From the NCBI GenBank assembly GCA_965232895.1, contig OZ247430.1:3456122-3520121 (forward strand): a DNA stretch of 64,000 nt, in the 5' to 3' direction. The position numbers and the translations under genes are program-made. Positions 1 to 64,000 of the stretch are shown here, piece after piece; position 1 is the stretch's first letter; each line of letters starts with the position of its first letter. Under the pieces are notes generated by a model. The model did no database searches, had not been told where the DNA came from, and saw only the letters and a program-made list of their open reading frames with translations. This DNA is from Dehalococcoidia bacterium (lineage in GTDB: Bacteria > Chloroflexota > Dehalococcoidia > Lucifugimonadales > UBA3495).

Positions 1-899
1 GGGGGTTGGCGTTGCGAGAGCAGGACGCGCCCATCGTCGGGCTGGCGTGTACGGCTACGATTGCCACCGACCGGACCAAACGCGGCGACCACCGCGCTTT
101 CATTGCCGCCTGGGACGATGAGGGGGTGACCACCGACTCGATCGTGCTGGAAAAAGGGCTGCGCGACCGGGCTGAAGAAGAGGACGTGGTCAGCCGTCTG
201 GTCATCGGCGCCATAGCCCGCGCCTGCGGCGTTTCCGCGGAGCTGGATCTGGGATTGGCGCCTTCGGAGCGGCTGGTAACCGAAACTTCCCGACACGCCG
301 AGCCGGTACAACGCCTGCTGGATGGTGAGGCCGCTTGGGTTACGGTTCACCCGGACGGCCGGATGGTCGTGGACGGAGACGCCCCACGGGCCCTGCTGCC
401 CGGTTCGTTTAACCCTCTTCACGTGGGCCACAATGAGTTGGCCGGCGTAGCGTCCGCGGTGCTGGGGGCGCCGGTCGTATTCGAGCTGTCGGTGTCAAAC
501 GTGGACAAGCCGCCGTTGACCCTGGCGGAAGTTCACGGTCGGCTGGACCAGTTCCGGGGCGCCGGAACGGTGGTGCTTACCCGCGCGGAGACCTTCGTCA
601 AGAAGTCTGAGCTCTTTCCCGGCTGCGGCTTCGTCATCGGTTGGGATACCGTCACCCGTCTGATCCAACCCCGCTATTACGGGAATTCGCCGGAGGCCAT
701 GCTGAAGGCTCTGGCAGACATGTGGGCCAGGGGCAGCCACTTCGCGGTTGGTGGTCGCACCGACGACGGCGGAGCGTTCCGATTGCTTTCAGAGGTGAAC
801 ATCCCGGACGGGTTCCGGCCGATGTTCACGGAAATACCCGAAGCCGACTTCCGGCGCGACGTGTCTTCGACGGCGTTGCGGGAAAGAGGTTCCGGTTGA
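1..899 (+). CDS. Nucleotidyltransferase-superfamily protein (cytidylyltransferase-like HxGH domain); 5' end probably outside the window
   Basis: ORF 6..899 begins at a non-ATG codon next to the window edge. The C-terminal half has GSFNPLHVGH, an (H/T)xGH nucleotidyltransferase signature. Confidence 0.55.
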   Translation, partial: GLALREQDAPIVGLACTATIATDRTKRGDHRAFIAAWDDEGVTTDSIVLEKGLRDRAEEEDVVSRLVIGAIARACGVSAELDLGLAPSERLVTETSRHAEPVQRLLDGEAAWVTVHPDGRMVVDGDAPRALLPGSFNPLHVGHNELAGVASAVLGAPVVFELSVSNVDKPPLTLAEVHGRLDQFRGAGTVVLTRAETFVKKSELFPGCGFVIGWDTVTRLIQPRYYGNSPEAMLKALADMWARGSHFAVGGRTDDGGAFRLLSEVNIPDGFRPMFTEIPEADFRRDVSSTALRERGSG

Positions 900-988
900 C
901 AGCAATCCGGTAATTTGATAGATTGACACTAGTCGGCAGGGCTACTAGCTAGGCCCGTTGAAGCCTCGCTTCAGCCGACTGATTTGGT

Positions 989-1753
989 ATGTATATACTC
1001 TATCTGGATGAGTCTGGTGCCCATGGCGAAGCCAGCCACTTCGTGCTCGCCGGCCTTGCTGTGTTCGAACGGGAAATCCATTGGTTCAGTCAGGATCTGG
1101 ATGCCCTACAGCGGGAGTTTTTACCTAACGAAACTGGACCCGTTTTCTTCCACGCTTCGCAACTACGAACAAGGGTCAACGACAACGTCGAGGCACCTTG
1201 GGACAAACTGACGGTGGAACAGCGCCGGGAATTGAAGGACCGGGTGTACGATGTTATACGGACGAGAAGGGCGGTCCTTTTTGCCTGTGCGGTGGACAAA
1301 TCGTACGCCGGCCTCCGTAACGAAGATCCGTATGAACGAGCATTTGAGGATCTGATAAGCAGGTTTGATTTGTTCATGAGTCGGGCAAACCGACAAGCGA
1401 TTGCCGAAGGTTCTGGGGAGCAACGTGGTTTGGTCGTGCTGGCCGAGTCGAGTTATCAAAAAACGCTAGCTCTTTTGGCACAGAGGCTTCGGCAGGAAGG
1501 CACCAGATGGCGCAACCTGCATAACGTGACTGATATTCCATACTTCGCTCCGGCACGAGATACCCGATTGCTCCAATATGCGGATTTTTGTGCAAATGCC
1601 ATTTACGGACGATACCACTCCAAACTCACTGGTGATTTCGACCGAATCGCTCACAAATTCGACATGGAGTCAGGAGTGGTCCACGGATTGGCACATCTCA
1701 CCAGGGACTCATCATGTGTCTGTTTGGCTTGCTTCAGCAGGCACGATCGCTGA
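989..1753 (+). CDS. DUF3800-family protein
   Basis: The N-terminus MYILYLDESG matches the DUF3800 signature as I recall it. The gene is visibly more AT-rich than its flanks. Confidence 0.6.
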   Translation: MYILYLDESGAHGEASHFVLAGLAVFEREIHWFSQDLDALQREFLPNETGPVFFHASQLRTRVNDNVEAPWDKLTVEQRRELKDRVYDVIRTRRAVLFACAVDKSYAGLRNEDPYERAFEDLISRFDLFMSRANRQAIAEGSGEQRGLVVLAESSYQKTLALLAQRLRQEGTRWRNLHNVTDIPYFAPARDTRLLQYADFCANAIYGRYHSKLTGDFDRIAHKFDMESGVVHGLAHLTRDSSCVCLACFSRHDR

Positions 1754-1771
1754 ATTAGCGTAGGTGTACCC

Positions 1772-2185
1772 ATGGTGATTTCGCTGCTCCAAACGTTCAA
1801 CCCGGCTGACTACGCCGGCAACTGGCTGGCGGTAGTAATCGCCATCGCCATCGCGCTGGCGGCTATCGGGGCGATGTTCGCTGGTTCGCAACTGCTTTCG
1901 GCCCGGCGCCGCTCCGCCGTCAAGCTCACGACCTACGAATGCGGGATACCGCCGACGCCGTTCGCGTGGTCGAATATCAACATCCGCTTCTACATCTTTG
2001 CGATCCTGTTCCTGATATTCGATGTTGAAGCGGTCTTCCTGTTCCCGTGGGCCGTGGTATTTCTGCAGGAAAAAGCGGTGAACGGCAACGCCATACCGTT
2101 CTACGCCATGCTGCTGTTCCTGGCCATGCTGTTTTTCGCCGTTATCTACGGGTGGCGCAAGGGGGTTCTGGATTGGCAGAAATAA
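1772..2185 (+). CDS. nuoA: NADH-quinone oxidoreductase subunit A
   Basis: YECGIPP...[24 protein letters not shown]; three TM segments; first gene of the nuo cluster. Confidence 0.93.
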
Positions 2186-2232
2186 ATCCCGTTACTGGAT
2201 CTTCTGAGGAACCAACGACGTCCCCGCTGGCC

Positions 2233-2787
2233 ATGCCGCCCCGGGCCACGGAGATCGTGCTGGGCGCTGGAAATCGGCCCGGCCCAAGCCTGCTCAACCA
2301 GGCAACCGATGGGCGGGTGCCCGGCGTTATCACGGCGACCACTGACCAGCTGTTTGCCATGGCGCGCAAATCGTCGCTGTGGACCCTCAGCTTCGGGCTC
2401 GCTTGCTGCGCCATCGAGATGATCTCCACGTACATGGCCCATCACGATTTTGACCGTTTCGGCGTCGTGACCTGGCCATCGCCCCGACAGTCGGACGTCA
2501 TGATCGTTGCCGGCACCGTGGTCAAAAAGATGGCCGAGCCCATCCGGCTGCTCTACGAGCAGATGCCGGAGCCGAAGTGGGTCATCGCCATGGGCAGCTG
2601 CGCCACGAACGGCGGCCCCTACTATCGTTCCTACTCCGTGGTGATGGGCGTCGACCACATCATCCCGGTGGACGTGTACGTGCCCGGATGCCCGCCACGC
2701 CCTGAAGCGTTGCTGTACGGCATCCTGAAGCTCCAGGAAAAAATCATGGCCGACGCGGGGGATGGCAGTGCCGCACCCTCGGCGTAA
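2233..2787 (+). CDS. nuoB: NADH-quinone oxidoreductase subunit B
   Basis: GLACCAIEM...[11 protein letters not shown]...[12 protein letters not shown] (N2 cluster cysteines). ATG 2233 was chosen because the ORF-track start 2047 overlaps nuoA. Confidence 0.93.
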
Positions 2788-3298
2788 CGCTCCGGAGGCG
2801 GACGCGGAGCCGCCGCCGGATCCCGTTGACCTGCTGGCGCCGGCGCGGCGGGAAACTCTGGATCGCGCCATCGGGGTGCTCGCGCAGTACTCACCGGCTC
2901 CAGGCGCGCTGGGAGACCTGCCACAGGTGTCCGTGCCTGCGGCCGACATCGTTTCCGCGTGCGTGGCCTGCCGGGACGACGACTCGCTGGACTGCCGCAT
3001 GTTGCTCTGCCTGGCGTGCGTGGATTACGAGGATCGTTTTGAGTTGGTCTACATCCTGCAGTCGTTGGCCCGGGAGCAGTCGCTGGTGATACGCACGACG
3101 GTATCCTACGAAAATCCTGCCCTGCCATCGGTGTGCGGAGTATGGCCGGCGGCGGACTGGTACGAGCGCGAGGCGCATGACCTGTTTGGCGTAGCATTTG
3201 ACGGTCACCCCGACCTGTCTCCCCTGCTGCTGTATCCGGAATTTGACGGTTACCCGGGCCGGAAATCGTACGAATTCAATGAGTACCGTGAATTCTGA
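2762..3298 (+). CDS. nuoC: NADH-quinone oxidoreductase subunit C
   Basis: [25 protein letters not shown]...[14 protein letters not shown] is typical of NuoC. Confidence 0.9.
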
Positions 3299-3609
3299 TG
3301 ACCGCTGCTCAGCAAATGGATATCAATGTCCCGGACGATGCGGCTCCGGTGGAGTTGATTGCGCGGGTCGTGCCCAGCGCCGGACAGTTCCTGGCCACGG
3401 TGGATGGGCTGGAACTTCAGAGCAGTGGACGCACTCGGGAGGCTGCGGAGAATGGGTTGGTCCAGGCAATGCGAGGCTGGCTGGAACGGCAGGATACCGG
3501 TGGCCGCCTGGGACAATCGCTGGGACTTGAGAACCTGACCGAGGAAACCGAAATCGTGCTGCGGTTTGTGGACGACGAACCACCCGTTGCGGACGACACC
3601 GGCGGCTAG
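3298..3609 (+). CDS. Small HicB-like (UPF0150-fold) protein
   Basis: FLATVDGLELQSSGRTREAAENGLVQAMRGWLE follows the HicB-like pattern. The start overlaps the nuoC stop (TGATG). Confidence 0.4.
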   Translation: MTAAQQMDINVPDDAAPVELIARVVPSAGQFLATVDGLELQSSGRTREAAENGLVQAMRGWLERQDTGGRLGQSLGLENLTEETEIVLRFVDDEPPVADDTGG

Positions 3610-3612
3610 GCT

Positions 3613-3915
3613 ATGGATCGGATCGTGTACGAAATCGAGGCGAGGCCCATGGGCGCTGGCTGGTCCGCGCGCTGCCCGGAACTGGAAGTGATGGCGTTCG
3701 GCGACACTCAGGAAGACGCCCGCACTTCACTGCGGAAACAGGTTTCGGACTACCTGGAAGACTGCGAAGAAATGGGCATTTTGGAGGAGGTGCTGATCGA
3801 GGCCGGCTTCTACGACAACGGCGAAGCGTGGATGAGCGCCCGCGTGGAACCGCCGCAGCCCAGCCTGCGTTTCATCGGCTCTCCCTTTCCCGAAACCCGC
3901 GAGCCGTCAGCGTGA
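3613..3915 (+). CDS. Small HicB-like (UPF0150-fold) protein
   Basis: WSARCPELEVMAFGDTQEDARTSLRKQVSDYLEDCEEMG resembles HicB-family antitoxin N-domains. Confidence 0.5.
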   Translation: MDRIVYEIEARPMGAGWSARCPELEVMAFGDTQEDARTSLRKQVSDYLEDCEEMGILEEVLIEAGFYDNGEAWMSARVEPPQPSLRFIGSPFPETREPSA

Positions 3916-3947
3916 TCAGCGCGTTGTCGGATTCGATCGCGTAAACC

Positions 3948-5099
3948 ATGGCCGATCCTACTGCCATCACTACCCAGATGCCTGACGGCGTCCGCGAAGG
4001 GACGCAGCCGGTGGAGATGCTGCTCAACATGGGGCCGCAGCATCCGTCGACCCACGGCGTGTTCCGCATGGTGCTCTGGGTGGATGGCGAGAAGGTGGTC
4101 GACGTTGAGCCTCACATCGGTTACCTGCACCGGGGATCCGAGAAGCTCTGCGAGGGCGAGCAGTACCACCAGGTAGTCACACTGTTCGACCGGATGGACT
4201 ACATCGGCAACTTCAACAACGAGTTGGCTTACTGCATGGCCGTCGAGAAGCTGATGGGCCTGGAGGTGCCGGAGCGGGCGGAATACATCCGCGTGATCCT
4301 GTGCGAGCTGAATCGCATCGCCAGCCACCTGCTTTACGTCGGAACCATGGGCCTGGACGCCGGCGCCATGACGCCGGTGATGTTCTCCTTCCGCGGCCGT
4401 GAGCGGGTTCAGGCGTTGTTCGAAGCCGTTTCGGGCGCCCGCTTGATGCACAACTATTTTCGCATCGGCGGCCTCAAGGAGGACGTTCCCGACAATTTCC
4501 GACAGTTGGTGGGAGAGTTGATGCCGCTGCTGCGGGAAGACGTCGAGCAGAGTGACCGCATTCTGACCTTCAACGAAATCTTCCTGTCCCGCCTCAAAGA
4601 CGTCAGCCCGATAGGGGCCGACGAAGCCATCGCCCTGGGCCTCACCGGGCCGATGCTTCGTGCCTGCGGCTATGAGTACGATGTCCGCAAGGCGCAGCCG
4701 TACTCGATATACGACCGTTTCGACTTTGAGGTGCCGGTGGGTCTGGACGGAGATTGCTGGGACCGGCATTGGGTACGGGTCCAGGAGATGTACCAGTCCC
4801 TGCAGATCGTCGAGCAGGCGATGGAACAATTGCCCGAGGGCTCGGTAACTTCGTCTCTGGGCCGGCGCCTGATTCGCCCGGCCGCCGGTGAGGCCTACGT
4901 TCGCGCCGAGAACCCCCGGGGCGAGATCGGTGTGTACCTGGTCAGCGACGGCACCGACCGGCCCTACCGGGTGAAGGTGCGGCCGCCGTCCTTCTGCAAT
5001 CTGTCCGCACTGCGCCGGCTGCTCGTTGACACCTGGCTGGCGGACAGCGTGGTGGTGCTGGGATCGCTGGACATCGTGCTGGGCGAGGTGGACCGGTGA
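3948..5099 (+). CDS. nuoD: NADH-quinone oxidoreductase subunit D
   Basis: LNMGPQHPSTHGVFRMVLWVDGEKVVDVEPHIGYLHRGSEKL. Confidence 0.96.
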   Translation: MADPTAITTQMPDGVREGTQPVEMLLNMGPQHPSTHGVFRMVLWVDGEKVVDVEPHIGYLHRGSEKLCEGEQYHQVVTLFDRMDYIGNFNNELAYCMAVEKLMGLEVPERAEYIRVILCELNRIASHLLYVGTMGLDAGAMTPVMFSFRGRERVQALFEAVSGARLMHNYFRIGGLKEDVPDNFRQLVGELMPLLREDVEQSDRILTFNEIFLSRLKDVSPIGADEAIALGLTGPMLRACGYEYDVRKAQPYSIYDRFDFEVPVGLDGDCWDRHWVRVQEMYQSLQIVEQAMEQLPEGSVTSSLGRRLIRPAAGEAYVRAENPRGEIGVYLVSDGTDRPYRVKVRPPSFCNLSALRRLLVDTWLADSVVVLGSLDIVLGEVDR

Positions 5100-6208
5100 A
5101 TTTCCTGGTCGATCTGGCATGGAGCGCCCTCGGGCTCGCGGTCATGTTCGCCGTGCTGTCGGTGATCGTGTTGTCCATGACCTGGCTGGAGCGCAAGGCT
5201 CTGGGCCGCCTCCAACTGCGCTACGGGCCTACCCGCACGGGATTGTTCGGACTGATGCAGCCCATCGCCGACGCGGTAAAGCTGATCATCAAGGAAGACA
5301 TCATCCCCGACGACTCGGAAAAAGCCATCTTCTGGATCGCACCGGTGATCGTCGTCGTATCCGCCTTCGTCATCTGGGTGACCATACCCGGCGGCGACAA
5401 CGTGGTGATCCGTAACCTGCCTCTGGGACTGTTCTACATCATCGCCTTTGCCGTGATCGGCATCCTCGGGCTGGTGCTGGCCGGCTGGGGATCGGCGAAC
5501 AAGTACGGCATCATGGGTGGGCTGCGGTCGGCCGCGCAGTTGATCTCCTACGAGATCCCGGTGGTCCTGGTGACCGCGGCCGTTGCCATTCTGGCGCAAT
5601 CGCTCGACATGCGTGAAATCGTCGCGCAGCAGTCTTCCTATCCCTACCTGTTGGTTCTGCCGCTGGGCTTTGTGGTGTTCTTCGTCGCCGGCCTGGCGGA
5701 GGTTGGCCGCACCCCCTTCGACATCTACCACGCGGAGAGCGAGGTGGTTGGTGGCCCATTCGTGGAGTACAGCGGCGCCCACTGGTCGGTGTTCTTCCTG
5801 GCCGAGTACATCAACACCTTCGCCATCGCCGCCCTGACGACGCTGCTGTTCCTTGGCGGTTGGGGCGGCCCTGCCCTTCCTGACGTAGTGTGGTTCCTGT
5901 TCAAGACCTACGCCGTGGTGCTGGTGGTGTTCTGGGTGAGGGGAACCTTCCCGCGCCTCCGCATCGACCAACTGATGGCCTTCGCCTGGAAGGTGATGGT
6001 CCCACTGTCCTTCTACACGGTAATCATTGCCGCCGTGTACCGGTTCTACGGCCTGCCCTGGTGGAGCCTGACCATGATGTCCGTCGCCGGGCTGGCGGTT
6101 GCGGGGTGGATCATCTACCGTCGTATGACCGGCCCGGCCCGCCGGGTTGCGGAAGTGCAGCGGCAGCTGGCCGAACGGCGGCGCTCCGCCGCCGGGGCAC
6201 GCACCTGA
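5096..6208 (+). CDS. nuoH: NADH-quinone oxidoreductase subunit H
   Basis: LERKALGRLQLRYGPTRTG...GLAEVGRTPFDIYHAESEVVGG; GTGA overlap with nuoD. Confidence 0.95.
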   Translation: MNFLVDLAWSALGLAVMFAVLSVIVLSMTWLERKALGRLQLRYGPTRTGLFGLMQPIADAVKLIIKEDIIPDDSEKAIFWIAPVIVVVSAFVIWVTIPGGDNVVIRNLPLGLFYIIAFAVIGILGLVLAGWGSANKYGIMGGLRSAAQLISYEIPVVLVTAAVAILAQSLDMREIVAQQSSYPYLLVLPLGFVVFFVAGLAEVGRTPFDIYHAESEVVGGPFVEYSGAHWSVFFLAEYINTFAIAALTTLLFLGGWGGPALPDVVWFLFKTYAVVLVVFWVRGTFPRLRIDQLMAFAWKVMVPLSFYTVIIAAVYRFYGLPWWSLTMMSVAGLAVAGWIIYRRMTGPARRVAEVQRQLAERRRSAAGART

Positions 6209-6256
6209 CCGTCGATGCTGGTATCATATTGGCACGCTCGGCCCGGGTATCTTTCC

Positions 6257-6859
6257 ATGATCACTAACACCCGCAAAATCACCGTCGACGATTTCGAAGC
6301 GATGGCCGCCGATCCCGGTCACCGTTACGAATTGGTGGACGGAGAGTTGGTTGACATGGACGGTAAGCCCAGGCACGGTGCGGTAACGGGAGAGATATAC
6401 TTTTTGCTGCGAGGGCATATCGGACATAGCAACCTGCGCTTTGACGTCGGCGTCAATACCGGTTTCCAGATGGACTCGTTCACCCTGCGATTCCCCGACG
6501 TACACGTGACGTCCTGGGAACGAATGGCCGGGTACGACGAGGGCGTCCCGGGTTGGCCTGCTTTTGCGCCCGACGTAGCGATTGAGGTGGTTTCGGCCAG
6601 CAACACGCCGGCGGCTCTGGATCGTAAAACTGCGGAGTATTTTGAAGGCGGTTCCCTGGCCGTATGGATTGCCGACCCAGACCCACGCACTGTGAAAATC
6701 AGGAGACCAGGGCAACCGGAACGCATCTTTGGCCCGGGTGACGTTCTGAACGGGGAACCCGAAATACCCGGCTTCTCTTGCGCTGTGGCCGACATTTTCG
6801 CGGCGCTGGACTACCGGGCGTCGTCGGCAATCGATGCCGGCCAATCCGGGAGGCAATGA
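6257..6859 (+). CDS. Uma2-family (DUF820) endonuclease
   Basis: ITVDDFEAMAADPGHRYELVDGELVDM...FAPDVAIEVVS is the Uma2 pattern. ATG 6257 was chosen inside ORF 6215..6859. Confidence 0.8.
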   Translation: MITNTRKITVDDFEAMAADPGHRYELVDGELVDMDGKPRHGAVTGEIYFLLRGHIGHSNLRFDVGVNTGFQMDSFTLRFPDVHVTSWERMAGYDEGVPGWPAFAPDVAIEVVSASNTPAALDRKTAEYFEGGSLAVWIADPDPRTVKIRRPGQPERIFGPGDVLNGEPEIPGFSCAVADIFAALDYRASSAIDAGQSGRQ

Positions 6860-7470
6860 TGACCACTGCAACTTCCCCTCCGCTTCACGAGGCAGCTGTC
6901 CATGCGGAAAACGGTTGGCGCAACCTGCCCGACGACCGGCGGTATGAGATGATCGATGGGGATCTGGTGGATCTGCCGCCGATGGGAAGAGCGCCCTCAA
7001 TAGTCGCGGGCAAAATTAATCGCTTGTTCGAACAGCACATTGAAGACGATAATCTTCCTTTCTGGGTGGGGATCGGCGCCTCGTTTCGGTTGGGCTTGTC
7101 AAGCGCGAACTTCAGAATCCCGGATTTATGCGTAACTGCGGAACGACCAGGAACGCTGGCTATCGAAGATGAACCCGGCGTGTGGGAAGGGACGCCCGAC
7201 ACTGCCGTAGAAGTGGTTTCCCCCACCGATACCTACGTGGAGGTTATCGATAAAGCTCGGCTTTACCTCAGACAGGGCGTCGCCACGGTTTTGCTGGTTG
7301 ACGTTTACAACCGGGAAGTAACCGTGCGGCAGTCCACTGGAGAAATCCGCGTCCTCACCGCAGACGACGTACTCACCGGAGAGCCGGTCTTGCCCATGTT
7401 CGCTTGTTCGGTCTCCGAAATTTTCTCCGGGCTGGACCGCGTGGCCGCATTGCGAACGGAGGACGAGTAG
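6856..7470 (+). CDS. Uma2-family (DUF820) endonuclease, tandem paralog
   Basis: RYEMIDGDLVDLPPMG...TPDTAVEVVSPTD; ATGA overlap with the preceding gene; GGGAGG RBS. Confidence 0.8.
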   Translation: MMTTATSPPLHEAAVHAENGWRNLPDDRRYEMIDGDLVDLPPMGRAPSIVAGKINRLFEQHIEDDNLPFWVGIGASFRLGLSSANFRIPDLCVTAERPGTLAIEDEPGVWEGTPDTAVEVVSPTDTYVEVIDKARLYLRQGVATVLLVDVYNREVTVRQSTGEIRVLTADDVLTGEPVLPMFACSVSEIFSGLDRVAALRTEDE

Positions 7471-7472
7471 CC

Positions 7473-8003
7473 ATGCTGGAAAGCCTGAAAGGGATGATGC
7501 TCACCCTGGCGTCGACGGTCTCGGGTTTGCGCCGACCGGTCACGCAGCAGTATCCCAAGGAGGCAACCCCGGTGCGGCCCCGGTTCATGGGGTTCCCGGC
7601 GCTCACGTGGGATGGCCAAATCAGTGAACCTTACTGCACCGGCTGCATGGTGTGCATCCGCAACTGCCCGACGCAGTGCATGTCCGCCAGCATGATGGAC
7701 AATCCCAAGCACGAGGAGGGCGAAAGCAGCCGCCGCAAGATCGTCGATTACTTTGAAATCAATTTGAACCGTTGTATATTGTGCGGCATCTGCGTCGAGT
7801 ACTGCAATTTCGACGCCATCGTCATGAGCCACGAGCACGAGATGAGCACCTACGCGCGCAACGGGGATCGGGTTGACCTCCCTGTATTGCTCGACATCGG
7901 CAAGAAATACCAGGACGATACCGCCTGGATCCCGCCAACTGTGCTGGCCAAGCAGAAAGCCGATGCTGCCAAAGCGGCGGCAGAAGCAGAATCCCCGGCC
8001 TGA
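7473..8003 (+). CDS. nuoI: NADH-quinone oxidoreductase subunit I
   Basis: Two 4Fe-4S motifs (CTGCMVCIRNCP, CILCGICVEYCN); GGAGGA RBS before ATG 7473. Confidence 0.93.
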   Translation: MLESLKGMMLTLASTVSGLRRPVTQQYPKEATPVRPRFMGFPALTWDGQISEPYCTGCMVCIRNCPTQCMSASMMDNPKHEEGESSRRKIVDYFEINLNRCILCGICVEYCNFDAIVMSHEHEMSTYARNGDRVDLPVLLDIGKKYQDDTAWIPPTVLAKQKADAAKAAAEAESPA

Positions 8004-8016
8004 ACCGAGGCTGACC

Positions 8017-8322
8017 ATGCCGAGAGAAGACGAAACTTTCCGCAACATATCGTCGCGCCACCCGCAATACTGCACGTGTGTTGAGTGCGTCGAGAAGCGG
8101 AAGTCCGGCCAGGATGCCACCGTCAGCGGCAAGGTCGGCAAAATTGCCGGCAAGATCGCCGGCAAGGCGGCCAAAGCCGGTAAAATGGGCAAGGGCAAAA
8201 AGCGCGGCAAGACCGGAGCCTCCGGAAACGCCCGCGGCCGAACGCAGTCGGTATCTGAGCCGGTGCGAAAACACAAGGCAGACTGCGAGTGCGCGACCTG
8301 CACGCTCCTCAAGTCAATCTAG
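8017..8322 (+). CDS. Small Lys/Gly-rich protein with two HxxxCxCxxC motifs
   Basis: 101 aa from ATG 8017. HPQYCTCVEC lies near the N-terminus and HKADCECATC near the C-terminus, flanking GKVGKIAGKIAGKAAKAGKMGKGKKRGK. Confidence 0.5.
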   Translation: MPREDETFRNISSRHPQYCTCVECVEKRKSGQDATVSGKVGKIAGKIAGKAAKAGKMGKGKKRGKTGASGNARGRTQSVSEPVRKHKADCECATCTLLKSI

Positions 8323-8481
8323 GTGTTGGTCCCAGAGGATTCCAGGACCGGTCCGCTTATCCAGCAATGCCGTCACCGAAACCAAACCCTCACCACCGGA
8401 GCCGCCAGCGGGGCGGCTCGTACTTTGGCAGTGTACCGGGCGTCTACGTGCGGATCCCGGTAAGCCGGGACACGTAGATCC

Positions 8482-8997
8482 GTGGCGCTGGCCCTGTTCG
8501 CAATCGTGGCCATCTTCACCCTCGGCGGCGCCGTGGGCGTGGTGGCGACTCGTAACGTGGTCCACGCGGCGCTGTTCCTGCTGCTGTCGTTGTTGGGCGC
8601 GGCCGGCGCGTACCTGCTGCTGTTCGCCGAGTTTCTGGCGTTGGTGCAGGTCCTCATCTACGGCGGCGCCGTGACCATCGTCGTGTTGTTCGCGGTGATG
8701 CTGACGCGATCCTCGGAATATCCCCGTATCACTGACAACAAACAATGGCCGCTGGGCTTGATAACGGCCACGGTTCTGGCGGTGGTGCTGGGCGCGGCTT
8801 TCTGGCTGGCTCCCGACGTGGTGGCAGAGCCCCAGGCGCCGGTGTTCACGGAACTGGGCGCTTCCCTGTTCACCAAGTGGGCGCTACCTTTCGAGATCGC
8901 GTCCCTGGTGCTCCTGGTGGCTCTCATCGGGGCCATCATCATCGCCCGAACGCAGAACGTGGCGCAAGGCGAAACGTCCACGGAAGGCGAGGGATAG
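8482..8997 (+). CDS. nuoJ: NADH-quinone oxidoreductase subunit J
   Basis: Hydrophobic; AEFLALVQVLIYGGAVTIVVLFAVML is typical of NuoJ; position in the operon. Confidence 0.9.
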   Translation: MALALFAIVAIFTLGGAVGVVATRNVVHAALFLLLSLLGAAGAYLLLFAEFLALVQVLIYGGAVTIVVLFAVMLTRSSEYPRITDNKQWPLGLITATVLAVVLGAAFWLAPDVVAEPQAPVFTELGASLFTKWALPFEIASLVLLVALIGAIIIARTQNVAQGETSTEGEG

Positions 8998-9004
8998 CCA
9001 CGCG

Positions 9005-9325
9005 ATGGTGCCCCTCCTGTACTTCCAGCTCCTGGGCGCGGCCCTGTTCGGCATCGGTTTCTATGGTGTCCTCGCGCGCCGCAGCGCGGTGCTCATCGTG
9101 TTGTCCATCGAGCTGATGCTGAACGCCGTCAACATCAACCTCATCGCGGCCGCGTCCTACCTGAATGGCACGGGACGTTTCGCCGCCTTCGACGGCCAGA
9201 TCATCGCGATCTTCGTCATCACGGTGGCGGCGGCGGAGGTCGGATTGGCCTTCGCCATTATCCTGCGGATGTATCGCAACCGCGGGACCGTAAACGTCGA
9301 CGAAATCAACCTGCTGAAGTGGTGA
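9005..9325 (+). CDS. nuoK: NADH-quinone oxidoreductase subunit K
   Basis: LSIELMLNAVNINLIA...AAAEVGLAFAIIL. Confidence 0.92.
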   Translation: MVPLLYFQLLGAALFGIGFYGVLARRSAVLIVLSIELMLNAVNINLIAAASYLNGTGRFAAFDGQIIAIFVITVAAAEVGLAFAIILRMYRNRGTVNVDEINLLKW

Positions 9326-9326
9326 T

Positions 9327-11264
9327 ATGCCGCTGGCATTCCTGATCCCAGTCTTCTCCTTCGCCGCCTGCCCGCTGATCATCCTGTTCCAGCGCTGGCT
9401 GCCGTTGCGAGGCGCTCCGCTGGCCATCCTGGCCATCGGCGGCGGTTTCGTCGTGTGGGCGCTGACGACGGTGAGTTTCCTGGGCGCGTCCGCTGACGAC
9501 CCCGCCTGTGCGGTCAGCGGCATCACCGGCGCTTTGACCTGCCATTTCTCCACGTCGTGGTTCGAGGCGGGACTACCCGGCGTCGCCGCGAACGTTGACC
9601 AGGCGATCCACCTGGAATGGGGGATCATCATCGACCCGCTGACGGTGGTGCTCCTGGGACTGGTCACCTTTGTTGCCCTGGGCGTCCAGCTGTATTCCCT
9701 GGAATACATGAAGGGAGACCCGCGCTTCGGGTGGTACTTTGCCTGGCAGGCCCTGTTCGTAGCGGCGATGCTGACCCTGGCGCTGGCCGACAACTTCCTG
9801 CTGCTGTACATCGCGTGGGAGCTGGTGGGCCTGTGCTCCTACCTGCTCATCGGGTTCTGGTTTGAAAACCCCGGCCCGCGAGAGGCCGCGAAGAAAGCAT
9901 TTGTGGTGACCCGGATCGGCGACGTCGGCCTGCTGGTGGGCATCCTGCTCCTGTGGGTCAACGTGGGCAGCTTCAGCATGACGGACGCCTTTGCCGCTGC
10001 CGCGTCCGGCGAGTTGGGCAGCGGCGTCACCACCGCCGCCGCAATCCTCCTGCTGCTGGGCGCCATGGGCAAGTCGGCGCAGTTCCCCTTCCACGTGTGG
10101 CTGCCCGACGCCATGGAGGGCCCCACGCCCGTCAGCGCGCTCATCCACGCGGCGACCATGGTGATCGCCGGCGTGTACCTGGTGGCCCGTGCTTACCCGA
10201 TCTTCGCCGCGTCTCCCGAAGCCATGATGATCGTCGCCGTCGTCGGGTTGATCACCGCCCTGGGCGCGGCGACCATCGCGCTGGTGTCCACCGACCTGAA
10301 GCGGATCCTGGCGTATTCCACCGTATCGCACCTGGGCCTGATGATGCTCTCGCTGGGGGCGTTCGGGTGGACGGCGGCGGTGTTCCACCTGATGGCTCAC
10401 GGCTTCGCGAAAGCCCTGTTGTTCCTGGGGGCGGGAAGCGTCATGCACGGCGTCGGCGCCCACGGCGACGTGGACATCCGCCGCGTCGGCGGCCTGCGCC
10501 GGGCGATGCCCGTAACGGCGGTCGTGTTCTCCATCGGCGCGCTGTCCCTGGGCGGAATTCCGATCCTGGCCGGGTTCTGGAGCAAGGACGAAATCCTGAT
10601 CGCGGTGGAGCACAACCTGCCCGTGATATTCATCGTCCTGACGATGCTCACCGCGTTCCTCAGCGCGCTGTACATGGCCCGCGCCATGTTCGTGGTGTTC
10701 TTCGGACCCGAGGGCGAGGACAGCCACCACGCCCACGAATCGCCCCTGCTGATGACCGGCGTCATGTCGGCGCTGGCGGTGCTGGCGATCGGGTTCGGCT
10801 GGATCGCGTTCAACTGGCCGGGCAGTTTCGACGGCATTGGTGGCTTTGTTTTCTATGACCACGCGGAGAAGTTCCACTTCAACTACGTGCTGGGAGCGCT
10901 GTCGATAATCCTGGCGGTGGGCGCGTTTGTTCTCGCGTGGCTGATTTACGTGCGCCGGGCGATCTCCCACGAACCGTGGCGAGCCCGTTTTGCGGTGATC
11001 CTCCGGGTTGTGGAACGGCGGTATTACGTGGATGAGGCCTACCAGTGGGCCATTGACCGGGTGATACTCACCGTGTCGGCGGCCCTTGCTTTCTTCGACC
11101 GCGCCGTGGTCAACGACGTGGCAGTCAACGGCCCCGCCGACATCGTACGCAAGGCCGGCGTTGCGTTGCGGCTCCACGTCACCGGTCACGTCTATTCTTA
11201 CGCCCTGGCCGTGGCGCTGGGCGTGATCGGGCTGGCGATTTTCTGGTGGCTGCGGTCCGTATAG
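9327..11264 (+). CDS. nuoL: NADH-quinone oxidoreductase subunit L
   Basis: WELVGLCSYLLIGFW...GKSAQFPFHVWLPDAMEGPTPVSALIHAATMV. Confidence 0.95.
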   Translation: MPLAFLIPVFSFAACPLIILFQRWLPLRGAPLAILAIGGGFVVWALTTVSFLGASADDPACAVSGITGALTCHFSTSWFEAGLPGVAANVDQAIHLEWGIIIDPLTVVLLGLVTFVALGVQLYSLEYMKGDPRFGWYFAWQALFVAAMLTLALADNFLLLYIAWELVGLCSYLLIGFWFENPGPREAAKKAFVVTRIGDVGLLVGILLLWVNVGSFSMTDAFAAAASGELGSGVTTAAAILLLLGAMGKSAQFPFHVWLPDAMEGPTPVSALIHAATMVIAGVYLVARAYPIFAASPEAMMIVAVVGLITALGAATIALVSTDLKRILAYSTVSHLGLMMLSLGAFGWTAAVFHLMAHGFAKALLFLGAGSVMHGVGAHGDVDIRRVGGLRRAMPVTAVVFSIGALSLGGIPILAGFWSKDEILIAVEHNLPVIFIVLTMLTAFLSALYMARAMFVVFFGPEGEDSHHAHESPLLMTGVMSALAVLAIGFGWIAFNWPGSFDGIGGFVFYDHAEKFHFNYVLGALSIILAVGAFVLAWLIYVRRAISHEPWRARFAVILRVVERRYYVDEAYQWAIDRVILTVSAALAFFDRAVVNDVAVNGPADIVRKAGVALRLHVTGHVYSYALAVALGVIGLAIFWWLRSV

Positions 11265-11300
11265 AGTTTGCTGGCATGACGCAATATTGCTATCCCAGCG

Positions 11301-11385
11301 CCACGTCGTTATTCCCGCGAAAGCGGGAATCCAGTGCGTCGTTGCGCAACGGCATTCCGGTTTCCGGCTTCGGCCGGAATGACGC
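11301..11385. repeat. Two REP-like hairpin modules in the nuoL-nuoM spacer
   Basis: attcccgcgaaagcgggaat (11311..11330) and cattccgg...ccggaatg (11353..11381). Both match the internal hairpins of the MITE at 24894 and 39678. Confidence 0.6.
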
Positions 11386-11394
11386 TCGCTGATT

Positions 11395-12915
11395 TTGGTC
11401 ATGGGGAATTTCGACCAGGTATCCCTGCTGCTCTTGGTGCTGGTGCCACTGGCCGGCGCGGCGCTGGCCATGTTCCTGCCCAAGGACCGCCCGCGGGATG
11501 CGTGGCAGTTCGCCATCTTTGTCGCTGTCGCGTGCTTCGTCCTTTCGGTCATCGTGTTCCTGCGCTACGACTACGGGGCCGGCGGCGTCCAGATGGTGCG
11601 GGCCTACGACTGGATCGGGCACCCGGTCAACATAACGCTGCACTTCGGGCTCAACGGCATCGGCGCGCCGTTGGTGCTCTTGAACGGTATCGTGCTGCTG
11701 GGCGCGGTGCTGATCAGCCAGACCATCACCCGGCGGACGCGGGATTTCTTCGTCCTGCTCCTCGCCCTCGGCGCCGGTGTGTTCGGCGTGTTCGTGGTGC
11801 GCGACCTGTTCTTCCTGTTCTTCTTCTATGAGCTGGCCGTGCTGCCCATGTACCTGCTGATCGGCGTTTGGGGCAGCAGCACCGACTTCGGCAGCTTCCT
11901 GCGGACCAAGGAATACGGCGCGATGAAGCTGATGCTGATGCTGGTGGCCGGCAGCATCCTGATTTGGGTGGGCATCCTGGCGCTGTACGTCGCATCATCG
12001 CAGGCGGGCGACCCCACCTTCAACATCGACAAGCTGGCCGCGTTGCAGCAGAGCGGAGCGGTTTCCCGCCTCACGCAGCTGTGGGTGTTCCCCTTCTTTG
12101 CGCTGGGTTTCGGCGTGCTGGCCGGCCTGTGGCCCTTCCATACCTGGTCGCCCGACGGTCACGTCGCCGCGCCCACCGGCGTCAGCATGCTGCACGCCGG
12201 CGTGCTGATGAAACTGGGAGCCTTCGGCATCATCCAGGTGGGCATGATCCTCGCGCCGCAGGGCGCGGAGGTGTGGATGCCGGTGCTGATCGGCCTGGGC
12301 ACGGTGAACGTCATCTACGGCGCGATTTCCGCCCTGTCCCAGAACGACCTCAAGTACGTCATCGGCTATTCCAGCGTCAGCCACATGGGTTACGTGCTCA
12401 TGGGCATTGCCACGCTGCACCCGGTGGGACTGGCCGGCGCGGTGCTCCAGATGTTCTCCCACGGGATAATGACGGCCCTGATGTTCGCCATGGTGGGAGC
12501 CATTTACGAGCGAGCCCACATCCGCGACAGCATGATCCTGAACGGCCTCATCAAGCGCATGGGAACGACCACGTTCTTCTTCGCCATCGCCGGCCTGGCA
12601 TCCCTGGGTCTCCCCGGGCTGAGCGGGTTCATCGCCGAATTCATGGTGTTCACCGGGGCCTTCCGCACCTACCTGCCGCTGGCGGTGCTGGGCGTCATCG
12701 GCGCGGCCATCACCGCGGTGTACATCCTGCGTCTCCTGGCCCGTTCCTTCTTCGGCGAGGGCGACCCGCAGTGGGACCACCTCACCGACGCCAGCCCGGT
12801 GGAAAAGGGAGTGGGCGCTGCGTTCGTGCTCATTTTGATTGCGGTGGGCGTCTGGCCCGCCCCGCTGCTGCGGGTCATCAACACCGGCGTGGCAAGCGCG
12901 CTGGCCGCGTTTTAG
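11395..12915 (+). CDS. nuoM: NADH-quinone oxidoreductase subunit M
   Basis: FHTWSPDGHVAAPTGVSMLHAGVLMKLGAFG...YSSVSHMGYVLMG. Confidence 0.95.
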   Translation: MVMGNFDQVSLLLLVLVPLAGAALAMFLPKDRPRDAWQFAIFVAVACFVLSVIVFLRYDYGAGGVQMVRAYDWIGHPVNITLHFGLNGIGAPLVLLNGIVLLGAVLISQTITRRTRDFFVLLLALGAGVFGVFVVRDLFFLFFFYELAVLPMYLLIGVWGSSTDFGSFLRTKEYGAMKLMLMLVAGSILIWVGILALYVASSQAGDPTFNIDKLAALQQSGAVSRLTQLWVFPFFALGFGVLAGLWPFHTWSPDGHVAAPTGVSMLHAGVLMKLGAFGIIQVGMILAPQGAEVWMPVLIGLGTVNVIYGAISALSQNDLKYVIGYSSVSHMGYVLMGIATLHPVGLAGAVLQMFSHGIMTALMFAMVGAIYERAHIRDSMILNGLIKRMGTTTFFFAIAGLASLGLPGLSGFIAEFMVFTGAFRTYLPLAVLGVIGAAITAVYILRLLARSFFGEGDPQWDHLTDASPVEKGVGAAFVLILIAVGVWPAPLLRVINTGVASALAAF

Positions 12916-12927
12916 GCGGTTAACGGA

Positions 12928-14484
12928 ATGCCAATCGACTACACCGCCAACCTCCACCTGCTGACGCCGGAGTTCGTCCTGACGGCACTGGCCTTCCTGG
13001 TGTTCACGGTGGACCTGTTCCTGCCCGAGAGCAGGAAGGAATGGCTGGCTGGCCTGTCGGTGGTCAGCCTGGTGGCCGTGATGGTTGTCGCCATTCTCAT
13101 GCGTCCGTCCGGTTCCGTTGAGCTTTACGGCGGGCTGATCGTCGTCGACAGTTTCGGCCTGTTCTTCAAGATATTCTTCCTGGCCATCGGCGTCGGGATC
13201 ATCGCGCTGTCAGTGGAGTACGGGCGCGATCGCTTCGAGTATCGCGGCGAGTTCTACGGGCTGCTGCTGTTCTCCATCCTGGGCATGAACCTGATGGCCA
13301 TGTCCCGGGAACTGCTCACCGCCTACATCGCCCTGGAGCTGCTGTCCTTCAGCCTGTACGTCATGGTGGCCTACGGACTGCGCGAGGCGCGCTCCAACGA
13401 GGCTGGCATCAAGTACATCATCATCGGCGCGCTGTCGTCGGCCATCATGCTTTACGGGCTGAGCAACATCTACGCGGCGCTGGGAACCACATTCTTCGCC
13501 GGCATCGCCGAGGAATTGGCGTTGCCGGGCACGGTGAGTCCAGTCCTGTGGGTAGGTGTCGCGCTGCTGGTGGTGGGCCTCGGGTTCAAGCTCTCCGCAG
13601 TGCCTTTCCACATGTGGGCCCCCGACGCCTACGAGGGCGCGCCGCTGCCGGTGACAGCGTATCTCGCCATTGGATCCAAGGCGGCCGCGTTCGCGTTGAC
13701 CCTGCGCCTGTTCGCGGAGGCCATCGTTCCCGCCGTAGATCGCTGGGACGAGTGGCAGCTGGTCATCGCCGTGCTGGCTGCCATCACCATGCTGCTGGGC
13801 AACCTGGTGGCGCTGGCCCAGCGGAACCTGAAGCGGCTGATGGCCTACAGCAGCATCGGACACGTGGGCTACGCGCTGGCCGGCATCGCGGTGCTGGGCA
13901 ACGATTTTGCCCTGGCCGCCAAGTCGGTGGTGTTCTACCTGGTGGTGTACGCCGTGACCAACCTGGTGGTGTTCGCCGGCGTCACCGCCTACTACAACCG
14001 CACCGGGCAGGACAACATTGCGGACCTGGCCGGTCTGGCCGACCGGCAGCCCTTTGTCGCCGCTGCCATCGCCATCGGCCTGTTCTCCCTGGCGGGACTG
14101 CCCATTTTCGCCGGGTTCACCGCCAAGTTCTACCTGTTCGCGGCCGTGGCCGACGGCGGTTTCCTGTGGCTGGCCGGCGTCGCGATTTTCGCCAGTCTCA
14201 TCTCCCTGTACTACTACCTGCAGGTGCTCCGCCAGATGTACATCGAGCGGCCGGCCAACCCTGACCACGCGCAAGACGGGCACGAATCCGCCGAAGACCA
14301 CGGCGAGACCCACGGCCACGGCGGCCACGAGGAACCGACGGTTGCGCCGATGCCCCGTCCGTCATTGCTGCTCACGGCCACCATGGGCGCCGGTCTGCTG
14401 GTGGTGGTCTGGTTGGGAATCTACCCCGCCCCGCTGCTGGGCCTGATCGACGCGGCCAGCGCGGCCATCGTGCCGCTGGGATAG
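12928..14484 (+). CDS. nuoN: NADH-quinone oxidoreductase subunit N
   Basis: FKLSAVPFHMWAPDAYEGAPLPVTAYL...MAYSSIGHVGY; last gene of the cluster. Confidence 0.93.
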   Translation: MPIDYTANLHLLTPEFVLTALAFLVFTVDLFLPESRKEWLAGLSVVSLVAVMVVAILMRPSGSVELYGGLIVVDSFGLFFKIFFLAIGVGIIALSVEYGRDRFEYRGEFYGLLLFSILGMNLMAMSRELLTAYIALELLSFSLYVMVAYGLREARSNEAGIKYIIIGALSSAIMLYGLSNIYAALGTTFFAGIAEELALPGTVSPVLWVGVALLVVGLGFKLSAVPFHMWAPDAYEGAPLPVTAYLAIGSKAAAFALTLRLFAEAIVPAVDRWDEWQLVIAVLAAITMLLGNLVALAQRNLKRLMAYSSIGHVGYALAGIAVLGNDFALAAKSVVFYLVVYAVTNLVVFAGVTAYYNRTGQDNIADLAGLADRQPFVAAAIAIGLFSLAGLPIFAGFTAKFYLFAAVADGGFLWLAGVAIFASLISLYYYLQVLRQMYIERPANPDHAQDGHESAEDHGETHGHGGHEEPTVAPMPRPSLLLTATMGAGLLVVVWLGIYPAPLLGLIDAASAAIVPLG

Positions 14485-14530
14485 CTACCGCTTTGGTGAG
14501 TCATGCCTACACCGAGATCAGAGCATCAAA

Positions 14531-15298
14531 TTACGCCGCCAATTCATCGCGCACTGCTTCGCGTTGCGTCCACGGAACCGGGAGCACATCGTAATTCCTT
14601 AGAGCTTCCTGCACGTTGCCAGATACGGATTGGTCGCTATCGTTGAGAAACGCATAGGTGCGAGAATCCGAAGGACGTATATCACGAGTATCGATATAGG
14701 AGAACACAATCGCTTGGGCGATGTCCCGGCTTGGACGGTTTACTGTCCGTAACAGGCGCTCCGGATGAGTACGTGATTTGGGGATAATAAAGTTGAACCG
14801 GTGGTCGTACCCGCTTTGCCCTTTGAGGGTCACGTCAGGGGTGTAACGTATGTCGCAGTCATCTAGCCATGCCGTGACGTCCTCCAGGAATAGGCTCGCC
14901 ACTGTCGACTGTGCCAAGTAAAAGAGATCGTTGACGGCCAGCATGGCTTGGAGGAGATTGTGCTTGCGGACCGCGAAATTGGCTGATCCCGCTTGGACTT
15001 CTAAACGGCGATTTTCAACAAGTTCTACGCCGAAACCCCTTAGTGTGATAGCAAGAATCTCTTGTCGCCGAGGCGTGTCGATGGGGCAGCCGGACATCTC
15101 TAGGTCGTCCAAAGTAAACCCATCATCAGTCAACAAAAACCCATCGCCTGATTTTGTCGCATATATCTGGATATAATCATTGTGCCGGTCCAGATGCGGC
15201 GTCGTAATCTCGTACCAACTGTCGATTTGGCGTAGGGTGGTCTTGTCCTTCAACCAATCCCAATATCGGTCTAGCAAGACTTGGATGTCGTCGTTCAT
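14531..15298 (-). CDS. DUF1828/DUF1829-like two-domain protein
   Basis: WYEITTPHLDRHNDYIQIY matches my recollection of the DUF1828 N-domain, and the C-terminal half looks DUF1829-like. The gene is more AT-rich than nuoN. Confidence 0.55.
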   Translation of the reverse strand: MNDDIQVLLDRYWDWLKDKTTLRQIDSWYEITTPHLDRHNDYIQIYATKSGDGFLLTDDGFTLDDLEMSGCPIDTPRRQEILAITLRGFGVELVENRRLEVQAGSANFAVRKHNLLQAMLAVNDLFYLAQSTVASLFLEDVTAWLDDCDIRYTPDVTLKGQSGYDHRFNFIIPKSRTHPERLLRTVNRPSRDIAQAIVFSYIDTRDIRPSDSRTYAFLNDSDQSVSGNVQEALRNYDVLPVPWTQREAVRDELAA

Positions 15299-15894
15299 TT
15301 GAACAACTCCCGCCTGATGTTGGGTGCGTCAGTCACGTTGGTGAACTTCAAAAAGTCCAGCAGCGTTTGCCAAGTGTCGCTCACATCAGAAAAGTGCTCG
15401 CTTGGCGCAGGAACCGCCCACTTGTCAGCGTATCCCTCAACATAAACATGCAAATGCGGTGCGGGGACTTCAACATCGTCTGGGTTGCGATGTGGAGGTC
15501 CTCCAATATCGAGCCGCGCGAGGATTACAGAACGTCGTGCTCGGTTTTGGAAGGTGTTTTTGGTCAGATTGATCCGACCACGGTACAGGTCCAACGAAAA
15601 GTTTTCACGGCCGTCCATTGATTCTAGCGGAATGATCGCTTTCCCCCCGGTGTATGGGAAACGCCATTGGTTGTCATTGACTTTGCGCTTTTCTACCGCG
15701 AGAAGGGCGTCCGCAATAGCTTGAGCCAAAAGGATGCCTGCCACATTGATCCCCCGGTGATGAGATAGAATTGGCCCTCGTAAGCTCTCCGATTGCCAAT
15801 CGCGCCGGCAGTCTATTACGTGTGTTAGGAAATGCACAAGCGTCGCGATTCTCGCATGGCCACTGCTGCAGTCCTTGGACACTCGACCGAGCAA
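15295..15894 (-). CDS. Hypothetical protein with GGPPHRNPD...PHLHVYVEGY motif (possibly DUF6978-like)
   Basis: ATGA overlap with the downstream gene. The ORF-track start is TTG 15894. GTG 15744, preceded by GGGGA, would give about 149 aa. Confidence 0.5.
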   Translation of the reverse strand: MLGRVSKDCSSGHARIATLVHFLTHVIDCRRDWQSESLRGPILSHHRGINVAGILLAQAIADALLAVEKRKVNDNQWRFPYTGGKAIIPLESMDGRENFSLDLYRGRINLTKNTFQNRARRSVILARLDIGGPPHRNPDDVEVPAPHLHVYVEGYADKWAVPAPSEHFSDVSDTWQTLLDFLKFTNVTDAPNIRRELFK

Positions 15895-15975
15895 CTGTCC
15901 CGAACTCAGGGTGGTTGGCTTGATGTCAGACGAATGACGATGGGGAATATGGGCAGACTGACTTCACAGGAGCAA

Positions 15976-16513
15976 ATGAGCACAATGATCATCGCAGTTA
16001 TCGGCAACTACGACCCGCCACCCCACGTTTACGCTCTCGCTGAGGGCGTCGGCCAGGAGCTGGCCCGACGCGGCATCACGCTGGTGTGCGGCGGTCTCAC
16101 CGGAGTGATGGAAGCGGTGTGCAAGGGGGCAAAGTCGGAGAACGGCGCCACCATCGGCATCCTGCCCGGCGGGTCGCCGCGCTCGGCCAACGAGTGGGTG
16201 GACTTTCCCGTTGCCACCAACATGGGGTTCGCCCGGAACGTGGCGGTGGTCAGCACCGGACAGGCGGTAATCGCCGTTGGCGGCGCGTTCGGAACCCTGT
16301 CGGAAATCGCCTACGCCCTCAGTTACGGCATACCGGTGGTCTCGCTGCACAGCTGGCCGCTGACCCTGCGTGGCGACGGCCTGCCCGTGGGCGACAATTA
16401 CATCATCGCCGATGACCCGGTTGACGCCGTGGACAAGGCGGTGGCCGCGGCCCTGGCCCGCACCGACGAAACCCAGACCGTCGCCTTCTCCGAACCCCTG
16501 CCGGAGGTGCCAA

Positions 16514-16521
<8 letters not shown>
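15976..16521 (+). CDS. TIGR00725/LOG-like (SLOG superfamily) Rossmann protein
   Basis: IAVIGNYDP...[17 protein letters not shown]...[20 protein letters not shown] 15976 has an AGGAG RBS. Earlier starts would overlap the divergent gene. Confidence 0.7.
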
Positions 16522-17818
<1,297 letters not shown>

Positions 17819-17868
17819 ATCAGCGTTCCGTGGCGGTGTTAAGGCCCGGCCCGGATTTGCCTTTTCGG

Positions 17869-17877
17869 TGGTATAAT
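17869..17877 (+). promoter_or_regulatory. Candidate extended -10 element (TGGTATAAT) upstream of gap
   Basis: tggtataat sits about 127 nt upstream of the gap start in the eno-gap spacer. No clear -35 element. Confidence 0.3.
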
Positions 17878-18003
17878 CGCGGACGCCGGCAGGGTCTAAT
17901 CGACCGCGAGAATCTCGCCGCCGCCGGCTGGACGGCACGTATATCGCGTGCTTTGCCTGTCACTGCAATTGGCCACGCTTGAACTGACGGGAGGCATTCC
18001 ACG

Positions 18004-19011
18004 ATGGCGACGCGCATCGGTATCAATGGGTTCGGGCGGATCGGACGTCTGGTCGCTCGGGCGGCGCTTTCACCTACGTACCACGACCGGCTCGATCTGG
18101 TCGCAGTCAACGGACTGGGAGACTCCGATACCGCTGCCCACCTTTTCAAGTACGACAGCACCTACGGCCCGTATGCCGGCGCCGTGGGGACCGATAATGG
18201 GAACATCGTCATCGATGGCAAGTCGATCCGCAAGTTCCAGGAATCGGAGCCGGCCAACATTCCCTGGTCGGAGATGGGCGTCGACATCGTCGTGGAATGC
18301 ACCGGCCACTTCACCGACGCCGCGAAAGCGGCGGCACACATCGAGAGCGGCGGCGCCAACAAGGTCATCATCTCCGCTCCGGCGCGTGGCGCGGACGCCA
18401 CCATTGTGCTTGGCGTGAATGACGAGATATACGACGATGGCGAGCACCGGATCATCTCCAACGCCTCCTGCACTACCAACTGCTTCGCGCCCATGGTCAA
18501 GGTCCTGCACGACGCTTTCGGCGTTGAGCGGGGCCTGATGTCCACCATCCACGCCTACACCAACGACCAGAGCATCCTGGACCGCAACCACCGGGACCTG
18601 CGCCGGGCCCGGGCCGCCGCGCAGAACATCATCCCCACCAGCACCGGCGCGGCCCGCTCCGTGGGTGTAGTGCTGCCCGAATTGAACGGCAAGCTCCACG
18701 GCATCGCCTACCGCATCCCCACGTCCGTCGGTTCCGCCACCGACTTCGTGGCAGACCTCAAGCAGAACGTCACTAAGGACGAGGTCAACGCCGCTTTCAG
18801 GGCCGCCGCCGAAGGCCCGCTCAAGGGCATCCTCGAATATACCGAGGACCCCATCGTCAGCTCCGATATCCGCGGCAACACGCACAGCTGCGTCTTCGAC
18901 GGCCTGAGCACCATGGTCCTGGACGACAGCATGGTCAAGATCCTGGGCTGGTACGACAACGAGTGGGGATACTCGTGCCGCACCGCCGACCTGTGCTGCC
19001 TGATTTCGTAG
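18004..19011 (+). CDS. gap: Glyceraldehyde-3-phosphate dehydrogenase
   Basis: INGFGRIGRLV...SNASCTTNCFAP...WYDNEWGYS. Confidence 0.97.
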   Translation: MATRIGINGFGRIGRLVARAALSPTYHDRLDLVAVNGLGDSDTAAHLFKYDSTYGPYAGAVGTDNGNIVIDGKSIRKFQESEPANIPWSEMGVDIVVECTGHFTDAAKAAAHIESGGANKVIISAPARGADATIVLGVNDEIYDDGEHRIISNASCTTNCFAPMVKVLHDAFGVERGLMSTIHAYTNDQSILDRNHRDLRRARAAAQNIIPTSTGAARSVGVVLPELNGKLHGIAYRIPTSVGSATDFVADLKQNVTKDEVNAAFRAAAEGPLKGILEYTEDPIVSSDIRGNTHSCVFDGLSTMVLDDSMVKILGWYDNEWGYSCRTADLCCLIS

Positions 19012-19024
19012 TGATTCCTGGCGG

Positions 19025-22000
19025 TTGATGCGTTCACCACCCATGGACGCCCGGCGGCTTCGCTGGTTAGCCCCCCTGCGCAGGCTGTGGGGGCCTAATT
19101 TTCTGTTGCCCGCGCTGCTGATCGCCGCGCTGGCCCTGCGCTTGTACGGCATCGACTGGGACGATGGCCACGGATTCCACCCGGACGAGCGGTCGTTCTA
19201 CCTGCGCGCCGACGACATGTTCCGCGTGCTCACCGAAGCGCCGGGACACGAGACCTGGCTGGCGGAGTGGCCCGAAATGCGGGCCGGCTTGCCCGACATT
19301 GGGACCGCGCTGTCAGCAGAGCATAGCCCTCTCAACCCACACTGGTTCCCGTTGGGCAGCGTTCTGATCTACGCGCTGGTGCTCATCCGGTCAGTGGCCG
19401 AGTTGTTCACTGACTGGGGCGCCATGGACATGCGGTTCGCCGGAAGGACGCTGGCCGCCCTGGCCGATACGGCGTCGGTGTTCCTCGTGTTCGCAATCGG
19501 ACGTCGGATGTACGGACGCTGGACCGGCCTACTGGCAGCCGCCCTAACCGCGTTCGCGGTCATCCACATCCAGCACGCTCACTTCTACCGTCCGGAACCG
19601 TTCACTGTGCTCACGTCGCTGGCGGCATTGTGGGCCATGCTCCGGTTGATGGACACGGCTCGGATGCGTGATGCCGCCCTGTTGGGCCTGCTCGTGGGCC
19701 TGGCCATGGCTCCCAAGGTGTCGGTCGCGCCAATACTGGCGCCTCTTTTCCTGGTGTTCCTGTGGACCTGGAAGGACCGGGCCGGCGGCCGCTGGACGGA
19801 TCTGACGGTGTGGTCCGCCGTCCTCTTCGCGCCGACAGTATTGCTGGCCGGAGTGCTGGCGTTGGCCGCGTTTTTCATTACCACTCCGTATGCGTTCCTC
19901 GATTTCAGCGCCTTTGTCTCCGACATCCGGGCGCAAGCAGAAATGGCGCGGGAGGCCGGCCACTGGCCCTTCACCTGGCAATACGCCGATACGCCGGCGT
20001 TCTGGTACCAGATCCGGCAGACGTCGATTTGGGGTTTGGGATTGCCGCTGGGCGTCGTCGCCTGGGTCGCGGCCCCGTTCACCGCGTGGATGGCCTGGCG
20101 GGGAGGAGTCTCGCAGCGCTCCGACCTTCTGTTGCTGGCCTGGGCCGTGCCGGCGTTCGTGTTCCTGGAGTTGTTCGAGGTCAAGTTCCTGCGGTATGTG
20201 TTCCCGCTCATGCCCTTCTACGTGCTCATGGGGGCGCGCATGCTGGTCTGTTTCATAGAATGGACGCAGCGGCAGCGTTCCCGCATTCCGGGAGATGTGT
20301 CCCCTCCGCCCGACGACGCGCCCTTCTCGGAGGAATGGCACGCCACGCCGCCCACCATCGGCGACGATCTGATCTTCGACGAGCCGCTCTTCGGCGATGA
20401 TGCGCCGTTCTCGGAGGAGTGGCACGCCACGCCGCCCACCGGAGGCATGCTGGTGTCGGCCACCGGGCGGCCGGTGGACTCTGACGCCCCGGCAGACCAT
20501 ATGCCCGCGCGTTGGCAACTGTTTGCGGACAGGGGTCGGCGGTACGCTTATCCGGTCAGCGTCGCGGCGCTGGTCATTGTCGTCGCGTCAACGGTCCTGT
20601 ACGCCCTCGCTTTTTCCAGTATCTACAGTCGGCCTCACACTGCGGTCACGGCGGCGGAGTGGATCAACGCCAACGTGCCGCCCGGCGCGTCCATCATCAA
20701 CGGTGGCTCCTTCTGGGACGAGCGCATACCCGACCTCGGCAGGTACGATGTGTGGACGTTTGCCGCCTATAATCCCGACGATGACCGCGGCAAAATCCCC
20801 GATCTAATTGGTCGCCTGTCCTCCAGTGATTACGCGGTCTTCTATTCGAACCGCGCCTACGGGTCGGTGGCCCGGCTGCCCGACGAGTACCCACAGAGTT
20901 CGGCGTTCCTCCACCTGTTTTTCGCCGGAGACTTGGGTTACCGGCTGGAGCGGTCATTCTCCTCATATCCCTCGCTGGCCGGCTTCAAACTGCGGGACGA
21001 CCCCTATGGCCGCGCCGGTCTCCCCGCGCCGCGTGGCGCTGACGGCGGCCGTTCGGAAGCGCGGGCCGGCTTCGGGTTGAACCTGGGGTACGCCGACGAA
21101 AACGTCATCGCGTATGACCACCCGCAGGTGCTGGTGTTCCGAAACGCGGATCGCCTGACTTCCAGTGAAATCAGGTCGCGCATCGAAGACGCGACGGCAC
21201 GGCGAGAGGATACCCCGCAACTGATGCTGCCGCCCGACGCGATGTACGCACAGCAGAGCGGCGGCACCTGGTCGGAGGTGTTCCGGCGGGACGGTTGGGC
21301 CAACCGGGTGCCGTGGCTGAGCTGGTTCCTGGCGCTGGAACTCATTTGCCTGGTTGCCTTCCCGCTGACCTGGTGGATCCTGCGTCCGCTGCACGACCGG
21401 GGACTGCTGTTTTCCCGGGTGGTGGGATTGCTCCTGGTGGCGTGGGTGGTGTGGCTGTTGGTGAACTCCGGCGCTGTCCAGTTTTCGCTGGGAGCCATAA
21501 TTTTCGCCATGCTGATCGTGGCGATACCATCGGCGGCGCTCCTGGCGGCTCGTTGGCGGGAAATGGCCGGATGGCTGCGGGAACACTGGCGCATGGTCGT
21601 CGTCGCCGAGGCGCTGTTCATCCTGGCGTACCTGGCCTTCGTGCTGATCCGAGCGGCCAATCCGGACCTGTGGCACCCGTGGCGCGGCGGCGAAAAGCCC
21701 ATGGAGCTGGCCTATTTCACTGCGGTAGCCCGTTCCTCGGTGCTGCCGCCCTACGATCCGTGGTTTGCCGGCGGGTACCTGAACTACTACTACTGGGGCT
21801 ACTTCATCCTGTCCATTCCCACGCGCCTGACCGGCATCCCGCCGGTAACGGCGTTCAACCTGGCCGTTCCGACCCTCTTTGCCCTGACGGCCACTGGCGC
21901 CGGCGCCCTGGCGTATTACTTCGTCAAAGCGGCCGGCGGGGATCGTGCGGAAGCCTTGTCGCCTAATCCGTCAGATCGCAGTTGGACTCGAATGTTTCCA

Positions 22001-23755
22001 TGGCGGCGCATGCGACGATGGTTGCCCGGCGGCGCGGCAGTAGTGGGTCTGGCGTCAGCAGTGATGGTTGCAGTTACCGGCAACCTCGACGGGGCAGTTC
22101 AGCTTTTTCACATCCTGTCGGCCAGGGTCAACGGCATGGCCGCGCCCCTGTCGAGTTTCGATTTCTGGCGCAGCAGCCGCGCCATACCGGAGATCCCGAA
22201 CTTTGAGCCCAACGCACTGACCCCGTGGCTGGAATCGCGTGACCATGTCGACCTCGGGTTTCACATCACCGAGTTCCCGTATTTCACCTTCCTCTTTGCT
22301 GACCTCCATGCCCACATGATGACCATGCCCTTCGCGCTGCTCGCGTTGGCGCTGGGGTTCGCGACGCTGGTGGGCGTGTCGAAGAGCGGGCCGAAGAGTA
22401 TCTGGACGTGGCTGTGCGCCGCCCTGATGGGGCTGGCGGTGGGCAGCCTGTGGACCATCAACTCCTGGGAATATCCGGCGTACGCCATGCTCATGGTCGG
22501 GTTCGCGGTGGCCGCGGCATGGATGATGGCCGGCGAACTAAAGGCGCGGCTGGCCCTGGGATTAGGCTTGGCAGTGGTGGCCGTGGTGGTGAGTTACGTC
22601 GCCTTCATCCCGTTCCATACCGCAACCGAGACGTTCGGCACCGGTATCGAACCGACTCGCTGGCGCACTCCGTTGACTAACTACCTGCTCATCCACGCAT
22701 TGCCGGTTTTGGCGGCATTTGCGCTGCTGGCGGCGATTTTGCCCCGAGCCTGCGCCCCGCTGCTGGCACGGATCAGATCGGCGACGCCGGTTCCGGCGGC
22801 GCACCAGTGGCTCCTGCTGGGCGTGTTGGCCGGCGTCGCGCTGGCGTGCTACTTCTGGGCGGCGGGCTACCTGACCGCCGGAGCGCTCATGGTCCTGCTG
22901 ACGCTGGTGTGTTGGTCGCTGGCCGCTACGCTGCTGGACGGCCATGAACCGACCGACCGGTCCGACGTGGCGGCGTTGGGCATGCTTGCCGTCGCCCTGG
23001 GCATCGGCATCGGCGTGGACTTCGTGCGCGTCGAGGGTGACATCGCCCGCATGAACACCCTATTCAAGTACTACCTGGTGGCGTGGCTGCTGTTCGGCGT
23101 AGCCGGGGCGTACGGCTTCTGGAGAGGTTGGACGGCGTGGCGTTCTCATCAGAGATTCTTCGGCAGTTTGCTGCGCCTTTCGTTCTCCCAGGTGGTCGCT
23201 ATAGTCGCGGTCGGGGTGATGATATACCCGGCGCTGGCGACGCCCGCGCGTATCCAGGACCGATTCCACTCCACGCCGTTGACTCTGGACGGCGCCGCGT
23301 GGATGCCCGACGCCGTCCACTGGGAGCGTGACGAGCCCATCGAATTGCGCTGGGACGCCGACGCCATCCGCTGGTTGCAGGATAACGTCTCAGGAACCCC
23401 GGTGGTCCTGGAGGCCCACGGCGACCAGTACCGCTGGAATGGCCGGATGTCGGTGTACACTGGGCTGCCCACCGTGATCGGCTGGCCGTGGCACCAGACC
23501 CAGCAGCGCAACGACTGGGACCTGATAAGGGCGCGGGCGCGGGACGTGTCGACCATCTACAACACCCTCAGCAAGAAGGAGGCATTAGACCTGATCGACC
23601 AGTACCGCGTGCGCTACATCGCGGTGGGCGACTTGGAGCAGATCTACTATCTTCCGGACGGCATCAAAAAATTCGAGCAGATGGTTGAGGCCGGCACTCT
23701 CGAATTGGCCTACGCCAACGACCGGACCACTCTCTACCGCGTTGTGCACAGGTAG
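19025..23755 (+). CDS. Very large polytopic membrane protein, Chlor_Arch_YYY/DUF2298-type with a GT39-like N-terminal region
   Basis: 1576 aa with many TM segments and FAGGYLNYYYWGYF (YYY motif). The N-terminus resembles PMT/ArnT-type glycosyltransferases. Confidence 0.8.
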   Translation: MMRSPPMDARRLRWLAPLRRLWGPNFLLPALLIAALALRLYGIDWDDGHGFHPDERSFYLRADDMFRVLTEAPGHETWLAEWPEMRAGLPDIGTALSAEHSPLNPHWFPLGSVLIYALVLIRSVAELFTDWGAMDMRFAGRTLAALADTASVFLVFAIGRRMYGRWTGLLAAALTAFAVIHIQHAHFYRPEPFTVLTSLAALWAMLRLMDTARMRDAALLGLLVGLAMAPKVSVAPILAPLFLVFLWTWKDRAGGRWTDLTVWSAVLFAPTVLLAGVLALAAFFITTPYAFLDFSAFVSDIRAQAEMAREAGHWPFTWQYADTPAFWYQIRQTSIWGLGLPLGVVAWVAAPFTAWMAWRGGVSQRSDLLLLAWAVPAFVFLELFEVKFLRYVFPLMPFYVLMGARMLVCFIEWTQRQRSRIPGDVSPPPDDAPFSEEWHATPPTIGDDLIFDEPLFGDDAPFSEEWHATPPTGGMLVSATGRPVDSDAPADHMPARWQLFADRGRRYAYPVSVAALVIVVASTVLYALAFSSIYSRPHTAVTAAEWINANVPPGASIINGGSFWDERIPDLGRYDVWTFAAYNPDDDRGKIPDLIGRLSSSDYAVFYSNRAYGSVARLPDEYPQSSAFLHLFFAGDLGYRLERSFSSYPSLAGFKLRDDPYGRAGLPAPRGADGGRSEARAGFGLNLGYADENVIAYDHPQVLVFRNADRLTSSEIRSRIEDATARREDTPQLMLPPDAMYAQQSGGTWSEVFRRDGWANRVPWLSWFLALELICLVAFPLTWWILRPLHDRGLLFSRVVGLLLVAWVVWLLVNSGAVQFSLGAIIFAMLIVAIPSAALLAARWREMAGWLREHWRMVVVAEALFILAYLAFVLIRAANPDLWHPWRGGEKPMELAYFTAVARSSVLPPYDPWFAGGYLNYYYWGYFILSIPTRLTGIPPVTAFNLAVPTLFALTATGAGALAYYFVKAAGGDRAEALSPNPSDRSWTRMFPWRRMRRWLPGGAAVVGLASAVMVAVTGNLDGAVQLFHILSARVNGMAAPLSSFDFWRSSRAIPEIPNFEPNALTPWLESRDHVDLGFHITEFPYFTFLFADLHAHMMTMPFALLALALGFATLVGVSKSGPKSIWTWLCAALMGLAVGSLWTINSWEYPAYAMLMVGFAVAAAWMMAGELKARLALGLGLAVVAVVVSYVAFIPFHTATETFGTGIEPTRWRTPLTNYLLIHALPVLAAFALLAAILPRACAPLLARIRSATPVPAAHQWLLLGVLAGVALACYFWAAGYLTAGALMVLLTLVCWSLAATLLDGHEPTDRSDVAALGMLAVALGIGIGVDFVRVEGDIARMNTLFKYYLVAWLLFGVAGAYGFWRGWTAWRSHQRFFGSLLRLSFSQVVAIVAVGVMIYPALATPARIQDRFHSTPLTLDGAAWMPDAVHWERDEPIELRWDADAIRWLQDNVSGTPVVLEAHGDQYRWNGRMSVYTGLPTVIGWPWHQTQQRNDWDLIRARARDVSTIYNTLSKKEALDLIDQYRVRYIAVGDLEQIYYLPDGIKKFEQMVEAGTLELAYANDRTTLYRVVHR
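20312..20440 (+). repeat. Internal 45-nt coding duplication (DDAPFSEEWHATPPT x2, 84-nt period)
   Basis: 20312..20356 and 20396..20440 encode the same 15 aa with a few synonymous differences. Confidence 0.85.
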
Positions 23756-23816
23756 GTGAGTGCCCAGTCGCCCGTTCAGGCAAACCCTGCCCTCGCGCGT
23801 ACATAGTTTCGCAAAT

Positions 23817-23928
23817 CGTCAGAGTCAGGATTTGCGGGATTTTATGATTTGTCAGGATTGGAAGAGTTCCATCACCAACCGTCCCCAATCCTGATAATCC
23901 CGAAATCTCGAAGATCCTGATTCTGACG
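23817..23928. repeat. Long imperfect inverted repeat (about 45-nt arms, 23-nt spacer) built from caggatt-type units
   Basis: The arm 23817..23861 pairs with 23885..23928 (cgtcagaRtcaggat...caggattgg). It lies just downstream of the YYY gene. Confidence 0.7.
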
Positions 23929-24076
23929 TTCCCCCACGCCGCAACCCAGGTGCATATGAGAAACCCGTGCCGCACGCGTCGCTGTCCGCGGCGTCCCGCG
24001 TTGAGTCGACCATGCGGGAGATGACCCCGCCTTTGGTAAGATGCCCTCAGAATATTTTGTGACTGCGAGGTGACCC

Positions 24077-24883
24077 GTGCTCTTTCCGGACCCAACAACG
24101 GATCGGCTGCTGGCCAATCTGGATGTGGGACAGCCCTCCCTCTGCGCCTACGTGTTCAGCCACCCGAACATGGTGGAAGTGGCCGGCCTGGCGGGTATGG
24201 ACTGTTTCATGGCCGACATGATGTTCACCGCTCACGATTGGGACAACATCGCCCACCTGATACGGGCGGCCCGCGGTACCGGCATCTCCCCCATGATCCG
24301 CGTGCAGGCGTTTCCGTGGGCCACCGGCGCCGACCGGCGCACCGTTTCCGATGCGGCCCGCGCCTTGTCCCTCGGGGCCACCGCCGTCACGGTTTCGGTG
24401 GGCTCAAAGGAGGAGGTGCAGGAATTGATGGGTCTGCGGGACGACTGGCACCGCCTCATCCACCTGCGCCGCTTCGACACCGCCGAGGACTTCCCGGAGT
24501 TCAACCGCAAGACCCGGGAGGGGACTTTGGTCGTGCCAACCGTGGAAAGCGAGGGTGGCCTGCGAGACCTCGACGAGATTCTGGCCATCGACGGCATCAG
24601 GTTGGTGTGGCTGGCCGCAGGTGACGTGACCAAGATACTGGGAGTGCCTTTCAAGTACGAAGATCCCAAAGTCATGCGGCTGCTGGAGAACGCCGTGAAG
24701 ACTGCGGAGCAGCACGGCGCGGCCATCATGTACAACATGGGCCTGGACTCGCCGGACTTCGACGCCATGGCGGCATCAGCCAGACGTTATTTCGATGTCG
24801 GGGTGCGTGTGGTCGGCCTGGGAGCCATGGAGTGGCACGCGCAGATGGCCCTGCAGCAAATCCGCCGTGGCGCCATAGGCTAG
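24077..24883 (+). CDS. HpcH/HpaI aldolase-family protein
   Basis: VEVAGLAGMDCFMADMMFTAHDW...PMIRV...VPTVESEGGL...DGIRLVWLAAGD fits the HpcH/HpaI pattern. Confidence 0.75.
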   Translation: MLFPDPTTDRLLANLDVGQPSLCAYVFSHPNMVEVAGLAGMDCFMADMMFTAHDWDNIAHLIRAARGTGISPMIRVQAFPWATGADRRTVSDAARALSLGATAVTVSVGSKEEVQELMGLRDDWHRLIHLRRFDTAEDFPEFNRKTREGTLVVPTVESEGGLRDLDEILAIDGIRLVWLAAGDVTKILGVPFKYEDPKVMRLLENAVKTAEQHGAAIMYNMGLDSPDFDAMAASARRYFDVGVRVVGLGAMEWHAQMALQQIRRGAIG

Positions 24884-24893
24884 GGCGCCGATG

Positions 24894-25056
24894 CAGGGCA
24901 ATCGCAAATGGGCGTTTTTAGTGCCGTCATTCCGGCGAAAGCCGGAATCCAGCGAGCGAAATGGTCAACCATGTTTCACATTCTTTCACCATAGGATCTG
25001 TGGACTCCGGCGAAAGCCGGAGTAACGGAACCATAGTTTCATATGCGATTGCCCTG
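24894..25056. mobile_element. 163-bp MITE, copy 1 (17-bp TIR CAGGGCAATCGCAWATG, two internal hairpins)
   Basis: Its reverse complement aligns end to end with 39678..39840 at roughly 86% identity by hand alignment, with equal length. Confidence 0.75.
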
Positions 25057-25074
25057 ATGAGGTTGGTCGCCGTT

Positions 25075-25104
25075 TTGACCGTGCTGCGAGGGTTACCCTA
25101 TAAT
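25075..25104 (+). promoter_or_regulatory. Near-consensus sigma70-type promoter (TTGACC-18 nt-TATAAT)
   Basis: ttgacc at 25075..25080 and tataat at 25099..25104, 65 nt upstream of the oxidoreductase start and 19 nt beyond the MITE end. Confidence 0.4.
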
Positions 25105-25168
25105 CGCTTGCGCCGCGCCCCGCTTTCGCACCCTGGCGCGCCTCTACGTATCGTTAGGAGGTACTACT

Positions 25169-26203
25169 GTGGCAATCGAATCCGTCCGCGTCGGCCTGAT
25201 CGGCGCCGGCCGTAATACTCGTGATCGACACATTCCGGGGTTCGATGAAACCCCGGGCGTGGAGATCGGCGCCGTCGCCAACCGGTCCCGCGAGTCGGGC
25301 CAGCGTGTTGCCGACGCCTTCAACATCCCCACCGTTTACGACAACTGGGAAGAACTGCTGGAAGACGAGAGCCTTGACGCCGTGTGCATCGGCACCTGGC
25401 CCTACATGCACCGCACGCTGACCATGGCGTCGCTGGAAGCTGGCAAGCACGTGCTGTGCGAGGCGCGCATGGCCATGACCGCCGCCGAGGCCCACGAGAT
25501 GCTGGCCGCGTCCCAGGCGTCGCCCAACCTGGTTGCCCAGATCGTGCCGTCGCCCATGAGCTTCGGGATCGACGACCTGCTGATTCGCCTGATATCCGAG
25601 GGCTTCATTGGCGACCTGATTTCCCTGGATGTCCAATCCCAGACCGGATTCACGGACCGCGATTCCACGCTGCACTGGCGCCAGGACCGCGACATGAGCG
25701 GGTTCAACATCCTGAACATGGGCATCTGGTACGAGGCCATGATCCGCTGGGTCGGCCGGGCGACCCAGGTGATGGCAATGAGCCAGATCACCGTCCCCCA
25801 TCGCCGGGACGACGACGGCAACTGGCGGTCGATCACGGTTCCGGACACCGTCGACATCCTGTGCCGCCTGGCCAACGGAGCCAACGCGCATCTGAAGTTC
25901 AGCGCCTGCGCCGGCCTGTCCCCCGGCAACTCCGTTTGGATCTACGGCACCGACGGAACCATCCATGTGGACGGCCAGATGCGCGTCTACGGCGGAAAGC
26001 GCGGTGATTCCCAGTTGCAGGAAATTGCCAACCCGCCGGAAAACCGCTACTCGTGGTCCGTCGAGCAGGAGTTCATCGCCTCCATCCGGGACGGGGCCCC
26101 GGTGCTGCGCACCCCGTTCAACATCGGCGTGCACTACATGGAGTGGACGGAAGCCGTGACCGTCAGCGCACAAACCGGCGAGGCGGTGTACCTGCCGCTG
26201 TAA
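25169..26203 (+). CDS. Gfo/Idh/MocA-family oxidoreductase
   Basis: VRVGLIGAGRNTRDRHIPGF...DAVCIGTWPYMH...GKHVLCEARMA. Confidence 0.85.
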   Translation: MAIESVRVGLIGAGRNTRDRHIPGFDETPGVEIGAVANRSRESGQRVADAFNIPTVYDNWEELLEDESLDAVCIGTWPYMHRTLTMASLEAGKHVLCEARMAMTAAEAHEMLAASQASPNLVAQIVPSPMSFGIDDLLIRLISEGFIGDLISLDVQSQTGFTDRDSTLHWRQDRDMSGFNILNMGIWYEAMIRWVGRATQVMAMSQITVPHRRDDDGNWRSITVPDTVDILCRLANGANAHLKFSACAGLSPGNSVWIYGTDGTIHVDGQMRVYGGKRGDSQLQEIANPPENRYSWSVEQEFIASIRDGAPVLRTPFNIGVHYMEWTEAVTVSAQTGEAVYLPL

Positions 26204-26228
26204 TCCGACGCGAGGAAACCACAAAATC

Positions 26229-27681
26229 GTAGGGGCGAATGATTATTCGCCCCATAGGCATCAAGTTAAGGGAAGCTGCCGGTAAGATGGTGATTGCATT
26301 CCAATCAATCGCCACCGGAGCTTCCCATGAGCAGTGTGCCAGAAGTTGCCCAGGCCATGAGCCGGGTTCTCACCGGAGTGGCCCAGCAGGCCGCCGCCGA
26401 GACGGGGCTGGTGCAACGGCGTTCCAAACTCACCGGTCCCGGCTTGGTGCAGACCCTGGTTTTCGGTTGGCTGGCCGACCCGGACGCCAGCCTCAGTTCG
26501 CTGACCCAGATGGCGGCCACGCTGGGGGTGACCATCAGTCCCCAGGGCCTGTTCCAGCGGTTCACGCCCCAAGGGGCGGAATGTCTGTACCGAGTTTTGC
26601 AAGAGGCTTTGGGTCAAGTTATTGACGCCGAACCGGTGGCGATTCCGCTACTGCGGCGCTTCACCGCCGTGTTGATCCAGGACAGCTCGGTCATCATGCT
26701 GCCCGACGGACTGAGCGAGGTCTGGGCCGGTTGCGGCGGCAGCGGTTCCTATGGACAGTCAGCCCTGAAACTACAGGTCCGGCTGGATTTGACCACTGTT
26801 TCTGATGCTGGGGCCTTTTCTGACTGATGGGCGAACCCCGGACAGCAATTCTGCGGTGCAGACGGCGCCGGTCCCAGCTGGCGCGCTGCGCATTGCCGAC
26901 TTGGGGTATTACCGACTGGATACCTTCCGGGAATTGGCGGCGCAAGGGGGCTATTTCCTGTCTCGGTACAAAGCCGGAACCAAACTCTACCGGCATGATG
27001 GCGCGGAACTGGACCTGCGGAAGCTGCTGTCCACTCCGTCGGCAACCGGCATTGACCGGCCGGTATTGCTGGGGCGCGCCCACCGCTTGCCTGTCCGCCT
27101 GCTGGCCGTCAAAGCGCCCCCAGAAGTGAGCGCCCAGCGGCGGCGGCAACTCAAAGACCACGCCCGCAAGAAAGGTCAGCAGCCCAGCAAAACCCGGTTG
27201 GCCTTATGCGACTGGACCATCTACGTTACCAACGCGCTCCCATCCCAGATCAGCCGAGATGAGGCAATGGTATTGGCGCGGGCGCGCTGGCAGATTGAAC
27301 TGCTTTTCAAACTGTGGAAGCAACACGGAGGCATTGACCGCTGGCGCTCCGCCAATCCCTGGCGGATCCTCTGTGAGGTCTATGCCAAACTGACCGCCAT
27401 GGTCATCCTGCACTGGACTTTGCTGACTGCGGTCTGGATGTACCCGGACCGAAGCCTGGTCAAGGCCGCCGCCGCCGTCCGTCGCTACGCCGTAATGCTG
27501 GCTACTGCCATGACCGGACTACTTACGGCAACCATGGTCATCGAGCAGATTGGCTTATGCCTGCGCGCCGGGTGTAAAATCCAGCGGCGTCGTCAACGCC
27601 CCGGGTCATATCAACTACTACTCGCCCTAACCGACGACGCTTAACTTGATGCCTATGGGGCGAATGATTATTCGCCCCTAC
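26229..27681 (+). mobile_element. IS4-family insertion sequence, copy A (frameshifted)
   Basis: 17-bp perfect IR ataggcatcaagttaag, bracketed by ggggcgaatgattattcgcccc on both sides. Nearly identical to copies B and C. Confidence 0.9.
26327..27644 (+). pseudogene. IS4-family DDE transposase, disrupted by a +1 frameshift
   Basis: tttc at 26799..26802 replaces gac (52600..52602 in copy B). This splits the ORF into 26294..26827 and 26805..27644. Confidence 0.85.
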
Positions 27682-27707
27682 TTTTTCTGATGGCAGCTGA
27701 TAGCCGT

Positions 27708-28157
27708 TTATTTGGCTTCGTAGTCGGTTTCGTTGAGCAAAAACTCTTCAACCTCCGGAGTCAGGGGCAGTCTTACAACGCCGGTCGCCTCATCACGTAC
27801 TCCGAAACGCTGGCGCGCCTCCGCCAGGCGACTGCTTTGAAGACGCAACCCCTCGCGCAATCCTTCACGTAACCCTTCACCCCTCGCCTTGGCCAACGCC
27901 CGCTCCCGTGCCACTCTTCTGATTTCCTGCTTCGTCTCGAACATTCTTCGCACCTCGTCAAACAGGCCGGCCAGCGGTATCACAAACGCCCAGTACAGCT
28001 TCGTTACCGCGGTTGCAAAGTACCGGTACAGCCAAACCTCTGAATCGCCAAATACCTCCAAGATCACCACGCTGGCGACGCCGGCCAGCGTAAATCCGAC
28101 AATTTGCCACCAGATACCACGGTTGGGCAGTTCCCCGGATAGTCCCGATGCTCTCAT
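27708..28157 (-). CDS. Hypothetical membrane/coiled-coil protein
   Basis: Two hydrophobic segments followed by a charged helix with a GLREGLREGLR repeat. No family recognised. Confidence 0.35.
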   Translation of the reverse strand: MRASGLSGELPNRGIWWQIVGFTLAGVASVVILEVFGDSEVWLYRYFATAVTKLYWAFVIPLAGLFDEVRRMFETKQEIRRVARERALAKARGEGLREGLREGLRLQSSRLAEARQRFGVRDEATGVVRLPLTPEVEEFLLNETDYEAK

Positions 28158-28175
28158 TGTAGCAAATGCGCCGGC

Positions 28176-28718
28176 CTACCGATCAACCAGACAGGCAATC
28201 ACCTGCGCCGCCGCCGTGGCCGCTCGCTCGGACAACTCGGCATCGGTCAGGGTTACGATGGGGTGCTCGATGATCGCCAGCCCGTACTCGGGGTCGCCGC
28301 GCATGCGGGACATGGCGTGGGCCTGGCTCACGAAGGGTCGGGTAGTCAATACGGTGGAAGGGATGCCCAGCAACTCGGTTTCCATTGCATCGTGCACACT
28401 GCACGCGGTGCAGGACCCTCATTCCGCCGTGGCATGTATTGCCACGTCAATGCTCTTTGCGGTGCGCTGCAGGTCCTCGATGCGGGCCGGCCACTGCCAG
28501 CCGCCCTTGTTGTGCTCCACGGCGCCGGCGATGTCGTAGCGTTCGCCGAGGATGGCGGCGATGCGGCGGAGCAGGTCCTCGGAGTGGGGCTTGTTGTTGG
28601 CGAACAAGCCGATCACCTTGCCGTCCAGGGTCGCCGGGCGCTGCGCCAACCGCGACGGAGCCGGCGGGGAGTCGTCACGCGGATCCAGCGTGACGATGGG
28701 AGTGGATTGTGTTGTCAT
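28176..28718 (-). CDS. UGSC-motif selenoprotein (in-frame UGA at 28419..28421)
   Basis: ORFs 28419..28718 and 28176..28397 share a frame. Read-through gives ...AIHATAE-U-GSCTACSVHDAMETE... The paralog at 42626..43165 has the same arrangement. AGGAG RBS. Confidence 0.72.
28391..28405 (-). promoter_or_regulatory. Candidate SECIS-like hairpin (CGUGCA-GUG-UGCACG)
   Basis: A 6-bp stem starts 14 nt after the UGA. It matches the hairpin at 42844..42858 in position and shape, with compensatory changes. Confidence 0.4.
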
Positions 28719-28774
28719 GGGATCATCTCCTGGTTCGGTTCCAGCCCGCAGGATAAAGCGGGATCACGATGGCG

Positions 28775-29776
28775 TCAGTGGGGTACGGCCACCTCGCGGA
28801 TAACCGAGCGGCTGGAGCCCCAGGTGCTGATCAGGCTGATGAAGGCCCCGGCCATGCCGCCCCCGGGCAGGACGGTGATCCGGTCGGCTTCCGGAACCAC
28901 CGGCACCAGCCGATCGTGATCCAGTTCGTGCCCCATTCGTTTCCAGCGCATCCACTCCGATACCGGCAGCCGCGCCTTGTCGTGCAGGAAACCGGCCACT
29001 TGCTGCCGCGACCAGCCGGCCGCCGCCACGTGCTGCATGGCCTCGGGGCTGATGACACAGATCACTTCGGGCATGCCCGGGCCAAAGGCCAGCATGGCGT
29101 GGGCCACGGTGGTCAGGAAGTCCGCCGGATCCCGGTCGCCATGCAGGGTTACCTGCAGGGGCGCCAGGGTGGCGAAGGCTCTCACGATAGTGGCGTCGTC
29201 GCCGTAGCCCAATTCCGATGCCAGGGACGCCCACGGGCTGATGGCCAGGTTCTCCGGGAAGCTGAAGGTGATCTTGCCGGCGTGTCCGAAGGTGCTGTTG
29301 TCCATCACCACCGGAACCGAGCCGTAGAAGTTGGACTTGAACAGGTTCACCGCCCGCCCGATGGCGGCGTTGGCGCGGCTTCCGTTGCCCATCATCTCCA
29401 CGCCGGCGTTCATTCCGATGGCCTCGGCGTAGGGACCGCTGACCACCGTGAGCACGGTGGCGCCGTTGGTGGACGTGCTGCTGGCGTGCAGGTTGAAGCT
29501 GCGGTCCGTTATCGCCGATAGCGACGCCATGACCACCGGGAAGTGTTCCGGCAGGCAGCCGGCCATCACCGCGTTGACGGCGGCCTTGCCGGCTGTGAAC
29601 CGCTTCTGCCGGATAATCTCCGTTCCCAGGTCGTGGTCGGCGTCCACGCCGGCGTAGTCCAGCATGGCCTGTACCCGGTCGGGCGTGGGCGGGACGATGG
29701 GCAGGCCGTCAGTGAGACCGTTGGAGAAGTAGTACTCCTGGGCGTCGTTCCAGTCGGCGAATCTGATGGTGGTCAT
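28775..29776 (-). CDS. Conserved protein of unknown function, partner A of the UGSC selenoprotein
   Basis: 333 aa with NGLTDGLPIVPPT, AAVNAVMAGCLPEHFPVV and RANAAIGRAVNL. Clear paralog of 40751..41824. Confidence 0.7.
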   Translation of the reverse strand: MTTIRFADWNDAQEYYFSNGLTDGLPIVPPTPDRVQAMLDYAGVDADHDLGTEIIRQKRFTAGKAAVNAVMAGCLPEHFPVVMASLSAITDRSFNLHASSTSTNGATVLTVVSGPYAEAIGMNAGVEMMGNGSRANAAIGRAVNLFKSNFYGSVPVVMDNSTFGHAGKITFSFPENLAISPWASLASELGYGDDATIVRAFATLAPLQVTLHGDRDPADFLTTVAHAMLAFGPGMPEVICVISPEAMQHVAAAGWSRQQVAGFLHDKARLPVSEWMRWKRMGHELDHDRLVPVVPEADRITVLPGGGMAGAFISLISTWGSSRSVIREVAVPH

Positions 29777-29861
29777 GTGGCAATCACTCGCGATGTCGGT
29801 GTTTGGGCGATACGGGATTATGCCATCATTCGTTGTTACCCGCGAGTGTCCGCCGGCCAGC

Positions 29862-31259
29862 TCAGTTGCGCAGGCCGCCCCGCCGAAAGTCTGGGGCCTC
29901 CATGGGCATTTCGGTCACCACCAGCGGGTCTTGCAGCCGTGAGGCGATGCGCGGGCGCGCGGATGCGATAGCCTCGATCTGTTGCGATGTGGTGATGATG
30001 GTGGGCAGTCGCTCCTCGTAGCGGTAGCCTACGATCTGGAACAACTTGTCCTCGGCGAAGGGCGTGCTGCGCTCCGCTCCCATGTCGTCCAGCACCAGCA
30101 CGTCGGCGTTGCGGATCCGGTCCAACAGGTCGTCGTGGTTGACTGCGCTGTCCGGGGCGAAGGTGGCCCGAAGATAATCGAGGAGGTCGGCCACCGTCGC
30201 AAAGAAGACCTCGTCGCCCCGGTCTTCGCGCTCGGCCGCGGCGGCCACCGCCAGGTGGGTCTTGCCCACGCCGTACGGTCCGTGCAGGCTCAGCCAACCA
30301 TCGGGACTGTTCGCCCACCGCTGCACGTAGGACTTGGCGGCGCGGAGGCTGCGTTGCTGATCGTCGGTCAGCCGGCCGTTGCCGGCCGGATCGAAAGCGG
30401 CGAAGGTCATCCGCGCCCTCATGTTGGGCGGGATTGCGCCTATGGATCGGCCAGTGGAACCGCCCACCCTGCCCAGCCGGTAGAGCCGCCCGAACCCGTC
30501 CGGTGATTCCAGCCGGGTGCGCAGGAAGTCGTCCAGCCGGTTGGGGTCGCCGCGCAGGGTAACCACCGTGGGCAGGCGGGCAGCGTGCCGGGAAGCCAGC
30601 AATTGGAACAGCCGCTCCTGGGTCCACGGAGTAGACGGACGAGTGGGCAGGTCGTCCAGGACCAACAATGGCGCGTGGCGAACCTGATCGAACAGGTCAA
30701 CGAATGGCTGATCGGCTTCGTCATCGAAACCGCTGCGCAGGTAGTCGATGAGGTCCGCCGCGGTGATGAACAAGGCCGGGCTGCCCAGCTCGATCCGGCG
30801 GTTGGCGATGGCGGCGGCCAGGTAGGTCTTGCCGCTCCCGCTGGGGCCGACGAGGGTGAGCCATCCCTCGGGGCTTTCGGCGTAGGCGACGGCGGCGGTC
30901 AGGGCATTGCGGAAAGCCTGCCGTGCTGCTGGCTCCTGGCTCAGGCCGTCCGGATTGGCATTCTCGAACGTGGCCTGGCGCAGGGACCCGAGATTGCTGT
31001 ACCGCTCCAGGGCTTCGATGCGCTGGCTTCGGTCGGTGTCCTGTTCCTGGCACCGGCACGGGAACACCTTGCCGAAATCGGGATTGGTTACGTGGACCTG
31101 CCGCGTGACCCAACCCGCCCCGCCGCACCGCTCGCAATCCTCAGCCCCGTTCCGGCTCTCCGGGCTCCCAGGGTAGTCGACCGTATCGGCGTCGATAGCT
31201 GTCCAGGTATCCCGAGCGGCTATCCGGCGCAATATCGCTCCCAGGCTCTCCATGCTCAT
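29862..31259 (-). CDS. DnaC/DnaI-like helicase loader with two tandem AAA+ modules and an N-terminal Cys cluster
   Basis: Walker A/B occur twice (GPSGSGKT...LLVLDD; GPYGVGKT...VLVLDD). CERCGGAGW...FPCRCQ at the N-terminus. Follows dnaB and the dnaD-like gene. Confidence 0.8.
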   Translation of the reverse strand: MSMESLGAILRRIAARDTWTAIDADTVDYPGSPESRNGAEDCERCGGAGWVTRQVHVTNPDFGKVFPCRCQEQDTDRSQRIEALERYSNLGSLRQATFENANPDGLSQEPAARQAFRNALTAAVAYAESPEGWLTLVGPSGSGKTYLAAAIANRRIELGSPALFITAADLIDYLRSGFDDEADQPFVDLFDQVRHAPLLVLDDLPTRPSTPWTQERLFQLLASRHAARLPTVVTLRGDPNRLDDFLRTRLESPDGFGRLYRLGRVGGSTGRSIGAIPPNMRARMTFAAFDPAGNGRLTDDQQRSLRAAKSYVQRWANSPDGWLSLHGPYGVGKTHLAVAAAAEREDRGDEVFFATVADLLDYLRATFAPDSAVNHDDLLDRIRNADVLVLDDMGAERSTPFAEDKLFQIVGYRYEERLPTIITTSQQIEAIASARPRIASRLQDPLVVTEMPMEAPDFRRGGLRN

Positions 31260-31971
31260 GGCTTAAGTCTCTGCCTCGGTCGGTTATGCTCGCCCCGGAT
31301 TGGGTTTGCCGCTCCTGTTGCTTGCGGCGTAGCACTGCATCTATAAACCGCCATGTGCGTACGTTGCGTTCCGCCGCGATGGCTATGGCGTCGGCGATCC
31401 ATTCCGCCGGATACTCCTCTTCCGCCGCTCGCAACTGCTCGGCTAAGCTATGACCGTACGGGCCGATGTGCTGCTCGTATAACGCGAATATGTTAGCACG
31501 CGGTGCTTCGATTGTCGGCGAATCAGGATGCAGTTCCGGCGCATCGGGGTTCGCCTGTCGCGCCAGGTCGGCGCCGGTCAGCTCCGAGAGGTCCGCCGTC
31601 TCTAAATAGCGCCGGCAGTCGTCGTCGTTCAGCAGGACGCGCATCGTTCCGCGATCGCGTATCGCCGTCAGCGTGCCGCGATCGAGGGCGGCCCCCAGCC
31701 CGGCTCGCACGGAATTCTCGACTCTGCCGGACAGCGCGGCGCCCAGCACCCGATCATCCAGCAGATCCTCCAGGGCGACGGAAGGCGGAACCGATCGGCG
31801 CTTAGGTTCGTCCGCCAGGAGGGCCAGCGCCCGCAGCGTCACCTTGAGTTCGACGATGTCGTCGATGTCGGCCAGCCACTGCGACAGGGCCGCCGCCGGT
31901 ATGGGGATCCGGCGTGCGTTGGCCGGCAGTGGTTCTGGGTAAATCCGCGCTTTGCCAGCGACGTCATCCAT
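31141..31971 (-). CDS. DnaD-domain replication protein
   Basis: NIFALYEQHIGPYGHSLAEQLRAAEEEYPAEWIADAIAIAAERNVRTWRFIDAVLRR is DnaD/DnaB_2 C-domain-like. The 3' end overlaps the next gene by 119 nt. Confidence 0.7.
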   Translation of the reverse strand: MDDVAGKARIYPEPLPANARRIPIPAAALSQWLADIDDIVELKVTLRALALLADEPKRRSVPPSVALEDLLDDRVLGAALSGRVENSVRAGLGAALDRGTLTAIRDRGTMRVLLNDDDCRRYLETADLSELTGADLARQANPDAPELHPDSPTIEAPRANIFALYEQHIGPYGHSLAEQLRAAEEEYPAEWIADAIAIAAERNVRTWRFIDAVLRRKQQERQTQSGASITDRGRDLSHEHGEPGSDIAPDSRSGYLDSYRRRYGRLPWEPGEPERG

Positions 31972-33357
31972 CTAGGCGACGGACTCCTCGTAGCGCGCCA
32001 GCTCGTCGAACCGCATCAGGTTGTCCCGGAAGTAGAGGTGGAAGCTCCCGGTGGGTCCGTGCCGGTGCTTGGCTACGATCAACTCCACGAGGTTGCGCGG
32101 ATAGGGCCTTCCCGGCGCGTGCTGCTCCCACTCTTCTTCGGTGAAGTTGCGGTCCTCGCGGTACAGGAAGGTCACCACGTCGGCGTCCTGCTCGATGCTG
32201 CCGCTGTCCCGCAGGTCGGAAAGCTGCGGGCGATGTCCGGGCCGGTTTTCCACCACGCGGCTGAGCTGCGAGCAGGTGAAAACCGGCACGTTCAGGTCCC
32301 GGGCCATGCCCTTCAGAGACCGGGAGATCTCGCTGATTTCCTGCACCCGATTTTCGCCATAGCCCTGCCGCCGGCCGCCGCCCTGGATCAGCTGGAGGTA
32401 GTCGACCACCAGGAAGTCCAGCCCATGCTCCAGCTGCAGCCGTTGGGCCTTGCTCCTCATGTCCATGGTGGTCTGGAAGGGGGTGTCGTCGATGAAGATA
32501 GGGAGCCCGGAGAGCAGACCCACGGCGTCGGATATCACGTTCTGCTCGTTTTCTGACAACAGGCCGAGGCGCAGCCGGTGCGAGTCCACTCCCGACTCGG
32601 CGACGAGCATCCGCATCGCGATCTGCTCGCGGCTCATCTCCAGGCTGAAGATGCCACAGGTCTGGCCGGACTTGGCCGCGTTGGTGCAGATGTTCAGGGC
32701 CAGGCTGCTCTTGCCGAGGCCGGGCCGTGCGCCGACGATCAGCAGGTCGGAACGCTGCATCCCGCCCAGCAGGTTGTCGAAGTCGCTATAGCCGCTCTGC
32801 AGGGGTGGCTCGTCGGTCAGGGACACGTCGCCGATGTCGCCCTGCAGGTAGACGTCGAGCACCGAGCTCAGCGGGATGAAGCCCCGGTCGTCGCCGGCCG
32901 GGCGGACACCGAAGAGCACCTCCACCGACTGGCGCATCGTTTCGTCGACGTCCGAGCTCTCGTCGAACCCCAGCTCGGCAATGCGGTTCCCGGCTGCGAT
33001 GATGCGTCGCTTGGCCGCCGTCTCGGCGACGATGGCGGCGTAGTGCTCCACGTTGACCGACGTGGGTGTGCCGGCGATGAGTTGTCCCAGGTAGGGCAGC
33101 CCACCCACCTGCTCTAACCGCCCCTGGGTTTGCAGCTCCCGGGCGACGGTGATCTGGTCGATGGCCTCCTGGCGAGAGAAAACCGCCAGGCAGGCGGCGA
33201 AGCAGAACTGGTGCCGGGCCCGGTGAAAGTCCTCGGGCTTGATCACCGGGGTGACCCGATGCAGGGCGTCGCCGTCAATGAGCAGCGCGCCCAGCACCGC
33301 GGCCTCGGCCTCAAGGTCGTGGGGCAATTGCCGTTCACTGTACGGGTCGGCAACCAC
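31972..33357 (-). CDS. dnaB: Replicative DNA helicase
   Basis: LPHDLEAEAAVLGALL...GARPGLGKSSLALN...VDYLQLI...LSQLSR. Confidence 0.97.
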   Translation of the reverse strand: MVADPYSERQLPHDLEAEAAVLGALLIDGDALHRVTPVIKPEDFHRARHQFCFAACLAVFSRQEAIDQITVARELQTQGRLEQVGGLPYLGQLIAGTPTSVNVEHYAAIVAETAAKRRIIAAGNRIAELGFDESSDVDETMRQSVEVLFGVRPAGDDRGFIPLSSVLDVYLQGDIGDVSLTDEPPLQSGYSDFDNLLGGMQRSDLLIVGARPGLGKSSLALNICTNAAKSGQTCGIFSLEMSREQIAMRMLVAESGVDSHRLRLGLLSENEQNVISDAVGLLSGLPIFIDDTPFQTTMDMRSKAQRLQLEHGLDFLVVDYLQLIQGGGRRQGYGENRVQEISEISRSLKGMARDLNVPVFTCSQLSRVVENRPGHRPQLSDLRDSGSIEQDADVVTFLYREDRNFTEEEWEQHAPGRPYPRNLVELIVAKHRHGPTGSFHLYFRDNLMRFDELARYEESVA

Positions 33358-33425
33358 GGCGTACCGGTCCTCTGTTGGAAAGCCGCAGCAATATTCGCTG
33401 CGACGAATTGGCGGTTACTGGCCGA

Positions 33426-33875
33426 TTACTCTTCCACGGCCGCGATGACGTTGATGGTCGCCCGAATCTCGCTGGATAGGTTCAGCACGACCTCGTACTC
33501 GCCGGGTTCGCGGATGGGTTCGACGCTGCTGGTGATGCGGCGGTCGATGTCGCGCTCCAGCAGCTCTCCGATGGCGTCCGCGATTCCGATCCCGCTGATG
33601 GCGCCGTAGTAGCGGCCGGTGGGAGTGACCCGGCCCGGGATGGTGACGGTGAGGTTGTCCAGCGCTTCGGCCAGTTCCTCCACGACCTGCGTCTCCCGCG
33701 CCCGCTGCTGGTCGCCTTCGACCTTGATCTTGTCCAGGCGTTTCATCGTTTCGTCGGTGGCGATTTCCGCCAAACCCTTGGGCAGCAGGTAGTTGCGCGC
33801 GTAGCCGCGCGAGACACGCTTGACCTCGCCGGCCCGGGCCTGGTCGGGAACGTCGTGCAGGAACAGCATCATCAT
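33426..33875 (-). CDS. rplI: 50S ribosomal protein L9
   Basis: GEVKRVSRGYARNYLLPKGLA; immediately upstream of dnaB, which is the conserved order. Confidence 0.9.
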   Translation of the reverse strand: MMMLFLHDVPDQARAGEVKRVSRGYARNYLLPKGLAEIATDETMKRLDKIKVEGDQQRARETQVVEELAEALDNLTVTIPGRVTPTGRYYGAISGIGIADAIGELLERDIDRRITSSVEPIREPGEYEVVLNLSSEIRATINVIAAVEE

Positions 33876-34125
33876 GGGTGGGGCCTCTCAATATTTGTGA
33901 TTGCCGGCGACCAACCATGTGCCGTGCCGACGTTCGCGATCTGCTGGGTCGAGTTTGGCCACCCATTATAGACCATCCCGGTTGAGGTCGGCATCGACCG
34001 TACGTCGCTACGCTGCTCACGACGGCAGGCCATGACGTGAAGACCCCGCCGGATCGCATGCTCAACGGCGTGCCCGGTGCGGTAGAATGGGCCGGACCAA
34101 CGCCACGCCATTCCGGAGGCACCAT

Positions 34126-34791
34126 ATGTCTTTCTGCGATGAGATCGAGCTCGAGTCCCAGCAACAACGCGACGCCATGGCGTTCCATCCCTTTGTGCAG
34201 GGCATCGGCAATGGCACGCTCCCGTTGGACCGGTTCAAGCACTTCATCACCCAGGACTACGTGTACCTCATCGATTTTGCCCGAGTCCTCGCCCTTGCTT
34301 CGGCCAAGGCTCCCGATCTGCCGGCGATGTCGTGGTTCGCCCGCGCGGTGGACTACATCCTGAACACGGAGATGGACCTGCACCGCTCGTATTGCGCCCA
34401 GTTCGGCATTACCGAAGCCGAGTTGGACGCCACCCGGCACGCGCCAACGTGCTACTCGTACACCAGCTATCTGCTGCGCGTCGCCCACCAGGGAACGTTC
34501 GGTGAAGTGGTCGCCGCAGTGTTGCCCTGCATTTGGGGATATTGGCGCGTCGGTGAACGCCTGGCTGACCAGGGGCTGCCGGACCACGCCGGCTACGCCC
34601 AGTGGATCCAGATGTACGCCGCGGCCGAACAGCAGTCGGTTGCGGAGGAATGCCGCGAAATCTGCGACCGCATCGCCGCCACGGCCGGGCCCGCCGAGAT
34701 CGCCGCCATGAAAGAGGCGTACATCACGTGCACACGCTACGAGCAGGCCTTCTGGGAGATGGGCTGGACGCTGGAGGATTGGCCCGTATAG
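34126..34791 (+). CDS. tenA: TenA-family protein (thiaminase II / aminopyrimidine aminohydrolase-like)
   Basis: HPFVQGIGNGTLPLDRFKHFITQDYVYL...AAVLPCIWGYWRVG...YEQAFWEM; GGAGG RBS before ATG 34126. Confidence 0.8.
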   Translation: MSFCDEIELESQQQRDAMAFHPFVQGIGNGTLPLDRFKHFITQDYVYLIDFARVLALASAKAPDLPAMSWFARAVDYILNTEMDLHRSYCAQFGITEAELDATRHAPTCYSYTSYLLRVAHQGTFGEVVAAVLPCIWGYWRVGERLADQGLPDHAGYAQWIQMYAAAEQQSVAEECREICDRIAATAGPAEIAAMKEAYITCTRYEQAFWEMGWTLEDWPV

Positions 34792-34836
34792 CCGTCCTCA
34801 GACACGGATCAATTGCACGGGCATCGTCGGCGAACG

Positions 34837-34911
34837 TGGTCGGGGTGGGCAGATTCGAACTGCCGATCTCCTGCTCCCAAAGCAGGCGCCTTGCCGCTAG
34901 GCCACACCCCG
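34837..34911 (-). tRNA. tRNA-Pro (UGG)
   Basis: Cloverleaf folded by hand. Acceptor cggggtg/caccccg, anticodon loop tttggga, GTTCGAATC T-loop, CCA encoded. Confidence 0.9.
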
Positions 34912-34948
34912 ACGTCTCCCTCCCGACGGCCCGGGCGATCTGGCAAAG

Positions 34949-35020
34949 TACCCCCGCGGAGACTCGAACTCCGGTCTCTGGCTCCGGAGGCCAGCACTCT
35001 ATCCACTGAGCTACGGGGGC
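34949..35020 (-). tRNA. tRNA-Arg (CCG)
   Basis: gcccccgtagctcagtggatagag..., anticodon loop ctccgga, GTTCGAGTC T-loop, no encoded CCA. Confidence 0.88.
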
Positions 35021-35132
35021 ACTTTCGATTTTAGCACAACCGGCGGCGCGACAATTCGCGTTGCCGGATCAGTGATCATGCCGGCCATATGCGAACCCGC
35101 CCAGGCTCCGGCTGACCAGGCTGGCTTGCCGG

Positions 35133-35164
35133 CCAACAAAAGACGGCTCACGCAGGTGAGCCGT
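35133..35164 (-). terminator. Rho-independent terminator downstream of tRNA-Asp
   Basis: A 9-bp stem (acggctcac/gtgagccgt) with loop gcag. On the minus strand it is followed by CUUUUGUU. Confidence 0.55.
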
Positions 35165-35178
35165 TTCGGAGTTTGCGA

Positions 35179-35254
35179 TGGCGACCCGGATCGGATTCGA
35201 ACCGACGATCTCTGCCTTGACAGGGCAGTATGTTAACCACTACACCACCGGGCC
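35179..35254 (-). tRNA. tRNA-Asp (GUC)
   Basis: ggcccggtggtgtagtggttaacat..., anticodon loop ctgtcaa, discriminator G, CCA encoded. Confidence 0.9.
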
Positions 35255-35410
35255 GCAAAACACGCGAGATCATCGCGCGTTGAAATATTGTAGTCAGCAG
35301 GCCTCGGTATTGTCAAACCAAGTTGCGGACTTGCGGCAATACCAGGCCCAATCGACTGCGCCGACGGCCGGCTATAATTGCCGGAAACGATAACCATCAG
35401 GAGGAACCCC

Positions 35411-35935
35411 TTGATTCGCAGTATTGATGGCAAGACTCCGCAGATCCATCCCAGCGTGTTCGTTAGCGAGACCGCCTATATCGTCGGCGACGTGATAATC
35501 GGCGAGGGAACCAGCATCTGGCCGGGAGCGGTAATACGGGCCGACTACGGTCAGATCGTCATTGGCAAGAACTGTTCCATCCAGGACAACTGCGTCCTGC
35601 ACACCGACGACTACCTGGAACTGGGCGACAACGTGCTGATGACCCATGGCGCGGTGATCCACGGCGGCATTGTGGGCAACAACGTGATGATCGGGGTGAA
35701 CGCCGTTTGCCTGGAGGACTGCAAGGTCGGCGACTACGTGCTCATCGGCGCCGGGGCCATTGTCACCGGGACGCCCATACCCAACGAGTCGCTGGTCATT
35801 GGCGTGCCGGGCCGGATCCGCGAACTGCCGGAGGTGCACCGCAAGCGGCTGGAAAACCCGACGGCGCGCTACCAGGAAAACGGACGGCGGTTCATCGCCG
35901 CCGGTCTGGGGCTGCAAATCCCTGCGTCCGACTGA
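35411..35935 (+). CDS. Gamma-carbonic-anhydrase-like hexapeptide-repeat protein
   Basis: IHPSVFVSETAYIVGDVIIGEGTSIWPGAVIRADYGQIVIGKNCSIQDNCVLH. TTG 35411 lies 6 nt after an AGGAGG RBS. Confidence 0.85.
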   Translation: MIRSIDGKTPQIHPSVFVSETAYIVGDVIIGEGTSIWPGAVIRADYGQIVIGKNCSIQDNCVLHTDDYLELGDNVLMTHGAVIHGGIVGNNVMIGVNAVCLEDCKVGDYVLIGAGAIVTGTPIPNESLVIGVPGRIRELPEVHRKRLENPTARYQENGRRFIAAGLGLQIPASD

Positions 35936-35972
35936 TTCGACGACGGCGCGGATAGCCCACGGATGCCCGGAT

Positions 35973-38900
35973 TTACGCGGCCTTTGCCGGGTACTCGGTA
36001 CAGCTTTCGTCCTGGAGCAGCAGGTCCTGCACGCGCTGTTGCAGCTCGGCGCACACCGCGGTTGACACCGTGGGGATCTCCATCAGCACCGTGCGTCCTT
36101 CTTTGAGGTTGAGCTCCAGGTAGACCTTGTCATCGCCGGTGTATTCGAGCATGACCCGGATGGCCTGCCGCAGGCGGTACCGGTCCTCGTCCGGCTGGTC
36201 GGTTTCGACCATCCGCACCAGGACTCCGGACTCCCGGTGTCCGTTGGAGGGTGCGGCGGGAGATGGTGCAGGCGCGGGCTTGCTGCCGTTGGACCGCGGA
36301 CTTTTGGCGCCATTGCCGGGGTTCGGGGCCGTCGGCTTGCTCGCGGACTCCGGCGCGGTCTGGCCCGCCGGAGCCTGCGGAGCATTTTCCGGCAGCTCGT
36401 ACTCCTGGGCCTCGTAGCAGGCGATGGAGAAGTCGTCACCGCGTATCTGAAGGCGGCCCGTTACGCGCGCCACGCGGCCCTGTTGCCAGACGTGCGCCGT
36501 CTTTTCCAGCGAGTCGGGCCAGACCATCGCCTCCACCTGTCCGCCCACCATGGCCAGGTCCACCCGCAGGAACTTGCGATTGTCCCGGGTGTAGCGTTCG
36601 GTGACGGCGGCGATGTGCCCCAGGAGGGTCACCGTGCTGCTGAGCATCTCTTCGTCCAACTGGTCCACCGAGTTGTAGGCGTCGCCCGGGGTGATGGCGG
36701 CCAGGGCCAGCAGTGGGTTGTACGACAGCGCGACCCCGAGGTACTCCTTTTCCAGGTTGGCTTTTTCCTGGGGAGTGTAGTCGTCGTGGGACGTGTCCAA
36801 CTCCAGCAGCGTGCCGCCGGCGCCGCTGTCCATCTCCTCGCCGAACATGCCGAACTGTCCGGAGTTGCGGTTCCGCGTTTCCTGTTGCGCCAGCGCCCAG
36901 ATGCGGTCCAGGTTGCCGATCACCGTTGCCCGGGGCTCCAGCGAATCGAAGGCCCCGGCCTTGGCCAGACCTTCCAGGGTTCGCCGGTTCAGGCCGGAAA
37001 CGTCCACCCGGCGGCAGAAATCGGTGATCGACGCGTAGGGTCCCTTGGCAACGCGCTCGGTAACGATCGGAGTGATGGCCGCCTCGCCCACGGTCTTGAT
37101 GGCAGCCAGCCCGATGCGCAGCTTGCCGCTTTGAGTGCGGTCGCCCGGCGTGTCGATGGTGTAGTGGATGCCGGAACTGTTCACGTCGGGCAACTCGATC
37201 CCGATGCCCATGCGCGTGCATTCGTTGATCGAGGCAACGTAGCGGTCGCCGTGGTCCAGCCGGCAGTTGAGCACCGAGGCCATGTACTCCAGCGGGTAAT
37301 GGGTCTTGAAGTAAGCGGTCCAGTAGGAGATCAGCCCGTAGCTGACGCTGTGGGCCTTGTTGAAGGCGTATCCGGCGAAAGGCTCGATCAGGTTGAAGAT
37401 CTCCGCGCCCATCTGCTGGCTGTAGCCCTGCTGCACCGCGCCGGACACGAACCGTTCGCGCTCCTCGGCCATCAGTTCCGGGATCTTCTTTCCCATGGCC
37501 TTGCGGACGGTGTCCGCCTCGCCCAGGGAATAGCCGGCGAAGTTCTGCAAGACGTGCAGAACCTGGTCCTGGTAAACGATCACGCCGTAGGTCTCGTCCA
37601 GCAACTCCTGCATGCTGGGGTGCGGATACGTGACCTGCTCCTTGCCGTGCTTGGAGCGAATGAACCGGTCGATGTGCTCCATCGGGCCCGGGCGGTAGAG
37701 GGCGATCATTGCCGCGATGTCGCCCAGATCAGATGGCTTGAGTTCCTTGATGTACCGCTGCATGCCGGCGCTTTCCAGTTGGAACAGGTCGGTGGTGTTG
37801 CCGGTGCCCAGCAGTTCGTAGGTGGCTTCGTCGTCCAGCGTCAGCCGGCTCAGGTCGATGCGGATGCCGCGTTCCTCGTCCAGCAGCTTGATGGTGCGAT
37901 CCAGGATGGTGAGGTTGGTCAGGCCCAGGAAGTCCATCTTGAGGAGGCCCAGCTTGGCCACCGGGTCCATGGAATACTGGGTCATCATCACCGGGCTGTT
38001 CTCGTCCCCCCGTGCCGGACGCTGCAGCGGGACCGTTTCCGTCAGGGGCTCGTCAGCAATCAGCACGCCCGCGGCGTGGGTGCTGACGTGGTGGACGATG
38101 CCTTCCAGCGCCTGGGCGTTGTCCACCAGATCCCGGATCGCCGCGTCGCGCGCGTAGGTGTCCGACATTTCGGGGTTGGCGGTCATGGCGTCCGCGATGG
38201 TTCGGGACTTGAAGGGAACCATCCGGGCGATGCGGTCGACGTCGCCGTAACTCATGCCCAACCCGCGACCGACGTCGCGCAGGGCCGCCTTGGGCCCCAT
38301 GGTTCCAAAGGTAATGATCTGGGCAACCCGATCGCTGCCGTACCGGTCGATGACGTAACGGAGCACCTCATCGCGACGGTCGTCCTGGAAGTCCATGTCG
38401 ATGTCGGGCATTTCCTTACGCTCGAAGTTCAGGAAACGCTCGAACACCAGGTTGTACCGCATCGGGTCGATATCGGTGATGCCCAGGCAGTACAGCACCA
38501 CGCTGGCTGCGGCGCTCCCCCGCACGCCGAACAGGATTTGCTGCTTGCGGACGAACGAGATGATGTCCCACACCACCAGGAAGTAGTTGGCGAAACTGGT
38601 CTGCCGCACGACCTCCAGCTCATACTCCATGCGGGCGCGGGCAGCGTCGTTGTTGATCCCGTACCGCTGGTTGAAACCCTCCCAGCAGATGCGCCCCAGG
38701 TAGGCGTCCGCGTCCTCGTTGTTGGGCGTGGGATACCGGGGAAGGTGCATCTGCCCGAACCCCAGCGACACGTTGCACTGCTGCGCCACCTCGCCGGTGA
38801 TGTCCACAGCCTGCGGGAAGTCGTGGAACAGCGCGGCCATCTCGTCGGCGGACCTGATGTAGTACGACGAATCCTCCATCCGCAGGCGTTTGTCATCCAT

Positions 38901-39581
38901 CACGTTGGTGCCGGTCTGGATGCAGATATACACGTCCTGGTACTGGTAGTCGGACTGGCGGACGTAATGGGCGTCGTTGGTTACCAGGAGGGGTACGCCG
39001 GTTTCCCGGTTCAGGCGAACCAGGCCATCATTGATCCGGGGCAACTGCTCAATATGCTCGTGCCGCTGCAATTCCAGGAAGTAGTTTTCGCCGAACAGCT
39101 CGCGATACCAGCCGACCATCTGCTTGGCGTCCTGGTAGTTGCCGTCGGCCAGCAGGGTCGGCACCTCGGCGGAGGGGCACCCGGACAGGCAGATCAACCC
39201 GCTGCGGTGCCGATCGATCAACTCCTTGTCGATGCGGGGCCGGTAATGGAAACCTTCCAGGTGGGAGAGGGTCACCAGCTGCAGCAGGTTGCGGTACCCG
39301 GTGTTGTCCCTGGCGATGAGCACCAGGTGGTTGGCGGTGCGCTCGTTGGGAGTGCGGTCATGCCGGCTGCCGTGGGCAACGTAGAACTCGCAGCCGATGA
39401 TCGGCTTGATCCCGGCTTCCTTGCATTCGGAGTAGAAATCGACCACGCCATACAGCGAACCGTGGTCGGTGATGCTCATGGCGTCCATGTCCAGCTCGCG
39501 CGTCCGGTTCACCAGATCCGGGATGCGACTGATGCCATCGAGCATGCTGTATTCGGTGTGTGTATGCAGGTGAGTGAACAC
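35973..39581 (-). CDS. dnaE: DNA polymerase III alpha subunit
   Basis: MFTHLHTHTEYSMLDG (PHP domain)...FLGLTNLT...; 1202 aa. Confidence 0.97.
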   Translation of the reverse strand: MFTHLHTHTEYSMLDGISRIPDLVNRTRELDMDAMSITDHGSLYGVVDFYSECKEAGIKPIIGCEFYVAHGSRHDRTPNERTANHLVLIARDNTGYRNLLQLVTLSHLEGFHYRPRIDKELIDRHRSGLICLSGCPSAEVPTLLADGNYQDAKQMVGWYRELFGENYFLELQRHEHIEQLPRINDGLVRLNRETGVPLLVTNDAHYVRQSDYQYQDVYICIQTGTNVMDDKRLRMEDSSYYIRSADEMAALFHDFPQAVDITGEVAQQCNVSLGFGQMHLPRYPTPNNEDADAYLGRICWEGFNQRYGINNDAARARMEYELEVVRQTSFANYFLVVWDIISFVRKQQILFGVRGSAAASVVLYCLGITDIDPMRYNLVFERFLNFERKEMPDIDMDFQDDRRDEVLRYVIDRYGSDRVAQIITFGTMGPKAALRDVGRGLGMSYGDVDRIARMVPFKSRTIADAMTANPEMSDTYARDAAIRDLVDNAQALEGIVHHVSTHAAGVLIADEPLTETVPLQRPARGDENSPVMMTQYSMDPVAKLGLLKMDFLGLTNLTILDRTIKLLDEERGIRIDLSRLTLDDEATYELLGTGNTTDLFQLESAGMQRYIKELKPSDLGDIAAMIALYRPGPMEHIDRFIRSKHGKEQVTYPHPSMQELLDETYGVIVYQDQVLHVLQNFAGYSLGEADTVRKAMGKKIPELMAEERERFVSGAVQQGYSQQMGAEIFNLIEPFAGYAFNKAHSVSYGLISYWTAYFKTHYPLEYMASVLNCRLDHGDRYVASINECTRMGIGIELPDVNSSGIHYTIDTPGDRTQSGKLRIGLAAIKTVGEAAITPIVTERVAKGPYASITDFCRRVDVSGLNRRTLEGLAKAGAFDSLEPRATVIGNLDRIWALAQQETRNRNSGQFGMFGEEMDSGAGGTLLELDTSHDDYTPQEKANLEKEYLGVALSYNPLLALAAITPGDAYNSVDQLDEEMLSSTVTLLGHIAAVTERYTRDNRKFLRVDLAMVGGQVEAMVWPDSLEKTAHVWQQGRVARVTGRLQIRGDDFSIACYEAQEYELPENAPQAPAGQTAPESASKPTAPNPGNGAKSPRSNGSKPAPAPSPAAPSNGHRESGVLVRMVETDQPDEDRYRLRQAIRVMLEYTGDDKVYLELNLKEGRTVLMEIPTVSTAVCAELQQRVQDLLLQDESCTEYPAKAA

Positions 39582-39677
39582 GATTGAGAACCTGTTATTG
39601 GTTAAGGATTGAAGATATGGTGGGTAGGGAATGATAGCAGGGGGCGGTTCGCCGCGCTATTACCCGGAACGATTACC

Positions 39678-39840
39678 CAGGGCAATAGCATATGAAATTA
39701 TGGCTTCGTCACTCCGGCGAAAGCCGGAGGCCACAGGTCCTATGGTGAAAGAATGTGCGGCATGGTTGACGATTTCGGTCACTGGATTCCGGCTTGCGCC
39801 GGAATGACGACACTAAAATCGCTCATACGCGATTGCCCTG
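39678..39840. mobile_element. 163-bp MITE, copy 2, flanked by a 10-bp direct repeat AACGATTACC
   Basis: TIRs cagggcaatagcatatg / catacgcgattgccctg. aacgattacc occurs at 39668..39677 and again at 39841..39850. Confidence 0.8.
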
Positions 39841-39943
39841 AACGATTACCGCGATGCCCCGAGGCTTTGCGCCGCAGGGTGGACTTGTGGCTCGCCGTTA
39901 ATCGCAAAGGCGGGCCACTGCTGAACCGGAGTCCTGGCGGAGC

Positions 39944-40384
39944 CTACCCCGGAATTTGCCTGGCGAGGTCGGCAACGCGGGCTACGGTGGAGAGAGGTGG
40001 AATGACGCCGGGCGGGGTTGGCGTGTTGGCAACCCGGAGCAGCTCCGCTACCGGGATGCGGAGCTGCCGGTGCAGGGTCTCCGCCATCGCCAGCGTCATC
40101 TCCTGTTCGCCGGCCAGTAATTCTTCAATATCGCCCTGGTCGCCCAGCAGTTGATTGATAGCCTGTACCGTCCAGCCCTTTTCCTCAACCCAGAACCGAA
40201 TGAGTGCCCGGCCTTCGGGGACGGGCATCGGAATGTTGCGATACTCGTAGAGCAGAACCAGGTCAACCAGGAGGTCGAGCTCTTCATCCTCCGGAGTGTC
40301 AGGTTCGGCATCCATCAGAATTTCAATGCGAGCCAATGCCGCTTCGTATTCCTCTTCGGTCCGGACTGGCTTGATATTACACAT
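39944..40384 (-). CDS. higA: HigA-family antitoxin (HTH)
   Basis: TEEEYEAALARIEILMDAEPDTPEDEELDLL followed by an HTH-like C-domain. Lies 3 nt downstream of higB. Confidence 0.75.
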   Translation of the reverse strand: MCNIKPVRTEEEYEAALARIEILMDAEPDTPEDEELDLLVDLVLLYEYRNIPMPVPEGRALIRFWVEEKGWTVQAINQLLGDQGDIEELLAGEQEMTLAMAETLHRQLRIPVAELLRVANTPTPPGVIPPLSTVARVADLARQIPG

Positions 40385-40387
40385 TCC

Positions 40388-40681
40388 CTAAACCTCCGCG
40401 GCGTTGATACGGTCGTACTCGGTGTGGCTGCCGATAAAGCGGATGTAAACTGCTCGCCGCCTGTAATTGATATTGACTACTAATCGATAGTCGTTGCCTT
40501 TGATGTTGAACACTACCCGGTTGCCAGCAATGATACTCGCGTTGGCGAATTGAGCCCTCACTGCTGCCGGTGTATCCCAGTTTGCATCGTCAGCATCCTG
40601 ATACCAACTGCGCAAGGGCCGTTCTGCATCAGCATGGCGCTCCCAAAATTCGCGCAATGTCCTCTTGGAGAAGACCCTCAT
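40388..40681 (-). CDS. higB: HigB-family toxin (mRNA interferase)
   Basis: MRVFSKRTLREFWERH...VVFNIKGNDYRLVVNINYRRRAVYIRFIGSHTEYDRI is the HigB_toxin pattern. Confidence 0.85.
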   Translation of the reverse strand: MRVFSKRTLREFWERHADAERPLRSWYQDADDANWDTPAAVRAQFANASIIAGNRVVFNIKGNDYRLVVNINYRRRAVYIRFIGSHTEYDRINAAEV

Positions 40682-40750
40682 CGTAGCGCCGGGTTCCAGT
40701 GGCTGGAATTGCGAAGCGCCATATCTACTGGCCTCGGTTCTCCGGTGCGA

Positions 40751-41824
40751 TCAGCCCGGGATCTCTATCTTCTCCGTCACCACGCGGGTCACTCCCCAAC
40801 CGGCGAGCCAGGCGGAGTGACGGCCGTCGCCCCCGGCTACCACCACTACGATGTCGTCGACCTGCGGCGCTATCGGCACCATGGTATTCGGGTCGTCATC
40901 ATTAACCCAATCCGGGTAGTTGCGGTTGCCCCAGTGTCCCAGGCCCGACAGGTCGGCGATGGACATGCGCGCGTTGGCGAACACGTACTCGCGAACGTCC
41001 TGCTTGGTGAACCCGTCCGCCGCGATTTCCGCCGCGTGCTCCGGGCTCAGCACCAGCGTCACCTGCGCCCCGGTTCCGATCTGGTAGTAATTCGAAAAGC
41101 CGGTGGCCCGGGTCCCTTGCACCAGCGTGCGGAGCACTTCGGTTCCGGTGGATACCGTCGTCTCCATGATCGGGTAGAAGCCCCTGATGGCGTGGAGGGT
41201 CACCATGCTGTCTTCGGGATCGAGCCCCAGCTCCACGTGCCTCGGCTCCCACGGGCTGCGCGCCTCGTTCTCCGCGAAGCAGAAAGAGTACCTGCCAGGC
41301 ATGGCCAGGGTGGCCTTGTCCATGTCGCCGATGATGAGACCGGCTACGTTGCGCACGAACAGGCGCAGCGCCCGGCCGATGGTAGCGTTGGCCCGGTAGC
41401 CCGGCCCGAACGCCCCGGAATCGCCGTTGATGCCCAGGCGCTCGGCAATCGGGCCGTTCACGATCACCACCGGCGCGGCGCCGCCCGTGGTGGCCTGGCA
41501 CCCGGCCAGGTTGAACGACGTTTGCAGGGCCGCCTTCACGCACGCCACCACCACCGGAAAATACTCGGGCCGGCACCCGGCCATCACCGCGTTGATCGCG
41601 ACCTTCTCGATGGTGACCACCGAGTTGGACGGCTGCGCGATCCCCAAGGACAGGGCCGGGTCCTCGCCCCAAGGCCCTAGCATGCGCTGGACCGCATCTT
41701 CCGTGGCCGGAACGACGGGCATACCGTCAGTCCATCCCTGCTCTTCGTAGTAGTCCTGGATCGCGTCGTAGGAGTCAGGCACGTCGATGCGTCGCGAGTT
41801 CAAGGCTCGACTGTTGCTTGTCAT
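40751..41824 (-). CDS. Conserved protein of unknown function, partner B (paralog of 28775..29776)
   Basis: QGWTDGMPVVPAT, VAINAVMAGCRPEYFPVV and RANATIGRALRL align with partner A. ATG 41824 was chosen inside ORF 40751..41929. Confidence 0.7.
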   Translation of the reverse strand: MTSNSRALNSRRIDVPDSYDAIQDYYEEQGWTDGMPVVPATEDAVQRMLGPWGEDPALSLGIAQPSNSVVTIEKVAINAVMAGCRPEYFPVVVACVKAALQTSFNLAGCQATTGGAAPVVIVNGPIAERLGINGDSGAFGPGYRANATIGRALRLFVRNVAGLIIGDMDKATLAMPGRYSFCFAENEARSPWEPRHVELGLDPEDSMVTLHAIRGFYPIMETTVSTGTEVLRTLVQGTRATGFSNYYQIGTGAQVTLVLSPEHAAEIAADGFTKQDVREYVFANARMSIADLSGLGHWGNRNYPDWVNDDDPNTMVPIAPQVDDIVVVVAGGDGRHSAWLAGWGVTRVVTEKIEIPG

Positions 41825-42590
41825 AACGTTCACTCTTCTGAAGTGGATTTTGTGGTTCGTCGCGTGTGTACAGGTCCGCAACGACGCCGAAATGGTCGGA
41901 TAGCCGCCGGTCCCCGTCCGTGTTGTCAATCGTCGTCAGTGAGCCGGCGGACAGATCGCCGCTGATGGCGATGTGATCGATTGCGCGCCGCCCCCGCAAT
42001 CCAAGCCCGGCAGTGGCTATGGTCAAGCCCGGCGTTGGTCCGGCAAGCATGGTCTCTTGCAATTCGGCGCGCACCGGATTGAGTAGTGGCGGAAATGGGC
42101 GTCGTCGTTGTCCGATCTGTTGGTTGAAGTCGCCCGTCAGGACGACCGGGTATGACGCTTTGCGGTTTAGAATCGAAGCCAAGCCTTTGAGATACGTGGA
42201 ATGTTCTTCCCACGGTCGTTTGTCCCTGGATCCCACGTTCACGTTGGCGTTGTGCCAGGGGATGCAGACCCCGATTACCATCACGTCGCCAATCGAGGTT
42301 CGGGTGATCCCGGACACGAACCGTCCGGGCGGCATTGCGGAGTCGCCAGACCAGTCTATGTTTCGCCAGGGGTGACGCGACCAGAGCAGGACCTTGCGCC
42401 GCCCTTGAATCACGGGACCCCCGGAGTAGGGTTGCGGCCAGATCGAGTAGCCGCATCCCGCGAGCAGATTCTTGCTTGTCTCCGTGAGGCAGATCACCTC
42501 GGGATCATGGCTCGCAATGCGGCGCAAAACTTCTGGGCTACGCGCCGCAGCGGGCGTAGCCCATTGAACATTCCAGTTGACCACTTTCAT
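41775..42590 (-). CDS. Endonuclease/exonuclease/phosphatase (EEP) family protein
   Basis: MKVVNWNVQW...VICLTE...VLTGDFN...DHIAISGD...SDHFGV. Confidence 0.8.
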   Translation of the reverse strand: MKVVNWNVQWATPAAARSPEVLRRIASHDPEVICLTETSKNLLAGCGYSIWPQPYSGGPVIQGRRKVLLWSRHPWRNIDWSGDSAMPPGRFVSGITRTSIGDVMVIGVCIPWHNANVNVGSRDKRPWEEHSTYLKGLASILNRKASYPVVLTGDFNQQIGQRRRPFPPLLNPVRAELQETMLAGPTPGLTIATAGLGLRGRRAIDHIAISGDLSAGSLTTIDNTDGDRRLSDHFGVVADLYTRDEPQNPLQKSERYDKQQSSLELATHRRA

Positions 42591-42625
42591 GTTGAAAGCG
42601 GCTGGCTATCCGACGCGACCGGGGT

Positions 42626-43165
42626 TTACTTCCCGTTGGTCAGCATCTCGGCGATCCGGCCGGCGTAGTCGTGCGCCAGTTGCTGCACGTCCGGTATTGA
42701 CCGCGAAGCCAGCGGGCTGGGCAGAGCCAGGATCTGAACGCCAGGCATTCCCAGCGAGGAGGCGCGGGCGTACGCGGCCCGGGTGAAACTCTCGGTGATT
42801 ACGCTCACAGACGGGACGCCGCGGGTTTCGGTAACTACTGTGTCGTGGAGACCCCACGCCGTGCAGCTCCCTCAATCCGCGATTCCGTGCACCACCGCAT
42901 CGCACTGCTCGATCAGTTCTTCGATGGTCTCGTCGGAGCAGGGAGCGCTGAAGCTGAACTTGCGCAGGTACACCACCTTCTCGACGGCATACTCCTCCTC
43001 CAGGATGACCTGAAGCTCCTGCAGGAAGTTGTCGGAATGGTACTTGCGGTTTTCCAGCAGGCCGATGGTCTTGCCGGAGAGGCTGGGCAACCGGTCGGTC
43101 GCCGCGCGCTCCTCGGTTTTTTGCTCCGGACGCGGGTCCAGTATCTGGATGGTTGCAGTCGTCAT
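42626..43165 (-). CDS. UGSC-motif selenoprotein, paralog B (in-frame UGA at 42872..42874)
   Basis: ORFs 42872..43195 and 42626..42808 share a frame. Read-through gives ...AVVHGIAD-U-GSCTAWGLHDTVV... ATG 43165 follows a GGAGG RBS. Confidence 0.72.
42844..42858 (-). promoter_or_regulatory. Candidate SECIS-like hairpin (CGUGGG-GUC-UCCACG)
   Basis: Starts 14 nt after the UGA, the same offset as in locus A. Stem positions 5 and 6 covary relative to locus A. Confidence 0.4.
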
Positions 43166-43192
43166 GATTCCTCCGATTATTCTTTCAACCGC

Positions 43193-43217
43193 CATTCTCG
43201 TGAAAGCGGGAATCCAG
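43193..43217. repeat. Degenerate REP-like hairpin (cattctcgtgaaagcgggaatccag)
   Basis: Same family as 11311..11330 and the MITE hairpins. Lies in the spacer between the GuaB3-like gene and the UGSC-B gene. Confidence 0.45.
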
Positions 43218-43220
43218 AGT

Positions 43221-44357
43221 TTATCCCAGCATCTGATAGTGCTTGCCCTCGGTTTTGATGGCCGGGGCGATGACCATTTCGGTCTTGTGGAAATCGCGGA
43301 CGGTGTACGCGCCGCACATGCCCATGGCCACCCGCAAGGCGCCGACGAGGTTCTGGGTTCCGTTGGTGACGCTGGACGGCCCGTGCATCAACTGCTTCAG
43401 GGAGCCCTTGGTGCCGACGTTGATGCGCGTGCCCCGGGGCAGTTCGGGGTGTGCGTTCGCCATGCCCCAGTTGTAGCCGCGGCCCGGAGCCTCCGCCGCC
43501 TGCGCAAAGGGTGTGCCCAGCATCACTCCGTCAGCTCCGCTGGCTATCGCCTTGCAAACGTCGCCGCCGGTCCGCAGTCCGCCGTCAGTGATCACGCTGA
43601 CGTACCGCCCGGTGCGCTGGAAGTAGTCCTCCCGGGCCGCCGCGCATTCCAGGGTTGCGGTCACCTGCGGTACGCCGACCCCGGTCACCTCGCGGGTGGT
43701 GCAGGCCGCGCCCGGGCCGACCCCGACCAGCACGGCATCGATCCCAGTTTCCATCAACTCGCTGGCTACGCTGTAGCTGACGCAGTTCCCGACCACCACC
43801 GGAACATCGAGCGATTCGATCAACTCGGCAAAGATGAGACCCCGGTAACTGCGGGACATGTGCCGAGCGGTGGTTACGGTGGATTGCACCACGATGATAT
43901 CGGCGCCGGCCTCGACGGCCATCGGGCTCAGCCGCTTGGTGGTCTGGGGCGTGAACGCGATGGCGGCGATGGATCCAGTCTGCTTGATTTCCTGGACACG
44001 CTCGCCGATGAGGTGATCCTGGACCGGCTGGCTGTAAACTTCTTGCAGGTACTCCGTGACCTCGGCCTGGTCCATGGAGATGATTTCCTCCAGGACCGAA
44101 TACGGATCTTCGTAGCGCGTGTACAGGCCCTCGCCGTTGAGCACCCCCAGACCGCCCATTTCGTGCATCAGGGTGGCGAATCGGGGAGACACGGATCCGT
44201 CCATGGCTGAGGCCATCACCGGAGCGTCGAAAGAGTATTGGCCGATGCTCATTTTCGTGGACGTCATTTCCGGGTTGATTGTGACATCGCCCGGGACGAT
44301 CGCGACTTCATCAAAGCCATAGGATCGTTCCAGTTCTTTGAGCAAACGCCTGACCAT
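43221..44357 (-). CDS. GuaB3-type IMP dehydrogenase-related protein
   Basis: [12 protein letters not shown]...MASAMDG...[20 protein letters not shown]; 378 aa, no CBS insert. Confidence 0.85.
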
Positions 44358-44491
44358 TGTGTCACCTCAAAGCTTGCCGTGAAGGATGTCGAACTATAGT
44401 GAAAGGCCGCATTAACCGTCAACCCAAATGCGGGTTAGACACGAAAATCCGACGGGGGAACCATTCCAATTGATCAGTAATTCTAGCATTC

Positions 44492-44517
44492 GGGGGCGCC
44501 TTTTTCAGGGCGCCCCC
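44492..44517. terminator. Strong GC hairpin downstream of clpC (possible terminator)
   Basis: gggggcgcc / ggcgccccc is a 9-bp stem with loop tttttcag. The T-rich tract is on the plus strand only. Confidence 0.4.
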
Positions 44518-44546
44518 GGTTGTTTTCTTCGACCGTGCGTCGCGGA

Positions 44547-47024
44547 TCAGGCCACAGGCAAGGCGGCCATCTCGCCTTTCCGCACCTTGATGCAGATCTT
44601 GCCGTCTTCGTCCATGTCGACGATCGCGGTGTCTCCCGGCTCGAATTGTCCTCCGAGGAGTTCGTCGGACAGCCGGTCCTCGACTTCGTTCTGGATCAGG
44701 CGGCGCAATGGTCGCGCTCCCAGGACTGGATCGAAGCCGTTTGCGCCCAGGTACTCCTTGGCCGGCTCGGTCAGCTCGACGCTGATCTCCCGTTCCTTGA
44801 GCTCGTCGCGGACCATGTTCATCATCAGGTCCACGATCTGGTGGATCTCTTCCCGACTCAGCGCGTGGAACACTATCGTGGCGTCCAACCGGTTCAGGAA
44901 CTCAGGGCGGAAGAAGCGCTTTACTTCATCCATCACCTTGTCTTTCATACGCTCGTACGCTTGGTGGTCCGTCTGAGCCTGGTCGGACTTGATGGCGAAC
45001 CCCAGCGAGGTGTCGCGTTTGATCAAGTCTGAGCCCAGGTTACTGGTCATGACGATGATCGAGTTGCGGAAGTCCACGCGGCGGCCCCGGGCGTCGGTCA
45101 GTTGACCGGCGTCGAAAATCTGCAGCAGGATGTTGAAGATTTCCGGATGCGCCTTTTCAATCTCGTCCAGCAGGATCGCGCAGTAGTTCTTCTTGCGAAC
45201 GCCCTCGGTTAGTTGGCCGCCCTCGTCGTAACCGACGTAACCCGGAGGGGCGCCGATCAGGCGGGCGGTGGTGTGCCGCTCCTGGAACTCCGACATGTCC
45301 AACCGGATCATGTTGTCTTCGTGACCGAACAGGAACTCGGCCATGGCGCGAACCAATTCGGTCTTGCCCACTCCGGTGGGGCCAAGGAAAAGGAACACAC
45401 CGATGGGATGGCGCGGGTCCTTGAGGCCGGCGCGAGCGCGGCGCACCGCCTTGGAGATGCCCACGATGGCTTCGTCCTGGCCGATGATCCGCTTGTGCAG
45501 TTCCTCTTCCATACGGAGCAACCGCTCGGTTTCTTCCTGCGCCAGCCGAGTCACCGGGATGCCGGTCCACATGCTGACCACCTCGGCGATGTCGTCCTCG
45601 GTGACCTGTGTGCGTTCCTTGCTCCGGTCGGCTTTCCACTCGCGCTCCATGTCGCCCACGTTCTCGGACAAATGGAGCTCACGGTCGCGCAACTCGGCGG
45701 CAACTTCGTACTGTTGCGAGGCGATGGCCTCGTCCTTTTCCTTGCGCACGCGCTCGAGGACTTCCATCGCGTCCTTGACTTCTTGCGGGGCGTGGCTGCC
45801 GCGCAGGCGAACCCGCGAACCGGCTTCGTCCAGCAGGTCGATAGCCTTGTCGGGAAGGAAGCGGTCGGGAATGTACCGGGTTGACAGCGTGGCCGCGGCC
45901 CGCACTGCGTCCTCGGTGATATCCACGTTGTGGTGTTCCTCGTACTGGCCTTTCACGCCGCGCAGGATGTCCACGGTCATTTCGGCGTCGGGTTCTTCCA
46001 CCCGGACAGGCTGCAGCCGCCGCTCGAGGGCCGGGTCGCGCTCCACGTACTTGCGGTAGTCGTCCAGTGTGGTCGCGCCAATGCACTGGATCTCGCCCCG
46101 GGCCAGTGACGGCTTCAGGATGTTGGAGGCATCCACGGCGCCTTCAGCGGCTCCGGCCCCGACCAGTGTATGGATTTCGTCGATGAACAGAACGCAGTTG
46201 CCGGAGGTCTTGATCTCTTCGATGACCTTCTTCAACCGCTCCTCGAACTCGCCCCGGTACTTGGTTCCCGCGACCAGGGCGCCCATGTCCAGAGTGACCA
46301 GTCGCTTGCCCTGCAGCGTGTCGGGCACGTCTCCTGAGGAGATCTGCTGGGCCATCGCTTCCACGATGGCGGTCTTGCCGACGCCGGGTTCACCGACCAG
46401 GACCGGGTTGTTCTTGGTTCGGCGACTCAGGATCTGGGTCACTCGTTCGATCTCAGTGTCACGGCCGATGACCGGGTCCAACTTGCCGCCGAGGGCTGCG
46501 TTGGTCAGATCGACGCCCAGCTGGTCGAGCGTGGGAGTGCGGGTGCTGGACCGGCTGCTGGTGGTCCCACTGCCGGTACCGGAGTTGCTGAGGATGCGAT
46601 GGGTCTCGGCGCGAACCTTTTCCAGGTTGACGCCCAAGCTTTCCAGGACGCCGGCGGCTACGCCTTCGCCCTCCCGCAGTAGGCCGATCAGCAAGTGCTC
46701 CGTGCCAATATAGGTGTGGTTCATCCTTCGGGCTTCATCAACCGCCAACTCGACGACCTTCTTGGCCCGGGGGGTGAGACCGATCTCGCCCTGAGCCGGC
46801 CGCTCGCCTCGCCCGATGATGAACTCAACGGCCGAGCGCACCTTGGTCAGGTCAACGCTCAACCCGGACAACACTCGAGCGGCGACGCCCTCGGTCTCCC
46901 GTACCAAGCCGAGCAGGATGTGCTCGGTCCCGATGTAGTTGTGGTTGAACCGCTGCGCTTCTTCCTGGGCCAGGGACAAAACCCGCCGTGCCCGCTCTGA
47001 GAACTTCTCGAATCTGCTGCCCAT
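44547..47024 (-). CDS. clpC: ATP-dependent Clp protease ATP-binding subunit ClpC
   Basis: Two Clp_N repeats and two AAA+ modules ([17 protein letters not shown]), UVR-like linker. ATG 47024 follows an AGGAG RBS. Confidence 0.96.
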
Positions 47025-47494
47025 GAGACTCTCCTGGGTTGAGGTCGGGCCAACCGATGCATGCTGGCCGTGCCATTTTACCGCATTCAGGCAAAAATAA
47101 AAGCGGCTTTGCCACCGAATCGTAACGGTAAAGCCGCTTGGTTGAGGTATCAACCTATCGCGCTGTGTGGCCTACAATCGCCTGCGAAATCTTGGTGCGT
47201 CATCACGCCCGCCCCCGACCATCCTTAGGGTTTGGTACTTTCCGGCGGTGACCTATTTTCCCACTCCGTTACCAGAGCAGTATCGTCGGCGCTGGGGCGT
47301 TTCACTTCCGTGTTCGGGATGGGTACGGGTGGGGCCACCCCGCTTGAACCACCAGAAAGTAACTGTGTGAATTATTGCGCATTGTCGGCGATTTTGCAAG
47401 GGTGTCACCAGGGGGAATTTCCGTGGATGCTCGCCCACGGCCGATCCGGGGCCCTGTGCTATACTCAAAACGGTGGCTGGAAATCGCTTCACCG

Positions 47495-47570
47495 GGGCCG
47501 TTAGCTCAGCTGGCAGAGCACCGGACTTTTAATCCGGGTGTCGTGGGTTCGATCCCCACACGGCCCACCA
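47495..47570 (+). tRNA. tRNA-Lys (UUU)
   Basis: gggccgttagctcagctggcagagc..., anticodon loop cttttaa, GGTTCGATCC, CCA encoded. Confidence 0.93.
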
Positions 47571-48109
47571 GTGCTCGAATTTCACGCTCTTTCCCGCGAA
47601 GATCGCCGCGCGAATCAGGCGGCGGCAGGGAAGGAACGTGGTTAATCTCGTCCGGGAAACCCCCAATGCTGGAGAACATCTCGCTGAAGCGTGCGACCAT
47701 CCGGGCGGTTCCTCGTCTGTCCACGAGTTGATCACAGGCCTTGCCAACTGACGAGCCGAATGCCTGGCGGACACCCGCCGGCTCATCCGCGACCCAGAGG
47801 CCATCGAGGATTGGACATAGCGGTGAACGCCCCTCTGATCCCCGCGGGGTGTGCACGTCAACGCCAACGGGGTCAAGGTCAGGCTGATGCCCACCCTCTT
47901 CCCGGGGGTGCATCTCGAGGATTCAAGCGGTCTTTTTAACGCTGGCCGTGATGGCGGCAAGCGCCGGGCTATCGACATGGGCAGGGGTTACGTGATCGAC
48001 GAACGCACCCTGAAGGAGTTGCTCCAGGAAACGCCGGGTTACAATAGCAACCACCCCGCGCCGAAGAGCAAAGGTTCCCGGGCGGTGTAACTATTCTGGA
48101 GTGAGCGCC

Positions 48110-48589
48110 ATGGCCGACCGGGTTCCAGCGAAGCCCCGCAGAGCTTCTACCAAAACCACCGACAACGCCACCGGCGAGGTTAAACTCCTCTCCGGCGGCA
48201 ACCCTCAGATCGCCAAGGCCGACGGCGATGCCCCGGTACAGGCCTACATTGCGGCCATGCCGGAATGGAAGAGCGATGTCGGTCGCCGGCTTGATGATCT
48301 GATCGTGCGCACCCTGCCCGACGTGCGCAAGGCGGTGCGGTGGAACTCGCCCTTCTACGGGGTCGAGGGTCGGGGCTGGTTCCTCAGCTACCACGTTTTC
48401 ACCCGCTACGTGAAGGTCACTTTCCTCAATGGATCCTCGCTGGATCCGCTGCCACCCGTCGAATCCAAGGACATAGACACGCGCTACTATCATATCTACG
48501 AGGACGGCGCGATCGACGAAGAACTCGTCGAGCATTGGATCCGGCAGGCGGCCGCGATCCCGGGCTGGAAAGGGTTCGACACTCTGTGA
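48110..48589 (+). CDS. DUF1801 (YdhG-like) domain protein
   Basis: VQAYIAAMPEWKSDVGRRLDDLIVRTLPDVRKAVRWNSPFYG...YVKVTFLNG. Confidence 0.75.
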   Translation: MADRVPAKPRRASTKTTDNATGEVKLLSGGNPQIAKADGDAPVQAYIAAMPEWKSDVGRRLDDLIVRTLPDVRKAVRWNSPFYGVEGRGWFLSYHVFTRYVKVTFLNGSSLDPLPPVESKDIDTRYYHIYEDGAIDEELVEHWIRQAAAIPGWKGFDTL

Positions 48590-48640
48590 AGCATCGTGCG
48601 TCGACCGCCCTTTGTCGAGTAGCCCGCCGGTCACCTGGAC

Positions 48641-48802
48641 ATGGACAAGCTGGAATTTGAGGTGAGCATCGGCGCCGGCCCGTAAGAGGTGTGGCGTGTT
48701 CTGCATGAGGACGCGAAGTTCCGCGTTTGGGCGGCGGTCTTCTGCGAGGGATCACACCGCGAAGGTGATTGTAACGCTGGCGGCATGGTCCGTAGAGACT
48801 GA
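48641..48802 (+). pseudogene. Possible SRPBCC-domain gene remnant (internal TAA, truncated)
   Basis: MDKLEFEVSIGAGP*EVWRVLHEDAKFRVWAAVFCEGSHREGDCNAGGMV resembles an SRPBCC N-terminus but stops after about 50 codons. Confidence 0.3.
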
Positions 48803-48844
48803 AAGGCCTGTAACGGCTAGAGTTTGCATCAAGGAGAAACCGCA

Positions 48845-49264
48845 GTGCGCGTGATGGTGTTGGTGAAAGCCACCGAAGACAGTGAGGCCGGGGTCATGCC
48901 ATCGACAGAACTCATCGAGGCCATGCTGGCATTTAACGAGGAACTCGTGAATGCCGGCGTGATGCAGGCTGGCGACGGTCTGAAGCCTTCTGCACAGGGC
49001 AAGCGCGTCGCCTTCGACGGAACCGAGCGCACCGTGATCGACGGCCCCTTCCCCGCCGTCAGCGAACTGGTAGCCGGCTTCTGGATCTGGGAAGTCGCGA
49101 GCCTGGACGAAGCCGTGGAATGGGTCAGGCGATGCCCAAACCCAATGCCCGGCCCCAGCGAGATAGAGATCCGCCCCCTGTACGAGATGGAGGATTTTGC
49201 CGAGGCGATGACTCCCGAACTGGTCGAACAGGAAGAGCGGTTGCGCGAGAGCGCCGGTTCCTGA
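48845..49264 (+). CDS. YciI-family protein
   Basis: VMVLVKATEDSEAG...GPFPAVSELVAGFWIWEVASLDEAVEWVRRCP; AAGGAG RBS before GTG 48845. Confidence 0.8.
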   Translation: MRVMVLVKATEDSEAGVMPSTELIEAMLAFNEELVNAGVMQAGDGLKPSAQGKRVAFDGTERTVIDGPFPAVSELVAGFWIWEVASLDEAVEWVRRCPNPMPGPSEIEIRPLYEMEDFAEAMTPELVEQEERLRESAGS

Positions 49265-49327
49265 AGATGGGAACCGGTAGCCTGAGACGCACGTAATCCC
49301 ATTTGGTCGCACGTTGGCTTTGACGCA

Positions 49328-49771
49328 ATGACGAATATCAGATTGGCAAACGCCCAAGACCAAGATGCCGCCATAGACCTGGTACGCCGGCTCCTGACCG
49401 AACTCGGCGGTACCCCGGCTCCCGCGGAAGCCATGGCTGCGGTGTTTGGCCAGTTCGCCGATGATGGGCCAGCGGGGTTCGTCGCCTTGGCCGAGGACGA
49501 CGGTCGCTTCGTCGCCGTCTGCACCGTGTCCTTCGTGGAGGCGCTGCGCAGCGTCGGCCGCTACGCGATCATTCAGGAGATGTACGTCGACCCCAGCGTG
49601 CGGAGTTCCGGCGTCGGCATGGAGGTTCTCCAATTTACCCTTGACCATGCCGTGGCGCGCGGCTGCGCTATGGTCGAACTGGGAACGCCGTACCACGGTG
49701 AAAGGCAGATCCAGTTCTACCAGCGAGCCGGCTTCACCGAGGTCGGCGCGCGCCTGCGCTGGCGGCCGTAA
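49328..49771 (+). CDS. GNAT-family N-acetyltransferase
   Basis: IQEMYVDPSVRSSGVGMEVLQFTLDHAVARGCAMVEL...FYQRAGF. Confidence 0.85.
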   Translation: MTNIRLANAQDQDAAIDLVRRLLTELGGTPAPAEAMAAVFGQFADDGPAGFVALAEDDGRFVAVCTVSFVEALRSVGRYAIIQEMYVDPSVRSSGVGMEVLQFTLDHAVARGCAMVELGTPYHGERQIQFYQRAGFTEVGARLRWRP

Positions 49772-49779
49772 CCCGACCC

Positions 49780-50298
49780 ATGCCAGCCAGCCCCATCCTC
49801 GTCCGCCATTGCGAGGCGGGGGGCCAGGAACCCGACGCGCCGCTCACTGTTGCCGGCCAGCGACAAGCCCGGGAATTGGCGGCCTTCCTGCCCACCCTTC
49901 CCGTCGATGCAATCGTCGCCAGCGCCTACCTGCGGGCCCGGCAATCCGCCGAACCCGCGGCGGGCCTCCTGCATCTTCGGATTGAAGTTGATCCCCGTCT
50001 CGACGAACGCATCCTGTCGCCGGCTCCAATCGACACCTGGCGACAAGTGCTGCGCGATTCCTTCGCCGATCCTGACCTGAGTGCGCCCGGCGGCGAATCC
50101 GCTAATGACGTGCTACTGCGTGCGTGGTCCGTCTTGAATGATCTGCTGGCAGGCTCCCCGGAACTCCCGGTAGTCGTCACCCACGGCAACCTGCTGGCCC
50201 TGGTTCTCCATTCGATTGATTCCGGTTTCGGCTATGCGGGATGGGAAACCTGTCCAACCCCGATGCGTATCAGGTCGACGTTGGCGACGACGGGGTGA
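49780..50298 (+). CDS. Histidine phosphatase (phosphoglycerate mutase-like) family protein
   Basis: ILVRHCEAG...PLTVAGQRQA...ASAYLRARQSAEP...VVVTHGNLL. Confidence 0.72.
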   Translation: MPASPILVRHCEAGGQEPDAPLTVAGQRQARELAAFLPTLPVDAIVASAYLRARQSAEPAAGLLHLRIEVDPRLDERILSPAPIDTWRQVLRDSFADPDLSAPGGESANDVLLRAWSVLNDLLAGSPELPVVVTHGNLLALVLHSIDSGFGYAGWETCPTPMRIRSTLATTG

Positions 50299-50424
50299 CG
50301 AGCTTCCAACGCCTTTGGAACCCGTCGATCCTGCGCTGATCGTTCGGTTGCGCCCGTTTGCCGGCGCATATAAAGTGGGCCGGAAGTAAGCCAGGCATCG
50401 AAAATCCCAAAGAGGAGGCACACC

Positions 50425-51180
50425 ATGGCCAGGTTGGAAGGTAAGGTCGCCCTTATCAGCGGCGGCGCTCGCGGTCAGGGCGCCATCGAAGCGCGCATGT
50501 TCGCCGAAGAAGGCGCCAGCGTTGTCATCGGCGATATCCTGGATGATCAGGGTCGCCAGACCGAGGCCGAGTTGCAGGAACTCGGCTACAACGTCACCTA
50601 CGTGCATCTCGACGTCACCAGCGAGTCTGACTGGGAGGCGGCGGTGCAGTCGGCCGTGGACACCTATGGCAAGCTGGATGTGCTCCTGAACAACGCGGGC
50701 ATCCTGATCCGCAAGAACATCGAGGAAACCACCGAAGACGACTGGGACCGCATCTTCGCCGTCAACGCCAAGGGCGTCTTCCTGGGCACCAAGGCGGCCA
50801 TCCCGGCCATGCGCGAAGCCGGCGGCGGTTCGATCATCAACATCTCCTCCACCGCCGGCCTGGTCGGCAGCCCCAATGGTTCAGCCAGCTACACCGCCAC
50901 CAAGGGCGCGGTGCGGCTGTTCACCAAGTCCACCGCCATCCAGCACGCCCGCGAGGGCATCCGCTGCAACTCCATCCACCCCGGCCCCATTGAAACCGAC
51001 ATGATCGCCGACACGCTGAACGACCCCGCCAACATGGCCCTGCGCATGCAACGCCTGCCCCTGGGCCGCGTCGGCAAGCCCAGCGAGATCGCCTACGGCG
51101 CGATCTACCTGGCCTCGGACGAATCGTCCTTCGTCACCGGCTCCGAGGTCGTGATCGACGGCGGGACGACCGCCGCTTAG
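50425..51180 (+). CDS. SDR-family oxidoreductase
   Basis: GKVALISGGARGQG...NNAGI...SSTAG...YTATKGAV. Confidence 0.92.
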   Translation: MARLEGKVALISGGARGQGAIEARMFAEEGASVVIGDILDDQGRQTEAELQELGYNVTYVHLDVTSESDWEAAVQSAVDTYGKLDVLLNNAGILIRKNIEETTEDDWDRIFAVNAKGVFLGTKAAIPAMREAGGGSIINISSTAGLVGSPNGSASYTATKGAVRLFTKSTAIQHAREGIRCNSIHPGPIETDMIADTLNDPANMALRMQRLPLGRVGKPSEIAYGAIYLASDESSFVTGSEVVIDGGTTAA

Positions 51181-51191
51181 GAGGTATCCGC

Positions 51192-52001
51192 ATGGCAACA
51201 GTCATCGACACCCATTGCCACGCCTCGCCCTACTGGTTCGAGCCGGTGGAAATCCTGCTCGACGAGATGGAGCGCGCCGGCGTTGACCAGGCGGTCCTGA
51301 CCCAGTTCTTCGGCGTGTTCGACAACAGCTATCTGATCGAGGCGGTCAAGCGGTTCCCCGGTCGGTTCGCCGTCATCGCCATCGTCGATCACACTCAGCC
51401 CGACGCTGTGGATCGAGTGGCCGAGCTCAAGGATCAGGGAGTGGACGGCCTGCGGTTCCAGTGCTCGTGGCGTTCTCCGGGTGACGACCCATTGGCGTTG
51501 TGGCGCAAGTGCGCCGAGCTGGACGTGGTTGCCAGCGTCATGGGTCCGGCGGAACACTACGCCGCGCCGGAGTTCGAGGAGATCATCCGCGAACTGCCCA
51601 ACCTGAACGTCGTGATCGAGCACCTGGCCGGCGTCGGCGCGTTCTGGGGCCCCGGCCGCGCGGACACGGAAATCCCCATGGACGCCTACCGCCGGTCACT
51701 GGAGTTGTCAAAGTATCCCAACGTGTACCTGAAGATACCGGGCCTGGGTGAGTTCTGCCCGCGTCCCCAACCCTTCCGCCAGCCGATACCTTTCGACAAC
51801 ATCCCGCCGCTGATTGAGATGGCGGTGGAGGCCTTCGGCGGCGACCGCCTCATGTGGGGCAGCGATTTCCCGCCCTCGGCCAACCGGGAGGGCTACCGCA
51901 ACGCCCTGCGCTTCCCCATGGAACTGATCGACTACCCCAGCACGGAGGCGCGGGACATGGTCTTCGGGGGCACCGCGGCGAACCTCTGGGAGTTTCGTTA
52001 G
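51192..52001 (+). CDS. Amidohydrolase-2 family (metal-dependent hydrolase) protein
   Basis: VIDTHCHASPYW...VVIEHLAG...MWGSDFPP. Confidence 0.8.
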   Translation: MATVIDTHCHASPYWFEPVEILLDEMERAGVDQAVLTQFFGVFDNSYLIEAVKRFPGRFAVIAIVDHTQPDAVDRVAELKDQGVDGLRFQCSWRSPGDDPLALWRKCAELDVVASVMGPAEHYAAPEFEEIIRELPNLNVVIEHLAGVGAFWGPGRADTEIPMDAYRRSLELSKYPNVYLKIPGLGEFCPRPQPFRQPIPFDNIPPLIEMAVEAFGGDRLMWGSDFPPSANREGYRNALRFPMELIDYPSTEARDMVFGGTAANLWEFR

Positions 52002-52029
52002 GCGGGCATTACCCTGTTGGCACAATCAC

Positions 52030-53468
52030 GTAGGGGCGAATGATCATTCGCCCCATAGGCATCAAGTTAAGGGAAGCTGCCGGTAAGATGGTGATTGCAT
52101 TCCAATCAATCGCCACCGGAGCTTCCCATGAGCAGTGTGCCAGAAGTTGCCCAGGCCATGAGCCGGGTTCTCACCGGAGTGGCCCAGCAGGCCGCCGCCG
52201 AGACGGGGCTGGTGCAACGGCGTTCCAAACTCACCGGTCCCGGCTTGGTGCAGACCCTGGTTTTCGGTTGGCTGGCCGACCCGGACGCCAGCCTCAGTTC
52301 GCTGACCCAGATGGCGGCCACGCTGGGGGTGACCATCAGTCCCCAGGGCCTGTTCCAGCGGTTCACGCCCCAAGGGGCGGAATGTCTGTACCGAGTTTTG
52401 CAAGAGGCTTTGGGTCAAGTTATTGACGCCGAACCGGTGGCGATTCCGCTACTGCGGCGCTTCACCGCCGTGTTGATCCAGGACAGCTCGGTCATCATGC
52501 TGCCCGACGGACTGAGCGAGGTCTGGGCCGGTTGCGGCGGCAGCGGTTCCTATGGACAGTCAGCCCTGAAACTACAGGTCCGGCTGGATTTGACCACTGG
52601 ACTGATGCTGGGGCCTTTTCTGACTGATGGGCGAACCCCGGACAGCAATTCTGCGGTGCAGACGGCGCCGGTCCCAGCTGGCGCGCTGCGCATTGCCGAC
52701 TTGGGGTATTACCGACTGGATACCTTCCGGGAATTGGCGGCGCAAGGGGGCTATTTCCTGTCTCGGTACAAAGCCGGAACCAAACTCTACCGGCATGATG
52801 GCGCGGAACTGGACCTGCGGAAGCTGCTGTCCACTCCGTCGGCAACCGGCATTGACCGGCCGGTATTGCTGGGGCGCGCCCACCGCTTGCCTGTCCGCCT
52901 GCTGGCCGTCAAAGCGCCCCCAGAAGTGAGCGCCCAGCGGCGGCGGCAACTCAAAGACCACGCCCGCAAGAAAGGTCAGCAGCCCAGCAAAACCCGGTTG
53001 GCCTTATGCGACTGGACCATCTACGTTACCAACGCGCTCCCATCCCAGATCAGCCGAGATGAGGCAATGGTATTGGCGCGGGCGCGCTGGCAGATTGAAC
53101 TGCTTTTCAAACTGTGGAAGCAACACGGAGGCATTGACCGCTGGCGCTCCGCCAATCCCTGGCGGATCCTCTGTGAGGTCTATGCCAAACTGACCGCCAT
53201 GGTCATCCTGCACTGGACTTTGCTGACTGCGGTCTGGATGTACCCGGACCGAAGCCTGGTCAAGGCCGCCGCCGCCGTCCGTCGCTACGCCGTAATGCTG
53301 GCTACTGCCATGACCGGACTACTTACGGCAACCATGGTCATCGAGCAGATTGGCTTATGCCTGCGCGCCGGGTGTAAAATCCAGCGGCGTCGTCAACGCC
53401 CCGGGTCATATCAACTACTACTCGCCCTAACCGACGACGCTTAACTTGATGCCTATGGGGGCGAATGA
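52030..53468 (+). mobile_element. IS4-family insertion sequence, copy B (intact)
   Basis: Same IRs as copy A. The right boundary is set at the centre of the palindrome shared with copy C. Confidence 0.9.
52128..53444 (+). CDS. IS4-family DDE transposase
   Basis: VLIQDSS..., RIADLGYY..., ARARWQIELLFKLWKQ (R-x3-E-x6-K). ATG 52128 follows GGAG. The ORF track starts at TTG 52095. Confidence 0.9.
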   Translation: MSSVPEVAQAMSRVLTGVAQQAAAETGLVQRRSKLTGPGLVQTLVFGWLADPDASLSSLTQMAATLGVTISPQGLFQRFTPQGAECLYRVLQEALGQVIDAEPVAIPLLRRFTAVLIQDSSVIMLPDGLSEVWAGCGGSGSYGQSALKLQVRLDLTTGLMLGPFLTDGRTPDSNSAVQTAPVPAGALRIADLGYYRLDTFRELAAQGGYFLSRYKAGTKLYRHDGAELDLRKLLSTPSATGIDRPVLLGRAHRLPVRLLAVKAPPEVSAQRRRQLKDHARKKGQQPSKTRLALCDWTIYVTNALPSQISRDEAMVLARARWQIELLFKLWKQHGGIDRWRSANPWRILCEVYAKLTAMVILHWTLLTAVWMYPDRSLVKAAAAVRRYAVMLATAMTGLLTATMVIEQIGLCLRAGCKIQRRRQRPGSYQLLLALTDDA

Positions 53469-54907
53469 TCATTCGCCCCCATAGGCATCAAGTTAAGGGA
53501 AGCTGCCGGTAAGATGGTGATTGCATTCCAATCAATCGCCACCGGAGCTTCCCATGAGCAGTGTGCCAGAAGTTGCCCAGGCCATGAGCCGGGTTCTCAC
53601 CGGAGTGGCCCAGCAGGCCGCCGCCGAGACGGGGCTGGTGCAACGGCGTTCCAAACTCACCGGTCCCGGCTTGGTGCAGACCCTGGTTTTCGGTTGGCTG
53701 GCCGACCCGGACGCCAGCCTCAGTTCGCTGACCCAGATGGCGGCCACGCTGGGGGTGACCATCAGTCCCCAGGGCCTGTTCCAGCGGTTCACGCCCCAAG
53801 GGGCGGAATGTCTGTACCGAGTTTTGCAAGAGGCTTTGGGTCAAGTTATTGACGCCGAACCGGTGGCGATTCCGCTACTGCGGCGCTTCACCGCCGTGTT
53901 GATCCAGGACAGCTCGGTCATCATGCTGCCCGACGGACTGAGCGAGGTCTGGGCCGGTTGCGGCGGCAGCGGTTCCTATGGACAGTCAGCCCTGAAACTA
54001 CAGGTCCGGCTGGATTTGACCACTGGACTGATGCTGGGGCCTTTTCTGACTGATGGGCGAACCCCGGACAGCAATTCTGCGGTGCAGACGGCGCCGGTCC
54101 CAGCTGGCGCGCTGCGCATTGCCGACTTGGGGTATTACCGACTGGATACCTTCCGGGAATTGGCGGCGCAAGGGGGCTATTTCCTGTCTCGGTACAAAGC
54201 CGGAACCAAACTCTACCGGCATGATGGCGCGGAACTGGACCTGCGGAAGCTGCTGTCCACTCCGTCGGCAACCGGCATTGACCGGCCGGTATTGCTGGGG
54301 CGCGCCCACCGCTTGCCTGTCCGCCTGCTGGCCGTCAAAGCGCCCCCAGAAGTGAGCGCCCAGCGGCGGCGGCAACTCAAAGACCACGCCCGCAAGAAAG
54401 GTCAGCAGCCCAGCAAAACCCGGTTGGCCTTATGCGACTGGACCATCTACGTTACCAACGCGCTCCCATCCCAGATCAGCCGAGATGAGGCAATGGTATT
54501 GGCGCGGGCGCGCTGGCAGATTGAACTGCTTTTCAAACTGTGGAAGCAACACGGAGGCATTGACCGCTGGCGCTCCGCCAATCCCTGGCGGATCCTCTGT
54601 GAGGTCTATGCCAAACTGACCGCCATGGTCATCCTGCACTGGACTTTGCTGACTGCGGTCTGGATGTACCCGGACCGAAGCCTGGTCAAGGCCGCCGCCG
54701 CCGTCCGTCGCTACGCCGTAATGCTGGCTACTGCCATGACCGGACTACTTACGGCAACCATGGTCATCGAGCAGATTGGCTTATGCCTGCGCGCCGGGTG
54801 TAAAATCCAGCGGCGTCGTCAACGCCCCGGGTCATATCAACTACTACTCGCCCTAACCGACGACGCTTAACTTGATGCCTATGGGGCGAATGATCATTCG
54901 CCCCTAC
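53469..54907 (+). mobile_element. IS4-family insertion sequence, copy C (intact, head-to-tail with B)
   Basis: The predicted protein is identical to that of copy B. Ends ...cttaacttgatgcctatggggcgaatgatcattcgcccctac. Confidence 0.9.
53554..54870 (+). CDS. IS4-family DDE transposase
   Basis: Identical translation to 52128..53444. Confidence 0.9.
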   Translation: MSSVPEVAQAMSRVLTGVAQQAAAETGLVQRRSKLTGPGLVQTLVFGWLADPDASLSSLTQMAATLGVTISPQGLFQRFTPQGAECLYRVLQEALGQVIDAEPVAIPLLRRFTAVLIQDSSVIMLPDGLSEVWAGCGGSGSYGQSALKLQVRLDLTTGLMLGPFLTDGRTPDSNSAVQTAPVPAGALRIADLGYYRLDTFRELAAQGGYFLSRYKAGTKLYRHDGAELDLRKLLSTPSATGIDRPVLLGRAHRLPVRLLAVKAPPEVSAQRRRQLKDHARKKGQQPSKTRLALCDWTIYVTNALPSQISRDEAMVLARARWQIELLFKLWKQHGGIDRWRSANPWRILCEVYAKLTAMVILHWTLLTAVWMYPDRSLVKAAAAVRRYAVMLATAMTGLLTATMVIEQIGLCLRAGCKIQRRRQRPGSYQLLLALTDDA

Positions 54908-54927
54908 CCATCATTGGAGGCTTCACA

Positions 54928-55449
54928 ATGCCAAGATTCGCAGTTGACCTCAACACCGCAGACGGCCGCGCCAAGGTCGGAGGACAACCCTGGCGGGTCG
55001 CTCCCGGCCTCGTGCCCGGCGAGCCCAACGAAGGCCTGACCGCTCGACTGCTGGCCACGCCGGCGCGCCTGGCCGACTTCGACGACTCCGGCTGGGACAT
55101 CTGCGACAACGTCCGCCAAAGCCTGTCGGAGGGTTTCACCTTCGCCTGGTACCGAATCGCCGTCACGCTGCCCGAGACCATCGACGGCGTTAACGTCGCG
55201 GGCTACCGGGTCTGGTTCGAGACCAACTTCGACAACTACGGCGAGGTCTGGGTCAACGGCGAAATCGACCGGGCCTACGGCAGCATCGTCGGCCTGAACA
55301 CGCCGCACCGCGTGGAAATCGCCGAGGTCGGCGAGCCCGGCTCCAGTTACGTCATCGCCTGCCTCTGCCTGAACGGCCCCCTGGCGGCGCCGCGTGGCGG
55401 CATCTTCATGCGCTTCGCCACCCTGGCCTTCGAGGCGACGGACAACTAA
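54928..55449 (+). CDS. Hypothetical protein, possibly a galactose-binding-domain-like jelly roll
   Basis: GGAGG RBS. FDDSGWD...FAWYR...VWFETNFDNYGEVWVNGE resembles GH2-type sugar-binding domains. Weak call. Confidence 0.4.
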   Translation: MPRFAVDLNTADGRAKVGGQPWRVAPGLVPGEPNEGLTARLLATPARLADFDDSGWDICDNVRQSLSEGFTFAWYRIAVTLPETIDGVNVAGYRVWFETNFDNYGEVWVNGEIDRAYGSIVGLNTPHRVEIAEVGEPGSSYVIACLCLNGPLAAPRGGIFMRFATLAFEATDN

Positions 55450-55530
55450 AGGCGCAGCGCGTTATGCTGCGATGACACGGGGGGGTTGTGCAACCGGCCC
55501 GTGTTGATTGCGCGTACGGGAGGCACTGTG

Positions 55531-56055
55531 ATGGCGAACTGGCGGCATTGCCCGGCAGTGGAACAGGATGTGGAGCGGCACGGTGGGCTGTGGGTATTCA
55601 AGGAAACCAGCGTATCGCTGTATCGTCTATATGAACATCTGGCCGCTGGCGGCACGGTGGGCAGTTTCGCCGAGCAGCACGGCGTGGACACCGAGCAGGT
55701 AGTTGCGGCGCTGGAGTACGAAGCCGAGGGTTTTCGCGCCGACCTGCTCATCCGTCCGGATGGCGCGGGGGAAATTGCTCCAATTCACGCCATAGAACCG
55801 ACCGGCGACGAGATACCCGATTGGGGCAGTTGCACGGTGGTAGCGCGAGCTGCTGGCAAAGTCAGCGGAGCGTGGGTATTCACCGACAGTCGCTTGCCGC
55901 TGTGGGCGATGTACTCCGAGTTGGCGGCCGGCACGACGATTGACGAATTTGTGGATTGGTACTGTGGGAGCAAGGCCAAAGTGGTAGCCGTGCTGGAGCA
56001 TGAGGCGAAGGCTTTACGTACGGAAATACCGACTGCTCATGCTCATACTGCTTGA
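55531..56055 (+). CDS. Tandem DUF433 protein (antitoxin-like)
   Basis: Two repeats (GGLWVFKETSVSLYRLYEHLAAGGTVGSFAEQH; SGAWVFTDSRLPLWAMYSELAAGTTIDEFVDWY). GGGAGG RBS. Confidence 0.7.
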   Translation: MANWRHCPAVEQDVERHGGLWVFKETSVSLYRLYEHLAAGGTVGSFAEQHGVDTEQVVAALEYEAEGFRADLLIRPDGAGEIAPIHAIEPTGDEIPDWGSCTVVARAAGKVSGAWVFTDSRLPLWAMYSELAAGTTIDEFVDWYCGSKAKVVAVLEHEAKALRTEIPTAHAHTA

Positions 56056-56344
56056 CCACAGTGTTCCCCAACCCTTGCGAGCATACCTGCCGGCCCACAC
56101 CGTTCACACCGCCGAGCAACTGGGATGGGATCGCTTGCCCGATGGTGAGGTGATGACACTGGCGGAGGAAGCGGGGTACGAGTTACTGATCACCTGCGAC
56201 AAGGGCATCCGTTACCAATAAAATTTAGTCGGCAGAAACCTCTCAGTTCTGGTGTTGATGTACAACAACTGGCGGTTGATCCGCGCCAGGGTTGATGCCA
56301 TCACCGCTTCCATTAACGAAATGGGGCCTGGCGAACTTCGGTAG
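56039..56344 (+). pseudogene. DUF5615-type PIN-like gene with a premature TAA at 56219..56221
   Basis: MLILLDHSVPQPLRAYL...LLITCDKGIRYQ*NLVGRNLSVLVLMYNNWRLI... The frame continues sensibly past the stop to TAG 56342..56344. Confidence 0.55.
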
Positions 56345-56411
56345 GTCACCATCATTTAGGGGCGGGTCCACGACCCGCCCCAATGCTTTGCTTCGGGAGC
56401 GACCGGTTCGC

Positions 56412-57158
56412 TTACGACAGGTGCTGCCCGTAGAACTGGAAGATGCGCGGCCAGGCGGCGTTGGACGCTTCCACCGCGTAGCTGGGCCGGTCGACCGCAA
56501 CGAACCCGTGGCCGGCGTTGGGGTAAATCTCGTACTCCCATGACTTGCCGGCGGCCTTGATGGCGGCGTCGGTGGCCTTCACCTCGTCCACCGAGGGTCG
56601 CGCGTCATCCTCGCCGAAAATTCCCAGCAGCGGACACGACAGGTCGGACACGAACTCGATGGGAGCGTGAGGCATGGCCGCCGTCGGAGGCTCGCTATCC
56701 CGCGGGGTCACGCCGCCGCCCCAGCAGTCCACCGCCGCGCTGAGGCCCTTGAGCTTGCACGCGGCCAGGAACACCTGACGTCCGCCGGAGCAGAACCCGA
56801 TGATGCCCACCTTGCCGTTGTAGTTGGACAGGTGGCGCAGGTAGCTGATGGCGCCCTCGGCGTCGCCCAGGGTGCGGTCGTCGGGCATGCCGCCCGCCTC
56901 GCGGATGCTGTTGCTGTTGGCGACCGGGTCGTCGTGGCCCTCGCGATAGTGCAAATTGGGCATGATGGCGATGTAGCCGTTGTGCGCGAACATGCGGGCC
57001 ATTTGCTTGCTGGCCTCGTCCCAGCCGGGCATGTGGTGGAACAACATCACCGCCGGAAACGGGCCCTCTCCGAGAGGGCGCGCCAGGTAGGCGTTGATGC
57101 CGTCTCCGTTGTGTCCTTCTACCCAGATGTGCTCGGCCATCATTCCTTGGTTGGGCAT
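56412..57158 (-). CDS. Dienelactone hydrolase-family protein
   Basis: FPAVMLFHHMPGWDE...GIIGFCSGG...YPNAGHGF. Confidence 0.85.
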   Translation of the reverse strand: MPNQGMMAEHIWVEGHNGDGINAYLARPLGEGPFPAVMLFHHMPGWDEASKQMARMFAHNGYIAIMPNLHYREGHDDPVANSNSIREAGGMPDDRTLGDAEGAISYLRHLSNYNGKVGIIGFCSGGRQVFLAACKLKGLSAAVDCWGGGVTPRDSEPPTAAMPHAPIEFVSDLSCPLLGIFGEDDARPSVDEVKATDAAIKAAGKSWEYEIYPNAGHGFVAVDRPSYAVEASNAAWPRIFQFYGQHLS

Positions 57159-57318
57159 AACGTGGTACCTCCGCTGCGAAAATGGTTTCTTGGTTTAGCG
57201 CATGCATCCGGGCGGTCAGCGGTTTGCGCAGACTCCGCGACGCACGAACGAAGGTTACTATCGGCCCTGCTGCAAGTCAAACGAGAAGGAGCGTCCATCC
57301 CGCACGCACAGCGTTCAG

Positions 57319-58095
57319 CTAACCCAGTCCCGCCTGCGTCAACAGCACCTTGAGCATCCGGCCCATCTGCGCCTCGTGATGCGAAGCGAACGCGGTGAAC
57401 TCCCGGAGGTTGCGGGCCGCTTCGTGCTCGGGATTAAACCGCTCACCCATGAGCTCGTAGTCGCCCGCCAACTCCCGGTTCCAAATGCGTAGCTCGTCCA
57501 GGGTCAGCTGCGGTTCGAACTGAAAGCCGTAGGACACGCCATAGCGGAACGCCATCGGAATACGCACGTATCCGCCATCGCGCCGCAGCATGGTGCCCTC
57601 GGCCAGCAGCGTTCCACCGGGCGGGACGGTGAACTGTTCCCCGTGCAGAGTGGGCGCCAGAGGGATGTTGATCTCGCCAAAGGCTGGATCGGCACGCCCG
57701 GCTTCGGTGACGTCAATTTTTCGCAGCCCGAACTGGTACCCGCCAGTGGGTGCGACCGCGCCGCCCAACGCCCGCGACAGCAACTGCGCACCCAGGCAAA
57801 TCCCGACCACCGGCGTCGGTTCCCGGTTGCCCACGTCGCCGGTGGCGGCCGCTCGCAGGTAGGCCATCTCCTGTATCAGCGCCGGGTAGTTGTCATTGGC
57901 CGACATCGGGCCGCCCAGCGCGAGTACAAGATCAACATCAGACAAGTCAGGAGCGCCGAATTTGTCGAAGTCTGGAGCGCACGCATACACCGGCACTGTA
58001 ATCAGATCGAAGCCGGCATCGTGCAATATGCCGGTGAAGTTGCCCCCGAGCGTTTCCACAGGATGGTGCTGGATGATCACTGCTCGCTTGGTCAT
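57319..58095 (-). CDS. Class I glutamine amidotransferase-like protein
   Basis: VVGICLGAQLLSRALGG...; GATase1-type fold. Confidence 0.78.
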   Translation of the reverse strand: MTKRAVIIQHHPVETLGGNFTGILHDAGFDLITVPVYACAPDFDKFGAPDLSDVDLVLALGGPMSANDNYPALIQEMAYLRAAATGDVGNREPTPVVGICLGAQLLSRALGGAVAPTGGYQFGLRKIDVTEAGRADPAFGEINIPLAPTLHGEQFTVPPGGTLLAEGTMLRRDGGYVRIPMAFRYGVSYGFQFEPQLTLDELRIWNRELAGDYELMGERFNPEHEAARNLREFTAFASHHEAQMGRMLKVLLTQAGLG

Positions 58096-58619
58096 CCGGC
58101 GGTTGCTCCTCGGCGTGCCAAATCAGCCAACACCAACCGGTCCGTTGGGAACGCCAGCGGCTCCGGCGGCTCTTCCGGCGCAAACCACTCGACCTGGTCC
58201 AGGTCGTCCGAGGCGGCGGTTTGCCCTCCTGTAACTGTCCCGTAAAACCAGATGCCGACGGTCAGCGAGGCCGGGTTGTGAAAGTTCGAATGCACCGCGC
58301 ACACCTCACCAATTCGCACCACCAACCCCGTCTCCTCCTCGAACTCACGACGCGCGGCATCCCGGATATCCTCGCCCCACTCGACATAACCGCAGGGGAT
58401 GCACCATTCCCCGACGTTGCCCCCGGCGGACCGCCGCCCCAGCAATACCCGTCCTGCTGCGTCCAGAACTACCACCGCCACGCCGACCGCCGGGTTACGG
58501 AAGTGCACGAACCCGCACGACCCGCAGGACGGCCGGGGCAGCCCACCCCGAACCCGGGTGCCGATTTCCTTGCCGCACCGGGGGCAATAACGATAGTCGG
58601 GCGAAACCGAGTCTGTCAT
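58092..58619 (-). CDS. NUDIX hydrolase with an N-terminal zinc ribbon
   Basis: CPRCG...CGSCG, then GEWCIPCGYVEWGEDIRDAARREFEEETGL (Nudix box). Confidence 0.85.
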   Translation of the reverse strand: MTDSVSPDYRYCPRCGKEIGTRVRGGLPRPSCGSCGFVHFRNPAVGVAVVVLDAAGRVLLGRRSAGGNVGEWCIPCGYVEWGEDIRDAARREFEEETGLVVRIGEVCAVHSNFHNPASLTVGIWFYGTVTGGQTAASDDLDQVEWFAPEEPPEPLAFPTDRLVLADLARRGATAG

Positions 58620-58628
58620 CGATCTGGT

Positions 58629-60209
58629 TTACGTCGCGGCCCGGCCCCGCCGCAGCGCGCGACCCGGCAACGCTCCGGTGTTCTCGCACTGCTGGATCAC
58701 CACCCGGCCGTTGACGATCACGTACTCGATGCCCACCGGGTACTGCTTGGGGTTCTCCTTGGTAGCCAGCGCCTTTACCGTGTCCGGGTTGAACACCACG
58801 ATATCGGCCTTGAACCCGTCGCGCAGCAGGCCGCGGTCGGGGATGCCCAGCCGCTGCGCCGGGAATGAGGTCATCTTGCGGATGGCCTCGGGCAGCCGCA
58901 GGTGCTTCTCGGCGCGCACGAACTCGGCCAGCACGATGGGGAAGCATCCGTAGGTTCGCGGGTTGGGATACTCGCCGAACAGGATAGCGTCCGACGCGAT
59001 CATGCCGTAGGGGTGGGACACGAAGGCGTACAGCGTCTGCGCGTTGGTGCCCAGGCCCACGGTGCTGATGCCCAGGTTCTCTTCCAGCAGCAGGTCAAAC
59101 AGCGTGTCGGCCGGATCCTGCCCGCGCATCTCGGCGATGTCGGTGATGAGCCGGCCGTCGTAGATCTGGTTCTCCGGCCTGGTGAAGTTGGTCAGCCAGT
59201 TGTTCTCCAGCCGGCTCGGAGTGATCTCCCGCCTCATTCGCGCCCGGTCGTCGGCGTCCTGTAGCGCCGCGATGAGCCGCTCCGGCCCGCCGTCCTTGGC
59301 CCAGTGGGGCAACCCGATAGTCGGTGTCGTTCCCGAATACGGGTAGGTGTAGCAGTCGAAGGTGCAGTCGATGCCCTCGGCCCGGGCGTCCTCCACCAGA
59401 TCCAGGTGACCCAGGTGGCTGCCCACGCCGGACACCGATTGCCGGTAGTGCGTCAGGTGGACCGGGATGCCGCTGCGCCGTCCGATTTCCACTGCCTCGT
59501 GCCACGGCGCCAGGTACCCCTGGCTCAGCAGGCTGGCCCGCGTGTGCGTGTGGTAGATGCCGCCCATTGCTGCCGCCGTTTCGGACAGAGCAACCAGTTC
59601 GGCGGTGTCCGCATACGCGCCCGGCGGGTAGTCCAGCCCTGTGGACAGTCCCCACGCGCCCTCTTCCATGGCCTCCCGCACCACCGATTGCATGTCGGCA
59701 ATCTCGCTATCAGTCGCGTCCCGCTGCTCCCAGCCCACGCTCCAGATGCGCACCGGCGAGTTGCCCAGGATATAGGCCATGTTGATGGCGACCGAGTCGT
59801 CGTACTTGCCCAACAGGTCGGCCACGGTGAGCCAGTCCGCCGGCATGGGCGGGTAGCCGTTCAGCCCCGCGTCCAGCCAGATGTAACGGTGCAGTTCCTC
59901 CTGCGTCCTGAACGGAGCGTGGGAGATGCCGTCGATTCCCACCAGTTCTGTAGTCACGCCCTGCCGGACCTTCGGGTCGTGGTGCGGTTCGCCCAATATG
60001 GTCAGCCCGGCGTGGGAATGCAGGTCGACGAACCCGGGGCAAACCACGAGCCCGGTGGCGTCGATTACCCGCGCGGCGTTCTCGCGCAAGTCCGCGTCGT
60101 CGCCCCGGTGGATCGTCACCGTATCGCCCGTGATTGCCACCGCGGCACGGAACCCGGGGCTGCCCGAGCCGTCAATCACCTGCCCGTTGGAGATCAGTAG
60201 GTCTATCAT
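58629..60209 (-). CDS. D-aminoacylase-type amidohydrolase
   Basis: MIDLLISNGQVIDGSG...PGFVDLHSH... ATG 60209 was chosen inside ORF 58629..60296. Confidence 0.82.
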   Translation of the reverse strand: MIDLLISNGQVIDGSGSPGFRAAVAITGDTVTIHRGDDADLRENAARVIDATGLVVCPGFVDLHSHAGLTILGEPHHDPKVRQGVTTELVGIDGISHAPFRTQEELHRYIWLDAGLNGYPPMPADWLTVADLLGKYDDSVAINMAYILGNSPVRIWSVGWEQRDATDSEIADMQSVVREAMEEGAWGLSTGLDYPPGAYADTAELVALSETAAAMGGIYHTHTRASLLSQGYLAPWHEAVEIGRRSGIPVHLTHYRQSVSGVGSHLGHLDLVEDARAEGIDCTFDCYTYPYSGTTPTIGLPHWAKDGGPERLIAALQDADDRARMRREITPSRLENNWLTNFTRPENQIYDGRLITDIAEMRGQDPADTLFDLLLEENLGISTVGLGTNAQTLYAFVSHPYGMIASDAILFGEYPNPRTYGCFPIVLAEFVRAEKHLRLPEAIRKMTSFPAQRLGIPDRGLLRDGFKADIVVFNPDTVKALATKENPKQYPVGIEYVIVNGRVVIQQCENTGALPGRALRRGRAAT

Positions 60210-60249
60210 GGTTGGATGATAGCACGCGCGTTGAGGAACGGACGCGACG

Positions 60250-61086
60250 ATGAATCTGTTGTCTCGGTTTTTCAGAAATCTGTCCGCCGTTGACAAACGG
60301 GGGCAGTACGTTTCCGAATACAGTGTCCATCCGCACGGCTTGACCTTTCTGACGGACGTCAGCGCCGGCCGCTGGGTCGAGGACGGGTTTTCGCCGCGCT
60401 TTTCGACCCTGGGCGCGCTGGTCCCGGGCGGTTTCGAGGCACACGGTCGCGTCCTGCATCCGGCGCTGGACGATGCGTTTGAACCGGTGCAGTGGTCAAC
60501 GGTGGCGAAGTGGTCCGGTCGCGTCCATCACCCGTTGATGTCCTTCGAGGGCATCTCCTCCCCGGCCGACGGTCACGGAGCCGGTGGTCGCCCTTGGCTT
60601 GAGGACCCCAATCATGGAAGCATGGAAGAGGAAACGGCAACGGAGTTGGCCGGGTTCCTTTCGCGCTTCACCGGAACGCCGGAGCGTTGCTATTTCGGCG
60701 TGTGGGAAGGTTACGGTCAGTACTCGGGCGGCGCCGCCATGCTGACTTCCGACGGTCGCGGCCGCCCGCTGGGTATTCCCCGCGACATCCGGCGGGCGCA
60801 GCGCGTCAAGGGCGTGGGCCGCGACTATCTGCTCTACGCGGGCCGGCTGGAGCAAATCGTCGAGTTTTACAGCAACTTCCTGTCCGAACCGCCCAACGTC
60901 TGGTGGCCCGAGGATCGCGCCTGGTTTGTCGCCACCGACATCGATCTGGACTCAACCTACGTCGGCGGTAACCGGGAGTGCATTGCGGCGCTGTTGGATC
61001 ATGACTCGCTGGAAGCTGTGCCCGCCGATTCCAATGCGTCAATCGCTATGACTGCGGACACCATCAACCTGGGCAATCCAACCTGA
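60250..61086 (+). CDS. Hypothetical protein
   Basis: An intact 278-aa ORF with CYFGVWEGYG and WWPEDRAWFVATDIDLDSTYVGG. No family named with confidence. Confidence 0.5.
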   Translation: MNLLSRFFRNLSAVDKRGQYVSEYSVHPHGLTFLTDVSAGRWVEDGFSPRFSTLGALVPGGFEAHGRVLHPALDDAFEPVQWSTVAKWSGRVHHPLMSFEGISSPADGHGAGGRPWLEDPNHGSMEEETATELAGFLSRFTGTPERCYFGVWEGYGQYSGGAAMLTSDGRGRPLGIPRDIRRAQRVKGVGRDYLLYAGRLEQIVEFYSNFLSEPPNVWWPEDRAWFVATDIDLDSTYVGGNRECIAALLDHDSLEAVPADSNASIAMTADTINLGNPT

Positions 61087-61122
61087 ATGCGGCCGGGCCA
61101 GGCGAACGCCGCCGCGCTCATT

Positions 61123-61530
61123 TCATTCCGAGTGCAACGCCAGCCGGCTCCGACCGAAATCATACTCCATGCGGACCTGGTTCAGCAGGTCGCGTCCCAG
61201 CAGGGAATCCAGGCCGTCGGTGACGGGATCGGGTTTAGCAATGGAAATGTGGATCTCAAACTCCTGGGCGCCGCCGTCAGTCTCGGCAAACGTGAGCACG
61301 GCCGGCTCCATATAGTAGAGCAAAGCGCCGCCCGCGCTGATGAACTCGGCGGGATTGTCCAGCAGGTCGAACGGGCAATGCAACATTAGTCCGTCGGCTG
61401 GATGCAGGATCGTGGTATCTGAACCTGTGTCGACCAAAAAGGTTACCGGCGCTTTCAAACCGAACCTTGGCAGCAACAAATCACAGCTCACCCAGGGTAG
61501 CCCGTCGCTGGTGAAGTAGCCGATTATCAT
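61123..61530 (-). CDS. Retropepsin-like aspartyl protease
   Basis: FLVDTGSDTTIL (DTG active site) and SLLGRDLL. ATG 61530 overlaps the upstream stop (ATGA). Confidence 0.7.
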   Translation of the reverse strand: MIIGYFTSDGLPWVSCDLLLPRFGLKAPVTFLVDTGSDTTILHPADGLMLHCPFDLLDNPAEFISAGGALLYYMEPAVLTFAETDGGAQEFEIHISIAKPDPVTDGLDSLLGRDLLNQVRMEYDFGRSRLALHSE

Positions 61531-61844
61531 CGCCGGCGCTTCCGCCATACGGTCGGGATGCGCCGGCGTGGATTGGTATCCAACCGCAGCACTACCGAAT
61601 TGGGCGAATACGCGCCGCATTTTTCGAGCTTGTCCAGAATGTCATGAAGTGAATCTCCCACAACTAGTTTCCAGTTGTCTCCCAGGGCGATCCACTGATC
61701 AGGATACCTGGTCGTCAGCTCGCTACGGTTGTCACGCAGGAGTTTCGAGCGTGCCGAGTAGTCTTGTAATCCGACCGTTATTTCCTCTGGGGTTTCAGAC
61801 GGTCGCTGCGGTACGACCGGGTGCCGTGGCGTGATGGCTTCCAT
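61527..61844 (-). CDS. DUF5678-like small protein
   Basis: YPDQWIALGDNWKLVVGDSLHDILDKLEK; GAGGGA RBS before ATG 61844. Confidence 0.55.
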   Translation of the reverse strand: MEAITPRHPVVPQRPSETPEEITVGLQDYSARSKLLRDNRSELTTRYPDQWIALGDNWKLVVGDSLHDILDKLEKCGAYSPNSVVLRLDTNPRRRIPTVWRKRRR

Positions 61845-61990
61845 GAATTGTTCCCTCTTCGGGCCGGCGAGATACTGGTTCAATTTAGCATTGGCACGAT
61901 CCAGGCTGCAACGCGCACCGCGTCCGTCCATGACTTCCGTCTGCTACACTGCCGCTCACTCTGCGGATCCAACCCCATTGGAGGCACAAC

Positions 61991-62776
61991 ATGACTGAAC
62001 TTGATGACCGCTACGAACGCGGGCAGGAAACCCGGCGCATGTTTGGCGGCGGACAGATCACCGGTGGCTCGTCGCCCGGCGCATGGGACATCGCGCCCGA
62101 TCTCGAACGGATTCTCGGCGAAGCCCTCTTCGGCACCATCTGGAAGCGGCCGGCCCTGACGCCCGTGCAGCGCGAGATGATCACGTTGTCCTGCCTGATC
62201 GTCCTGAACCGCGAGGTACAGCTCAAGCGGCACCTGGGCAACTCCCTCAATATCGGACTCACCCCGGAGCAGGTGGTGGAACTGATCATCCACGACACCT
62301 GGTACGGCGGCGCGCCGGCCGGCATCCAGGCCCTGACCATCTGCAAGGAGGTGTTCGAGGAGCGCGGCATCGACTTCACGCCAGCCCGCATCCACGACTC
62401 CAACGAGGACCCCGACAGCCTGTTCCAGCGGGGCGACGAGTACCGCCGCAACTACATGGGTGGCGGCGGTGGTGCGCGGCCTGCTCCTCCGACTGAGGCA
62501 GAGCGCGAATTGGGCCGCGTCACCGGCGAGTACTACTGGGGAGCCACCTGGACCCGCCCCGGCCTGGATCTGCCCAGCCGATGCCTCTGCACCATGACCT
62601 GCCTCGCCGCCCTGGGACGCGAGGGTCCGCTGCGCAGCCACATCCGCGGCGCTCTGAACATCGGTTTCACCCAGGACCAGATTATCGAGGTCTTCGGGCA
62701 CATGACCCTGTACGCCGGTATCCCCTTCGCCCGCGGCGCCATGGACATCGCCAACGACATTTTCAACAACGGCTAG
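61991..62776 (+). CDS. Carboxymuconolactone decarboxylase (AhpD-like) family protein, two CMD domains
   Basis: FGTIWKRPALTPVQREMITLSCL... and WGATWTRPGLDLPSRCLCTMTCLAAL... Confidence 0.85.
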   Translation: MTELDDRYERGQETRRMFGGGQITGGSSPGAWDIAPDLERILGEALFGTIWKRPALTPVQREMITLSCLIVLNREVQLKRHLGNSLNIGLTPEQVVELIIHDTWYGGAPAGIQALTICKEVFEERGIDFTPARIHDSNEDPDSLFQRGDEYRRNYMGGGGGARPAPPTEAERELGRVTGEYYWGATWTRPGLDLPSRCLCTMTCLAALGREGPLRSHIRGALNIGFTQDQIIEVFGHMTLYAGIPFARGAMDIANDIFNNG

Positions 62777-62797
62777 TCGGTCACGCATACCTGGTTA

Positions 62798-62888
62798 GTC
62801 ATTGCGAGCGCAGCGTGGCAATTTCGTTGGGGCCAGGATCGTCACTGCATCGACGGGGTTGCCACGTCGCTTTGTTTCTGGCGATGAC
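62798..62888. repeat. 91-bp hairpin repeat (gtcattgcgagcgcagcgtggcaa ... ttgccacgtcgctttgtttctggcgatgac)
   Basis: The two arms are imperfect reverse complements. It is a gtcattgcgag-type interspersed palindrome. Confidence 0.6.
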
Positions 62889-62951
62889 AGGTTTGCAGGA
62901 ACTGGGTGTTTGTGAGTGGCTAGTCAGAGCTTCGTAACTCAACCAAACGAC

Positions 62952-62979
62952 GCAGGGGCGAATGATCATTCGCCCCTAC
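62952..62979. repeat. Solo copy of the IS-flanking palindrome (ggggcgaatgatcattcgcccctac)
   Basis: The 22-bp core at 62955..62976 is identical to the cores bracketing IS copies B and C. No IS is adjacent. Confidence 0.85.
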
Positions 62980-63003
62980 CCGTTTCTCCGGCTTGGTCGG
63001 CCG

Positions 63004-64000
<997 letters not shown>

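Follow-up and report, generated by a model that had tools for sequence, protein, structure and literature searches.

Insertion sequences (IS) of the IS4 family encode a DDE transposase with the residue spacing D(60-110)D(100-150)E (De Palmenaer et al. 2008). Their published target duplications are 8-13 bp, about one helical turn. The IS231 subgroup shares the end signature CAT-------AA--TAA (PMC2266710 Table 1), and the target of IS231A is GGGNNNNNCCC, a GGG-N5-CCC site duplicated over 11 bp (PMC2577343 Table 1). Duplications longer than one helical turn are described for IS1634 and IS1549, which are IS4-related DDE elements of the IS1634 family (PMC2266710). Targeting of REP sequences is known for the IS4-family member ISRm22, and REP-targeting IS leave the REP broken, with one fragment on each side of the IS (PMC1525189). 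Head-to-tail dimers, or (IS)2, and circle junctions of IS30, IS21, IS911 and IS2 belong to copy-out/paste-in transposition, where ends separated by a spacer of a few bp form a reactive intermediate (PMC3299598).

The window analysed here, a 64,000-nucleotide stretch of DNA from a Dehalococcoidia bacterium, contains two head-to-tail IS copies on the forward strand. Copy B (52054-53457) and copy C (53480-54883) are 1404 bp each and 100% identical. They run from CATAGGCATCAAGTTAAG to CTTAACTTGATGCCTATG and have 18-bp terminal inverted repeats of the IS231 type. The transposase of B (52128-53444) has 438 aa from its likely ATG start at 52128, or 449 aa from an upstream TTG at 52095, and its stop codon sits inside the right inverted repeat. 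Copy C encodes the same protein (53554-54870, likely ATG at 53554), and the 449-aa ORFs at 52095-53444 and 53521-54870 are identical, as stated in the original prediction. Between the two copies lies a 22-bp hairpin, GGGGCGAATGATCATTCGCCCC (53458-53479), which adjoins B on its left and C on its right. That only a hairpin lies in this gap had been predicted and was found, whereas the predicted limits had to be moved. Between the IS cores ATAGG...CCTAT the gap is 24 nt (GGGGGCGAATGATCATTCGCCCCC), but the true IS ends are C...G, one base further out on each side, and counting these termini as IS gives the 22-bp spacer. The terminal C and G are borne by the IS, as seen at site C1:1378846 and in the relatives L023, L030, L031 and L115.

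The B right inverted repeat, the hairpin and the C left inverted repeat together form the predicted 58-bp perfect palindrome (53440-53497, centre 53468/53469), which is identical to its exact reverse complement. Its predicted DNA hairpin energy is -32.5 kcal/mol, versus -12.9 kcal/mol for the solo hairpin. The junction sequence is present once in the 4.28-Mb genome. In the outer-left hairpin (52030-52053), GTA is joined to GGGGCGAATGATCATTCGCCC, the left one of the two 21-bp target copies around B, and the stem is completed by the first IS base. The outer-right hairpin (54884-54907) joins GGGCGAATGATCATTCGCCCC, the right one of the two 21-bp target copies around C, to TAC. The junction hairpin is B's right duplication copy and C's left duplication copy at once. 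As assembled, the G and C runs are each five bases long at the junction and four at the outer boundaries, a difference already noticed in the prediction.

Judged by its sequence, the element is an IS4-family DDE transposase gene between IS231-type ends. The protein matched the profiles Pfam DDE_Tnp_1 (PF01609, 80.5 bits) and NCBIfam transpos_IS4_1 (NF033592, 200.7 bits) above their cut-offs, whereas the NCBIfam IS1634 profile, with its cut-off of 100 bits, gave only 27.8. The DDE residues D119, D191 and E324 are spaced by 72 and 133 residues, within the IS4-family limits, and are invariant in an alignment with relatives from Herpetosiphon, Chlorohelix and Bacillus. Of the Y(2)R(3)E(6)K signature, the element has R320, E324 and K331; at the Y position it has Ala, as does a 79% identical relative, whereas Herpetosiphon has Leu and Chlorohelix, L023 and the Bacillus relatives have Tyr. 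The layout is also that of the IS4 family, with one 438/449-aa ORF, no programmed frameshift and 18-bp inverted repeats. The IS end CATAGGCATCAAGTTAAG agrees with the IS231 signature at every specified position. Family membership suggests that the element moves by cut-and-paste chemistry. Thousands of homologues were found in a Chloroflexota clade of IS231-like elements.

The survey of other copies, proposed on the basis of copies A, B and C, found 20 copies of the IS in the genome at ≥99.6% identity, 17 of them intact. No DNA-level match was found in the relatives search of 18 same-genus genomes, and the predicted recent activity is borne out by this and by the 17 intact, near-identical copies. 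Copy A with its target duplication occupies 26233-27677 on the forward strand. The IS itself (26253-27657, 1405 bp) has a transposase frameshift that leads to a stop at codon 167, and the same frameshift occurs in two other copies. All four combinations of this frameshift with a variant at position 86 exist among the IS copies, indicating that the copies recombine with each other.

The hairpin belongs to a REP-like family with about 62 solo copies in the genome, independent of the IS. The members are abundant short GC-rich palindromes outside genes, whose stems vary in a compensatory way, and their flanks covary as GTA..TAC or GCA..TGC. One unoccupied solo hairpin lies in the window at 62952-62979 (GCAGGGGCGAATGATCATTCGCCCCTAC, C1:3519076) and is a potential IS target. 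A genome search for the REP-associated tyrosine (Y1) transposase (RAYT, PF01797) gave no match; the same search was positive in 6 of 14 control genomes. All 20 IS copies have the same hairpin on the left and on the right. Four copies are inserted in other GC-rich hairpins, and the asymmetric loops there are repeated directly, which identifies the flanks as duplicated target rather than as ends of the IS. Flanks that are direct rather than inverted were observed where the loop is asymmetric, namely at copy A, C1:210473, 2197934 and 2881328. The 20-bp duplication of copy A (GGGCGAATGATTATTCGCCC, 26233-26252 and 27658-27677), for example, has the asymmetric loop GATT in direct repeat. The orthologous B/C site in a same-genus genome (L041) holds exactly one hairpin and no IS, and at least 9 further orthologous sites in same-genus genomes hold a single hairpin without IS. 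The palindrome thus belongs to the target and not to the IS.

Two other boundary schemes failed. A TA duplication with both palindromes inside the IS does not fit copies flanked by GCA..TGC or ATA..TAC, and loop insertion without duplication by an IS bearing half-hairpins is contradicted by the four non-REP hairpins and by the non-palindromic targets. The hairpins adjoining the IS also show C-to-T changes, which are strand-asymmetric. The left/right hairpin differences do not mark rearrangement breakpoints, since sites 14792, 1406728 and 1655626 have contiguous flanks in relatives, and they do not reflect polishing towards the majority sequence, since the changes do not run towards the majority state.

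The duplicated unit is the entire GGG-N14-CCC segment. Among 42 scorable sites from at least 8 IS species, a duplication of 20 bp was the commonest (32 sites), with 21 bp at eight sites and 19 bp at the remaining two. All 42 thus lie at 19-21 bp, outside the 8-13 bp of the IS4 family. GGG at both duplication ends is invariant (83-84 of 84 half-sites). Whole-segment duplication was also observed in relatives at 36-79% identity, including Herpetosiphon and Chlorohelix isolates. Non-palindromic targets are used in L030, L050, Herpetosiphon pHAU01 and Chlorohelix. The double-length site duplication of 20-21 bp is unusual for the IS4 family, and the tandem pair itself is ordinary, an expected by-product.

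The B/C structure most probably results from two separate insertions of one IS into one original REP-like hairpin, which lies between an amidohydrolase-like gene and a downstream gene. The transposase would attach the two IS ends to the target strands at positions some 20 bp from each other, on the outer limits of GGG-N14-CCC; in this family a spacing of about 10 bp is usual. Gap repair would then copy the entire segment, here the full hairpin, to each side of the IS. Since the IS begins with C and ends with G, each flank reads GGGG...CCCC again, and because the whole target is duplicated every insertion makes two targets from one. The presumed order of the two events is that the second copy entered one of the two hairpins left by the first, giving hairpin-IS-hairpin-IS-hairpin; the head-to-tail pair follows from the copying of the whole 20-21-bp hairpin to both sides, which leaves a fresh hairpin open to a second copy. 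Both insertions would have used a 21-bp stagger with a one-base offset in opposite directions, and such offsets account for junction runs of five G and five C beside outer runs of four. If hairpins were chosen at random, about 1.4 of 20 insertions would be expected in an IS-flanking hairpin. Such a transpososome may span two helical turns, on either a bent target or an extruded cruciform.

The original prediction had offered as one origin that another copy inserted into a palindrome bordering the first, and this origin is supported by the duplication of the target hairpin at each insertion, by simulation and by metagenome layouts. Starting from the reconstructed empty site, the 3151-bp region was exactly reproduced only by two successive insertions with 21-bp duplications. 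Right end-hairpin-left end junctions between non-identical copies were found in metagenome contigs L119, L120 and L121, and in L120 and L121 the outer boundary bears the same hairpin. Against two insertions stands a modest coincidence, that the less common 21-bp stagger, seen at 8 of 42 sites, is required for both, in mirror-image offsets. A further suggestion is that the transposase is structure-guided: it would capture an extruded cruciform or a sharply folded two-turn segment and join the IS ends at the stem base, thus measuring the hairpin and not the groove, with REP-like hairpins as self-renewing landing pads. This is speculative and rather improbable. If true, the C-to-T asymmetry would be a record of repeated transposase nicking or end resection, with the flank strand running into the IS left single-stranded.

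The tandem itself rests on the assembly and on indirect arguments, and other origins were weighed. One insertion could have been followed by duplication of the IS+hairpin unit, through unequal sister-chromatid exchange, slippage between the 20-22-bp flanking repeats, or excision of a circle and its homologous re-integration into a resident copy. The flanking direct repeats are able to recombine, the IS copies do so, and contigs L119 and L124 contain 1.1-1.7 IS+spacer units without flanks, as a circle or array would assemble. The identity of B and C, shared by many other copies, neither favours nor rules out a duplication. Unequal crossover from any single insertion, however, has no route to 5 G/5 C inside and 4 outside, and its simulation gave no solution; this argument depends on homopolymer lengths as assembled. 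A circle with a 22-bp spacer, once integrated, does yield the 4|5,5|4 pattern, and the observed sequence would equally result from its Campbell-type homologous integration into a resident copy, but such a circle requires a parent with a 22-bp duplication, which none of the 20 copies has. Moreover, the neighbours in L119, L120 and L121 are non-identical or even different IS species, which duplication cannot make. Duplication of the unit is considered unlikely.

Still less probable is an assembly artefact in which a repeat was expanded over a single true IS copy. The unit is a 1.4-kb exact repeat found 20 times in the genome, and differences in G/C-run length are typical of long-read error. The chromosome is nevertheless a single 4.12-Mb contig in which 20 identical IS copies are told apart, implying spanning reads; the unique junction sequence must stem from reads; and the same architecture was assembled independently in other samples. 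The least credible explanation, which we regard as very improbable, takes the palindromes to belong to the IS, as 42-bp terminal repeats, and the dimer to be a transposition intermediate whose ends overlap or abut, comparable to the (IS)2 of IS30, IS21 or IS911. With a symmetric loop the flanks do resemble a 42-bp inverted repeat, and the junction spacer has about the duplication length, as in copy-out/paste-in circles. But asymmetric-loop flanks are direct repeats, the flanking hairpin varies by site and pre-exists at empty orthologous sites, and the transposase is from a cut-and-paste family. A hybrid or junction-specific promoter was sought at the B/C junction and none was found. The circle-junction or dimer intermediate that the original prediction had raised as its other origin is not needed and misfits the cut-and-paste IS4 family, although integration of an IS+hairpin circle could formally occur.

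Two successive insertions with whole-target duplication predict and explain head-to-tail IS pairs without dimer intermediates. In this widespread Chloroflexota clade of IS231-like elements, the target duplication covers two helical turns, not one, and nature has here varied what a DDE transpososome must determine, namely how far apart its two sites of strand transfer lie. Host REP-like hairpins act as IS landing pads in Chloroflexota, of which no description was found in the literature searched. There is also an annotation risk, because the flanking hairpins look like 42-bp terminal repeats and the IS boundaries would be drawn wrongly.

Compared with (IS)2 dimers, the locus likewise has head-to-tail copies with a short spacer separating right and left ends. 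In contrast to an active (IS)2 junction, the element has a cut-and-paste, IS4-family transposase, and its spacer is a pre-existing 22-bp target hairpin that copies neither flank. REP-targeting IS are known in the IS3 family (IS1397/ISKpn1), the IS110 family (IS621, ISPpu9/10, ISPa11) and the IS4 family (ISRm22). Like these, the present IS has nearly every copy in an extragenic palindromic repeat family, but here the hairpin is duplicated whole on each side and non-palindromic GGG-N14-CCC sites are used too. As in IS1634 and IS1549, the duplication is longer than one helical turn; in those elements it varies between copies from 8 to 514 bp, whereas here it is constant (20-21 bp) and bounded by defined GGG/CCC edges. 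The closest likeness is to IS231. The element shares with IS231A a symmetric target with GGG and CCC at the duplication edges, and with the subgroup a single DDE transposase; the end of a Bacillus thuringiensis element (CATTGCTATCAAGCTAAG) matches at 14 of 18 positions, in a comparison of the right end only. The nearest non-Chloroflexota homologues are IS4 elements of the B. cereus group, at about 29% identity over 85%. The spacing, however, is N14 and not the N5 of IS231A, and the element differs from the subgroup in its duplication (20-21 versus 10-12 bp), length (1404 bp versus 1450-5400), transposase identity (about 29%, versus >50% between many within-subgroup pairs), host (Chloroflexota, not the Bacillus cereus group) and the Ala at the YREK tyrosine. 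What is new is the two-turn duplication, a variation on the known IS4/IS231-type insertion.

The head-to-tail pair of IS copies predicted at 52030-54907 was borne out. It reads hairpin-B-hairpin-C-hairpin, copies B (52054-53457) and C (53480-54883) are 100% identical, and the outer hairpins occupy 52030-52053 and 54884-54907. The predicted identical 449-aa ORFs are present when counted from TTG; counted from the ATG (52128/53554), which has GGAG upstream, the transposase has 438 aa. As also predicted, the ATAGG...CCTAT cores of B and C are separated by GGGGGCGAATGATCATTCGCCCCC, the junction forms a 58-bp perfect palindrome (53440-53497), and the runs are 5 G and 5 C at the junction and 4 each at the outer boundaries. 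A whole-genome search (4.12 Mb + 164 kb, 62.7% G+C; window at C1:3456122-3520121 of the main contig, C1) found the junction sequence once. The tandem is real in the assembly. The window also carries an unrelated MITE-like repeat, a 163-nt inverted pair (24894-25056 and 39678-39840) with 86% complementarity.

A survey of the genome found 20 copies in total, all at least 99.6% identical, with a hairpin on both sides of every one. Sixteen lie in REP-like hairpins and four (C1:210473, 1378846, 2197934 and 2881328) in other GC-rich hairpins with asymmetric loops, e.g. TGAAAA, AACATTCAT and AGAAC. At these four sites the entire 20-23-bp segment is directly repeated on either side of the IS; therefore, the flanks are target-site duplications, and their reading as IS ends is ruled out. 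Copy A (26253-27657) behaves likewise, with the duplication GGGCGAATGATTATTCGCCC at 26233-26252 and 27658-27677. The target at C1:1378846 has only GGG...CCC, as do its orthologues in two related genomes, so the one C and one G adjoining ATAGG/CCTAT are IS-borne. The IS is thus 1404 bp long with the ends CATAGGCATCAAGTTAAG...CTTAACTTGATGCCTATG. Some single copies have a one-sided extra base, on the right at C1:393681 and C1:2817814 and on the left at C1:210473. A frameshift that changes ACTGGACTG to ACTGTTTCTG and brings a stop at codon 167 is common to copy A, C1:2881328 and C1:2920909. The hairpins occupied by these three copies are all different and have separate duplications, indicating that the defective variant moved in trans. 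All four combinations of this frameshift with a position-86 G/A variant exist, which indicates recombination between IS copies.

The palindrome belongs to a REP-like family of short GC-rich extragenic hairpins. The junction 22-mer with up to 3 changes was found at 79 genomic places, and a looser pattern at 95, of which about 62 have no nearby IS (one, at 62952-62979, in the window). The consensus of solo hairpins is GYA-GGGGCGAAT-NNNN-ATTCGCCCC-TRC, and their outer bases covary (GTA..TAC or GCA..TGC). No Y1 transposase of the RAYT type was found in the genome; this notwithstanding, the family has gained sites in the source lineage. In three related genomes, the spacer orthologous to the IS site at C1:1821120-1822521 lacks the REP-like hairpin. 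At orthologues of C1:1378846 and C1:2881328, asymmetric loops are reverse-complemented between species with stems unchanged (ATCCC versus GGGAT and AGAAC versus GTTCT; L089 versus L093, and L103 versus the source genome), which is loop flipping of a conserved hairpin.

Empty orthologous sites were searched in 54 same-genus genomes with the two B/C flanks joined by one hairpin. Contiguous matches were found in many of them, with identity up to 91%; one orthologous spacer (L041) reads ...GGCACAATCATGTAGGGGCGAATGATCATTCGCCCCTACCCATCACAGGAGG..., with exactly one hairpin and without the IS. The other 18 reconstructed sites were concatenated into one query, and at least nine had contiguous single-hairpin orthologous sites. 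The relatives search, which covered 18 same-genus genomes, gave no DNA-level match to the IS; therefore, its expansion in this lineage is recent, in agreement with the predicted recent activity.

Each insertion leaves two intact GGG-N14-CCC hairpins, with GGGG and CCCC restored by the IS-borne C and G, so that each copy adjoins two good targets. Insertions into the reconstructed empty site were simulated and scored on the exact 3151-bp region. Only two solutions gave an exact match: B inserts first with the duplication GGGGCGAATGATCATTCGCCC and C then enters B's right-hand hairpin with the duplication GGGCGAATGATCATTCGCCCC, or the same events occur in reverse order. Two insertions explain why the junction is 5-G/5-C and the outer edges are 4-G/4-C. 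No exact solution was obtained when one insertion was followed by duplication of the IS+hairpin unit; this discrimination hinges on the G and C run lengths. Homologous integration of a circle of IS and 22-bp spacer into a resident copy would produce the identical sequence, but no copy with a 22-bp duplication exists to supply such a circle. The second insertion into the palindrome flanking the first copy, put forward in the original prediction, is therefore favoured, and the tandem is best read as a self-renewing target that was hit twice. Random choice among hairpins would place about 1.4 of 20 insertions beside an existing copy, so one tandem is unsurprising; taken alone, such a pair is nothing out of the ordinary for an element that inserts in this way. 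No hybrid promoter was found at the B/C junction.

Scanning metagenomes for right end-N16-26-left end yielded eight contigs, six encoding transposase relatives (41-54% identity). L121 reads IS-GGGCACGGCATGCCGTGCCC-IS-GGGCACGGCATGCCGTGCCC-flank, and several positions distinguish its two right ends; L120 reads flank-GTA-GGGGCGCGTGTCCGCGCCC-IS-same hairpin-a different related IS; the two copies of L119 have 2 differences in 30 bases; and in L124 two same-orientation copies flank a 24-bp palindrome. In those contigs, neighbours that are not identical exclude assembly loops as well as circles and unequal crossover, and are what repeated insertion would give. Every classifiable pair is head-to-tail. 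Long palindromes are unstable, and an inverted pair, being a 2.8-kb palindrome, would not be expected to survive. In the metagenome contigs L117 (6405-6448) and L118 (4541-4584), a 44-bp element is made up only of the two IS end sequences, TTGATGCCTATG and CATAGGCATCAA, with 20 bp of AT-rich spacer between them; no transposase is encoded at these loci, one of which was cut from a 135-kb contig, and a minimal remnant of an end pair is a possible reading.

Six of the 16 REP-type copies have a left hairpin loop that does not match the right one, and the left hairpin at C1:393681 has an additional stem C-to-T. The differences are at C1:14792, 393681, 670400, 1406728, 1458105, 1655626 and 3329208, and are absent at copies A, B and C. 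Ancestral states were confirmed from orthologous empty sites at four loci; for example, the orthologous loop is GACC at 14792 (left GATT, right GACC), GATC at 1655626 (left GATT, right AATC) and GATC at 3329208 (left AATT, right AATC). In IS orientation, all 14 differences are transitions: those on the left are C-to-T and those on the right G-to-A, so on either side a C has become T on the strand whose 5'-to-3' direction leads into the IS. The strand-transfer gap leaves the opposite strand unpaired; donor cleavage with resection, or a first-strand nick, would expose the strand that carries the changes. Strand-specific single-strand damage fits these differences. Gene conversion from other copies, with tracts extending out through the hairpin, fits as well, and the variant combinations show that copies recombine. 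Three differences in relatives (L021, L031 and L056) have the opposite polarity.

Transposase relatives were found in other Chloroflexota: a complete Dehalococcoidia MAG (79% identity, at least 12 copies), Chloroflexia MAGs (43-55%), Herpetosiphon aurantiacus pHAU01 (44%) and Chlorohelix (41%). Their ends are C-AT(A/G)NGCATCAA, flanked by 19-21-bp direct repeats starting with GGG and ending with CCC. At 42 scorable sites from at least eight IS species, the duplication was 20 bp at 32 sites, 21 bp at eight and 19 bp at two, with GGG at 83-84 of 84 half-sites. Several targets are non-palindromic (GGGGATCGACACGAGGGCACC in L030, GGGGTGGCGGGGAGGCCCCCC in L050, ATGGGGTGTCTGCGCAATCCC in Herpetosiphon and GGGTGCTAAAACCAGTGCCC in Chlorohelix); therefore, the stagger of about 20 bp is intrinsic and does not require a hairpin. 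In the source genome all 19 of 19 IS sites are hairpins, against 1880 available GGG-N14-CCC sites, a bias that a preference for structure and one for GGGCG...CGCCC arms fit alike. In the relatives L028, L025 and L037, the two hairpins around some copies are unrelated or mutually inverted, an expected outcome of recombination between copies at different sites.

The transposase matches PF01609 and the NCBIfam IS4 model (200.7 bits versus a cut-off of 115), with D119, D191 and E324 spaced by 72 and 133 residues. Of the YREK signature, the transposase has R, E and K, with Ala at the Y position. The Ala was rejected as the cause of the stagger, since some Tyr-bearing relatives also make 20-bp duplications. 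The IS fits the IS231 subgroup end signature CAT-------AA--TAA (PMC2266710 Table 1). The nearest plasmid-borne homologues outside Chloroflexota are B. cereus-group IS4 elements (698 of 855 records, about 29% identity), and one end of such an element matches this IS at 14 of 18 positions. For the IS4 family, the published duplications measure 8-13 bp, or about one helix turn (PMC2266710), and no report of a two-turn duplication in IS231-like elements was found in the searchable literature. IS231A makes an 11-bp duplication at GGGNNNNNCCC (PMC2577343 Table 1). Compared with IS231A, the Chloroflexota clade retains the GGG/CCC edges but spaces them 9 bp further apart, about one extra helical turn; the insertion mode of this clade, in which an IS231-like element duplicates a whole hairpin over a fixed two turns, is a new variation on a known type.
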